A stretch of DNA of 64,000 bases from Acidobacteriota bacterium (GTDB lineage: Bacteria > Acidobacteriota > UBA6911 > RPQK01 > JAJDTT01), in contig CBDCJH010000002.1 in the NCBI GenBank assembly GCA_965217775.1, positions 3,488,001-3,552,000 on the forward strand, read 5' to 3'. Positions within the stretch are counted from its first letter, which is position 1, and each line of letters starts with the position of its first letter. The translations under genes and the position numbers were made by a program. This document shows positions 1 through 64,000 of this stretch, one piece after another. The notes under the pieces were generated by a model that saw only the letters and a program-made list of their open reading frames with translations, did not search any database and was not told where the DNA came from.

Positions 1-2
1 GG

Positions 3-377
3 CTGAAACTCACCGCGCCTATCAAGAAAGCCGTGCTCTCCGCCGTGTCCGAGCGAAACGCCGAAGCCGAGGTCTGCCGGGACCGGAAGGGCCGTCCTGA
101 GCCCGATCCAAAGCTCCGCGACACCGAGAACGTACCCCTCCTGGAGGATGTCGAGTCCTTCTTCGAGCGCGAGGTGAGGCCCCACGTTCCCGACGCCTGG
201 ATCGATTCGAAGCGCCGGGACCCCCAGGACGGAAAGGTCGGGCTCGTGGGCTACGAGATCAACTTCAATCGCTACTTCTACGAATACCGGCCACCCCGTC
301 CCTTGGAGGAGATCGAGGCCGACATCTGGCGGGTGGAGAAGGAGATCGCGGCGATGCTGCAAGAGATGCGCGTTTGA
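3..377 (+). CDS. hsdM: Type I restriction-modification methyltransferase subunit M, C-terminal part (5' end outside window)
   Basis: Frame open from position 3; C-terminal signature PEPDPKLRDTENVP...VGYEINFNRYFYEYRPPRPLEEIEADI typical of HsdM; lies upstream of hsdS/hsdR. Confidence 0.9.
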   Translation: MKLTAPIKKAVLSAVSERNAEAEVCRDRKGRPEPDPKLRDTENVPLLEDVESFFEREVRPHVPDAWIDSKRRDPQDGKVGLVGYEINFNRYFYEYRPPRPLEEIEADIWRVEKEIAAMLQEMRV

Positions 378-510
378 CGCCGGCCTATCTGCGGCGGCTG
401 CGGGTCAGGCAGACCGAGCGGAGACTGTCGCCGCTCCCCGTCAGTCTCCTTCATGCACTTCATGGCACTTGACACGCACTCGGCGCCACAAGTCTACCGT
501 GTCTACCTTC

Positions 511-539
511 TTGACACATACTTGGTGTGGCACTAACAT
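511..539 (+). promoter_or_regulatory. Sigma70-type promoter of the VapBC-like operon
   Basis: TTGACA (511-516), 17-bp spacer, TAACAT (534-539); ATG at 548 implies a very short or leaderless transcript. Confidence 0.6.
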
Positions 540-547
540 CACGGTCC

Positions 548-853
548 ATGGGAGACTCGCGGCGAGTCCAAGTGACGCTCGATGCGAGAGCGTACGCGGC
601 GGTGTCGCGGATTGCACGACGCGAAGGGATGAAGTTGGCCGCAGTCGTGCGGGAGGCCGTCGAGCAGTACTGCGTTCTGCCGGAGGCGCGGCAACGCCGA
701 TTGGAGGCCATCGACAGGCTGTACGCGACGGGTGCGGTCCCAGCACCGGAATCGCTGCCGGAGTGGGAGCGCCAGTACAGCCGGCGGAAGGTCGGCCTGG
801 CTACCGGTTGTCTCCACACCACCGAAGGTTCGGGGAGTCACGAGGACAGTTGA
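548..853 (+). CDS. Antitoxin, ribbon-helix-helix/CopG-like (VapB-type)
   Basis: RVQVTLDARAYAAVSRIARREGMKLAAVVREAVEQY strand-helix-helix pattern; stop overlaps the start of the downstream PIN gene. Confidence 0.7.
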   Translation: MGDSRRVQVTLDARAYAAVSRIARREGMKLAAVVREAVEQYCVLPEARQRRLEAIDRLYATGAVPAPESLPEWERQYSRRKVGLATGCLHTTEGSGSHEDS

Positions 854-1278
854 CGAGCGTGCGTGACTCGCTGTTTGTGGACGCCAACGTGTTCATGTAC
901 CTCGCGGGCAGTGACGCCCCGTACCGGGAGGCCTGCCGACGGGCTCTGCTGGCCGCGGCTGACAAGGGGGCCAAGCTGATTACCAGCACGGAAGTCCTGC
1001 AGGAGATCCTCCACTACCATGCCGCCCGACGGCGGCCCGATGACGCCCGAACCGTGTACCAGGCGGTGACAGACATCTGCGACGAGATCCTGCCGGTGAC
1101 GGAACACCAAACGGCCCGCGCGCTCGAACTGCTGGTGCGGCATCCCGGGTTGCCGGCGCGAGACGCCCTGCACGTCGCGACGATGGAGGCCCGCGGCGTG
1201 GAGCGGTTGCTGTCGGCAGACCGGCACTTCGATCAGATCGACACCGTCACGCGTGTCGACCCGCTCGCCCCCTCTTGA
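850..1278 (+). CDS. vapC: PIN-domain ribonuclease toxin (VapC family)
   Basis: FVDANVFMY, EVLQEIL, RDALHVA, LLSADRHFD acidic PIN motifs; TTG start at 850 overlaps antitoxin stop. Confidence 0.9.
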   Translation: MTSVRDSLFVDANVFMYLAGSDAPYREACRRALLAAADKGAKLITSTEVLQEILHYHAARRRPDDARTVYQAVTDICDEILPVTEHQTARALELLVRHPGLPARDALHVATMEARGVERLLSADRHFDQIDTVTRVDPLAPS

Positions 1279-1279
1279 T

Positions 1280-1354
1280 CCTCCGTCTGCCCTGGACGAC
1301 GAACAGGCGGAGAATGAGACCGTGGTCATACTGCAGGACACGACGGCGAGTTGA
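1280..1354 (+). pseudogene. Degenerate copy of the hsdM 3' end
   Basis: Translates PPSALDDEQAENETVVILQDTTAS* vs HsdM PPRPLEEIEADIWRVEKEIAAMLQEMRV*; 1304-1342 matches 330-368 at 28/39 nt by manual alignment. Confidence 0.65.
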
Positions 1355-1528
1355 TCTCCAGGCGCGAGCGCCTCGGGCACGCGAGATTCGAGCCAAGCGA
1401 TTAGAGTCAGCCTGAACCTGCAGATCTTCGACCGCCACGGATCTCCCGCTTGGGTCGCGCCGGTGCAGGGTGCGTTGCCACCAGACCTGTTCTTGGACTA
1501 CATTATGGTCATCGACAGGAGGTAGACC

Positions 1529-1804
1529 ATGTTCCTGTCAGACCGGATCAAGCCGATCAGTTACCTGAAGGCCCACGCATCCGAGGTGATCCGCACGCTC
1601 AAGGACCGGCAGGGCCCTCTGATCGTCACCCAGAACGGCGAAGCCAAGGCGGTCGTGCAAGACATCGACAGCTACGAGCGGATGCAGGAGAGCATCGCCC
1701 TGCTCAAGATGCTTGCGCTTGGCAACCGTCAGATTGAAGCGGGTCAGGTGCAGTCGGCCGCGCGGGTCATGGCGCGGATTCGGGAACGGCAACAGGCCGA
1801 TTGA
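1529..1804 (+). CDS. Phd/YefM family antitoxin
   Basis: IKPISYLKAHASEVI...PLIVTQNGEAKAVVQDIDSYE Phd pattern; GGAGG RBS; overlaps toxin start. Confidence 0.9.
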   Translation: MFLSDRIKPISYLKAHASEVIRTLKDRQGPLIVTQNGEAKAVVQDIDSYERMQESIALLKMLALGNRQIEAGQVQSAARVMARIRERQQAD

Positions 1805-2130
1805 TGCCGTTCGTGGTGCAGTTGACCGATGACGCCGCAGACGACTTGGAAGAGATAGTCGACTACTTCTCCCGTCAGGATGCGCCGAGGAGAGTGGAAC
1901 CTGTTCTCGAACGCATCGAGCAGGCCTTCCGAACGCTGTCCGCGTTCCCCGAACATGGCAGCTACCCGAGGGAGTTGTCGAACCTCGGAGTTCGGGAGTA
2001 CCGCCAACTGCTCTTCAAGCCATACCGGATGATCTACCGGGTGATTGACGACACCGTTTACGTGCTGGTCAACGCAGACGGGCGACGTGACATGCGGGGG
2101 TTGCTGGAACGGCGCCTGCTGGACGCTTAG
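1804..2130 (+). CDS. RelE/ParE family toxin
   Basis: VQLTDDAADDLEEIVDY...YRMIYRVIDDTVYVL..DGRRD RelE/ParE pattern; coupled to the Phd gene. Confidence 0.9.
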   Translation: MPFVVQLTDDAADDLEEIVDYFSRQDAPRRVEPVLERIEQAFRTLSAFPEHGSYPRELSNLGVREYRQLLFKPYRMIYRVIDDTVYVLVNADGRRDMRGLLERRLLDA

Positions 2131-2326
2131 CCCGAATTTCTCACCAAGTCGCTGAGTATATGAAGAAAACCCTCTTTTATTCATATACCTGCAGTTATTT
2201 CGTGACAGCATCCCAGGCACAGACTGCGCTGGGTACTCCCTCGATAGTTTTTCCGCCGTTTGCTGGCGCCTCGCTGAAGGGGATGGCGGGGTGACGGCTT
2301 CGACGGCCTGATCGAAGCAAGAACAA

Positions 2327-2367
2327 AATGTCGGCATTTGTATTTATGTGCCGACATTCTTTACTAT
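2327..2367 (+). promoter_or_regulatory. AbiE promoter with inverted-repeat operator
   Basis: Perfect IR AATGTCGGCA-N12-TGCCGACATT (2327-2358) overlapping TTGTAT (2338-2343); TACTAT at 2362-2367; ATG at 2374. Confidence 0.65.
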
Positions 2368-2373
2368 GCGTCC

Positions 2374-2976
2374 ATGGCTGAACTCACTGCGGCCGCGCTC
2401 GAAGCAGCCGGCATTGGAGCGTTTTTCCGGCCGCGAGATATTGAGACGCTCGGTGTCCCGTACCGTCGCCTCCGCGGACTCGTTGCGGCCGGCGCCGTGG
2501 AGAACCTCGGCGGCGGCCTTTATCGGCTGGCCGAGATTGAGCCGACCGAGCTGGAAACGGTCGCCATGGTGGCCGCTGCCGTCCCGCACGCCATCGTCTG
2601 CCTGATGACCGCGCTCCGCGTTTACGAAATCGGAACCGAATCCCCTCACGAAGTCTGGATCGCCATTAACCGCAAGGCGCGCCGCCCTGCCCGAGTGCCG
2701 GCGCAGATTCGCGTCGTCTGGTTCTCGAAGGCGATGCTCACCTACGGAGTTGTGCGCCGCCCGATGCTCGGCGTGCCGGTTGCCATCACATCGCCGGCCC
2801 GGACGGTCGTCGACTGCTTTCGGTACCGCAACAAACTCGGCCTCGACACCGCGCTGGAGGCGCTCCGGGACGTGCTGCGCCAACGGCTCGCCACCGTGGA
2901 TGAGATCATGCGCGCAGCCAGCGTCTGCCGGGCGCGCACGGTCCTGCAGCCCTACATGGAAGCAGTTCTGTCGTGA
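2374..2976 (+). CDS. abiEi: Type IV TA antitoxin / transcriptional regulator AbiEi (copy 1)
   Basis: N-terminal wHTH with GLYRL; CLMTAL..EIGT..PHEVWIAI; ITSPARTVVDCFRYRNKLGLD.A.EAL. Confidence 0.9.
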   Translation: MAELTAAALEAAGIGAFFRPRDIETLGVPYRRLRGLVAAGAVENLGGGLYRLAEIEPTELETVAMVAAAVPHAIVCLMTALRVYEIGTESPHEVWIAINRKARRPARVPAQIRVVWFSKAMLTYGVVRRPMLGVPVAITSPARTVVDCFRYRNKLGLDTALEALRDVLRQRLATVDEIMRAASVCRARTVLQPYMEAVLS

Positions 2977-3110
2977 CGAGACGCCATCTCAAGAACGTCG
3001 CGGCGTCCGTCCGCGACCGGCTGCTCGCTCGCAGTCGCGAGACCGGTGAGGAGGCCGAGGCTAACATCCTGGAGAAGGAAATTGTGGCCCTGTTTTCCGA
3101 GATAACCGGC
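2973..3110 (+). pseudogene. Truncated abiEii 5' end fused to a degenerate hsdM 3' end
   Basis: MTRRHLKNVAASVRDRLLARSRETGE resembles the AbiEii N-terminus (cf. 3843: DIPASIRQRLLNLAR); then EEAEANILEKEIVALFSEITG resembles the HsdM C-terminus. Confidence 0.7.
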
Positions 3111-3189
3111 CAACGACTGATAATGTCGTCAAATATTAATGGTTGCCAACATTTTGACCTAGACGGCTCACACAGGTTATGTTCATGGC

Positions 3190-3846
3190 ATGCATGAAGC
3201 GAAAGGCAACCAACTGCACACATCTGCCGGCATTTCAGTACGATATTCCGCGACAGGCAACTCTAGCCTGCAGCGGCTCGGCTCCAAAACATTCTTCCGT
3301 TCGCGCGACGCGGCCGCTCTGGGCGTCCACTCACGTGCGCTACGGCGCCTGGTGGATGACGGTTCGATCGAGCGAGTGGCGCGCGGGCTCTACCGCCTCG
3401 CCCACGTGGAACCGACAGAGCACTACACTCGAGCCGCCGTCTGCGCCCGGGTCCCAAGCGCCGTTGTCTGCCTGCTGACGGCCCTGAGCGTCTACGAGAT
3501 CGGCACGCAGCTCCCACACGAGGTCTGGATCGCCATTCCGCACAAGGCCCGCACGCCCCGCCTGCCCGGGCTGCCGGTCCGGGTGGTGCGATTCTCCGGG
3601 GTCAGGCTGCGCTACGGCGTCGTGAACACGACCTTCGAGGGGGTCCCCGTTCGTATCACGAGCCCGGCCCGCACCGTGGTGGACTGCTTCCGCTTCCGGC
3701 GGCTGGTCGGCAAGGACGTCGCGATCGAGGCGCTACGCGACGCCCTGCGCGACCGCAAGGCGAGCGTCGACCAGATCTGGCGGGCCGCCGAGGTGTGCCG
3801 CGCAAAGTCGCTCGTCGGGCCGGCACTCGATGTGCTGACAGCATGA
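3190..3846 (+). CDS. abiEi: Type IV TA antitoxin AbiEi (copy 2)
   Basis: Paralog of 2374-2976 (ERVARGLYRL, CLLTAL, PHEVWIAIP, ITSPARTVVDCFRFR); start uncertain. Confidence 0.9.
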   Translation: MHEAKGNQLHTSAGISVRYSATGNSSLQRLGSKTFFRSRDAAALGVHSRALRRLVDDGSIERVARGLYRLAHVEPTEHYTRAAVCARVPSAVVCLLTALSVYEIGTQLPHEVWIAIPHKARTPRLPGLPVRVVRFSGVRLRYGVVNTTFEGVPVRITSPARTVVDCFRFRRLVGKDVAIEALRDALRDRKASVDQIWRAAEVCRAKSLVGPALDVLTA

Positions 3847-4814
3847 CTCCTCGAAAGGCGATCCGGGACATACCCGCATCCATCCGGCAGCGCTTGCTGA
3901 ACCTCGCCCGCCGGCAAGTGACCGATTTCGAGCGCGTGCTCCAACGCTACGCGGTCGAGCGTTTCCTCTACCGCCTCTCCGCCTCGGACGAGGTGGACCG
4001 CTTCACGCTGAAGGGAGCCGCGCTTCTCCGCGTGTGGACCGGACAGGAACTGCGCCCCACGCGGGATATCGACTTCCTGGCCCGCGGCGCCCGAGATGAA
4101 GCCGCCATTCGCACCGCCCTGCGGGCCGTCTGCCGCATTTCCTGTCGAGAGGACGGCGTCGTCTTCGACCCGGCCACGATCTCAATCACGAGCATCCGCA
4201 TCGATCAGCCGGACGGCGGCTGCCGGGCGCGGATCCGGGGCAGCCTTGGGCGGATCCGGCTCGCGGTCCCGGTCGACATCGGCTTCGGCGATGTCGTCAC
4301 CCTGGGCCGCAGGGAGGAGAACTACCCCACACTGCTCGACCTGCCCGCTCCCCGACTCTGGACATACCCGCGCGAGACGCTGGTCGCCGAGAAGTTCCAC
4401 GCGATGGCCAGTCTGGGTGACAGGAACTCGCGCGTGAAGGACCTCTGGGACATCGCCTGCCTCGCGCGCCGCTTCAGGTTCGACGGCGACATTCTGCGCA
4501 CCGCCATCGCGGAGACGTTCCGCCACCGCGGGACGCCGTTCACGGGCGGACGGCCGACGGCGCTGCTGGCCGGCTACTACAGCGACCACGAGGCCCCCGG
4601 GCGCGGGCAACGCTGGCGCGAGATGCGACGGCAGATCGGGACCGACATCGATGGGCCGGATCGCCTCGTGGACGTCGGCGAGGAGCTGCGCCGTTTCCTG
4701 GGACCGCTCTGCGACAGCCTGATCGCGGAGAGCCCGTTCACCCAGGCCTGGCCCGCTGGTGGACCGTGGCGGCCGGGGATTCGGGCACGGACGGGAGGCG
4801 GGGGCGGTGACTGA
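3843..4814 (+). CDS. abiEii: Type IV TA toxin, AbiEii nucleotidyltransferase
   Basis: LKGAALL, RPTRDIDFL, AEKFHA, NSRVKDLWDI motifs; ATGA overlap with abiEi. Confidence 0.92.
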   Translation: MTPRKAIRDIPASIRQRLLNLARRQVTDFERVLQRYAVERFLYRLSASDEVDRFTLKGAALLRVWTGQELRPTRDIDFLARGARDEAAIRTALRAVCRISCREDGVVFDPATISITSIRIDQPDGGCRARIRGSLGRIRLAVPVDIGFGDVVTLGRREENYPTLLDLPAPRLWTYPRETLVAEKFHAMASLGDRNSRVKDLWDIACLARRFRFDGDILRTAIAETFRHRGTPFTGGRPTALLAGYYSDHEAPGRGQRWREMRRQIGTDIDGPDRLVDVGEELRRFLGPLCDSLIAESPFTQAWPAGGPWRPGIRARTGGGGGD

Positions 4815-6207
4815 GGCGACCGACCGCGTGACCGAAGGAAATGATCGGATCGACGAACTTCAACGACGGCCCTTTCCTTCCTACTCGAAGTACAGGGACT
4901 CCGGCGTCGAGTGGCTAGGCGAGATTCCGGCACATTGGAACCCAAAGCCATTTAAGGCGTCTCTGGTTCGCAATGACAGCGGTGTTTGGGGTGAGGACTT
5001 CGATGACGACGGAACCATCGTCTTGCGGTCTACCGACCAAACCAAGCGGGGCAGGTGGAGGATTACAGAACCAGCTCGAAGGCGACTCAGCGCTCGCGAA
5101 GCGACCTACGCCAAGCTTTTGTGGGGAGATCTGCTCGTCACGAAGTCGAGTGGAAGCGTACACCATATCGGGAAGACATCCGTTGTCGATGAGGCAATTG
5201 CAGCCCTGAACTGCTGCTACTCCAACTTCATGCAGCGCCTGAGGGTTTCGACCGAACACGTTCCCCGGTTCTTCTGGTATTTCATGAACTGTCCACCTGC
5301 GCGCGAGCAGCTTATTTTCCTCTCATCGACCACAACCGGGCTCGGGAATCTGAACGGCTCTATTATCGGAGCCATTCGCATACCGATGGCACCGGCAGAA
5401 GAGCAGCGCCTAATTGCCGAATTCCTCGACCGCGAGACGGCGAAGATTGATGCGCTGGTGGCGGGGAAGGAGCGGCTGATCGAGTTGCTTCAGGAGAAAC
5501 GCATCGCCCTCATCACGGTTGCCGTCACCCGGGGTCTCGATCCGAACATCCCCATGAAGGACTCCGGCGTCGAGTGGCTGGGCGCGATCCCGACACACTG
5601 GAAGCTTGAGCCGCTCAAACGCCTTCTAAGCCGAAGTGACTATGGAATATCGGAGAGCTTGAAAGTAGGAGGTGATATCCGAGTTCTAACTATGGCGCAC
5701 ATTCAAGATGGCGAGGTTGTATTGCCCCGTGATGGCAGCATCAATGAAATCGACCGGTCAATGATGCTTGAGTCCGGCGACCTTCTGTTCAACAGAACCA
5801 ACAGCCGTGAACTCGTAGGTAAGGTCGGTATATTTCGTGGCGACCACGATGATTGCGTGACCTTTGCATCGTACCTTGTAAGGTTAACCCCGCGTCAGCA
5901 CGTCGAACCCGAATGGCTTAACTACCTGCTCAACTCCACTGGCGTTCTTGGAATGGCGCGAAGCACGGCATTACTTAGTGTTAACCAAGCCAATCTCAAT
6001 CCAACCAAGCACCAGCAATTCATCATGCCTGTGCCCGCACCTTCTGAACAGCGGACCATCGCAGGTTTCCTACGCGCTGAGACCGCGAAGATCGATTCCC
6101 ACATCGTCAAGATCCGGCAGGCAATTAACTACCTCCACGAATTTCGCACCGCTCTTATCTCCGCGGCGGTCACCGGCAAGATCGACGTCCGGGAGGGAGC
6201 GCGATGA
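4807..6207 (+). CDS. hsdS: Type I restriction-modification specificity subunit S
   Basis: Two DSGVEWLG.IP.HW conserved repeats, two lower-GC TRDs, EQR.IA.FL..ETAKID helices, ends ISAAVTGKIDVR. Confidence 0.95.
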   Translation: MTEATDRVTEGNDRIDELQRRPFPSYSKYRDSGVEWLGEIPAHWNPKPFKASLVRNDSGVWGEDFDDDGTIVLRSTDQTKRGRWRITEPARRRLSAREATYAKLLWGDLLVTKSSGSVHHIGKTSVVDEAIAALNCCYSNFMQRLRVSTEHVPRFFWYFMNCPPAREQLIFLSSTTTGLGNLNGSIIGAIRIPMAPAEEQRLIAEFLDRETAKIDALVAGKERLIELLQEKRIALITVAVTRGLDPNIPMKDSGVEWLGAIPTHWKLEPLKRLLSRSDYGISESLKVGGDIRVLTMAHIQDGEVVLPRDGSINEIDRSMMLESGDLLFNRTNSRELVGKVGIFRGDHDDCVTFASYLVRLTPRQHVEPEWLNYLLNSTGVLGMARSTALLSVNQANLNPTKHQQFIMPVPAPSEQRTIAGFLRAETAKIDSHIVKIRQAINYLHEFRTALISAAVTGKIDVREGAR

Positions 6208-9200
6208 GCCCGGAAATTTCTGAGCGAGCTTTCGAAGAGGCTATCGAGTGCGCGCTGCTCCGGCACGGGCCAGACGCGTGCCCCGGCGATAGGACGACGG
6301 TGCGGGAATCGCCGCCGAGATACGGCGCCGAGCCGTTGCCGGGCGGCTACCACAGACGGCGTGCAGAGGACTACGACCGCGGGCTCTGCCTAATTCGGGC
6401 CGACGTTCTCGACTTCCTCCTGGCCACGCAGCCGAAAGAGTGGGCGAAGCTAAAGCAGCACCACGGCGCTGACGTGAAGCCGCGTTTCCTCAGCCGACTC
6501 TCCCGCGAGATCGCCCGTCGGGGAGCGCTCGACGTGCTGCGCAACGGCGTTAAGGACTCGGGCTGCAAGTTCCGGCTCGCTTACTTCCGGCCAGCAAGCG
6601 GTCTCAACGAGGAATTGCAGCGCCTGCACGGCGCCAACCTCTTCGCGGTCGTCCGCCAGCTCCGCTTCAGCGCGAAGAACCAACAGAGCGTCGATCTCGC
6701 GCTCTTCCTCAACGGCATTCCCATCTTCACGGCCGAGCTCAAGAACCCGCTCAACGGGCAGGACGTGGAGGACGCCATTCGCCAGTACAAGCACGACCGG
6801 GATCCGCGCGAGCCCCTCTTCGCGTACGGACGCTGCCTCGCCCACTTCGCCGTGGACCCGGAACAGGTGTTCGTGACCACGCAACTCATGGGGCCCAAGA
6901 CCCGGTTCCTGCCCTTCAACCAGGGGCGTTTCGGCGGCGCGGGAAACCCGCCGGTCCCGCCCACCCGTTCCGGCTTCCCCACCGCCTACCTGTGGGAGCG
7001 GATCTGGGCCCGCGACAGCGTCCTCGATCTCGTCCGCCAGTTCATCCACGAAGTCGAAGTGGAGGACGATCGCGGGCGCAGAACGGGAAAGCGTTTCCTG
7101 ATCTTCCCGCGCTACCAGCAACTCGACTGCGTCCGCCGTCTCGTGCGCCACGCGCGGAACCACGGCGCCGGCGAACGCTACCTGATCCAGCATTCGGCCG
7201 GCAGCGGTAAGAGCTTCACCATCGCCTGGCTCGCCCATCGGCTCTCGGTGCTGCATGACCACGAGGACCGGCGCGTCTTCGACTCGGTGGTGGTGGTGAC
7301 CGACCGGCGCGTGCTCGACCGCCAGCTCCAGCGGACCATCCGGCAGTTCGAGCAGACCCTGGGCGTGGTGGAGAACATCGATCAGACCTCCCGACAGCTC
7401 CGCCAGGCGCTGGAGGCGGGCCGGACCATCATCGTCACCACCTTGCAGAAGTTTCCGGTCATCGCCGAGGAGATCGGGCAGCTTCCCGGCAAGCGGTTCG
7501 CCGTGATCGTGGACGAGGCGCACTCGTCGCAGTCGGGAGAGAGCTCCAGGAGCCTCAAGGCGGTCCTCGCCGCGGGAAGCCTGGAGGAGGCCGAGCACAC
7601 GGAAGCAGGCGCCGAAACCCCCGAAGAGGAACTCGAAGAGCGCGTCCTGGAAGAGATCCGCCTCCGCGGGCGGCTGCCGAACCTCTCGACGTTCGCCTTC
7701 ACGGCGACTCCGAAGCCCAAGACCCTCGAGCTTTTCGGCCGGAAGCAGCCGGACGGGAAGTTCACACCCTTCCACCTCTACAGCATGCGCCAGGCGATCG
7801 AGGAGGGATTCATTCTCGACGTGCTCCGGAACTACACCACCTACAAGGCCTACTGGCGCCTGCTGAAGAAGATCGAGGACGACCCGCGGTTCGACAAGCG
7901 GAAGGCGGAACACCTCCTCAAGACCTTCGTCGAACTGCACCCCCACGCTATCCGCGAGAAGATCGCCATCTGCGTGGAGCATTTCGCCGCTCAGGCCGCG
8001 GGCGAGATCGGCGGGCGGGCCAAGGCCATGATCGTGACCCGCTCGCGTCTGCACACGGTGCGCACCAGGCTTGCCCTGGATCGCTACCTGCAGGAAAAGG
8101 GCCACCCGTGGAAGGCGCTCGTCGCGTTCTCGGGAACGGTGAAGGACCGCGGGAAGTCCTACACGGAGTCCGGCATGAACTCGGCCGGACAGGAGCGGGT
8201 GATCGGCGAGCGGCAGACGGCCGCCGAGTTCGAGAAGCCCGAGTACCGCTTCCTGGTGGTCGCCAACAAGTTCCAGACCGGCTTCGATCAGCCGCTGCTC
8301 CACACCATGTACGTGGACAAGAAACTGGGCGGCGTGAACGCGGTCCAGACGCTGTCCCGCCTGAACCGCACGCACGCCGGCAAGCGGGGAACGATGGTGC
8401 TCGACTTCGCCAACGAAGCCGAGGAGATCAAGAAGGCCTTCGAGCCTTACTACGAGACCACCCTCCTCTCGGAGGGGACCGATCCCAACCTCCTCTACGA
8501 GGTTCAGGGCAGGCTGCTCGACTTCGGCGTGTTCGGCGAGGACGACGTCGAGAACTTCGCGCGAGCGTTTTTCGATCCGAAGGCGGGCCAGGACAAACTC
8601 TACGCGGCGCTGGAACCGGCGCGGCAACGCTTCACCGAGCTTGCGCCGGACGAGGGACGCGAATTCCGCAGCCAGCTCACCGACTACGCGCGCCTCTACG
8701 CTTTCCTCTCCCAGGTGCTTACGTTCGCCGACACCGACCTGGAGAAACTCTACGTCTTCGCCCGGCATCTCCGCCGCCTGCTGTCGATGGGCCGGGAGGC
8801 GCTGCCCCTCGAGATCCGGGAGAGCATCGACATGGAGTCCTTCCGCATCCAACGGACGAGCCGCGGCCGGATCGCCCTCGAACGGCAGGTGCGGCCGCTG
8901 GATCCCGTAGGCAGCAAGACTCGCCGCGGTCCCGGCGGTGACGAGTTGGAGGCCCTCTCGCGAATCATCGAGGCCTTGAACGATCGCTTCGGCTTGAACC
9001 TGGGCGACGAGCACCGGATCACGCTGGAACAGATCCGATCCGCCCTCGACCGGGACGCGGGCCTCGACGCCAGCGCCCGGGTGAACACCCGCGAGAACGT
9101 GCGGCTGACCTTCGATCCCAAAGTCGAGGACAAGATCCAGGAAATCGTCGACACCAACTTCGATCTCTACAGGCGGATCACCGACGACCCCGACTTCGGC

Positions 9201-9740
9201 CAGGCGCTCAAGAACTTCCTCTTCGACGACTACATCACGCGGCACCAGCGAGCGGAGGAACTGCTCAAACACCAGGAGTCGAAGACGCTGGAGTTCAAGT
9301 CGAGCCTGCGCTGGAACCTGAAGGAGGATCGCAAGGACGTCAAGCAGGTCACCCATGCGGCGCTCAAGACCGTCGCCGCCTTCCTCAACACCGAGGGCGG
9401 CGACCTCCTGATCGGCGTGGACGACGACCGCAAGGTGCTGGGCATCGCCCACGACCGTCTGGAGACCGACGACAAGTTCATGCTGCACCTGGCCCAGGTG
9501 GTGCGAAACGGCCTCGGCGACCGGGCCGGCACCTGCATCGATCCCAAGACCCAGATCGTGGAGGGGAAGACCGTCTGCCTCGTGAGCTGCCAGCGAAGTC
9601 CCGAGCCGGTCTACCTGCGGTGGAAGGGACTGGAAAAGGCAAAGGAGGGCGATCTCTACGTCCGGAGCGGCCCCGGCACGGTTCGACTCGGCAAGAAGGA
9701 TGCCGAGAAGTACGTGGCCACCCGGTTCGCCTCGAATTGA
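6204..9740 (+). CDS. hsdR: Type I restriction endonuclease subunit R with C-terminal AlbA_2/Schlafen domain
   Basis: Nuclease motif DLALFLNGIPIFTAELKN, Walker A HSAGSGKS, DEAH, FTATP, QTGFD, QTLSRLNR; last ~160 aa carry ESKTLEFKSS...TVAAFLNTEGGDLLIGVDDD. Confidence 0.95.
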   Translation: MSPEISERAFEEAIECALLRHGPDACPGDRTTVRESPPRYGAEPLPGGYHRRRAEDYDRGLCLIRADVLDFLLATQPKEWAKLKQHHGADVKPRFLSRLSREIARRGALDVLRNGVKDSGCKFRLAYFRPASGLNEELQRLHGANLFAVVRQLRFSAKNQQSVDLALFLNGIPIFTAELKNPLNGQDVEDAIRQYKHDRDPREPLFAYGRCLAHFAVDPEQVFVTTQLMGPKTRFLPFNQGRFGGAGNPPVPPTRSGFPTAYLWERIWARDSVLDLVRQFIHEVEVEDDRGRRTGKRFLIFPRYQQLDCVRRLVRHARNHGAGERYLIQHSAGSGKSFTIAWLAHRLSVLHDHEDRRVFDSVVVVTDRRVLDRQLQRTIRQFEQTLGVVENIDQTSRQLRQALEAGRTIIVTTLQKFPVIAEEIGQLPGKRFAVIVDEAHSSQSGESSRSLKAVLAAGSLEEAEHTEAGAETPEEELEERVLEEIRLRGRLPNLSTFAFTATPKPKTLELFGRKQPDGKFTPFHLYSMRQAIEEGFILDVLRNYTTYKAYWRLLKKIEDDPRFDKRKAEHLLKTFVELHPHAIREKIAICVEHFAAQAAGEIGGRAKAMIVTRSRLHTVRTRLALDRYLQEKGHPWKALVAFSGTVKDRGKSYTESGMNSAGQERVIGERQTAAEFEKPEYRFLVVANKFQTGFDQPLLHTMYVDKKLGGVNAVQTLSRLNRTHAGKRGTMVLDFANEAEEIKKAFEPYYETTLLSEGTDPNLLYEVQGRLLDFGVFGEDDVENFARAFFDPKAGQDKLYAALEPARQRFTELAPDEGREFRSQLTDYARLYAFLSQVLTFADTDLEKLYVFARHLRRLLSMGREALPLEIRESIDMESFRIQRTSRGRIALERQVRPLDPVGSKTRRGPGGDELEALSRIIEALNDRFGLNLGDEHRITLEQIRSALDRDAGLDASARVNTRENVRLTFDPKVEDKIQEIVDTNFDLYRRITDDPDFGQALKNFLFDDYITRHQRAEELLKHQESKTLEFKSSLRWNLKEDRKDVKQVTHAALKTVAAFLNTEGGDLLIGVDDDRKVLGIAHDRLETDDKFMLHLAQVVRNGLGDRAGTCIDPKTQIVEGKTVCLVSCQRSPEPVYLRWKGLEKAKEGDLYVRSGPGTVRLGKKDAEKYVATRFASN

Positions 9741-9988
9741 GACCCGCCCGACTGACCTTGCCCCTTGGGCCGCATTTCCCACTGGGGGGCGCGATCCCCG
9801 GACTCCTGTCGGCCAGGGCGAGCCGACCCTCCCGACCCAGGCAACCGCCGGCCCCAGAACGTATCCTCGGGCAGGCAACGACATTGCCGGACCGGACGCG
9901 CCGGAATGGCCCGGGCACGGCCAGAAGGAGTGGATGCAAACTCGATGACCGCCACCACCCAGGACGGGCCTGCCAGAGCAAAGGACAG

Positions 9989-10054
9989 TTGTGGAACGCC
10001 TGTCGGAATGCTGTTGACAGGGTGTGGGCCGCCTGTTGGAAAGCTGTGAATCAG
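9989..10054. repeat. Six phased 11-bp degenerate repeats (nTGT core)
   Basis: ttgtggaacgc/ctgtcggaatg/ctgttgacagg/gtgtgggccgc/ctgttggaaag/ctgtgaatcag. Confidence 0.6.
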
Positions 10055-10138
10055 GGTTCCGTCAACTCAATCGTTTCCGAATTCCAGGCCGACTCGACCG
10101 TCCCGCCACTAACAGGGCAAGTCGTGTAGAATGCAACG

Positions 10139-12475
10139 GTGCCCCGTCGAAAGAAACCCGCCGCTCGAAGAAAACCCTCCTCCCGCAAGAAGCCGTCTCC
10201 TCGCCGCCGCCGATTTCTGGTCTGGGTGACGTGCGCCGTTCTGATCATCGCAGCGGCCGTGACCGGATCCCTCACCGGCCTGGTCCTCACCTGGGGAATC
10301 GAACTGGCTCAAGTCGGTGAGCTGCAGCAGACCCGGCCGGATGTCATCTCCGAGGTCTATTCGGCGGACGGGCGGGTTCTGGGCATTTTCGGGGTGGAGA
10401 AGAGGCAGATCGTCACCTACGACAAGATTCCGGACACGGTGAAGAACACGATCCTGGCGGCCGAAGACTCGGACTTCTTCCGGCACGCCGGCATCGACTT
10501 CCGCCGCCTCATCTACACCATCTTCCGGAACATCGTCTACGGAGAACGAAAAGGCGCCTCCACCATCACCATGCAGTTGAGCAAACTGCTGCTGACCAGT
10601 CCCGAGGTGACGATCAAGCGCAAGATTCAGGACATGATCTTCGCCATCCAGATCGAGCGCACCCTGTCCAAGGAGCAGATCCTCACCCGCTACGTCAACC
10701 AGATGTACATGGGGCACGGGAGATACGGACTGGCGGCCGCTTCCGAGTTCTACTTCCAGAAAAACATGAACGAACTGGAGTGGCACGAGGCGGCCCTGCT
10801 GGCAGGCCTGATTCGGACGCCCGCCAGGTATTCTCCCCTGAATCACCCGGACTTGGCCGTGAAGCGAAGAAACTGGGTTCTGGAACGAACTTACGATGAG
10901 GGCTTCATCGACGCGGAGAGGCTGCGAACCAATCTGCAGGAGCCACTGGGTCTGAAGACCTGGGACCGGCAACAGACGCCGGCCCCCTACTTCGTGGAGT
11001 GGGTTCGCCAATATCTGGAGAAACGGTTCCCCGGCGGGGAGATTCACACGAGAGGTCTGAAGATTTACACGACTCTGGACTACGAACTTCAGACGGCGGC
11101 CGAAAGGGCGCTTCGTGACGGATTGAAGGCGTTCGACAAGAAGCGGCGGAGATGGCGCGGCGCCAAAGATAACATCCTCGAGGCCGGGAAAGAGCTGGAG
11201 GGGTACTGGCGTTCCGATTGGGACACCATTTTTTCCCCCGGTCAGATGGTCCACGGCCTCGTTCTGCAATCGGACGAGCGTACGGCAGAGGTGAAGGTCG
11301 GCAGCTACCGGGCCACGGTCCGGCCCAACCACGTGGACTGGACCGGAAAGAAGCGATTGGACCAGGTCCTCAAGGCGGGTGACGTCTGCGCCTTTACCCT
11401 GGAGAGCATCAACCGTGAGGAACGGACCGTCGAAGTGAAGCTGGACCGGGTTCCCGAAGTTCAGGGGTCGCTGATGGCCATCGAGAGCGGGACCGGCGCC
11501 ATTCGAGCCATGGTGGGGGGGTTCGACTTTCGATACAGCAAGTTCAATCGAGCCACCCAGGCTCTGAGACAACCCGGTTCCGTGTTCAAGCCCTTCACCT
11601 ACGTGGCCGCGGTGGAAAGCGGCTATGCGCCCGAGGACACGGTTCTGGACAGCCCGGTGGAGTTTCGGGACGGTCTGGGCCGCCCTTACCGTCCGGTGAA
11701 CGCGGACGGAAAATACAAGGGGCTCATCCCCATCCGTCAGGCCTTGGCGCAGTCCCGAAACGTCCCCACGCTGCGTCTGGCCAACGCGATGGGGGTCGAG
11801 AGAGTCGTCGAAGTGGCGCACCGGTTCGGAATCCAACGGGACATCCCACTCTATCTGCCCACCGCTCTGGGAGCGGGCGAGGTCACCCTGGAGGAGATCA
11901 CGTCCGCGTTCACCGCCTTCCCCAACGGCGGGGTCCGGGTCCATCCCCATTTCATCGACCGGGTGGAAGACGCGAACGGTGTTCTTCTGGAGCGCCATGA
12001 GGCCGGCGTGGACGAGGTCGTCACCCGGGAGACCGCCGAGGCGATGCTGGACCTGTTGAGAAACGTGGTCCTGAGAGGAACCGCCCGCAAGGCCCGGAGT
12101 CTGCCGATTCCGGTCGCCGGGAAGACGGGCACCACCAACGACTGTACCGATAGCTGGTTCGTGGGATTCAGCAAGCTGCTGACGGCCGGCGTCTGGGTGG
12201 GGCACGACACCAAGATTTCGATGGGTGAAAGGGTCTATGGCAGCACCCTGGCCCTTCCCATCTGGATCGATTTCATGAAGGAGACCGTGGGCAAGACTCC
12301 GCCGGGAAACTTCGGGACGGAACTTTACGCCGCCCGTCGAGCCGCTCCAGCTCCTGCACCGGTGGCAGAGGCGGACCCCGATGAGGGAGAGGCCGAACAG
12401 CAGGAGAAACCCGCCGTGAAACCGAAACCGCTACCGAACATCATGGTGGAGGACATCCCCGCACCTTCTTTCTGA
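10139..12475 (+). CDS. mrcA: Class A penicillin-binding protein (PBP1A family)
   Basis: TM anchor; transglycosylase motifs EDSDFFRHAG, GASTITMQL; transpeptidase SVFK, SRN, KTG. Confidence 0.93.
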   Translation: MPRRKKPAARRKPSSRKKPSPRRRRFLVWVTCAVLIIAAAVTGSLTGLVLTWGIELAQVGELQQTRPDVISEVYSADGRVLGIFGVEKRQIVTYDKIPDTVKNTILAAEDSDFFRHAGIDFRRLIYTIFRNIVYGERKGASTITMQLSKLLLTSPEVTIKRKIQDMIFAIQIERTLSKEQILTRYVNQMYMGHGRYGLAAASEFYFQKNMNELEWHEAALLAGLIRTPARYSPLNHPDLAVKRRNWVLERTYDEGFIDAERLRTNLQEPLGLKTWDRQQTPAPYFVEWVRQYLEKRFPGGEIHTRGLKIYTTLDYELQTAAERALRDGLKAFDKKRRRWRGAKDNILEAGKELEGYWRSDWDTIFSPGQMVHGLVLQSDERTAEVKVGSYRATVRPNHVDWTGKKRLDQVLKAGDVCAFTLESINREERTVEVKLDRVPEVQGSLMAIESGTGAIRAMVGGFDFRYSKFNRATQALRQPGSVFKPFTYVAAVESGYAPEDTVLDSPVEFRDGLGRPYRPVNADGKYKGLIPIRQALAQSRNVPTLRLANAMGVERVVEVAHRFGIQRDIPLYLPTALGAGEVTLEEITSAFTAFPNGGVRVHPHFIDRVEDANGVLLERHEAGVDEVVTRETAEAMLDLLRNVVLRGTARKARSLPIPVAGKTGTTNDCTDSWFVGFSKLLTAGVWVGHDTKISMGERVYGSTLALPIWIDFMKETVGKTPPGNFGTELYAARRAAPAPAPVAEADPDEGEAEQQEKPAVKPKPLPNIMVEDIPAPSF

Positions 12476-12684
12476 CGGGCGCCGGAGAGGCTCCCCGTGA
12501 CCTTCGACGGCCTTCGAACCTCATGCGTCCGCTCCGGAAACCGACACTGAAGATTCGGATTCAGGGCGCCGAATCGTAACGGCTTCCGAAAAAGCCAAGC
12601 CAATTCGGAAGACACTCCGAAATAGTTCGACTGCGCAGGCCACTCCACGGAGGTCATTCCCCCAGGTGGAACTCCGGCATATTT

Positions 12685-13683
12685 TCAGTTGTTTCGATTC
12701 AGGACGAAGTCGGGCACCTGGAGGAGGGCGTCCCGGTAGATGGAATCGGGAAAGACCGCAAGTGCATCCCTGGCCTGTTTGGCGTAGGCTTGGGCTCGCA
12801 GCTTCAGTTCATCCAAAGCTCCGTACTTCCAGACCAGGCCCAGAATCTCCTGCTTGTTGGCATCGCTGAAATCGTGCCGGAGAATCACCTGCCGGAGAAA
12901 ATCCCTTTCCGCCGGGCGGGCCCGGCGCAGCATGAAGATGATGGGGAGCGTCATCTTCCCCTCTTCCAGGTCCTTGAGGACCGGCTTGCCCATGTCCTTC
13001 TGGGCGGAGGTGTAGTCGAGCTGGTCGTCCACCAGTTGGAAGGCCATCCCCAGGGACCGGCCGTAGAGGGCGAGACCCTCCTCCCGAGCCCGATCCATAT
13101 TGCCGAGAATCGCTCCCAGACGGCCGCAACCGGAGAAGAGGTAAGCCGTCTTGTAGAGACTGATCTCCAACTGCTGTTGCTCGGTGACGTCCATGCGCCC
13201 CTCCTGCTCCAGTTGCAGGAGCTCCCCCTCCACCATTTTGCGGGTGATGTCGATGAGGATGTCCAAGATCCTCATCGACCGCTCCTTCATGGCGATCTGG
13301 AAGGAGGTCATGTAGAGCCAGTCGCCCATGAGGACCGTGATCTGATTGCCCCACTTGGCGTTGACCGAGGGCCGTCCACGGCGGACATCGCTGTTGTCGA
13401 TGATGTCGTCGTGGACCAGAGTGGCCACGTGGATCAACTCCACCACCACGCTCAGCCGCAACGCCGCTTCGGCAGGCCCCCCACTGAGCTTGGAAGCCAG
13501 CAGCAGGACCGCCGGCCGAAGCCGTTTGCCACCGCTCGTGTGCAGATACCGATTGATGTCGTTGACCAGCGGAATCGCGCTCTGGATCTCCGAATCGAGG
13601 CGGGTCTCCACCTCGGCCAGATCCGATTTCACCAGCAGGAAAATGTCTTTCAGAGTGAGGCGGCGGCTAATCTGCACGTCCAT
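12685..13683 (-). CDS. Polyprenyl diphosphate synthase (IspB-like)
   Basis: GGKRLRP, LVHDDIID..RRG, FQLVDD.LD, DLEEGK.TLP. Confidence 0.93.
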   Translation of the reverse strand: MDVQISRRLTLKDIFLLVKSDLAEVETRLDSEIQSAIPLVNDINRYLHTSGGKRLRPAVLLLASKLSGGPAEAALRLSVVVELIHVATLVHDDIIDNSDVRRGRPSVNAKWGNQITVLMGDWLYMTSFQIAMKERSMRILDILIDITRKMVEGELLQLEQEGRMDVTEQQQLEISLYKTAYLFSGCGRLGAILGNMDRAREEGLALYGRSLGMAFQLVDDQLDYTSAQKDMGKPVLKDLEEGKMTLPIIFMLRRARPAERDFLRQVILRHDFSDANKQEILGLVWKYGALDELKLRAQAYAKQARDALAVFPDSIYRDALLQVPDFVLNRNN

Positions 13684-13829
13684 ACCTGGGTCTACGGTCC
13701 CGGGATTGCAGGGCCATCGGGAAAGCCCCCTTCTCCGACGATCTTCACGCCCGTCCGACGGACTGAGGCCGTTTCTCCGGTTGTGCTCGCCGCGTCTCCC
13801 CGCAAATAAGCGTGAAAACTATATCAACG

Positions 13830-14648
13830 TCAATTTGAGACTGCCAATCCGCCCGGACCCCGAAGGGAACCGACGCCGAACAATCTCTCGAAGTTCGATC
13901 TGGTGCGCTCACCCACCTGTTCCAGGGTCAGGGCCCGGATTCTCCCCAGTTCCCGCGCGATTTCCACCACCCGGGCAGGCTCGTTGGTCTTGCCCCTGAA
14001 GGGGACCGGGGCCAGGTAAGGGGAGTCGGTTTCGATCAGAATCCGGTCCACCGGCAAACGGCTCGCCACCGCTCGGAGCGAATTCGACTTGCGAAAGGTG
14101 AGAATGCCCCCCAGGCCGATGAAGAACCCCCGATCGAGACAGCGCCGGGCAGTCGGCTCATCGGAGGTAAAGCAATGGACCACACCGTTGAGTCCCTCCC
14201 CACTTGGGTACTTCTCCTCCAGAATCGAGCAGATCTCATCCTCGGCCTTCCTGGAGTGGATCACGATCGGTTTACCGGCAGCCTGAGCCAGCTCGATCTG
14301 TGCCAGGAACGCCTCCCTCTGAGCATCGGCATCGGAGTTCAGGTAGTGGTAGTCGAGACCGATCTCGCCCAAGGCCAGAGCCTTGGGATGGCGCAACAGA
14401 TCGGCCAGCTCGGAGGCGATGCCGTCCGCAAAGAAACGCGCGTCGTGGGGATGGACGCCGAAGGCCGCCCAGAGGAAATCGTAGCGGTCCAACAGTTTCA
14501 GCGTGGTCTCGACGGAATCACGATTCTCTTCCAGGCAACAGATGGTCAGAATCGACTCCACTCCCGCCTGGTGCGCCCGGGACAGAACTCCTTCCAGGTC
14601 GGATTGCAGGGCAGGAGCATCGAGATGGGCGTGGGAGTCAATGAACAC
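13830..14648 (-). CDS. tatD: TatD family hydrolase
   Basis: IDSHAHL, GVHPH, GEIGLD, IVIHSR, VVHCF, ETDSPYL. Confidence 0.95.
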   Translation of the reverse strand: MFIDSHAHLDAPALQSDLEGVLSRAHQAGVESILTICCLEENRDSVETTLKLLDRYDFLWAAFGVHPHDARFFADGIASELADLLRHPKALALGEIGLDYHYLNSDADAQREAFLAQIELAQAAGKPIVIHSRKAEDEICSILEEKYPSGEGLNGVVHCFTSDEPTARRCLDRGFFIGLGGILTFRKSNSLRAVASRLPVDRILIETDSPYLAPVPFRGKTNEPARVVEIARELGRIRALTLEQVGERTRSNFERLFGVGSLRGPGGLAVSN

Positions 14649-14669
14649 TGGACGATCTCCAGCCGGCGC

Positions 14670-16619
14670 TCAGGTCAGAACCGACCCCAGGCGGACCTCT
14701 TCGGTGAAGGTGGCCAGGACCGGTTTTCCTCCGTCCGAAGCCGCTACGATCATCCCGTTGGATTCCACACCCATGAGCTTGGCTGGTTTGAGATTGGTCA
14801 CGATGACGACCAGACGGCCCGGCAGAGACTCGGGCGAATACTGCTCGGCGATTCCCGCCACCACCTGGCGGACCTCCGACCCCAGGTCCACCTTGAGCTT
14901 GAGCAGGCGGGTCGACTTGGGGATGGACTCGGCGCTCACGATCCGGGCCACCTGCATCCTGACCTTGGCGAACTCCTTGATGTCGATGCGGGCATCTTGC
15001 CGGCCACCGGTCTCGGCGGCCGCAGTCCTCTTCGATTTGGCTCCCCTGGCTGCGGCAGCGGCGCTGGGAGCGCGTCGATTCTTCACTTTCACTCGAAACT
15101 CCTTCTTGTCCAGACGCGGGTAGATGTGACTCAACTTTCCGATGGTGGAACCGCTCTCCAGACCGGCCCACTCCAGAGCGGAAATCCGATGATCCTCCAG
15201 GGGCCGGCGAATTCCGAGCTGGTTCATTATGGAGGCCGCCCCCTCAGGGACGATGGGCCCCAGCATCACCGCGATCAGCCGCAACGCCTCGGCGGCGTGG
15301 TACAGGACACTCCCCAACTGCGCCCGGCGGCTCGGGACCTTGGCCAGAATCCAGGGCTCGTTGACCACCAGGTACTTGTTCACCCGGCTGATCAGCCCCC
15401 AGACCGCCTCCATGGCCTTGTTGATCTGGAGATTTCCGAACCGTTCCCGGTAGAGTCGCGCGGTTTCGCCGCAGAAATCCCGAAGTTCCCGGCCCCGCTC
15501 GTCCGCCGATCCTCCATCCGGAATGACGCCGCCGAAATAGCTTCGGATCATCTTCAGCGTGCGTTGGACCAAATTTCCCAGATCGTTGGCCAGGTCGCTG
15601 TTGACCCGCGTCCGCAGCCCGTCGAAGGAGAAGTTTCCGTCGGAGCCCAACGGAATCTCCCGGAGCAGGAAGTAACGGAAGTAGTCGGTCCGGACCACGT
15701 TCGAGAGCTCGGCGGCGGTGATGAAATTACCCTTGGACTTGGACATCTTCTCCCCTTCGATGGTCCACCATCCGTGGCTCAGAACCCGCTTGGGAGGAGC
15801 CAGCCCGGCCGCCATCAGAAACGCCGGCCAGTAAACGGCGTGAAAACGGAGGATGTCCTTGCCGATGAGATGCACGTCTACGGGCCACCACTTCTCGAAC
15901 CTCTCCTCGTCGGTTCCATAGCCCATTCCGGAGATGTATCCGGTGAGGGCGTCGAACCAGACGTAGAAGATGTGCCTCTCGTCGTCCGGAACGGGGATGC
16001 CCCAGCGAAATGAGGTGCGGCTGATGCTGAGGTCCTGAAGACCGCCCTCGACGAAGCGGACCACCTCGTTCATTCGGGAGCGAGGGACCACGAAGTCCGG
16101 GTTCTCCCGGTAGAACCTGAGCAATTTCTCCTGGAACGCCGACAGCTCGAAGAAGTAGCTGTCCTCGGTCATGAACTCGGTAGGCCGCCCACAGTCGGGA
16201 CAATTCCGGCCTTCCGCCACATAGGCCTCGCAACCCACGCAGTAGTTGCCCTGATACTGACCGAGATAGACGCTTCCGCTCTTCTTGACCGCCCGGAAGA
16301 GCTTGGCGACGGCGCGATAGTGACGCTCCTGGGTGGTACGGATGAACTCGTTGAAGCTCAAACCGAGCCGCTCCCAGGTGTTTCGAAACTTGCCGGCATA
16401 GGTGTCCACCAGCTCCTGGGGCTCGATGCCCTGTTGCCGGGCCGACCGCTCGATCTTGAGACCGTGCTCGTCGGTGCCGGTCAGGAAGGAGACGTCGTCG
16501 CCGCACATTCTCCGGTAGCGGACGATGGCGTCGGCGATAACGGTGGTGTAGGTATGCCCGACGTGGGGCACGTCGTTGACATAGTAGAGAGGAGTCGTGA
16601 GGTAGAAGGTCTTGGCCAT
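14670..16619 (-). CDS. metG: Methionine--tRNA ligase with C-terminal tRNA-binding domain
   Basis: TTPLYYVN..PHVGH, GTDEHG, zinc knuckle, KMSKS. Confidence 0.97.
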   Translation of the reverse strand: MAKTFYLTTPLYYVNDVPHVGHTYTTVIADAIVRYRRMCGDDVSFLTGTDEHGLKIERSARQQGIEPQELVDTYAGKFRNTWERLGLSFNEFIRTTQERHYRAVAKLFRAVKKSGSVYLGQYQGNYCVGCEAYVAEGRNCPDCGRPTEFMTEDSYFFELSAFQEKLLRFYRENPDFVVPRSRMNEVVRFVEGGLQDLSISRTSFRWGIPVPDDERHIFYVWFDALTGYISGMGYGTDEERFEKWWPVDVHLIGKDILRFHAVYWPAFLMAAGLAPPKRVLSHGWWTIEGEKMSKSKGNFITAAELSNVVRTDYFRYFLLREIPLGSDGNFSFDGLRTRVNSDLANDLGNLVQRTLKMIRSYFGGVIPDGGSADERGRELRDFCGETARLYRERFGNLQINKAMEAVWGLISRVNKYLVVNEPWILAKVPSRRAQLGSVLYHAAEALRLIAVMLGPIVPEGAASIMNQLGIRRPLEDHRISALEWAGLESGSTIGKLSHIYPRLDKKEFRVKVKNRRAPSAAAAARGAKSKRTAAAETGGRQDARIDIKEFAKVRMQVARIVSAESIPKSTRLLKLKVDLGSEVRQVVAGIAEQYSPESLPGRLVVIVTNLKPAKLMGVESNGMIVAASDGGKPVLATFTEEVRLGSVLT

Positions 16620-16625
16620 GGCCCC

Positions 16626-17861
16626 CTATTCCGTCTCGGTCGCCTCGCGGATCGCCATCTGTCTCAGATTCTTCAACGGAATACGGGTCCTTGCGGCGAT
16701 CCTTTTCAGGTCTTCGTACTCGGGCCATACGGTGACCGGCTCTCCCCGAAAGCGTCCCACCTTGACTCGAACCGTTCCGTGCCCGGTCTCCACCTCCCGG
16801 AACTCGCGCTCCAGGACCCAGCGCCGCCACGGCTTCCAACGAACCCCCAGGGTTGTCGTCTCGCGGAAGAGGAGGCCCATCATACGGTCACGATCCGGTG
16901 GGCGGCAGAGCAACGAAAGATGGTGTCCGGGCCTTCCTTTCTTCATATGCTGGGGTACGCAACGGACGTCCAGAGCTCCTTCGCCCAGAGCCGTCTCCAT
17001 GACGTAGCCGATGGCTTCGGGATCCAGGTCGTCGATGTCGGCCTCCAGGACCAGGACCTCTTCGTCACGCACTCCTTCGGCGGTCGCCGGGGAGGGTTTT
17101 TCCTCGCCGGCTTCACTGCCGAGCACCAGTCTCAACATGTTGGGGATTCCGGGCAACTCCCGGTCTCCGGCACCGAAGCCCCATCGATCCAGAGTCCAGG
17201 CCGGCGTCGCGGCGCCGGGCGCGGTCAACGTCGTCACGATGGCCGCCCCGGTGGGCGTGGTCATCTCCGCCTGCACCTCCCCCATGACCACGGGATAGCC
17301 GCGGACCAAGTGAGCGGTCGCGGGCGCGGGGACGGGCCAGGTGCCGTGGGAGAAGGTCACGGTGCCGCCGCCCAGGTTCAGGGGACTGGAGAAAAAACGG
17401 CGGGCGCCGAAGTAGTGGAATCCGATGCAGGCCCCAACGATATCCACGATGGCATCCACCGCGCCCACCTCATGAAAGTGGACATGCTCCACCGATTCTC
17501 CGTGGACGGCCGCCTCGGCCCTGGCCAGCCGCCGAAACACCGACAGCGCCATCTCCTTGACCGGATCCTCCAGACCACTCTTTTCGATCAGCCCGTAGAT
17601 CTGCCCGGGCGGGCGTCCATGGGAGTGCCGCCCATTCTCGATCTCGACCCGGAAGTCGGTCCCCGAGAGTCCGTTCCGGTCGATCTTGCGGGCGGTGAGG
17701 CGATACGGCTCCAGCGGCAATGAAGCGAGCCGACGCCGAAGATGATCCAAGGGGAGCCCCAGATCCAGCAACCCCCCCAGGATCATGTCTCCGCTCACGC
17801 CGTTGAAGGCGTCGAAGTAGAGAATGCGATCCCGGCCGCCGTCCGTTCCCATCCCGCACAC
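16626..17861 (-). CDS. larC: Nickel-pincer cofactor biosynthesis protein LarC
   Basis: G.SGDMILG, HVHFHEVGAVDAIVDI, HG..PVPAPAT, TPTGAA, MKKGRPG, ETTTLGVR, PEYED. Confidence 0.93.
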   Translation of the reverse strand: MCGMGTDGGRDRILYFDAFNGVSGDMILGGLLDLGLPLDHLRRRLASLPLEPYRLTARKIDRNGLSGTDFRVEIENGRHSHGRPPGQIYGLIEKSGLEDPVKEMALSVFRRLARAEAAVHGESVEHVHFHEVGAVDAIVDIVGACIGFHYFGARRFFSSPLNLGGGTVTFSHGTWPVPAPATAHLVRGYPVVMGEVQAEMTTPTGAAIVTTLTAPGAATPAWTLDRWGFGAGDRELPGIPNMLRLVLGSEAGEEKPSPATAEGVRDEEVLVLEADIDDLDPEAIGYVMETALGEGALDVRCVPQHMKKGRPGHHLSLLCRPPDRDRMMGLLFRETTTLGVRWKPWRRWVLEREFREVETGHGTVRVKVGRFRGEPVTVWPEYEDLKRIAARTRIPLKNLRQMAIREATETE

Positions 17862-18139
17862 AATAGCACGGCCGGAGAGGAAGACAGGAAAGGAGGAAAG
17901 AGGAAAGAGAGAAGAGGGAATGTTCGGATAGCGGAGATTTGGAGGAAAAACGATTCAGCCGTGGCCACGTCGACCCATCGAACATGAACCGCGGTCCCTC
18001 CCCTGACTTCGCTGGAACCTGACGGGTGGTCGAGTCCCTGAGACCACGTTGCCGCCTCTGACTTCCCACTACTTTTTTCTCTTTTCTCTTTCCTCTTTCC
18101 TCGCCCGGACCCCTCTCCGGCGTCTGATATCATTGGCCC

Positions 18140-20098
18140 ATGTTGCTGCGCCGGGCCCGCCAGAGCGAGGCGTTGTTCCGGGAATTCGTGCGCGAACGAT
18201 TTTCCCTGGAGCTGGGGTCCGCCGCCGCCAAATCGCCGCCGAGGATCGAGTTCGGGGACCTGGCCTTCGCCTTTCCCTTCGAGTTGGCCCGAAGCCTGCG
18301 GCGAGCTCCCCGTGACATCGCCCTGGAGATCGCCGGCAACTTCCGGATGCCCCCCTGGATGGAAAGGGTCGAGGCGGCCGGTGGCTACGTCAACGTCTTT
18401 TTGAAGCGGGATCGATTCCTGGCCGATCTCCAAGGCTCACTTTCCGAACCGCCGGAACCGGCACGCGGACCGAAGATCATCGTCGAGCACACCAATATCA
18501 ATCCCAACAAGGCGGCTCACATCGGGCATCTCCGGAACGCGGTCCTGGGCGACACCTTCGGCCGCCTGTTGCGATCCCGGGGCCATTCGGTGGAGATTCA
18601 GAACTACATCGACGACACCGGCGTTCAAGTCGCCGACGTCGTGGTTGGATTCCAGCAGTTGCGGAATTTGAGCTTGGAGCAGGTCCAGGCGATTCCCGAA
18701 CCCTTCGATTACTACTGCTGGGACCTGTACGCCCGAGTCTGCGACTGGTATGGACAGGAGGACTCGCGCCTCGAACATCGCCGCCGCACCCTTCGAGAGA
18801 TCGAGGAGGGAGAGGGCGTGACCGGCCGGATGGCCGAGCACATTTCCCTCCGAATCGTGAACGCCCACCTGCGAACCATGTGGCGCATCGGCGTCCGTTA
18901 CGACGTCCTTCCCCGCGAAAGCCAGATTCTGAGGGAGAAATTCTGGGACGAGGCCTTCGACCGGCTCAAGCAGCGCAAGGCCATCACCCACGTTGCGGAC
19001 GGACCCAATCGAGGTTGCTGGGTGATGCGGCTTCCAGGCGAGAACGGTCAGCCTGCGGAGGAGAAGATCATCGTCCGCAGCGACGGGACCGTCACCTACG
19101 TGGGTAAGGACATCGCCTATCAGCTCTGGAAATTCGGCTTGCTGGAGAAGAGCTTTCGCTACCGGGTCGTGCGCCGTTACCCGGACCGGGGCCAGGTCTG
19201 GATGACCAGTTCCGGCGGAGCCTCCGACGTCGAGAAGGACTTCGGAGGCGGCCAGAGTGTCTACAACGTCATCGACGTTCGCCAATCCTACCTGCAGCGG
19301 GTGGTGGTCCACGGCCTTCGCAGCCTGGGCCACGAAGTCCCCGCCGACCATTCCACCCACTTTTCCTACGAGATGGTGGCTCTCTCCCTCAAGTGCAGCC
19401 GTGAACTGGGGATCGAGCTCTCGGAGGCGGATCGGGCCAGGCCCTACGTAGAGGTCTCCGGACGCAAGGGACTGGGGGTCAAGGCCGACGACCTGGTGGA
19501 CAAGCTCATCGAGAAGTCACTCCTGGAAGTGGCCGGCCGCCAGCCGGACCTGACCCACGAGGCGCGTTTGCGGATCGCCACCCAGATCGCTGTTGGAGCC
19601 CTACGGTATTTCCTCCTCAAATATGCCCGCAACTCGGTCATCGCCTTCGACTTCCGGGAGGCCCTGAGCTTCGAGGGAGAGACCGGCCCCTATCTGCAAT
19701 ATTCGGTGGTGCGCGCCAACAACATCTTCCGCAAGCTGCGGTCCCAGGGGGGCGGCACGGTGGATCGGGGGCAGGAGGATCTGCCGAAGTACCTGCGGGA
19801 GCATCCGGAGCGGTTCGCCGATCTGCTTCAGGACGATCAGATCTGGAAGTTGTTGCTTCAGGCCGGAAGGTCCGAAGGCGCCATCGAACAGTCGCTCAAG
19901 ACCCTGGAAATGTCCTATCTGGCCAAGCACGCCTTCTCGCTGGCCCAGATCTTCAACATCTTCTACCATAGCCATCACATCCTTTCGCAGAAGGACTCGC
20001 GGAAGCAGACCTGTTATCTGGCGGTGGCGGATACGGCGCGCCGGGCCATGACGCGGTCTCTCGCACTCCTGGGTATCGAAGTTCCGGAAAGAATGTAG
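18140..20098 (+). CDS. argS: Arginine--tRNA ligase
   Basis: FGDLA, VEHTNINPNKAAHIGHLRN, SGRKG, FEGETGPYLQY, ends VPERM. Confidence 0.96.
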   Translation: MLLRRARQSEALFREFVRERFSLELGSAAAKSPPRIEFGDLAFAFPFELARSLRRAPRDIALEIAGNFRMPPWMERVEAAGGYVNVFLKRDRFLADLQGSLSEPPEPARGPKIIVEHTNINPNKAAHIGHLRNAVLGDTFGRLLRSRGHSVEIQNYIDDTGVQVADVVVGFQQLRNLSLEQVQAIPEPFDYYCWDLYARVCDWYGQEDSRLEHRRRTLREIEEGEGVTGRMAEHISLRIVNAHLRTMWRIGVRYDVLPRESQILREKFWDEAFDRLKQRKAITHVADGPNRGCWVMRLPGENGQPAEEKIIVRSDGTVTYVGKDIAYQLWKFGLLEKSFRYRVVRRYPDRGQVWMTSSGGASDVEKDFGGGQSVYNVIDVRQSYLQRVVVHGLRSLGHEVPADHSTHFSYEMVALSLKCSRELGIELSEADRARPYVEVSGRKGLGVKADDLVDKLIEKSLLEVAGRQPDLTHEARLRIATQIAVGALRYFLLKYARNSVIAFDFREALSFEGETGPYLQYSVVRANNIFRKLRSQGGGTVDRGQEDLPKYLREHPERFADLLQDDQIWKLLLQAGRSEGAIEQSLKTLEMSYLAKHAFSLAQIFNIFYHSHHILSQKDSRKQTCYLAVADTARRAMTRSLALLGIEVPERM

Positions 20099-20100
20099 GC

Positions 20101-21177
20101 ATGTCCTGCGTTTTCCAGATTCCGTTCCTGCTGCTGCTGGCATCGCTTGCTGCCGGGTCAGCCTCCGAGACTCTACCGCCGCTGGAGCAGGTCTTAACCC
20201 TGTACGAGATGCGCCTCTATCGGGGGAAGAACGACTACAAGTCTCACATGAACCTTTTTCGGAAGGCCCTGGAGCGGAACTCCAAGCTTCTGGCAGCCTC
20301 CGGGAAGGAATCGGAACTCAGGTCCGTCCTGAGGGTGCTGGCGGACATGAGAGCCCTCTCCGAACATGCTCTTCTGGAAACCCCCACCCGTGAGAAGGAC
20401 GGCCGCTCCAGGGAAGCGAAACGCCTGGAAATACGGGCGAGGCGCATCGTGGAGGCGATGGAGGACCTCAAGCTCGCCCTGCCCTTTGAATATCGAGACG
20501 ATTTCGACGACTGTATCCGATCTCTGGAAAAGCTGCGCAAGCACCTCCTGGATCAACTCTTTGGCCGGTTGACCCCGGCGGACACCCGGTCTGCGCCCGG
20601 AATCGCTCACGGCCTGCTGCCTTTTACGCCGGCATTCCCGGCGGTCTCCTTTTCCCAGTCGGCAGACGGTTTCACCGACGAGGAATACACCAAGATCCAA
20701 AGGGCGCAGAAACTGGACAGGCGAACCCGTGTTTTCCTGAAGATTGCGGAAGATCGCCTGGAGGCGCTGGAAGAGCGCTGGACCCGACTGACGGGGAAAG
20801 AGCCTCCGGTGACCGGGAAAAAGCGGAAGAAAAAAAAGAACAAGAAGAAGAAAGGCCGGAACGGGGAGGACGAGGGTCCACTGACGTTCCATGCCCACTG
20901 GGAATTGCTCCATGCCTACGAGCGAGCCATCGACGGCGTCATGATCAACATCGACGAGAAGGCAAACCAACGGCGGCTCTCGGAAGAGGAGATCCTGAAG
21001 GTCCTGAAGAGGTTCTGCGAGAACGTCCTCAAGTTCGAGCCGCGCCTGGAGACCATGGAGAAGCTGGCGGTCCAGTTGGATGACGATGACTATTGGCTGA
21101 CCCTGGAGGAGGCCAAGAAGACCACCGAGATCGCCCGCAAAGGATGCCGCCTGGGCCTGGGCGGAGACCTGGAATAG
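20101..21177 (+). CDS. Hypothetical secreted helical protein with a polybasic insert
   Basis: 358-aa ORF 2 nt after argS; signal-peptide-like N-terminus; KKRKKKKNKKKK tract. Confidence 0.7.
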   Translation: MSCVFQIPFLLLLASLAAGSASETLPPLEQVLTLYEMRLYRGKNDYKSHMNLFRKALERNSKLLAASGKESELRSVLRVLADMRALSEHALLETPTREKDGRSREAKRLEIRARRIVEAMEDLKLALPFEYRDDFDDCIRSLEKLRKHLLDQLFGRLTPADTRSAPGIAHGLLPFTPAFPAVSFSQSADGFTDEEYTKIQRAQKLDRRTRVFLKIAEDRLEALEERWTRLTGKEPPVTGKKRKKKKNKKKKGRNGEDEGPLTFHAHWELLHAYERAIDGVMINIDEKANQRRLSEEEILKVLKRFCENVLKFEPRLETMEKLAVQLDDDDYWLTLEEAKKTTEIARKGCRLGLGGDLE

Positions 21178-21245
21178 CGGCGGGCGCCCAGCGCGCCCCG
21201 CGGAACCCGGTTTCGGTCCATTCCGGGCGAAGTTCAATTCCGGCG

Positions 21246-21887
21246 TCACAGCTCCGAGTTCGGATGCGGCCGCTCGATCGCCCGCTTCAACCACGTGATC
21301 CCTGCCAGGCCGGCGGCCCCGCAGCCCGCGATACGGTTCAGGTCCGACTCCACGACACCTCCCAGGGCGAATACCGGAATTTCCACGGAGAGGGCGATGC
21401 GCTCCAGGGCCGGGAAACCCAGCGCCGGTGCACGCGACTCTTTGGAGAGCGGATCCAGAACGGGGCTCACCAGTACGTAGTCGGCTCCCTCCGCGGCCGC
21501 CCGCAGCACGTCATCACCGCTGTGAGTCGACTTGCCCAGGAGAAACGACGCGTTTCCATACCGATCCCGGAGTCGGATGGCGTGGGACAGCGCCTGCTTC
21601 GAAGTCAGGTGGCTTCCGTCGGCCCCTTCCTGAAGGGCCAGCTCCACATGGGTGTTGACCAGAAACACTTTTCCGCTTCGGCCCGCCAACTCGACACCGT
21701 GCCTTACCCAGGTGCGGCTCTCCGCCGGCGAGAGGTCCTTTTCCCGAAACTGAAGGATGTGCGCTGGACTCCTGAAGATCCGGTCCAGATACTCCTCCGG
21801 CGCCAAACCGGGAAACGCGACGCGATCTGAGATGCCGTAGAGATAGGGTGGCCTATGTCTTCGGAAAATATCGCTGATAATGGACAA
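21246..21887 (-). CDS. Thiamine phosphate synthase/TenI family protein
   Basis: LQFREKDL, ADGSHL, GKSTHS, ADYVLVSPV, PVFALGG. Confidence 0.85.
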   Translation of the reverse strand: MSIISDIFRRHRPPYLYGISDRVAFPGLAPEEYLDRIFRSPAHILQFREKDLSPAESRTWVRHGVELAGRSGKVFLVNTHVELALQEGADGSHLTSKQALSHAIRLRDRYGNASFLLGKSTHSGDDVLRAAAEGADYVLVSPVLDPLSKESRAPALGFPALERIALSVEIPVFALGGVVESDLNRIAGCGAAGLAGITWLKRAIERPHPNSEL

Positions 21888-22095
21888 CTTCCCACGTCCC
21901 CAAAATCAGGTTGGCCAGCCCCAGACCGGAAACCGCGCCACGAACGAAGTTGTTGAGCATGATCAGCCGGAGCCAGGGGTAGATTTCCAGCAGCGAATTC
22001 TGGCTCCACTGATCCCACCAGGGAAACAGGAGTAGAAAGATCCCGACCTCAAAGCAGTAGAGCACGTAGAGACCAAACAGGACCTTCTGAATCAT
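21853..22095 (-). CDS. Small hypothetical membrane protein
   Basis: Two hydrophobic segments (YCFEVGIFLLLFPW; RGAVSGLGLANLILG). Confidence 0.7.
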   Translation of the reverse strand: MIQKVLFGLYVLYCFEVGIFLLLFPWWDQWSQNSLLEIYPWLRLIMLNNFVRGAVSGLGLANLILGTWEVVHYQRYFPKT

Positions 22096-22152
22096 GAACC
22101 GCCGTTTGACACCGACTGCGGAATGCCCCCGAGAAATGTCGACAGTCCGTGG

Positions 22153-22320
22153 CCTAGGAGTCTGCGCCGTAGGAATGATCGAAGCGAGAAAGTGGGGAAT
22201 CGAGGCCAGATTTTCTCGATTTGGAGGTGCATAGTCGTTCTATTCGCCGAGAAATCGAGGAAATATGGACCGATTCACCGCTTTCGCAGTAGATCAATTT
22301 CTGCGGCGCAGGCTCCTGGG
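22153..22320. mobile_element. Putative MITE (~168 bp)
   Basis: Imperfect ~28-bp terminal inverted repeats: cctaggagtctgcgccgtaggaatgatc vs reverse complement cccaggagcctgcgccgcagaaattgatc; no credible ORF inside. Confidence 0.65.
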
Positions 22321-22463
22321 TCTCCTTCAGCAACGAACCCGGCGACGCGCTCCCGGGACCGGATGCGATGGACGGTCCTGCCAGGCGTCATTTGCCGAGG
22401 AGCAACGGCGTCCACGGGAATTTCGCGCCGGGGGGAGGCCGAGACGAGTCCCGCCACGGGCGG

Positions 22464-22805
22464 TCAGCGTTTTTCCCGGATCCTGGCCTTCTTCCCCTTG
22501 CGCTGGCGCAGATAGTAGAGCTTGGCTCGCCGGACTCGTCCTCTGCGCAAGACCTGCACGCTCTCGATCAACGGGGAGTGAAAGGGAAAAATGCGCTCCA
22601 CGCCGTAGCCGAACGAGATCCTGCGAACCGTGAAGGTGGAACCCAGGCCCCGCCTGCGAATGGCGATGACGACTCCCTCGAAGGGCTGCACGCGAATCTT
22701 GTTGCCTTCCCTGATTTTGAAGTTGACCCGCACCGTATCTCCGGGTCCGAAATCCGGGATCCCATCCCTCAACTGCGGCTGTTCGACCAGTTGTATCGGA
22801 TTCAT
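22464..22805 (-). CDS. rplS: 50S ribosomal protein L19
   Basis: [34 protein letters not shown]. Confidence 0.98.
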
Positions 22806-22815
22806 GACTCCACCC

Positions 22816-23520
22816 TTATCCTTTCGGCCTGCCGGAACGCGATCCGGACGCGAGCAAATCGGGCCTGCGATCCCGAGTACGTCTCAGAGCCTGTTCCTCC
22901 CGCCAGGAACGTATCTCTGCATGGTTCCCCGACAGCAGGACCTCGGGGACGGGCCGATCCCGGTAGGTGGCCGGCCGGGTGTACTGAGGATAGTCCAACA
23001 ACCCGGTGGCAAACGATTCCTGCTCCAATGAAGCCGGCTTGCCCACCACGCCCGGGACCAGTCGCACGATAGCGTCCACCATCAGCAGGGCCGGCAGTTC
23101 GCCTCCCGTGACCACGAAGTCCCCCATCGAGATCTCTTCGTCCACCAGATCATCCAACGCTCGCTGATCCACTCCCTCGTAACGCCCACAAATGAACGTC
23201 AGATGGGATTTCCGGGACAACTCCACCGCCTTCTCCTGCGTGAACCGGCTTCCTTGCGGACTCGGATACACGACCCAAGGCTTCCGCTGACCCTGGCGGC
23301 ACCGTTCCACCGCGCGGAACAGGGGTTCGGGTTTGAACACCATCCCCTCCCCCCCTCCGTAGGGCCGATCGTCCACCGTCCGGCGCCTGTCCGTCGTAAA
23401 TTCCCTGAGGTCGACCAACTCCAGGCGAAACAACCCCTTTCGGATCGCCTGGTGCAGGATACCGTAATCGAAAAATCCCTGACACATCCCAGGGAAAATG
23501 GTGATGACGTCTACCTGCAT
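22816..23520 (-). CDS. trmD: tRNA (guanine37-N1)-methyltransferase
   Basis: [38 protein letters not shown]; start trimmed to MQVDVITIF. Confidence 0.97.
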
Positions 23521-23579
23521 TTCAGAAGGAACTCCTGCAAACCGGCCGGGTGGTCCGCAGTCCATTGCGCTACGAGTTG

Positions 23580-24095
23580 CTAACTCGAAGGAGCCAATCC
23601 CGGGGGAAGATCCACCTGGATGACCCCCCGGTCCAGATCCACATCCCGAACGAATGCCCGCGCCATGGGGATCATCAGTTCCCGACCGTTCCCGTCCCGG
23701 ACCACCAGATTCACGCCTTCGGCTCCAGTACGAAACAATTCGAGGACCACCCCCAGCTTGCGCCCCTTCTGCTCGACTCTCAAACCCAGGAGATCAGACT
23801 CGTAGAACGCGCCTTCCGGGAGCGGCATGCGCTCCTCCAAGGGGATCCGGACCTCTCCGCCAATCAACTCCCGGACCTGTTCGGGTCGTTCCCGGCCCCG
23901 AAATTTGAGCAGCACGCGACCCTTGTGAAAACGAGCAGACTCGATGACCTCCCGGTACTGCACGTCGGGAAGGGCCACCCGGACACTGGCCGTGGAGGAG
24001 AATCGCTCCGGGAAGTCCGTCAGAATCTCCGCGGAAACCTCACCACGTATTCCCCTCGCCTTGAGGATGAGGGCTATGGCGATGAATTGACTCAA
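23580..24095 (-). CDS. rimM: Ribosome maturation factor RimM
   Basis: KARGIRGEV, FYESDLLGL, PRC barrel; conserved rpsP-khpA-rimM-trmD order. Confidence 0.95.
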   Translation of the reverse strand: MSQFIAIALILKARGIRGEVSAEILTDFPERFSSTASVRVALPDVQYREVIESARFHKGRVLLKFRGRERPEQVRELIGGEVRIPLEERMPLPEGAFYESDLLGLRVEQKGRKLGVVLELFRTGAEGVNLVVRDGNGRELMIPMARAFVRDVDLDRGVIQVDLPPGLAPSS

Positions 24096-24326
24096 TTACT
24101 CAAGAATTTCCAGGACGAACCTCTTGCGCAGCTTCATCCCTGCCGCGCCCAACAACGTCCGAATGGCCCGGGCGGTTCGTCCCTGCCTGCCGATGACCTT
24201 GCCGAGATCATGCTGCGCGACCCTCAGTTCAAGCACGGTGGTCTGTTCCCCCACCACCTCGTTCACTCGAACTTCTTCCGGATCGTCGACCAGCGTCTTC
24301 GCGATCATCTCGACAAGCTCTCTCAT
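24096..24326 (-). CDS. khpA: KH-domain RNA-binding protein KhpA
   Basis: [20 protein letters not shown]. Confidence 0.95.
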
Positions 24327-24412
24327 AGTTGCCTCCTGGCAGCGGGACCGGGAGCCCGTGGCTGGATGCCGCTACGGCATGCGCACGAAGCTGCCCGTGA
24401 CCTTCACCCGGC

Positions 24413-24661
24413 TCATGGCTGCTCTTGCTGCCGCACCCTGCTGATCAGGCTGTCGACCCTACCCGAAGGCTGAGCACCCAGTTGCACCCAGTGGTCGATC
24501 CGCTCCAGATTCAGTTTGAGGCGAACCGGTTTGAGAGCCGGATTGTAATACCCCAGGATTTCAATAAAGCGCCCATCCCTGGGACTGGTGCGCTCGGCCA
24601 CCACAACCCGATAATGGGGATCCTTCTTGGCACCGTGTCGACTTAAACGTATTCTCAACAA
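24413..24661 (-). CDS. rpsP: 30S ribosomal protein S16
   Basis: IRLSRHGAKK.P.YRVVVA..SPRDGRFIE.LG.YNP. Confidence 0.98.
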   Translation of the reverse strand: MLRIRLSRHGAKKDPHYRVVVAERTSPRDGRFIEILGYYNPALKPVRLKLNLERIDHWVQLGAQPSGRVDSLISRVRQQEQP

Positions 24662-24704
24662 TGGAATACCTCCAACAAAACCTGCATTTTATCAAAAAGA
24701 GACA

Positions 24705-26036
24705 TTAGAAGGGGAAGTTGGTGCGACCCCGCGACCGGCCCGAAAAGCCCCGCTTCATCCGCTTCATCATGGTTCGAGTCTGCAGATACTGTTTGAGGAG
24801 GCGGTTGACGTCGGACACCGTCCGCCCGCTGCCGCGGGCGATCCGGCGGCGGCGGGAACCCTTGATGATCCTGGGGTTTGCCCGCTCCAGGGGAGTCATG
24901 GAGTTGATGATGGCCTCCATGGTGTCCAGTTGCTTTTCTTCGACCTGGACCTGTCCCATCCCCTTGAACAGACCTCCCTGCGGGAGCATGCCCAGAATCT
25001 GTTCCAGTGGTCCGAGCTTGCGGAGCTGACGCAGTTGGGACCTGAAGTCGTCCAGGGTGAACTCATCCCTTTGGATCTTCTCCAGAATCTTCCGGCTGTC
25101 TTGCGGCGTCACCGCCGCCTGAGCCTTCTCGATGAGGCGGAGGACATCCCCCTGGCCCAGGATCCGGCCGGCCATCCGCTCCGGATGAAAGGTTTCGAAG
25201 GCGCCGTAGTCCTCACCGGTACCGATGAATTTGATGGGTTGACCCGTGACGGTGCGGATCGAGAGGGCTGCTCCGCCGCGGGCGTCCCCATCCATCTTGG
25301 TGAGGACCACACCGGAAAGCTCGAGCCGGTCTCCAAAGCTCTTGGCCGACCGGACGGCATCCTGACCGGTCATGGCATCGGCGACCAGAAGAATTTCGTG
25401 CGCTCCCACGCCGCCCACGATCTCCTGCAACTCGGTCATGAGCTCGTCATCCACGTGGAGACGGCCTGCGGTGTCGATGAGCAAGGGGTCGTACCCCATG
25501 TTTCGGGCCCGTTTTTTGGCCATTTGCGCTCGCCGAACCGGGTCTCGGGTCGGGGGGTCCTCCACCTCTATCCCGATGGCCGAGCCCACTACCGAGAGTT
25601 GATGGATGGCCGCCGGCCGGCGGACATCCGTCGACACCATCAGGGGCCGTCGGTCCTTGGCCTTGAGCCATCGCGCCAGTTTACCCGTCGTCGTGGTCTT
25701 GCCGCTCCCTTGCAGACCGGCCAGAACGATAACGGTCGGCCTTCGAGTTCCCTTGGCCAACCCGGCCGCCTCCGATCCAAGGAGACGAGTAAGCTCCTCG
25801 TTGACGATCTTCACGACCTGTTGGCCCGGCGTCAGGCTGCGCATCACTTCCTGCCCCAGGGCCTTTTCCCTGATGCCGGAGATGAACGACTTGACCACGC
25901 CGAAATGGACGTCGGCCTCCAGCAAGGCGATGCGAATCTGGCGCAGAGAGGCATTCAGGTGCGCCTTGGAGACGCGCCCCTCCCCTTTGAGGTCCCTCAG
26001 AATCTTCTGGAGCCGGGAGGACAAATTTTCGAACAT
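24705..26036 (-). CDS. ffh: Signal recognition particle protein
   Basis: MFENLS, GLQGSGKTTT, DTAGR, TKMDGDARGGAALS, SRRRRIARGSG. Confidence 0.98.
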   Translation of the reverse strand: MFENLSSRLQKILRDLKGEGRVSKAHLNASLRQIRIALLEADVHFGVVKSFISGIREKALGQEVMRSLTPGQQVVKIVNEELTRLLGSEAAGLAKGTRRPTVIVLAGLQGSGKTTTTGKLARWLKAKDRRPLMVSTDVRRPAAIHQLSVVGSAIGIEVEDPPTRDPVRRAQMAKKRARNMGYDPLLIDTAGRLHVDDELMTELQEIVGGVGAHEILLVADAMTGQDAVRSAKSFGDRLELSGVVLTKMDGDARGGAALSIRTVTGQPIKFIGTGEDYGAFETFHPERMAGRILGQGDVLRLIEKAQAAVTPQDSRKILEKIQRDEFTLDDFRSQLRQLRKLGPLEQILGMLPQGGLFKGMGQVQVEEKQLDTMEAIINSMTPLERANPRIIKGSRRRRIARGSGRTVSDVNRLLKQYLQTRTMMKRMKRGFSGRSRGRTNFPF

Positions 26037-26166
26037 GTCGTCAGCCTCGAACGGTCGGCGTCATTCTATCGTGCCTGTCAAACCGAGGCTGCATCCGGTG
26101 GCCGAATGCCGGCGCGCCTGGCGTCCGGACTTGCTAGTCTGGTGGACGAAATTGGAGTCGCCGGGC

Positions 26167-28092
26167 ATGAGAGACTTTCTGGTCGGAACCGCCGGACACA
26201 TCGATCACGGCAAGACCACCCTCCTGAAAGCCTTGACGGGTATCGACGCCGACCGCCTGGAGGAAGAAAAGCGCCGCGGGATCACCATCGACATCGGCTT
26301 CGCCCACCTGTCCCTGGGTTCCTGCCGCATTGGGTTCGTCGACGTGCCGGGTCACGAAAAGCTGGTCAAGAACATGCTAGCCGGGATCGGCGGCATCGAT
26401 CTGGCTCTGCTCATCGTCGCCGCCGACGAATCGATCATGCCGCAGACGCTGGAGCACTTTCAGATCTGCCGGCTCCTGGACATTCCTGGAGGAATCGTCG
26501 CCCTCACCAAGTGCGATTCGGTGGAACCGGAACTTCTGTACCTGGTGCGGGAAGAGATTCGAGCGATGACCCGGGGCAGCTTCCTCGAGAACGGTCCCGT
26601 CATCGCCGTGGACAGCATCACGGGGAGCGGATTGGATTCGCTCAAGAGGATGTTGATCGAGCAGGCCGCCAAATCGGATCGAAACCGTGGTTCCCGGCAG
26701 GAAAGAGTGTTCCGGTTGCCGGTGGACCGGGTCTTCACCAAGCGAGGATTCGGGACGGTGGTGACCGGCACCCTGACCTCGGGAATCATCCGGAAGGAAG
26801 ACGCCGTTGCCGTCTATCCGTCCGGAAAGAGGGGCAGGATCCGGCGCATCGAGATCTTCAACCGGGAGGCCCCCGAGGTCGTGGCAGGACAGCGGACCGC
26901 GTTGAACCTCATGGGCCTGGGCAAGGACGACCTGAAACGGGGGATGGTCCTTTCCCGACCCGGAGGTCTTCGGCCGACTCGTTCTCTGGACGCCTCGATC
27001 AAGGTGCTGACGGGCGCTCCGCGACCGCTGAAACGAAGAACTCCAGTCCGCTTCCACCATGGAAGTGGACAGTGGCAGGGCCAGGTGTATCCGCTGGAAG
27101 GGAAAGCGGTGGCGCCCGGGCAGCGTGCGATGGTTCAGATACGGCTGGAGCAACCCGCGATGTGCTGGATTGGAGACCGATTCATTTTCAGGATGGACTC
27201 TCCGCCCGTCACCGCCGGAGGCGGAGTGGTGTTGGACGACATCCCGCCCAGACACCGGGCCCGGAATCTCCGCGGGGAGCTGCTGGCGTTGAAGGCGCTC
27301 CATTCGGGACTGGAAGCCGGCAGCCGCGACCCGGACCAGACCCGGCTCGAATTCCTGGTTCGATCCAAAGGGGAACGTGGGATTGACATCGACGAGTTGG
27401 CCGCCCGGACCGGCTCGCCGGGGAGGCGATTGCTGGGGCACCTGCAGCGCCTGCCGGAAATCGAGCTGGTGCCCCAGGAACCGTCTCTGGCAGTGACGCG
27501 GGCAGCCCTGCGAAATCTGGAAGAATCGATGCTCTCATACCTGGACGAGTTCCACTCCCGAAACCCGCTGGCCGCGGGCGTCTCCAGGGAGGAGCTTCGG
27601 AACCGTTTCCTGAAGTCCTCCAGTATCGACTACTTCCAGTACCTGCTGCGGCGACTGGAGTGCCGGGACCTGATCCGCATCGCCCGCTCCATCGTCATGC
27701 GGCGAGGTTGGGAGCCCCGTCTGAACCCGGCTCAGGAGGCAGTGGGACAGTCGATCCTGGGTGTTTTCGGGAGAAGCTTTCCCCGGCCTCCGACCCTGAC
27801 GGAGCTGAAGCGCCGGCTGCACCACCCGCCGTCCCGGACCGAAGAGGTCTACTTTTTCCTGATCCAACAAGGCGATCTGGTCCGGATCGGCGGGGAATTT
27901 GTCTTGGTCCCATCTCAAGTCGCCCGTCTCAGGAACGAATTCAAGAGCAAGTTCTCTCCCGGACAGTCGTTTTCGGTCCCCGAGTTCAAGGACTCCCTCG
28001 GGATCAGCCGAAAGTACGCCATCCCGTTCCTCGAGTATCTGGATCGAGAGGGGGTCACCCGGCGCCAGGGCGACGGAAGAGTCGTGCTTTGA
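26167..28092 (+). CDS. selB: Selenocysteine-specific elongation factor SelB
   Basis: [31 protein letters not shown]; C-terminal winged helix [13 protein letters not shown]. Confidence 0.97.
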
Positions 28093-28179
28093 GCTTCCGC
28101 GCAACCAGCGCTGACGCCGGTCCGAAGAAATCCTTCCTGACCCGAATCTGAGGCTCATTTCCCAGCGAGCCTCAAAACT

Positions 28180-28556
28180 TCATAAACTGACCCGGGGTCA
28201 GGTCATCACCCCGCCGTTGGTCGGGGTCCACGATTCCTCCACCATCCAACAAGGCGATCCGGTCCGGGTCGGCGGGGATTTCGTCTTGACCCCAGTTCGG
28301 CGTAGCCGGAACTAAAACCTCTTCGCCGGAGCGGCGGGTTTCCAACCGCCGACTCTTGGTCTGGCGCCGTCGTGCTCCGCTTTGGACCGAAGAGGGCACC
28401 CACAAGGGGAGCCCCTACGGATTAGTCTTCGTCAATTTTCACGAGAATTCGACGACTCCCTCGGGATCAGCCGCAAGTACGCCATCCCGTTTCTCGAGTA
28501 TCCGGATCGAGAGGGAATCACGCGGCGCCAGGGAGACGGGCGAGTGGTATTTTGAG
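28180..28556 (+). pseudogene. Degenerate duplicate: spondin-gene fragment (~28180-28243) then selB 3' end (28244-28556)
   Basis: GQVITPPLVGVHDSST mirrors SQIITPPVVAMHNAST of the downstream gene; atccaacaaggcgatc... and gactccctcgggatcagccg.aagtacgccatcccgtt.ctcgagtatc.ggatcgagaggg match selB 27862-28093. Confidence 0.85.
28393..28418 (-). repeat. GTAG-family REP-like palindrome
   Basis: Minus strand GTAGGGGCTCCCCTTGTGGGTGCCCT: GTAG tetramer followed by an imperfect hairpin. Confidence 0.7.
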
Positions 28557-28649
28557 ACTCGGCGCGGCTGTTTTCCCGGGGACGATTTCGGGTCGGAGCG
28601 GATCCGATCTTCCCGGGATGAAGACCTGTCAACCAACAGGGAGAATCCC

Positions 28650-29336
28650 ATGAGAAAGAAGACGAAACGAATCACCTTGATCAGCGCGGTCGTGTCATTC
28701 AGCGTGGCGGGCGGGACCTCGATTCTCGCTCAGTCCACCTACGTCGTCACGATCCAGAACCTGACTCGGAGTCAGATCATCACTCCTCCGGTCGTCGCAA
28801 TGCACAACGCATCCACTTCTCTTTTTTCGATCGGAGAAGAGTCCGGCCCCGAATTGGCTGCTCTGGCAGAGGACGGCAACCCGGTGCCGCTGCTGGAGGC
28901 GCTGATGACCATGCCGGGAGTCTACGATTCCGCCATAGGATACGGGGTCATCCCTCCTTCCCAGTCCACAACGGCCACGGTGACGAGCGGATACGGCTAC
29001 AGGTTTCTCTCGATCGTCGGCAAACTGGCGACGACCAACGATTCTTTCTTTGCCGTCAGCGGAGTCCAGATTCCGTCGCCCCCCAACCTGTTTTTCTCCC
29101 CGCCCCGATCCAAGACCGTAGATGCTCCCGCCTACGATGCGGGAAGTGAGGCCAATTCCGAATTGTGCGAGTTCATACCGGGTCCACCCTGCGCGAGCCA
29201 CTTCGTCCACGACCCGGCCGAAGCCGAGGGCTTCATCTACGTCAGCAACGGAATTCAGGGGATCGGCGACATCAATGCCGCCGAGTCCGACTGGCGCAAC
29301 CCCGTCGCCCGAGTGACGATCACCCGCGTCGATTGA
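28650..29336 (+). CDS. Secreted spondin_N domain protein
   Basis: Signal peptide; VTIQNLT..Q..TP.V, LAALAEDG, KLATTNDSF, AYDAGSEAN, W.NPVARVTI. Confidence 0.85.
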   Translation: MRKKTKRITLISAVVSFSVAGGTSILAQSTYVVTIQNLTRSQIITPPVVAMHNASTSLFSIGEESGPELAALAEDGNPVPLLEALMTMPGVYDSAIGYGVIPPSQSTTATVTSGYGYRFLSIVGKLATTNDSFFAVSGVQIPSPPNLFFSPPRSKTVDAPAYDAGSEANSELCEFIPGPPCASHFVHDPAEAEGFIYVSNGIQGIGDINAAESDWRNPVARVTITRVD

Positions 29337-29411
29337 ACCTCGACCCTCCCCGGGATAGCCTGGACCCCGAAACGGGGGCAGCGAGTCTCCCTTCTCACCG
29401 GAGGATAGGAC

Positions 29412-30893
29412 ATGAGGACGAAAAGGTCGGTCGCAGTGGCGTTCGCGCTGGGACTCTCGCTGGCGGAAGTTTGGTCCGCCGAACAGAACGAACCCGAAAA
29501 GCCGGTCAATATCGGTTCCCGCCTGGAACTGTTCGTCGACGACTTCCTCATCGAATCCATGGACGGGCTGGAACTTCGACTCCACCGCCCGCGTTCCGCC
29601 GGCAAGATCGTGGTTTTCGACCGGCCGTGGGAAGGCACCACCAGCCTCTACCACACCGTCTTCAAGGACGGAGACGGCTATCGCCTCTACTACCGGGGGA
29701 GCAGCCACCAGGACTATGTCGACAAGTCGCAATTGGGTCCCGAAGAGGTGATCGTCCCCGTCCACGAATCGGTCACCTGCCTGCTGGAGAGCCGGGACGG
29801 GATCGAGTGGACTCGGCCCTCTCTGGGCCTGGTCGAGTTCCAGGGATCCACCGACAACAACATCGTCTGGAAGGGAACGGCCTCCTGCTGTTTCGCTCCT
29901 TTCAAAGACTCCAATCCGGATGCTCCCGCCGAGGAACGGTACAAGGCGTTGGGCAACGCGGGACCGGGATGGCCCAATCACGTCCTGAAGGCGTTCGTCT
30001 CTAACGACGGCAAGCGCTGGCGCCTGGCCAGCGACGAGGCGGCCATCAGCGACGGAAAGTTCGACTCCCTGAACGTTCCGTTCTGGGATCCGGTCCGAAG
30101 CCAATATGCGGCCGTCTACCGCGATGGCGACGGGGTGCGCAGCGTCAAGTACGCGACCTCCAAGGATTTTCGAAACTGGACGCCCGGAACCTGGGCCGAC
30201 TACGGCGGCAGTCCCCGCGAGCATCTCTACACCAACGGCACCCATCCCTATTTCCGGGCGCCCCACATCCTGATCGCGCTCCCCAAGAGGTTCGTCCCCT
30301 GGAGGACCTACCATGCCACCATCTCCATCGCGGGTGTCTCGGAGGCGGTCTTCATGAGCAGCAGGGACGGCGTCCACTGGGACCGGCGTTTCATGGAGGC
30401 CTTCATTCGTCCGGGCCGGGACCCTCGGAACTGGGTTCACCGGTCCAACATGCCCTCCGCCGGCGTGGTCCCTACCTCGGACGACGAAATGTCCCTCTAC
30501 GTGGCGCGCCACTACACCTTTCCCAGCGCTCACCTGGAGCGGATGGTGCTGAGGACCGACGGCTTCGCCTCCATCCACGCGGACCATAGGGGAGGACAAT
30601 GGGTCAGTCGTCCTCTGGTTTTCGAGGGTGGCAATCTGGTTCTGAACTTTGCCACCTCCGCAGCCGGGAGCATCCGCCTGGAGATACAGGACACGGAGGG
30701 CCGTCCTCTTCCCGGATTCGCCCTGGAGGAATCCCCCCTGATCTGGGGAGATGAGATCGAGCACACGGTGAGGTGGGAACGGAGTCACGTCCAGGCGGTC
30801 TCGGACAAACCCCTGAGCAGGATTACCGGAAAGCCGGTTCGACTGAGGTTGGTCATGAAGGACGCGGACCTCTACTCTCTCAGATTCAGGTAG
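29412..30893 (+). CDS. Secreted beta-propeller glycoside-hydrolase-like protein
   Basis: Signal peptide; RLELFVDD, DRPWEG, repeated Asp-box-like S.DG..W motifs, LRTDGF. Confidence 0.7.
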   Translation: MRTKRSVAVAFALGLSLAEVWSAEQNEPEKPVNIGSRLELFVDDFLIESMDGLELRLHRPRSAGKIVVFDRPWEGTTSLYHTVFKDGDGYRLYYRGSSHQDYVDKSQLGPEEVIVPVHESVTCLLESRDGIEWTRPSLGLVEFQGSTDNNIVWKGTASCCFAPFKDSNPDAPAEERYKALGNAGPGWPNHVLKAFVSNDGKRWRLASDEAAISDGKFDSLNVPFWDPVRSQYAAVYRDGDGVRSVKYATSKDFRNWTPGTWADYGGSPREHLYTNGTHPYFRAPHILIALPKRFVPWRTYHATISIAGVSEAVFMSSRDGVHWDRRFMEAFIRPGRDPRNWVHRSNMPSAGVVPTSDDEMSLYVARHYTFPSAHLERMVLRTDGFASIHADHRGGQWVSRPLVFEGGNLVLNFATSAAGSIRLEIQDTEGRPLPGFALEESPLIWGDEIEHTVRWERSHVQAVSDKPLSRITGKPVRLRLVMKDADLYSLRFR

Positions 30894-30904
30894 CTGGAAT
30901 TCAG

Positions 30905-32242
30905 GTGAGTGCAAGGAATGCGGATATCCGCGGGAGCTACGGCTGGTTGCTGGCGGGGATTCTGGCGATAGGCTGCTCTGGCGCCTCCGCCAACCCACCA
31001 CAGATCGTCCGGCCGGAGGAACCCGCAAACGGCGCCGCGGCCGGTGGCCCGAAATCGGCTGCGGACGAGTTGCGCCGATCCACGCACACGGTCCTGGCCA
31101 GGGTCAGCGCTCTTCGCAACCTTCCTGCCACAAGCTCCGTCGAGACCGGGCTCCGAAGCCGCGAGGAGATCCGCCGCTACATCCTCGCCCGCATGGCTGA
31201 AGAGTATCCGGCCGAGGAACTCGAGCTCGACCGGCGCCTGCTGGTGAAGCTGGGCCTGATTCCGGACTCTCTGGACTATCGCGGGACCCTGGTCCAACTG
31301 CTGACCGAACAGGTGGCCGGATACTACGACCCCAAGACCGGGACCCTGTATGTCGCCGACTGGGTGCCGATCCAGGAACAGCTCCCGGTGATGGCTCATG
31401 AACTGGCCCATGCGCTTCAAGACCAGCACTTCGATCTCGACCGGCTGTTGGAGGGCGTGAAAGGAAACGAAGACGCCACCCAGGCCCACGTCGCAGTGGT
31501 AGAGGGGGAGGGGCTGGGACTGATGCTGGACTACGTTCTGAAACCCCTGGGGCAGAGCTTTCTGGACATTCCGGACATCGTCCGGATGCAGAAGGACCAG
31601 ATGGAGGACGCACGACAGACTTACGACGTCTTCCGGAAGGTTCCCGCCTTCTTCCAGGAAGCGTTGCTCTTTCCCTACGTCCAGGGAGCACGATTCCTTC
31701 AACACCACGTTCGAAGGCACGGATGGCCGGGTGTGGACCGCATCTATGCCGATCTGCCCCGATCCACGGAACAGATTCTCCACCCGGAGAAGTACGAGTC
31801 TCCGAGGGATGATCCGACCCACGTGGACCCCCCGCCACTTCCGCCCGGTTTCGGGGGGCGCTGGGAGCGAATCTACCGGAACGTCCTGGGTGAATTCATG
31901 CTCCGGCTGGTCCTGGACGAGTTCCTGGAAGAGTATCCGGCCCGGGACGCCGCCAGCGGCTGGGACGGCGACTCGGTCCAGCTCTACCAGGGCGCCGATG
32001 GGGAGTTGGCACTCTGGATCCGTTCCGTCTGGGACACCGAACAGGACGCCGTCGAGTTCTTCGACGCCTACCGGAACCTCATCCGCCTCAAATACAGTCA
32101 GGCCAAGCCCTTGGAAACTCCCGGCGAGCCGCCGGAGCGCCGGCTCTGGAAGACGGAGACCGACACCTTGTTCCTGGAGCGGGACGGCCGCCGGGTCGAC
32201 CTGCTGGAAGCGACCTTCCAAGGCCAGGGAAGCCGGCCCTGA
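30905..32242 (+). CDS. Lipoprotein, putative zinc metallopeptidase
   Basis: Lipobox LAIGC; AGYYDP, HELAHALQDQHF, EG motif, GWDGD; start estimated. Confidence 0.75.
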   Translation: MSARNADIRGSYGWLLAGILAIGCSGASANPPQIVRPEEPANGAAAGGPKSAADELRRSTHTVLARVSALRNLPATSSVETGLRSREEIRRYILARMAEEYPAEELELDRRLLVKLGLIPDSLDYRGTLVQLLTEQVAGYYDPKTGTLYVADWVPIQEQLPVMAHELAHALQDQHFDLDRLLEGVKGNEDATQAHVAVVEGEGLGLMLDYVLKPLGQSFLDIPDIVRMQKDQMEDARQTYDVFRKVPAFFQEALLFPYVQGARFLQHHVRRHGWPGVDRIYADLPRSTEQILHPEKYESPRDDPTHVDPPPLPPGFGGRWERIYRNVLGEFMLRLVLDEFLEEYPARDAASGWDGDSVQLYQGADGELALWIRSVWDTEQDAVEFFDAYRNLIRLKYSQAKPLETPGEPPERRLWKTETDTLFLERDGRRVDLLEATFQGQGSRP

Positions 32243-32251
32243 GGGGACGAT

Positions 32252-32281
32252 TTGACAGCTTGGAAGCGTGGGGATTAAGAT
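32252..32281 (+). promoter_or_regulatory. Sigma70-type promoter of tatA
   Basis: TTGACA-18 bp-TAAGAT; palindrome ATCAAG-T-CTTGAT just downstream. Confidence 0.55.
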
Positions 32282-32326
32282 CCCGATATCAAGTCTTGAT
32301 TTTGAATATCTGAGAGGTCACTGGCT

Positions 32327-32488
32327 ATGGGTGGTTTGGGTGTTTCGGAACTGGTCATCATTCTCATTATCGTGGTCGTGATTTTCGGCGCCAGCCGCCT
32401 TCCTCAACTGGGGAAAGGACTGGGTCAGGGAATTCGGAACTTCAAGGATTCCATTAGGGCCTCGCAGGAAAAAGAGCTCGAGAAGTAA
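32327..32488 (+). CDS. tatA: Twin-arginine translocase TatA (not in the ORF track)
   Basis: Manual translation [53 protein letters not shown]; GAGG RBS. Confidence 0.95.
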
Positions 32489-32571
32489 GCGGATCAGTTC
32501 CGGCTCCGGGTCATGGGCCCGGCCCCGTCCGTGTCCCCGCGTCGACTTCGAGTGCCTCTCTTCCGGAAAAT

Positions 32572-32889
32572 CTAACCGGTTTCAGCGACGACCCAGTCCA
32601 GGTAGGCCTTGCTTCCCTTCCGCACCGGCCACGAAAGGATCTCCGGAACGTCGTAGGGGTGGATTTCCGAGATCCGATCCATTAGTTCCTGCAGCCGGCT
32701 GTCCTGAGTCTTGATCACCAGCAGGAACTCCGCATCCTCCTCGATCCGATCCTCCCACTTGTAAACCGAGGTCACGTTTTCGATAATGTTCACGCAGGCG
32801 GCGAGACGATCCTGAACCAGCCTCCGGGCCAGTTTTCGGGCGGCGTCGGCGCTGTCGATGGTACACAAGACAATTCGAACCGGTGTCAT
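32572..32889 (-). CDS. cutA: Divalent cation tolerance protein CutA
   Basis: LVQDRLAACVNI, SVYKW, HPYDVPEI, YLDWV. Confidence 0.95.
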   Translation of the reverse strand: MTPVRIVLCTIDSADAARKLARRLVQDRLAACVNIIENVTSVYKWEDRIEEDAEFLLVIKTQDSRLQELMDRISEIHPYDVPEILSWPVRKGSKAYLDWVVAETG

Positions 32890-32902
32890 AGGCTCCTCCT
32901 CT

Positions 32903-33235
32903 ATGGCTATCAGTCGCAAAGCACGGCGGGAAATCTTCTGGATCCTGCTCCTGGCTGCCTACTTTTCCCTCACCTACATGCTGATCTTCGCCGAAGGGGG
33001 CTACCTGGAGTTCCGCAAGACTCGGGACGAGTTGCAGCAGCTCCTGATGGAGAACCAGGACCTGCGCCAACAGCAGCAGATCTACCGGGAAAAGATCCGG
33101 AAGCTGCGCGTCGACCCCAGCGAGGTCGAACGCATCGCCCGGGATCGTCACGGCTATGCCAAGCCGGGCGACATCATCGTCAACCTGCCCGGCCGGACCG
33201 ATTCGCCTCCAGACCGCGATCCAGGAAGTCGATGA
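32903..33235 (+). CDS. Septum formation initiator (FtsB/DivIC family)
   Basis: Single TM, coiled coil, DPSEVERIARDRHGYAKPGD. Confidence 0.85.
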   Translation: MAISRKARREIFWILLLAAYFSLTYMLIFAEGGYLEFRKTRDELQQLLMENQDLRQQQQIYREKIRKLRVDPSEVERIARDRHGYAKPGDIIVNLPGRTDSPPDRDPGSR

Positions 33236-35144
33236 ATTGCTCCGGGTTCCGGGTCAACCCCGGAAACGTGGCCACCACCTCGTCTCCCGGCGACAGCACC
33301 ACGTAGAAGGGGAGCGCGATGGTCCCGAAGCGCTCCTGCTCGAGACGCATGTTCTCGGCATGCTCCGGTCCCGTGCCGTCGGTGTAGAGACGGATCAGAA
33401 GGTACTGGCGAAACCGCTCCTGAACCTTGGGCAGGGTAAAGACGTTCGCCTCCATCCAGCGGCAATTGGTGCAAGTGTAGCCGGTGAAGTCGATGAAAAC
33501 CGGCTTGCCCGACTCCCGGGCGCCGGCCAGACCGGCCTCGTAATCGTCGATCCACTCCAGTTCTTCCTCGGCACCGCCGGCAGTGGTGCCCACGATGGAC
33601 GCCGGATTCCCGTAGTCACGGGGAGGCAGGAACGCGTCCAATTCCCCCAGCGGGAACCCCACGAGGCCCCGAATCAGATGAATCGATATGGCGGCGAAGA
33701 AGATCGCGAAGAAGGCCCGCGGCACTCCGATTGAGTCGGACGCCTGCTCGTGCGGAAAGCGAAACCAGCCCAGGAGGTAAAAGAGGATCATCACGGAGAT
33801 AGCCAGCCAGATGGCGATCAGGCCCGGCCGGGTCAGAAGCTCCCATTGGTAGACCAGATCCACGTTGCTGAAGAACTTGAAGGCGAAAGCGACCTCCAGG
33901 AATCCCATCGTGATCTTGACCGAGTTCAGCCAGTTTCCGCTCCGGGGAAGCGATTTGAGCCAGGAGGGGAACAACGCCAACAGGAAGAAAGGCGAGGAGA
34001 AGACCACCGCAAACGAAGTCACTCCCACCAGGGACCAGAGCCAGTCCCCCTGGATGGCGGCGACCATCAGCGTCCCCACGAAGGGGACGGTGCAGGTGAA
34101 GGACACCAGCGAAAACGTCAGCGCCATGAGCAGGATCCCGGTGATCCCCCCCGTAGTCGACGCCTTCCGGTCCAACGCCGTGGTCCAATTGGCGGGGAGG
34201 CGAATCTCCAGCACTTCGAACAGGCTCAGGGCAAAAGCAATGAAGATTGCGGCGATCAGGAGATTGACGCCCGGGTTTGCCGCCAGGCGGTTGATTCCGC
34301 CCGAGCCGAAGAGGAAGGTGAGGCCGAATCCCAGGAGCGTAAAGGTCAGAATGATCCCCAGGGAATAGAGGGAGGCGTCCCGGAGCGCCTGACCACGCGT
34401 CACCGCCTGACGTTTGGTGAAGTAGGAGACGGTGATGGGGATCATGGGGAAAACGCAAGGCGTGAGTAGCGCCAGCGCTCCCATGCCCATGGCAAAGACG
34501 ATGTAGCCCAGGGTCTCCACCGGAATTCCGTCCGAGCCCCCGGCAGGAGCCGCGGCACTCGAGGCGGAATCAGGGGGCTCTTCCTGGACAACGGCCGCCG
34601 CCGTCTCCGATGCCGCTTCTGCGTCGGCGGGAGCGCCTGCAGCCGGCGACCGACCCTCCCCGACTTGCACGGAGGCTTCCAACACCTGGTTTCGGGGAGG
34701 TAGGCAGAGAGTATCGCTGCACACCATGAAGCGAACCTTGACACCGAGCGTCTCGTCGCCCGGCTCGGTGGAGGAACGCACTCGGACCGGAACGGAAAAA
34801 TCCACCTGGCCCTCGAAATACTCGGTATCGATTCCGAAGCTCGGATCGTAGGCGACGATGGGCGTCGGTTGGGTGACGGGACCAGCGGCCTCGAAGGCCG
34901 ACTCCTTCAGCACGGTCACCGTGGTCTTGACGGGCGGAGGGGGCTGATTGAGGGAGTAGAGGTGCCAACCCGGCACCAGTTCGGCACGCAGCGTCGCTTC
35001 GAAGACACTCCCGGCGGGAACCTCGCCCGAATCCACGAGCAACTCGAACCGGATCTTGTCCTGAGCCGGTAACGGAATAATCAGGAGCAACCAGACACTG
35101 CCGGCTCCACACGCTTTCACGATCTGTCGAATTGCATTTCTCAC
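33180..35144 (-). CDS. dsbD: Thiol:disulfide interchange protein DsbD
   Basis: GWHLYS, C...CLPP N-domain, LTPCVFPMIP, SFTCT.P, thioredoxin CTNC; GTGA overlap with pyrC stop. Confidence 0.92.
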   Translation of the reverse strand: MRNAIRQIVKACGAGSVWLLLIIPLPAQDKIRFELLVDSGEVPAGSVFEATLRAELVPGWHLYSLNQPPPPVKTTVTVLKESAFEAAGPVTQPTPIVAYDPSFGIDTEYFEGQVDFSVPVRVRSSTEPGDETLGVKVRFMVCSDTLCLPPRNQVLEASVQVGEGRSPAAGAPADAEAASETAAAVVQEEPPDSASSAAAPAGGSDGIPVETLGYIVFAMGMGALALLTPCVFPMIPITVSYFTKRQAVTRGQALRDASLYSLGIILTFTLLGFGLTFLFGSGGINRLAANPGVNLLIAAIFIAFALSLFEVLEIRLPANWTTALDRKASTTGGITGILLMALTFSLVSFTCTVPFVGTLMVAAIQGDWLWSLVGVTSFAVVFSSPFFLLALFPSWLKSLPRSGNWLNSVKITMGFLEVAFAFKFFSNVDLVYQWELLTRPGLIAIWLAISVMILFYLLGWFRFPHEQASDSIGVPRAFFAIFFAAISIHLIRGLVGFPLGELDAFLPPRDYGNPASIVGTTAGGAEEELEWIDDYEAGLAGARESGKPVFIDFTGYTCTNCRWMEANVFTLPKVQERFRQYLLIRLYTDGTGPEHAENMRLEQERFGTIALPFYVVLSPGDEVVATFPGLTRNPEQFIDFLDRGLEANRSGRAG

Positions 35145-36424
35145 GCTGACTCCTGCCGGTGGACAACCCGGCCGCCCACCACGGTTAGAACCGGCATCCC
35201 GTGCAGCTCCCATCCCCGGAACGGACAGTTGCGTCCCTTGGACCTGAAGTGCGACGGATCCACCACCTGCCGGCGGTCCGGATCGATGACCGTAACGTCG
35301 GCATCCGCGCCTTCCGCCAAGGTGCCCTTCCCCAGCTTGAGAATCCGGCTGGGATTCAGGCTGAAGAGCTCCACCAGCCTGGAGACCGGGATGATTCTGG
35401 AACGGACCAGATGCTGCCAGCAGACTGGGATCGCCGTCTCCATGCCGACCACGCCACTGGCCGCTTCCTCGAACGGCTCCTCCTTGTCCAGCCGGGTGTG
35501 GGGCGCATGATCCGTGGCCAGACAGTCGATGGTCCCGTCCATCAGACCCTCCAACATGGCGTCGATATCGGGTTCTTCCCGCAGTGGAGGCATCATCTTG
35601 AAGTCGGTGTCGAAGTTCCGGATGTCTTCGTCGGTCAGGGTGAAGTGATGAGGCAACACTTCACAGGTGACTCGGATTCCCTGCGATTTGGCGACTCGCA
35701 CCTGGTCCAGCGACTCCCGCGTGGAGATGTGGAGAATATGGACTCTTGCGCCTGTGATCCGGCTCAGGATGATGTCCCGGACCACATGAAGCTCCTCGGC
35801 GGCACGGCTCATCCCCCGCAGCCCCAGACGGGTCGACGCCTTCCCTTCGTTCATGCATCCGCCGGCGGCCAGGAAGAGGTCCTCGCAGTGGTCCATCACC
35901 AGGATGTCGAAGATCCTGGCGTATTCCATCGCCCGCCGCATGACCTGACTGTTCTGCACCGGACGGCCGTCGTCGGTGACGGCGACGATCCCCGCCGCCT
36001 GCATCTCTCCGATTTCCGCCAGTTGCTCGCCCCGGGAGCCCACGGTGATGGCGCCCGTGGGAAAGACGTTCACCAACCCCGCATCGGCGGCCCGTTCCAG
36101 GATGAACCGGGTGATGGCGGCGTTGTCGTTGACCGGGGTCGTATTGGGCATGCAGACGATGCTGGTAAAGCCTCCGGCCGCCGCTGCCCGAGAGCCCGTG
36201 AGGATGGTCTCCTTGTCCTCCCGGCCCGGCTCTCGAAGATGCACGTGCATGTCGACGAAACCCGGCGTGACCACACAGCCCGCGACATCGATGACCTCGC
36301 GGCTCTTGCGGGCGGACAGCTTCCCCACAGCAACCACTTTCCCGTCTTCGAGGAGGACGTCCGCCCGCCCGTCCAGATCCTGGGACGGGTCCACGACCCG
36401 GCCTCCGCGCAGCAACAGACTCAC
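35141..36424 (-). CDS. pyrC: Dihydroorotase
   Basis: [30 protein letters not shown]. Confidence 0.96.
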
Positions 36425-37356
36425 GGTTCCTCCTCGCCGGCGCCCAACAGGAGATAGAGGACCGCCATTCTCACCGCCAGGCCGTTGGTCACCTGATTCA
36501 GTATGACCGAATGGTCGCCGTCGGCGACGTCCGGATCGATCTCGACGCCACGATTGATGGGTCCCGGATGCATGATGATGGCATCGTTACGGGCGGACCG
36601 CATCCTCTCCCGGCTCAGCCCGAAGAGGCGAAAATACTCCCGGACCGAGGGGAAGAAGACTTCGTGCTGCCGCTCCCTCTGGGCCCGGAGCATCATTACC
36701 ACGTCCGCGTCCGCCAGAGCCTCCTCCAGATGGAACGTCACCGTGGCCCCCAACTGCCCGAACTCCAGTGGTATCAGCGTCGGGGGACCGCAGATCCAGA
36801 CCCGGGCGCCCAGCTTGTTCAGGAGAAAGGTGTTGGAACGGGCGACCCGGCTATGGGAGATGTCCCCGACGATGGCGACCTTCAAGTCCCGGATGGAACC
36901 CTTACGCTCCAGGATGGTGTAGGCGTCCAGCAGCGCCTGGGTCGGATGCTCGTGCATACCGTCCCCGGCATTGACGATGGAGCACTCGCGGCAGGCTTCG
37001 GCCAGAAGCCAGGGCGCCCCGGCCGCCTGATGCCGCAGGACGATGATCTCGGGACTCATGGACTCCAGGTTGCGGGCCGTGTCGACGAGGGTCTCCCCCT
37101 TTCCCACGCTGCTCGTCGAAACGCTGAAATTAAGGATGTCGGCGCTCAGGCGCTTGGCGGCGATCTCGAAGGAAGAACGGGTGCGGGTGGACGCCTCGTA
37201 GAAGAGGTTGATGACCGACCGGCCTCGGAGAGTGGGCACCTTCTTGACCGGGCGGGTCGCGATTTCCCTGAAGCTCCGTGCCGTGTTCAGAATCAGCTCG
37301 ATGTCGGCGACCGGCATCCCTTCGATGCCCAGAAGATGCCTGCTGCTGAGCGGCAT
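36421..37356 (-). CDS. pyrB: Aspartate carbamoyltransferase catalytic subunit
   Basis: [31 protein letters not shown]. Confidence 0.97.
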
Positions 37357-37359
37357 GGT

Positions 37360-37893
37360 CTAAGAACCCTTCCGGGTGAGAAACACCCCTTCGTCCTCAT
37401 CCACAGGGGCGATGTGCACGTCGACCGTCTGGTCTTCCCGGGTATCGACCCGGCGACCCACGTAGTCGGCCTGAATGGGAAGCTCGCGGTGCCCCCGGTC
37501 GACGAGCACGATCAGCTCGACCCGCTTGGGCCGCCCGTAGTCCAGGAGACTCTCCAGGGCCGCACGCACGGTCCGGCCGGTGTAGAGCACGTCGTCCACC
37601 AGCAGCAGGGTCCGGCCGGTGACGGGAAAATCCAACTGGGACGCTCCGACGACAGGCTGCGGCCCGACCAGGGACAAATCGTCCCGATAGAAGTTGATGT
37701 CCAGGATCCCGAGCGGCAGGCTGTGCCCCGTCAGATCTTCGATATTCTGCTTCAGACGCCGTGCCAGGGGAACCCCCCGGCGGCGGATCCCCACCAGAGC
37801 CGCCTCCCGGAGATTCGGATGGGACTCGACCAGGTCCTTGGAGATCGCCAGGAGCGTGCGCTCCATCTCCCGACTCGTCATCAACAGTTGCAA
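37360..37893 (-). CDS. pyrR: Bifunctional pyr regulator / uracil phosphoribosyltransferase
   Basis: LDINFYRDDL, VDDVLYTGRTVRAAL, VDRGHRELPI.ADYVG. Confidence 0.96.
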   Translation of the reverse strand: MQLLMTSREMERTLLAISKDLVESHPNLREAALVGIRRRGVPLARRLKQNIEDLTGHSLPLGILDINFYRDDLSLVGPQPVVGASQLDFPVTGRTLLLVDDVLYTGRTVRAALESLLDYGRPKRVELIVLVDRGHRELPIQADYVGRRVDTREDQTVDVHIAPVDEDEGVFLTRKGS

Positions 37894-38168
37894 CGGACTC
37901 CTCCGCTTCGGGGATGCCGGTCGTTCTCAAAACCGCCTCGCCACGGCGTCGCAACGATGCACCCCGCGATGACTCCGAGCACACAACGACTCCGGCAACA
38001 TGTGCCACGGGCAGACTGCGATTTGGAGATTAGCATAGCCGGAGCCCGGCGAGAATCAGTTGTGGCGAATTCGAAAAAGAAGGGCAGCGGCTGGGTCGAG
38101 TCCCTCCCGGTGAGCCCCCATTTCCCCGCTCCTCTCACTCTTGCTCTTCCCTGTGCTATCGTGAAGGG

Positions 38169-38996
38169 GTGATTCACGTGGTCCAGGCGCCGGTCGTCGG
38201 GAGCACCGGCTATCCCGGTTTCAACCACCTCTTGGCGCTTCGTTCCCCTGAGATCGCCTGCAGCTCGAAGCCCGGTCAGTTCGTCATGGCCGGTCTCATG
38301 GACTGCCCTTCCGACCCCCTTCTCAAGCGCGCCCTGGCCGTCTACTCGATCCCGCGCCCGGCCGGCGACGGCAGCATCCTCACGCTGTTGATCAAAATCG
38401 TGGGCCCGGGGACCCGCCTGCTTGCGGCACTCCGGGAAGGCGAGCGGGTCAGCCTGATCGGCCCGCTGGGAAACGGTTTCGACACCTCCCGGGCCAAGGG
38501 ACGGGTCAGCGTTCTGGTAGCGGGGGGAGTGGGCATCGCCTCCGTCTTCCTGTTGGCCAAGGAACTCAGCGAGGCCGGGGAGGAGGTCCATCTGTTGTAC
38601 GGCGCCCGCCGGGCCCGGGACCTGGTGGGACTCGAGGACTTTCAGGACCTGGGAATCCGGGTCCAGGTCGCTACGGAAGACGGCAGCCGGGGTTTCCGGG
38701 GACTGGTCACCCAGATTCTGGAACCTTACTTCCGCCGCTATCCGGCGCAGAGACTGGCCCTCTACACCTGCGGACCCAATCCCATGATGCAGGCCGTCTC
38801 CAGGCTGGCTTCCGTTCACGGAGCCGGTTGCCAAGTCTCGGTGGAGACTCCCATGGCCTGTGGCTTCGGCGTCTGCCTGGGGTGCAGTGTGAGGACCGTC
38901 CGATCCTATCGCCTGGCCTGCACCCATGGCCCCGTGTTTGACGCCCGAGAGGTGGTCTGGGACACGGCAACGGAAGGTGAAGGGGTCCATGCCTGA
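38169..38996 (+). CDS. pyrK: Dihydroorotate dehydrogenase electron transfer subunit
   Basis: PGQFVM, GPLGNGF, AGGVG, CGP.PM, MACGFGVCLGC...C..GPVF. Confidence 0.93.
   Translation: MIHVVQAPVVGSTGYPGFNHLLALRSPEIACSSKPGQFVMAGLMDCPSDPLLKRALAVYSIPRPAGDGSILTLLIKIVGPGTRLLAALREGERVSLIGPLGNGFDTSRAKGRVSVLVAGGVGIASVFLLAKELSEAGEEVHLLYGARRARDLVGLEDFQDLGIRVQVATEDGSRGFRGLVTQILEPYFRRYPAQRLALYTCGPNPMMQAVSRLASVHGAGCQVSVETPMACGFGVCLGCSVRTVRSYRLACTHGPVFDAREVVWDTATEGEGVHA

Positions 38997-64000: not shown

Follow-up and report, generated by a model that had tools for sequence, protein, structure and literature searches.

Introduction

Publications of 2025-2026 describe Schlafen (Slfn) defence in bacteria and connect it with restriction-modification. 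RorSlfn5, in which Slfn is combined with an Ig-like sensor, was described as a phage-activated tRNase (Taboada et al., Nat Microbiol 2026, PMC13056530). According to the same study, the DUF262-Slfn fusion EcoSlfn7 reduced T7 plating approximately 540-fold, and defence was seen for just two of the seven pSlfn systems tested in E. coli. Cash and SLFN-pAgo are described as further tRNA-cleaving Slfn effectors. Fusions to restriction-modification components include a 'Schlatpase'-HsdS protein (preprint 10.64898/2026.05.29.728809), TRD.TRD.pSlfn and NADP_Rossmann.TRD.pSlfn proteins (supplement of PMC13056530), and Slfn-methyltransferase proteins (PMC13462974, cluster 3). A link to restriction-modification systems or other nucleases has been reported for more than half of the Slfn homologues associated with defence.

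To our knowledge, PrrC is the single classical example of restriction failure being coupled to abortive infection. It was proposed to act as a second line of defence that is released when restriction is neutralized (summarized in PMC3710099). HEPN RNases are also found fused to helicases or nucleases of restriction-modification systems, and a PrrC-like logic was proposed for them (Anantharaman et al. 2013, PMC3710099); that article names Schlafen just as the partner of one HEPN family, and the word HsdR is absent from it.

Here, we describe hsdR-Slfn, a gene in a 64,000-nucleotide stretch of an Acidobacteriota genome (hereafter the window, in which all coordinates are given). In its product, as in RorSlfn5 and EcoSlfn7, one AlbA_2/Slfn domain with an E-x4-(E/D)-x-K motif is joined to a further module, again in the setting of defence, and the nearest non-HsdR relatives of its tail share the GmrSD_N/DUF262-Slfn architecture of EcoSlfn7. 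However, the partner is in this case a whole type I subunit, with nuclease and motor, and the Slfn domain is C-terminal. The statistics sheet of PMC13056530 lists 55 domain compositions without any that combines PDDEXK, P-loop, and pSlfn, and in the supplements of that study 'HsdR' occurs as a neighboring gene only.

As in PrrC/EcoprrI (type Ic), an RNase directed at translation would be in physical association with a type I restriction enzyme. PrrC, however, is a separate ABC-ATPase and HEPN protein, whereas the tail has a predicted Slfn fold and is covalently attached to HsdR. Neither Pfam nor NCBIfam gave a match to a PrrC-type ABC-ATPase with HEPN (Rx4-6H) in the hsdR-Slfn product, and the resemblance, if the analogy is right, is functional only. 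We know of no Stp-like trigger for HsdR-Slfn. With the HEPN fusions, the protein shares an RNase-type domain on the helicase/nuclease subunit and not on the methylase, but the domain is of another RNase superfamily. With the earlier Slfn fusions, it shares the covalent attachment of Slfn to a component of a type I or II restriction-modification system. Those fusions are found on specificity or methylase parts or together with a GHKL ATPase, whereas Slfn is here fused to the restriction/motor subunit and no GHKL ATPase is present. We found no published description of an HsdR-Slfn fusion in a search that covered part of the survey supplements.

The restriction operon and its cargo

The gene hsdR-Slfn (6204..9740, forward strand, as are all features below) is the last of an operon with the order hsdM, toxin-antitoxin and AbiE cargo, hsdS, and hsdR-Slfn. 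The 704-aa hsdM gene begins left of the window at L003:1039-3153, and only its 3' end (3..377) lies within it, with the frame ending at 377. It matches N6_Mtase (E 8.5e-54) and HsdM_N (E 2.1e-22), and is located 5.8 kb upstream of hsdR-Slfn on the same strand. The specificity gene hsdS (4759..6207) was identified by PADLOC Specificity_I (E 1.4e-107, residues 40-479) and Pfam Methylase_S. The true start probably lies downstream of the listed GTG, since these matches set in only around residue 40. The ATG of hsdR-Slfn overlaps the hsdS stop codon (ATGA at 6204-6207).

The cargo between hsdM and hsdS, which distinguishes this operon from those of EcoR124I and EcoKI, starts with a 269-aa frame for a PIN-domain protein (469..1278; Pfam PIN, E 2e-16, residues 136-258), whose true start is possibly further downstream and which has a homologue at the equivalent position in loci of the same genus. 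It is followed by a Phd/YefM antitoxin (1529-1804; PhdYeFM_antitox, E 9.4e-16) and a ParE toxin (1801-2130; ParE_toxin, E 1.5e-15), a solitary AbiEi-like gene (2338..2976; PADLOC AbiEi, E 2.8e-62, with a weak Pfam AbiEi_4 match), and the pair of AbiEi (3190-3846; PADLOC, E 1.6e-69) and the nucleotidyltransferase toxin AbiEii (3795-4814; PADLOC, E 3.4e-86; Pfam, E 1.9e-41). AbiE-type cargo is probably common in type I operons; a literature search for AbiE inside such operons yielded nothing useful.

The arrangement is not confined to this genome. Of 68 related loci, 61 have hsdS upstream of hsdR-Slfn and 52 have hsdM within 10 kb, while AbiEi and AbiEii lie upstream in 51 and 39, respectively. 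The complete order of hsdM, cargo, hsdS, and hsdR-Slfn is found again at approximately 84% identity in several phyla. When the 1.1 kb left of hsdM was compared with positions 9600-10400 for a target duplication flanking the island, the matches were no longer than 11 bp. A promoter/terminator scan of positions 1-10400 gave three terminator-like sites, compared to 6.7 expected, and none downstream of hsdR. We lean towards the view that the locus is best explained as a complete type I restriction-modification operon in which the restriction subunit carries a second, covalent effector.

The HsdR core

The 1178-aa product of 6204-9740, supported by the ORF list, Pfam, NCBIfam, and PADLOC, is apparently an intact type I HsdR. 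As in the HsdR proteins of EcoR124I and EcoKI, encoded with hsdM and hsdS in one operon, it contains an HSDR_N-type nuclease, an SF2 motor, and a helical C-terminal domain. The N-terminal PD-(D/E)xK nuclease (6630..6887, residues 143-228; Pfam HSDR_N, E 1.1e-16) has its motif III E-L-K at residues 178-180, within the string AELK (177-180). The SF2 translocase motor (7107..8408; Pfam SWI2_SNF2, E 1.8e-27, and ResIII, E 9.3e-15) carries GSGKS at 333-337 and DEAH at 437-440, and includes a T1R_D3-like match at residues 678-735 (Pfam, E 2.4e-10). The helical C-terminal region spans about residues 751-1016 (8454..9251); relatives lacking Slfn align as far as approximately residue 1008-1018, and helices are present at residues 987-1013 of the AlphaFold model. 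Evidence from EcoR124I points to the C-terminal domain of HsdR as a part involved in docking to the HsdM-HsdS core (PMC2878639). The Slfn tail is joined to this region.

Unlike classical HsdR, the protein misses the cut-off of the NCBIfam hsdR profile TIGR00348 (219.2 compared to 284.55 bits), with an E-value of 1.1e-64 over residues 143-751. PADLOC REase_I matches it with an E-value of 7.6e-36. We read the low profile score as the probable mark of a divergent HsdR subfamily rather than of a non-member. A reverse-strand ORF (6450..9884, 1144 aa) was also considered as a gene but, as the Pfam family matches are all on the forward strand, was taken to be a shadow frame of a GC-rich gene and dismissed.

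The C-terminal Schlafen/AlbA_2 domain

The first-pass annotation, made from the letters alone, had proposed that HsdR is fused here to a C-terminal Schlafen/AlbA_2 domain of about 160 aa beyond the normal tail. Our analysis bears this out. The majority of related HsdR proteins terminate at about query position 1008-1018, so that the approximately 160 residues from 9252 on are an addition to the normal HsdR tail, which sets the protein apart from EcoR124I and EcoKI. The domain occupies residues 1017-1178 (9252..9737; Pfam core 9276-9686) and is defined by both sequence and predicted fold, with matches well above what chance would give. A profile search, suggested as a check at that stage, gave SLFN_AlbA_2 (PF04326) at residues 1025-1161, covering profile positions 1-116 of 118, with an E-value of 8.7e-19 and a score of 68.6 bits (cut-off 25.3); the HSDR_N, SWI2_SNF2/ResIII, and T1R_D3-like matches lie elsewhere in the protein. 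When the tail was used to search PDB sequences, Schlafens were the only matches at E ≤ 0.6 and made up 13 of the 15 listed at E ≤ 10, with SLFN11 (7fex, E 2.5e-6) as the best, followed by SLFN13 (5yd0, E 4.8e-5) and SLFN11 (7zel, E 7.4e-4).

An AlphaFold model of the tail (pLDDT 90.6, pTM 0.84) was compared with solved structures. VIA-align matched it to 3lmm (Z 13.9, rmsd 3.5, 150 residues aligned), and matches to SAMD9 and SLFN5/11/13/14 covered a Z range of 9.3-12.2. Within this range were SAMD9 (Z 12.2 for 7ksp; Z 11.9 for its tRNase domain, 9o0d), SLFN14 (Z 10.5), SLFN13 residues 182-326 (Z 9.7), and SLFN11 residues 188-327 (Z 9.6). Above Z 6.7, the matches were exclusively AlbA_2, Schlafen, or SAMD9 chains, and the next unrelated fold scored Z 5.1. 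Foldseek E-values against solved folds ranged from 4e-7 to 1e-4. Among the nearest solved folds are a SAMD9 domain bound to DNA (7ksp) and DIP2311, whose function is unassigned. Assignment of the tail to the AlbA_2/Schlafen domains is supported by HMM, sequence, and predicted fold.

In the fold alignment, the tail corresponds to the catalytic C-lobe of SLFN11/13. The comparison with the Schlafen core that the first reading had called for thus gave a match, with the C-lobe alone: with about 160 residues, the tail is a single lobe. It shares this fold and the E-E-K active-site residues with the tRNases SLFN11/13/14 and SAMD9. It differs from SLFN11/13, however, in being one lobe in place of the two-lobed horseshoe core and in having no conserved zinc ligands. 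In SLFN11, tRNA is bound by the two-lobed core. The zinc ligands of SLFN11 are H285, C287, C321, and C322 (PMC9482658). Among 24 aligned sequences of the tail, no invariant Cys or His was present that could serve as such a ligand. As in SLFN11, where the helicase-type ATPase senses DNA, Slfn is linked to an ATPase; this is an SF2 type I motor located N-terminal to the nuclease here, and an SF1 helicase located C-terminal to it in mammalian Schlafens.

The catalytic-type motif E1025-x4-E1030-x-K1032 (ESKTLEFK, residues 1025-1032; 9276..9299) aligns with ESQLVEFK of SLFN11, with E209, E214, and K216 as counterparts. All three are described as essential in SLFN11 (PMC9482658). The acidic residues singled out in the first-pass annotation are retained not only here: E, E, and K are present together in 246/251 homologues, altered in five, and kept in all 11 representatives at 25-64% identity. 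D1074 (9423..9425), conserved in 250/251 homologues, probably pairs with the third carboxylate of SLFN11, D252, if the numbering offset of chain 7zel is applied; D252 is dispensable, as the D252A variant of SLFN11 stays active (PMC9482658). The other strings quoted at that stage are also present, namely KTVAAFLNTEGGDLLIGVDDD, which ends with GVDDD at residues 1071-1075, and LYVRSG at residues 1151-1156. The E-x4-(E/D)-x-K motif is reported to be conserved in nearly all prokaryotic AlbA_2 domains (PMC13056530), and therefore marks a likely active site but says nothing about the substrate. Over 66 loci, conservation was 84.8% for the Slfn part compared to 84.0% for the motor, and tail identity was 71-93% between records whose titles name different phyla.

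Relatives and spread of the fusion

A survey of HsdR-AlbA_2 fusions, as the first reading had recommended, revealed that the fusion is widespread and conserved. HsdR-Slfn was found in 30/401 genomes of the phylum. The Slfn domain is present on eight of the 128 related HsdR representatives, which are dispersed over the core tree, and appears to have been gained or lost repeatedly; 112 of the 128 bear none of the three labelled C-terminal additions. Truncated or deleted relatives also exist, such as P0125, an in-frame deletion derivative of 368 aa. In the cultured relative Acanthopleuribacter pedis, the protein WP_207860327.1 combines HsdR-Slfn with a Peptidase_S24 domain. Annotation pipelines label HsdR-Slfn proteins 'DEAD/DEAH box helicase' or 'DNA/RNA-binding domain-containing protein', which hides the class from anyone reading genome annotation.

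The closest non-HsdR relatives of the tail are C-terminal Slfn domains on GmrSD_N/DUF262 proteins (four), on an MmeI/Eco57I-type methylase (one), and on others, and form one clade with the HsdR copies. Within this clade the HsdR copies are not monophyletic: a group with 99/98 support comprises six HsdR, two GmrSD_N, and two unknown rows. This Slfn clade has been exchanged among restriction-type proteins.

Sister HsdR proteins bear different, non-nuclease-looking tails at the same position, which suggests that it is a general accessory slot. The P0366 tail has a treble-clef zinc finger at its end as its sole Pfam match at E ≤ 10, and an Atlas search with the P0362 tail gave no usable match. For the P0328 tail, Atlas scores were at most 0.79, some of them to HEPN/RNase LS and Abi_C clusters, and a PDB phmmer search returned no meaningful match. 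Pfam gave no match to the P0328 tail at E ≤ 10; that this tail may be a HEPN domain is a tentative idea derived from an RNDNAH string.

Discussion

On balance, we favor the idea that the restriction complex, through its state, controls a latent RNase in the tail, which probably cleaves tRNA; RNase activity, tRNA substrate, latency, and trigger are what we infer. The HsdR part would work as usual, docking on an HsdM2-HsdS core, while the SF2 motor would pull in DNA from unmethylated target sites and the PD-ExK nuclease would cut it. The tail would be a single-lobe pSlfn nuclease with an intact E-x4-E-x-K metal-binding/catalytic motif, acting as a latent, metal-dependent RNase with tRNA as its most likely target. 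Its gate would be the conformational or assembly state of the tethered restriction complex. Once opened, translation would halt and growth arrest or abortive infection would follow behind DNA restriction. The gate might open when a phage anti-restriction factor disables the complex, as in a PrrC- or PARIS-like guard, or when unmodified DNA is met and translocation, stalling, or collision brings two Slfn tails together. If the tail is an RNase, we consider these two triggers about equally likely; the first-pass annotation had named the former, with the tail as a covalent analogue of PrrC that could fire upon inhibition of the complex.

The same fold could serve DNA, and a DNA-binding accessory domain was the alternative given in the first-pass annotation. 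The tail might be a nucleic-acid-binding accessory or a DNA-directed nuclease that does not act on RNA, holding or sensing double-stranded, single-stranded, or branched DNA by the methylase core, perhaps adding a second nick, and so aiding translocation, cleavage, or target discrimination. Consistent with this, the AlbA_2 fold of SAMD9 was crystallized with DNA (7ksp, Z 12.2), the SLFN5-N entry 7cux is titled 'ssRNA cleaving and DNA binding', some relatives bear the NCBI name 'putative DNA binding domain-containing protein', and Slfn tails are found on DNA enzymes from three types of restriction. In GmrSD_N proteins, Slfn occupies the usual place of the GmrSD DNA nuclease DUF1524. However, the PD-ExK nuclease of HsdR is already intact and therefore no DNA nuclease is missing, the identical SAMD9 domain has also been deposited as a tRNase (9o0d), and the characterized Slfn nucleases in the literature considered all cleave RNA or tRNA. 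Pure binding, moreover, would not require E, E, and K in 246/251 homologues. We therefore regard a role on DNA as unlikely.

Even less probable, in our opinion, is that the tail senses or regulates, binding RNA, a nucleotide, or a phage protein and switching restriction by HsdR, for instance in restriction alleviation, or that it mediates oligomerization. Slfn proteins do assemble (RorSlfn5 is reported as a hexamer, RzAgo as tetramers and filaments, and SLFN11 as a dimer), and the tails of sister HsdR proteins at this position, one with a treble-clef zinc finger, do not look like nucleases. Against this, the catalytic triad of the tail is conserved, and in the published cases considered Slfn is the effector and its fused partner the sensor. 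The patchy occurrence (8/128 HsdR representatives, 30/401 genomes of the phylum), the truncated or deleted copies such as P0125, and the motif changes in 5/251 homologues would fit a functionless passenger, left over from domain shuffling in defence islands and now being lost. Such a passenger would hardly be conserved like the motor (84.8% compared to 84.0%, 66 loci), retain 71-93% identity between records whose titles name different phyla, or keep its motif invariant in divergent representatives, and we consider this very improbable.

Returning to the latent RNase, the exchange of its clade allows a broader proposal, which we consider possible but hold tentatively. C-terminal Schlafen RNase cassettes from a clade of their own may be swapped among type I HsdR, type IV-like GmrSD_N/DUF262, and MmeI-like type IIG/L enzymes, which would both cut foreign DNA and, through their state of stalling, collision, or inhibition, trigger tRNA cleavage. 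If so, restriction and abortive infection would be one molecular machine, and the tail would be accompanied at this locus by AbiEii, another candidate for a toxin that targets tRNA.

If the tail is a gated RNase, the fusion would provide a covalent answer to how the failure or overload of restriction is coupled to abortive infection. Because it fixes stoichiometry and geometry, structural work and mutagenesis could resolve this coupling more readily than in a two-protein system. The type I restriction motor would then join the list of Schlafen 'sensors', in parallel to human SLFN11, a tRNase under the control of its DNA-binding helicase domain, and one enzyme may both attack foreign DNA and shut down translation.

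A complete HsdR with an added C-terminal domain

The region holds a long ORF (6204..9740, + strand) encoding a protein of 1178 aa. From the sequence alone, the first-pass annotation had proposed that an HsdR continues at 9252..9740 into a Schlafen/AlbA_2 domain, and the Pfam search confirmed this fusion. Matches were obtained for HSDR_N (residues 143-228), SWI2_SNF2/ResIII/DEAD (302-545), T1R_D3-like (678-735) and SLFN_AlbA_2 (PF04326; residues 1025-1161, window 9276-9686, E 8.7e-19), all on the + strand. The last of these scored 68.6 bits (cut-off 25.3) and spans profile positions 1-116 of 118. All three strings quoted in the annotation were found, at residues 1025-1032, 1055-1075 and 1151-1156. 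Of the 150 best-scoring HsdR relatives retrieved from 1.84 billion representatives, most were about 980-1020 aa long, and their alignments ended at query residue ~1008-1018. The last ~160 residues are therefore, as claimed, appended to an HsdR that is already complete.

By its motifs, the HsdR portion appears functional: E-L-K of PD-(D/E)xK motif III (residues 178-180), GSGKS (333-337) and DEAH (437-440). PADLOC assigned the protein to REase_I (E 7.6e-36). NCBIfam TIGR00348 matched with E 1.1e-64, yet its 219 bits lie below the cut-off of 285, which we read as the mark of a divergent HsdR subfamily. An opposing 1144-aa ORF (6450-9884, - strand) was taken as a shadow frame of this 65% G+C gene, since every family match lies on the + strand.

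Predicted fold and active site of the tail

When the tail was compared with all PDB chains by phmmer, only Schlafens appeared at E<=0.6, and they made up 13 of the 15 rows among the matches listed at E<=10, including pig SLFN11 (7fex, E 2.5e-6), 5yd0 (E 4.8e-5) and human SLFN11 (7zel, E 7.4e-4). In the alignment, ESKTLEFK stands opposite ESQLVEFK, and IGVDDD opposite IGVDDK. Residues 986-1178 were modelled with AlphaFold2 from a 24-row alignment, at a mean pLDDT of 90.6 and a pTM of 0.84. Foldseek returned 28 PDB matches at E<=0.001, and all rows at E<=0.02 among the matches listed were AlbA_2, SAMD9 or Schlafen chains. Structural alignment with VIA-align gave Z 13.9 for DIP2311 (3lmm; rmsd 3.5, 150 aligned), 12.2 for SAMD9 with DNA (7ksp), 11.9 for the SAMD9 tRNase domain (9o0d), 10.5 for SLFN14, 9.7 for SLFN13 (residues 182-326) and 9.6 for SLFN11 (residues 188-327). 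The last Schlafen chain among the matches listed scored 6.7 and the first unrelated fold 5.1. The modelled tail thus matches the Schlafen C-lobe, which bears the Schlafen active site. The eukaryotic Schlafen core is two-lobed and zinc-bearing; the tail lacks this core, as it is a single lobe with no invariant Cys or His in its 24-row alignment.

In SLFN11, E209, E214 and K216 are reported to be essential, whereas D252A is not inactivating (PMC9482658). Given an inferred numbering offset for chain 7zel, the predicted counterparts of the three essential residues are E1025, E1030 and K1032, and that of D252 is D1074. Among 251 homologues spanning the motif, 248 retain E1025, 248 E1030, 249 K1032 and 250 D1074, and E, E and K occur jointly in 246, so that the acidic residues noted in the first pass are indeed retained. 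The five deviants are mostly fragments. As 240 of the 251 are close relatives and not independent, the presence of E, E and K in all 11 representatives at 25-64% identity is more telling.

Spread and conservation

Residues 1000-1178 were searched against 5.8 billion proteins (lengths 647-2062 aa), which yielded 1404 clusters at E<=0.001 from 1936 candidates. PF04326 and the HsdR domain PF22679 occurred together in 120 of 120 clusters among the matches listed (83-95% identity). In a companion search of shorter proteins, most of the matches listed were fragments of this gene, under source names such as 'type I restriction enzyme R subunit', 'RNA-binding domain-containing protein' and 'predicted HTH transcriptional regulator'. 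When each species was represented by one genome, 154 confirmed loci resulted, of which 80 were kept. Their record titles are mostly Acidobacteriota; the other 17 name Gammaproteobacteria/Pseudomonadales, Dehalococcoidia, Spirochaetota, Deltaproteobacteria, Thermodesulfobacteriota or Gemmatimonadetes, with tail identities of 71-86%. Of 401 genomes sampled evenly across the phylum, 30 had a tail match at E<=1e-20, including all five other sampled genomes of the genus; 18 of the 25 places with at least 65% identity lie within open frames of 1184-1362 aa. At 66 loci with both parts complete, identity to the query was 84.8% for the tail and 84.0% for the HsdR core, the tail being the more conserved part in 41. 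The HsdR-Slfn fusion is real, widespread and conserved.

In one complete genome of the same genus, hsdR has shrunk by in-frame deletions to a 368-aa product (P0125, locus L019 ~9476-10576) that retains residues 1-99, a short piece near 486-510, and 929-1177, with an intact Slfn tail (93% identity).

Operon and cargo

The hsdR ATG, preceded by a purine-rich stretch, overlaps the stop codon of hsdS (ATGA, 6204-6207). The hsdS gene (4759..6207, +) matched PADLOC Specificity_I with E 1.4e-107. The 704-aa hsdM (+; N6_Mtase match; L003:1039-3153) reaches into the window from the left, ending at position 377. Its N6_Mtase match stops at residue 433, leaving ~270 C-terminal residues with no Pfam match; across 37 related loci, the long HsdM retains ~82% identity. 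The 4.4-kb gap between hsdM and hsdS (window 469-4814) is occupied by three or four units of toxin-antitoxin type: a PIN-domain gene (469-1278), Phd/YefM (1529-1804) with ParE (1801-2130), a solitary AbiEi-like gene (2338-2976) and AbiEi-AbiEii (3190-4814). Loci of the same genus retain the PIN and AbiE parts. Downstream of hsdR-Slfn lies a class A penicillin-binding protein gene (10139-12475).

Gene counts were made over 68 related loci with ~10 kb of upstream sequence each. The tail was contiguous with the HsdR core in 64, hsdS lay upstream in 61 and hsdM within reach in 52; AbiEi was present in 51, an AbiEii piece of at least 200 aa in 39 and the downstream penicillin-binding protein gene in six. 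These counts indicate that hsdM, AbiE cargo, hsdS and hsdR-Slfn travel as a module in which the AbiE cargo is common, yet not obligatory. AbiEii is a nucleotidyltransferase toxin. Because its MenT relatives modify tRNA, the operon may contain two tRNA-directed effectors, AbiEii and the Slfn tail.

Alternative tails and possible exchange of a Slfn cassette

A core tree was built with FastTree from the query and 128 representatives of at least 950 aa, leaving out shorter fragments and one row with too short a core match; its support values are purely local, and 40 of its 126 inner forks were left unresolved. Eight of the 128 carry a Pfam-confirmed Slfn tail, five a tail ending in a treble-clef zinc finger and three a tail of a third kind, while 112 have none of these labels. 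These four states require 10 changes on the tree. The nearest core relatives of the query, P0244 (59% identity) and P0245, lack the Slfn tail. A sister clade (P0335, P0347, P0358, P0366, P0383; support 100) bears a different tail of ~200-300 aa that begins after about residue 900-965; in P0335 and P0366 it ends in the zinc finger (PF23477), and the remainder of these tails had no family match. The third kind (P0328, P0362, P0393) begins after about residue 966-1009 and contains RNDNAH, which fits the Rx4H pattern of HEPN RNases. No match came from Pfam or from PDB sequences, and an Atlas search gave only weak leads (<=0.79) to HEPN/RNase LS and Abi_C clusters. If it is a HEPN domain, the same HsdR slot would host two unrelated RNase folds. 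Two further architectures were observed: P0247 (1329 aa, WP_207860327.1, from the cultured Acanthopleuribacter pedis) has an extra Peptidase_S24 (LexA-like) domain after the Slfn tail, and P0302, an HsdR of the same subfamily, has an N-terminal Effector-associated domain 7.

The nearest non-HsdR relatives of the tail were sought in the same phylum (35-42% identity). Ten loci were fetched and nine scanned, L098 being excluded for an internal stop. A C-terminal Slfn domain was found on four GmrSD_N/DUF262 proteins (L100, L101, L102, L105), a 1322-aa Eco57I/MmeI-type methylase (L104:3680-7645, -) and a Sigma70_r4/HARE-HTH protein (L106); the others were an ion-transport channel protein, a protein with an unassigned N-terminal part and a further HsdR cut at a contig end. 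The channel protein, from a same-genus genome (L103:3691-4917, -; 409 aa), carries Ion_trans/Ion_trans_2 (E 2.5e-36) ahead of a C-terminal Slfn domain that belongs to the same clade, an odd pairing of membrane channel and nuclease-type domain.

In an IQ-TREE phylogeny of 25 Slfn domains with a small outgroup sample, the HsdR-borne and nearest-relative Slfn domains are separated from three further AlbA_2 domains encoded in the window's own genome (93/91, long branch). The HsdR-borne domains do not form one group: five changes are needed, at least two of them forced by well-supported branches, and one clade (99/98) unites six HsdR, two GmrSD_N and two unassigned rows. This pattern fits a C-terminal Slfn cassette swapped among restriction-type proteins. 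Searching plasmids with tblastn gave nine records at 31-38% identity, with underlying annotations that include DUF262 (2), N-6 DNA methylase (1), ATP-binding protein (3) and RNA-binding domain-containing protein (1). The window's genome has 13 PF04326 matches. Three are consecutive (C2:544121-547286) beside a 1208-aa frame that matches N6_Mtase weakly at 549590-549928, and one, at 6055125, lies ~9 kb from another hsdM (6045197).

Possible function of HsdR-Slfn

The Slfn tail is covalently joined to the portion of HsdR that has been implicated in docking onto the HsdM-HsdS core (PMC2878639). Bacterial Slfn fusions are described as defending against phages: RorSlfn5 cuts tRNA anticodon arms once the Ig-like domain binds a T5 protein, and EcoSlfn7, a DUF262-Slfn fusion, reduces T7 plating about 540-fold (PMC13056530). 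Cash and SLFN-pAgo are further reported Slfn effectors that cleave tRNA, and known Slfn nucleases work as oligomers. We infer a latent RNase activity of the tail, probably directed at tRNA, which the state of the restriction complex would control. Several points speak against this reading. The E-E-K motif says nothing of the substrate, because it is reportedly near-universal in AlbA_2 domains; the homologous SAMD9 domain binds DNA too; only two of seven pSlfn systems tested in E. coli are reported to have defended; and most sister HsdR proteins lack this tail. If the tail is a latent RNase, it might be released when restriction is blocked, as for PrrC, or it might be activated as the motor, engaged on unmodified DNA, stalls or collides and so brings two tails together. 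These two triggers are about equally likely.

A HEPN RNase fused to the helicase/nuclease subunit of a restriction-modification system was proposed in 2013 as a PrrC-like backup (PMC3710099). Schlafen papers of 2025-2026 describe specificity-subunit fusions (TRD.TRD.pSlfn, 13 proteins, and 'Schlatpase'-HsdS) and fusions to methylases and DUF262. In the openly readable full texts searched, we found no description of an HsdR-Slfn fusion, and none of the papers there that name both 'Schlafen' and 'HsdR' concerned one. The statistics sheet of 55 domain compositions (PMC13056530) has no PDDEXK, P-loop and pSlfn entry, and the pSlfn15 (P-loop) rows among those listed are about 440-520 aa long. HsdR-Slfn would be a pSlfn effector partnered by a type I restriction motor.
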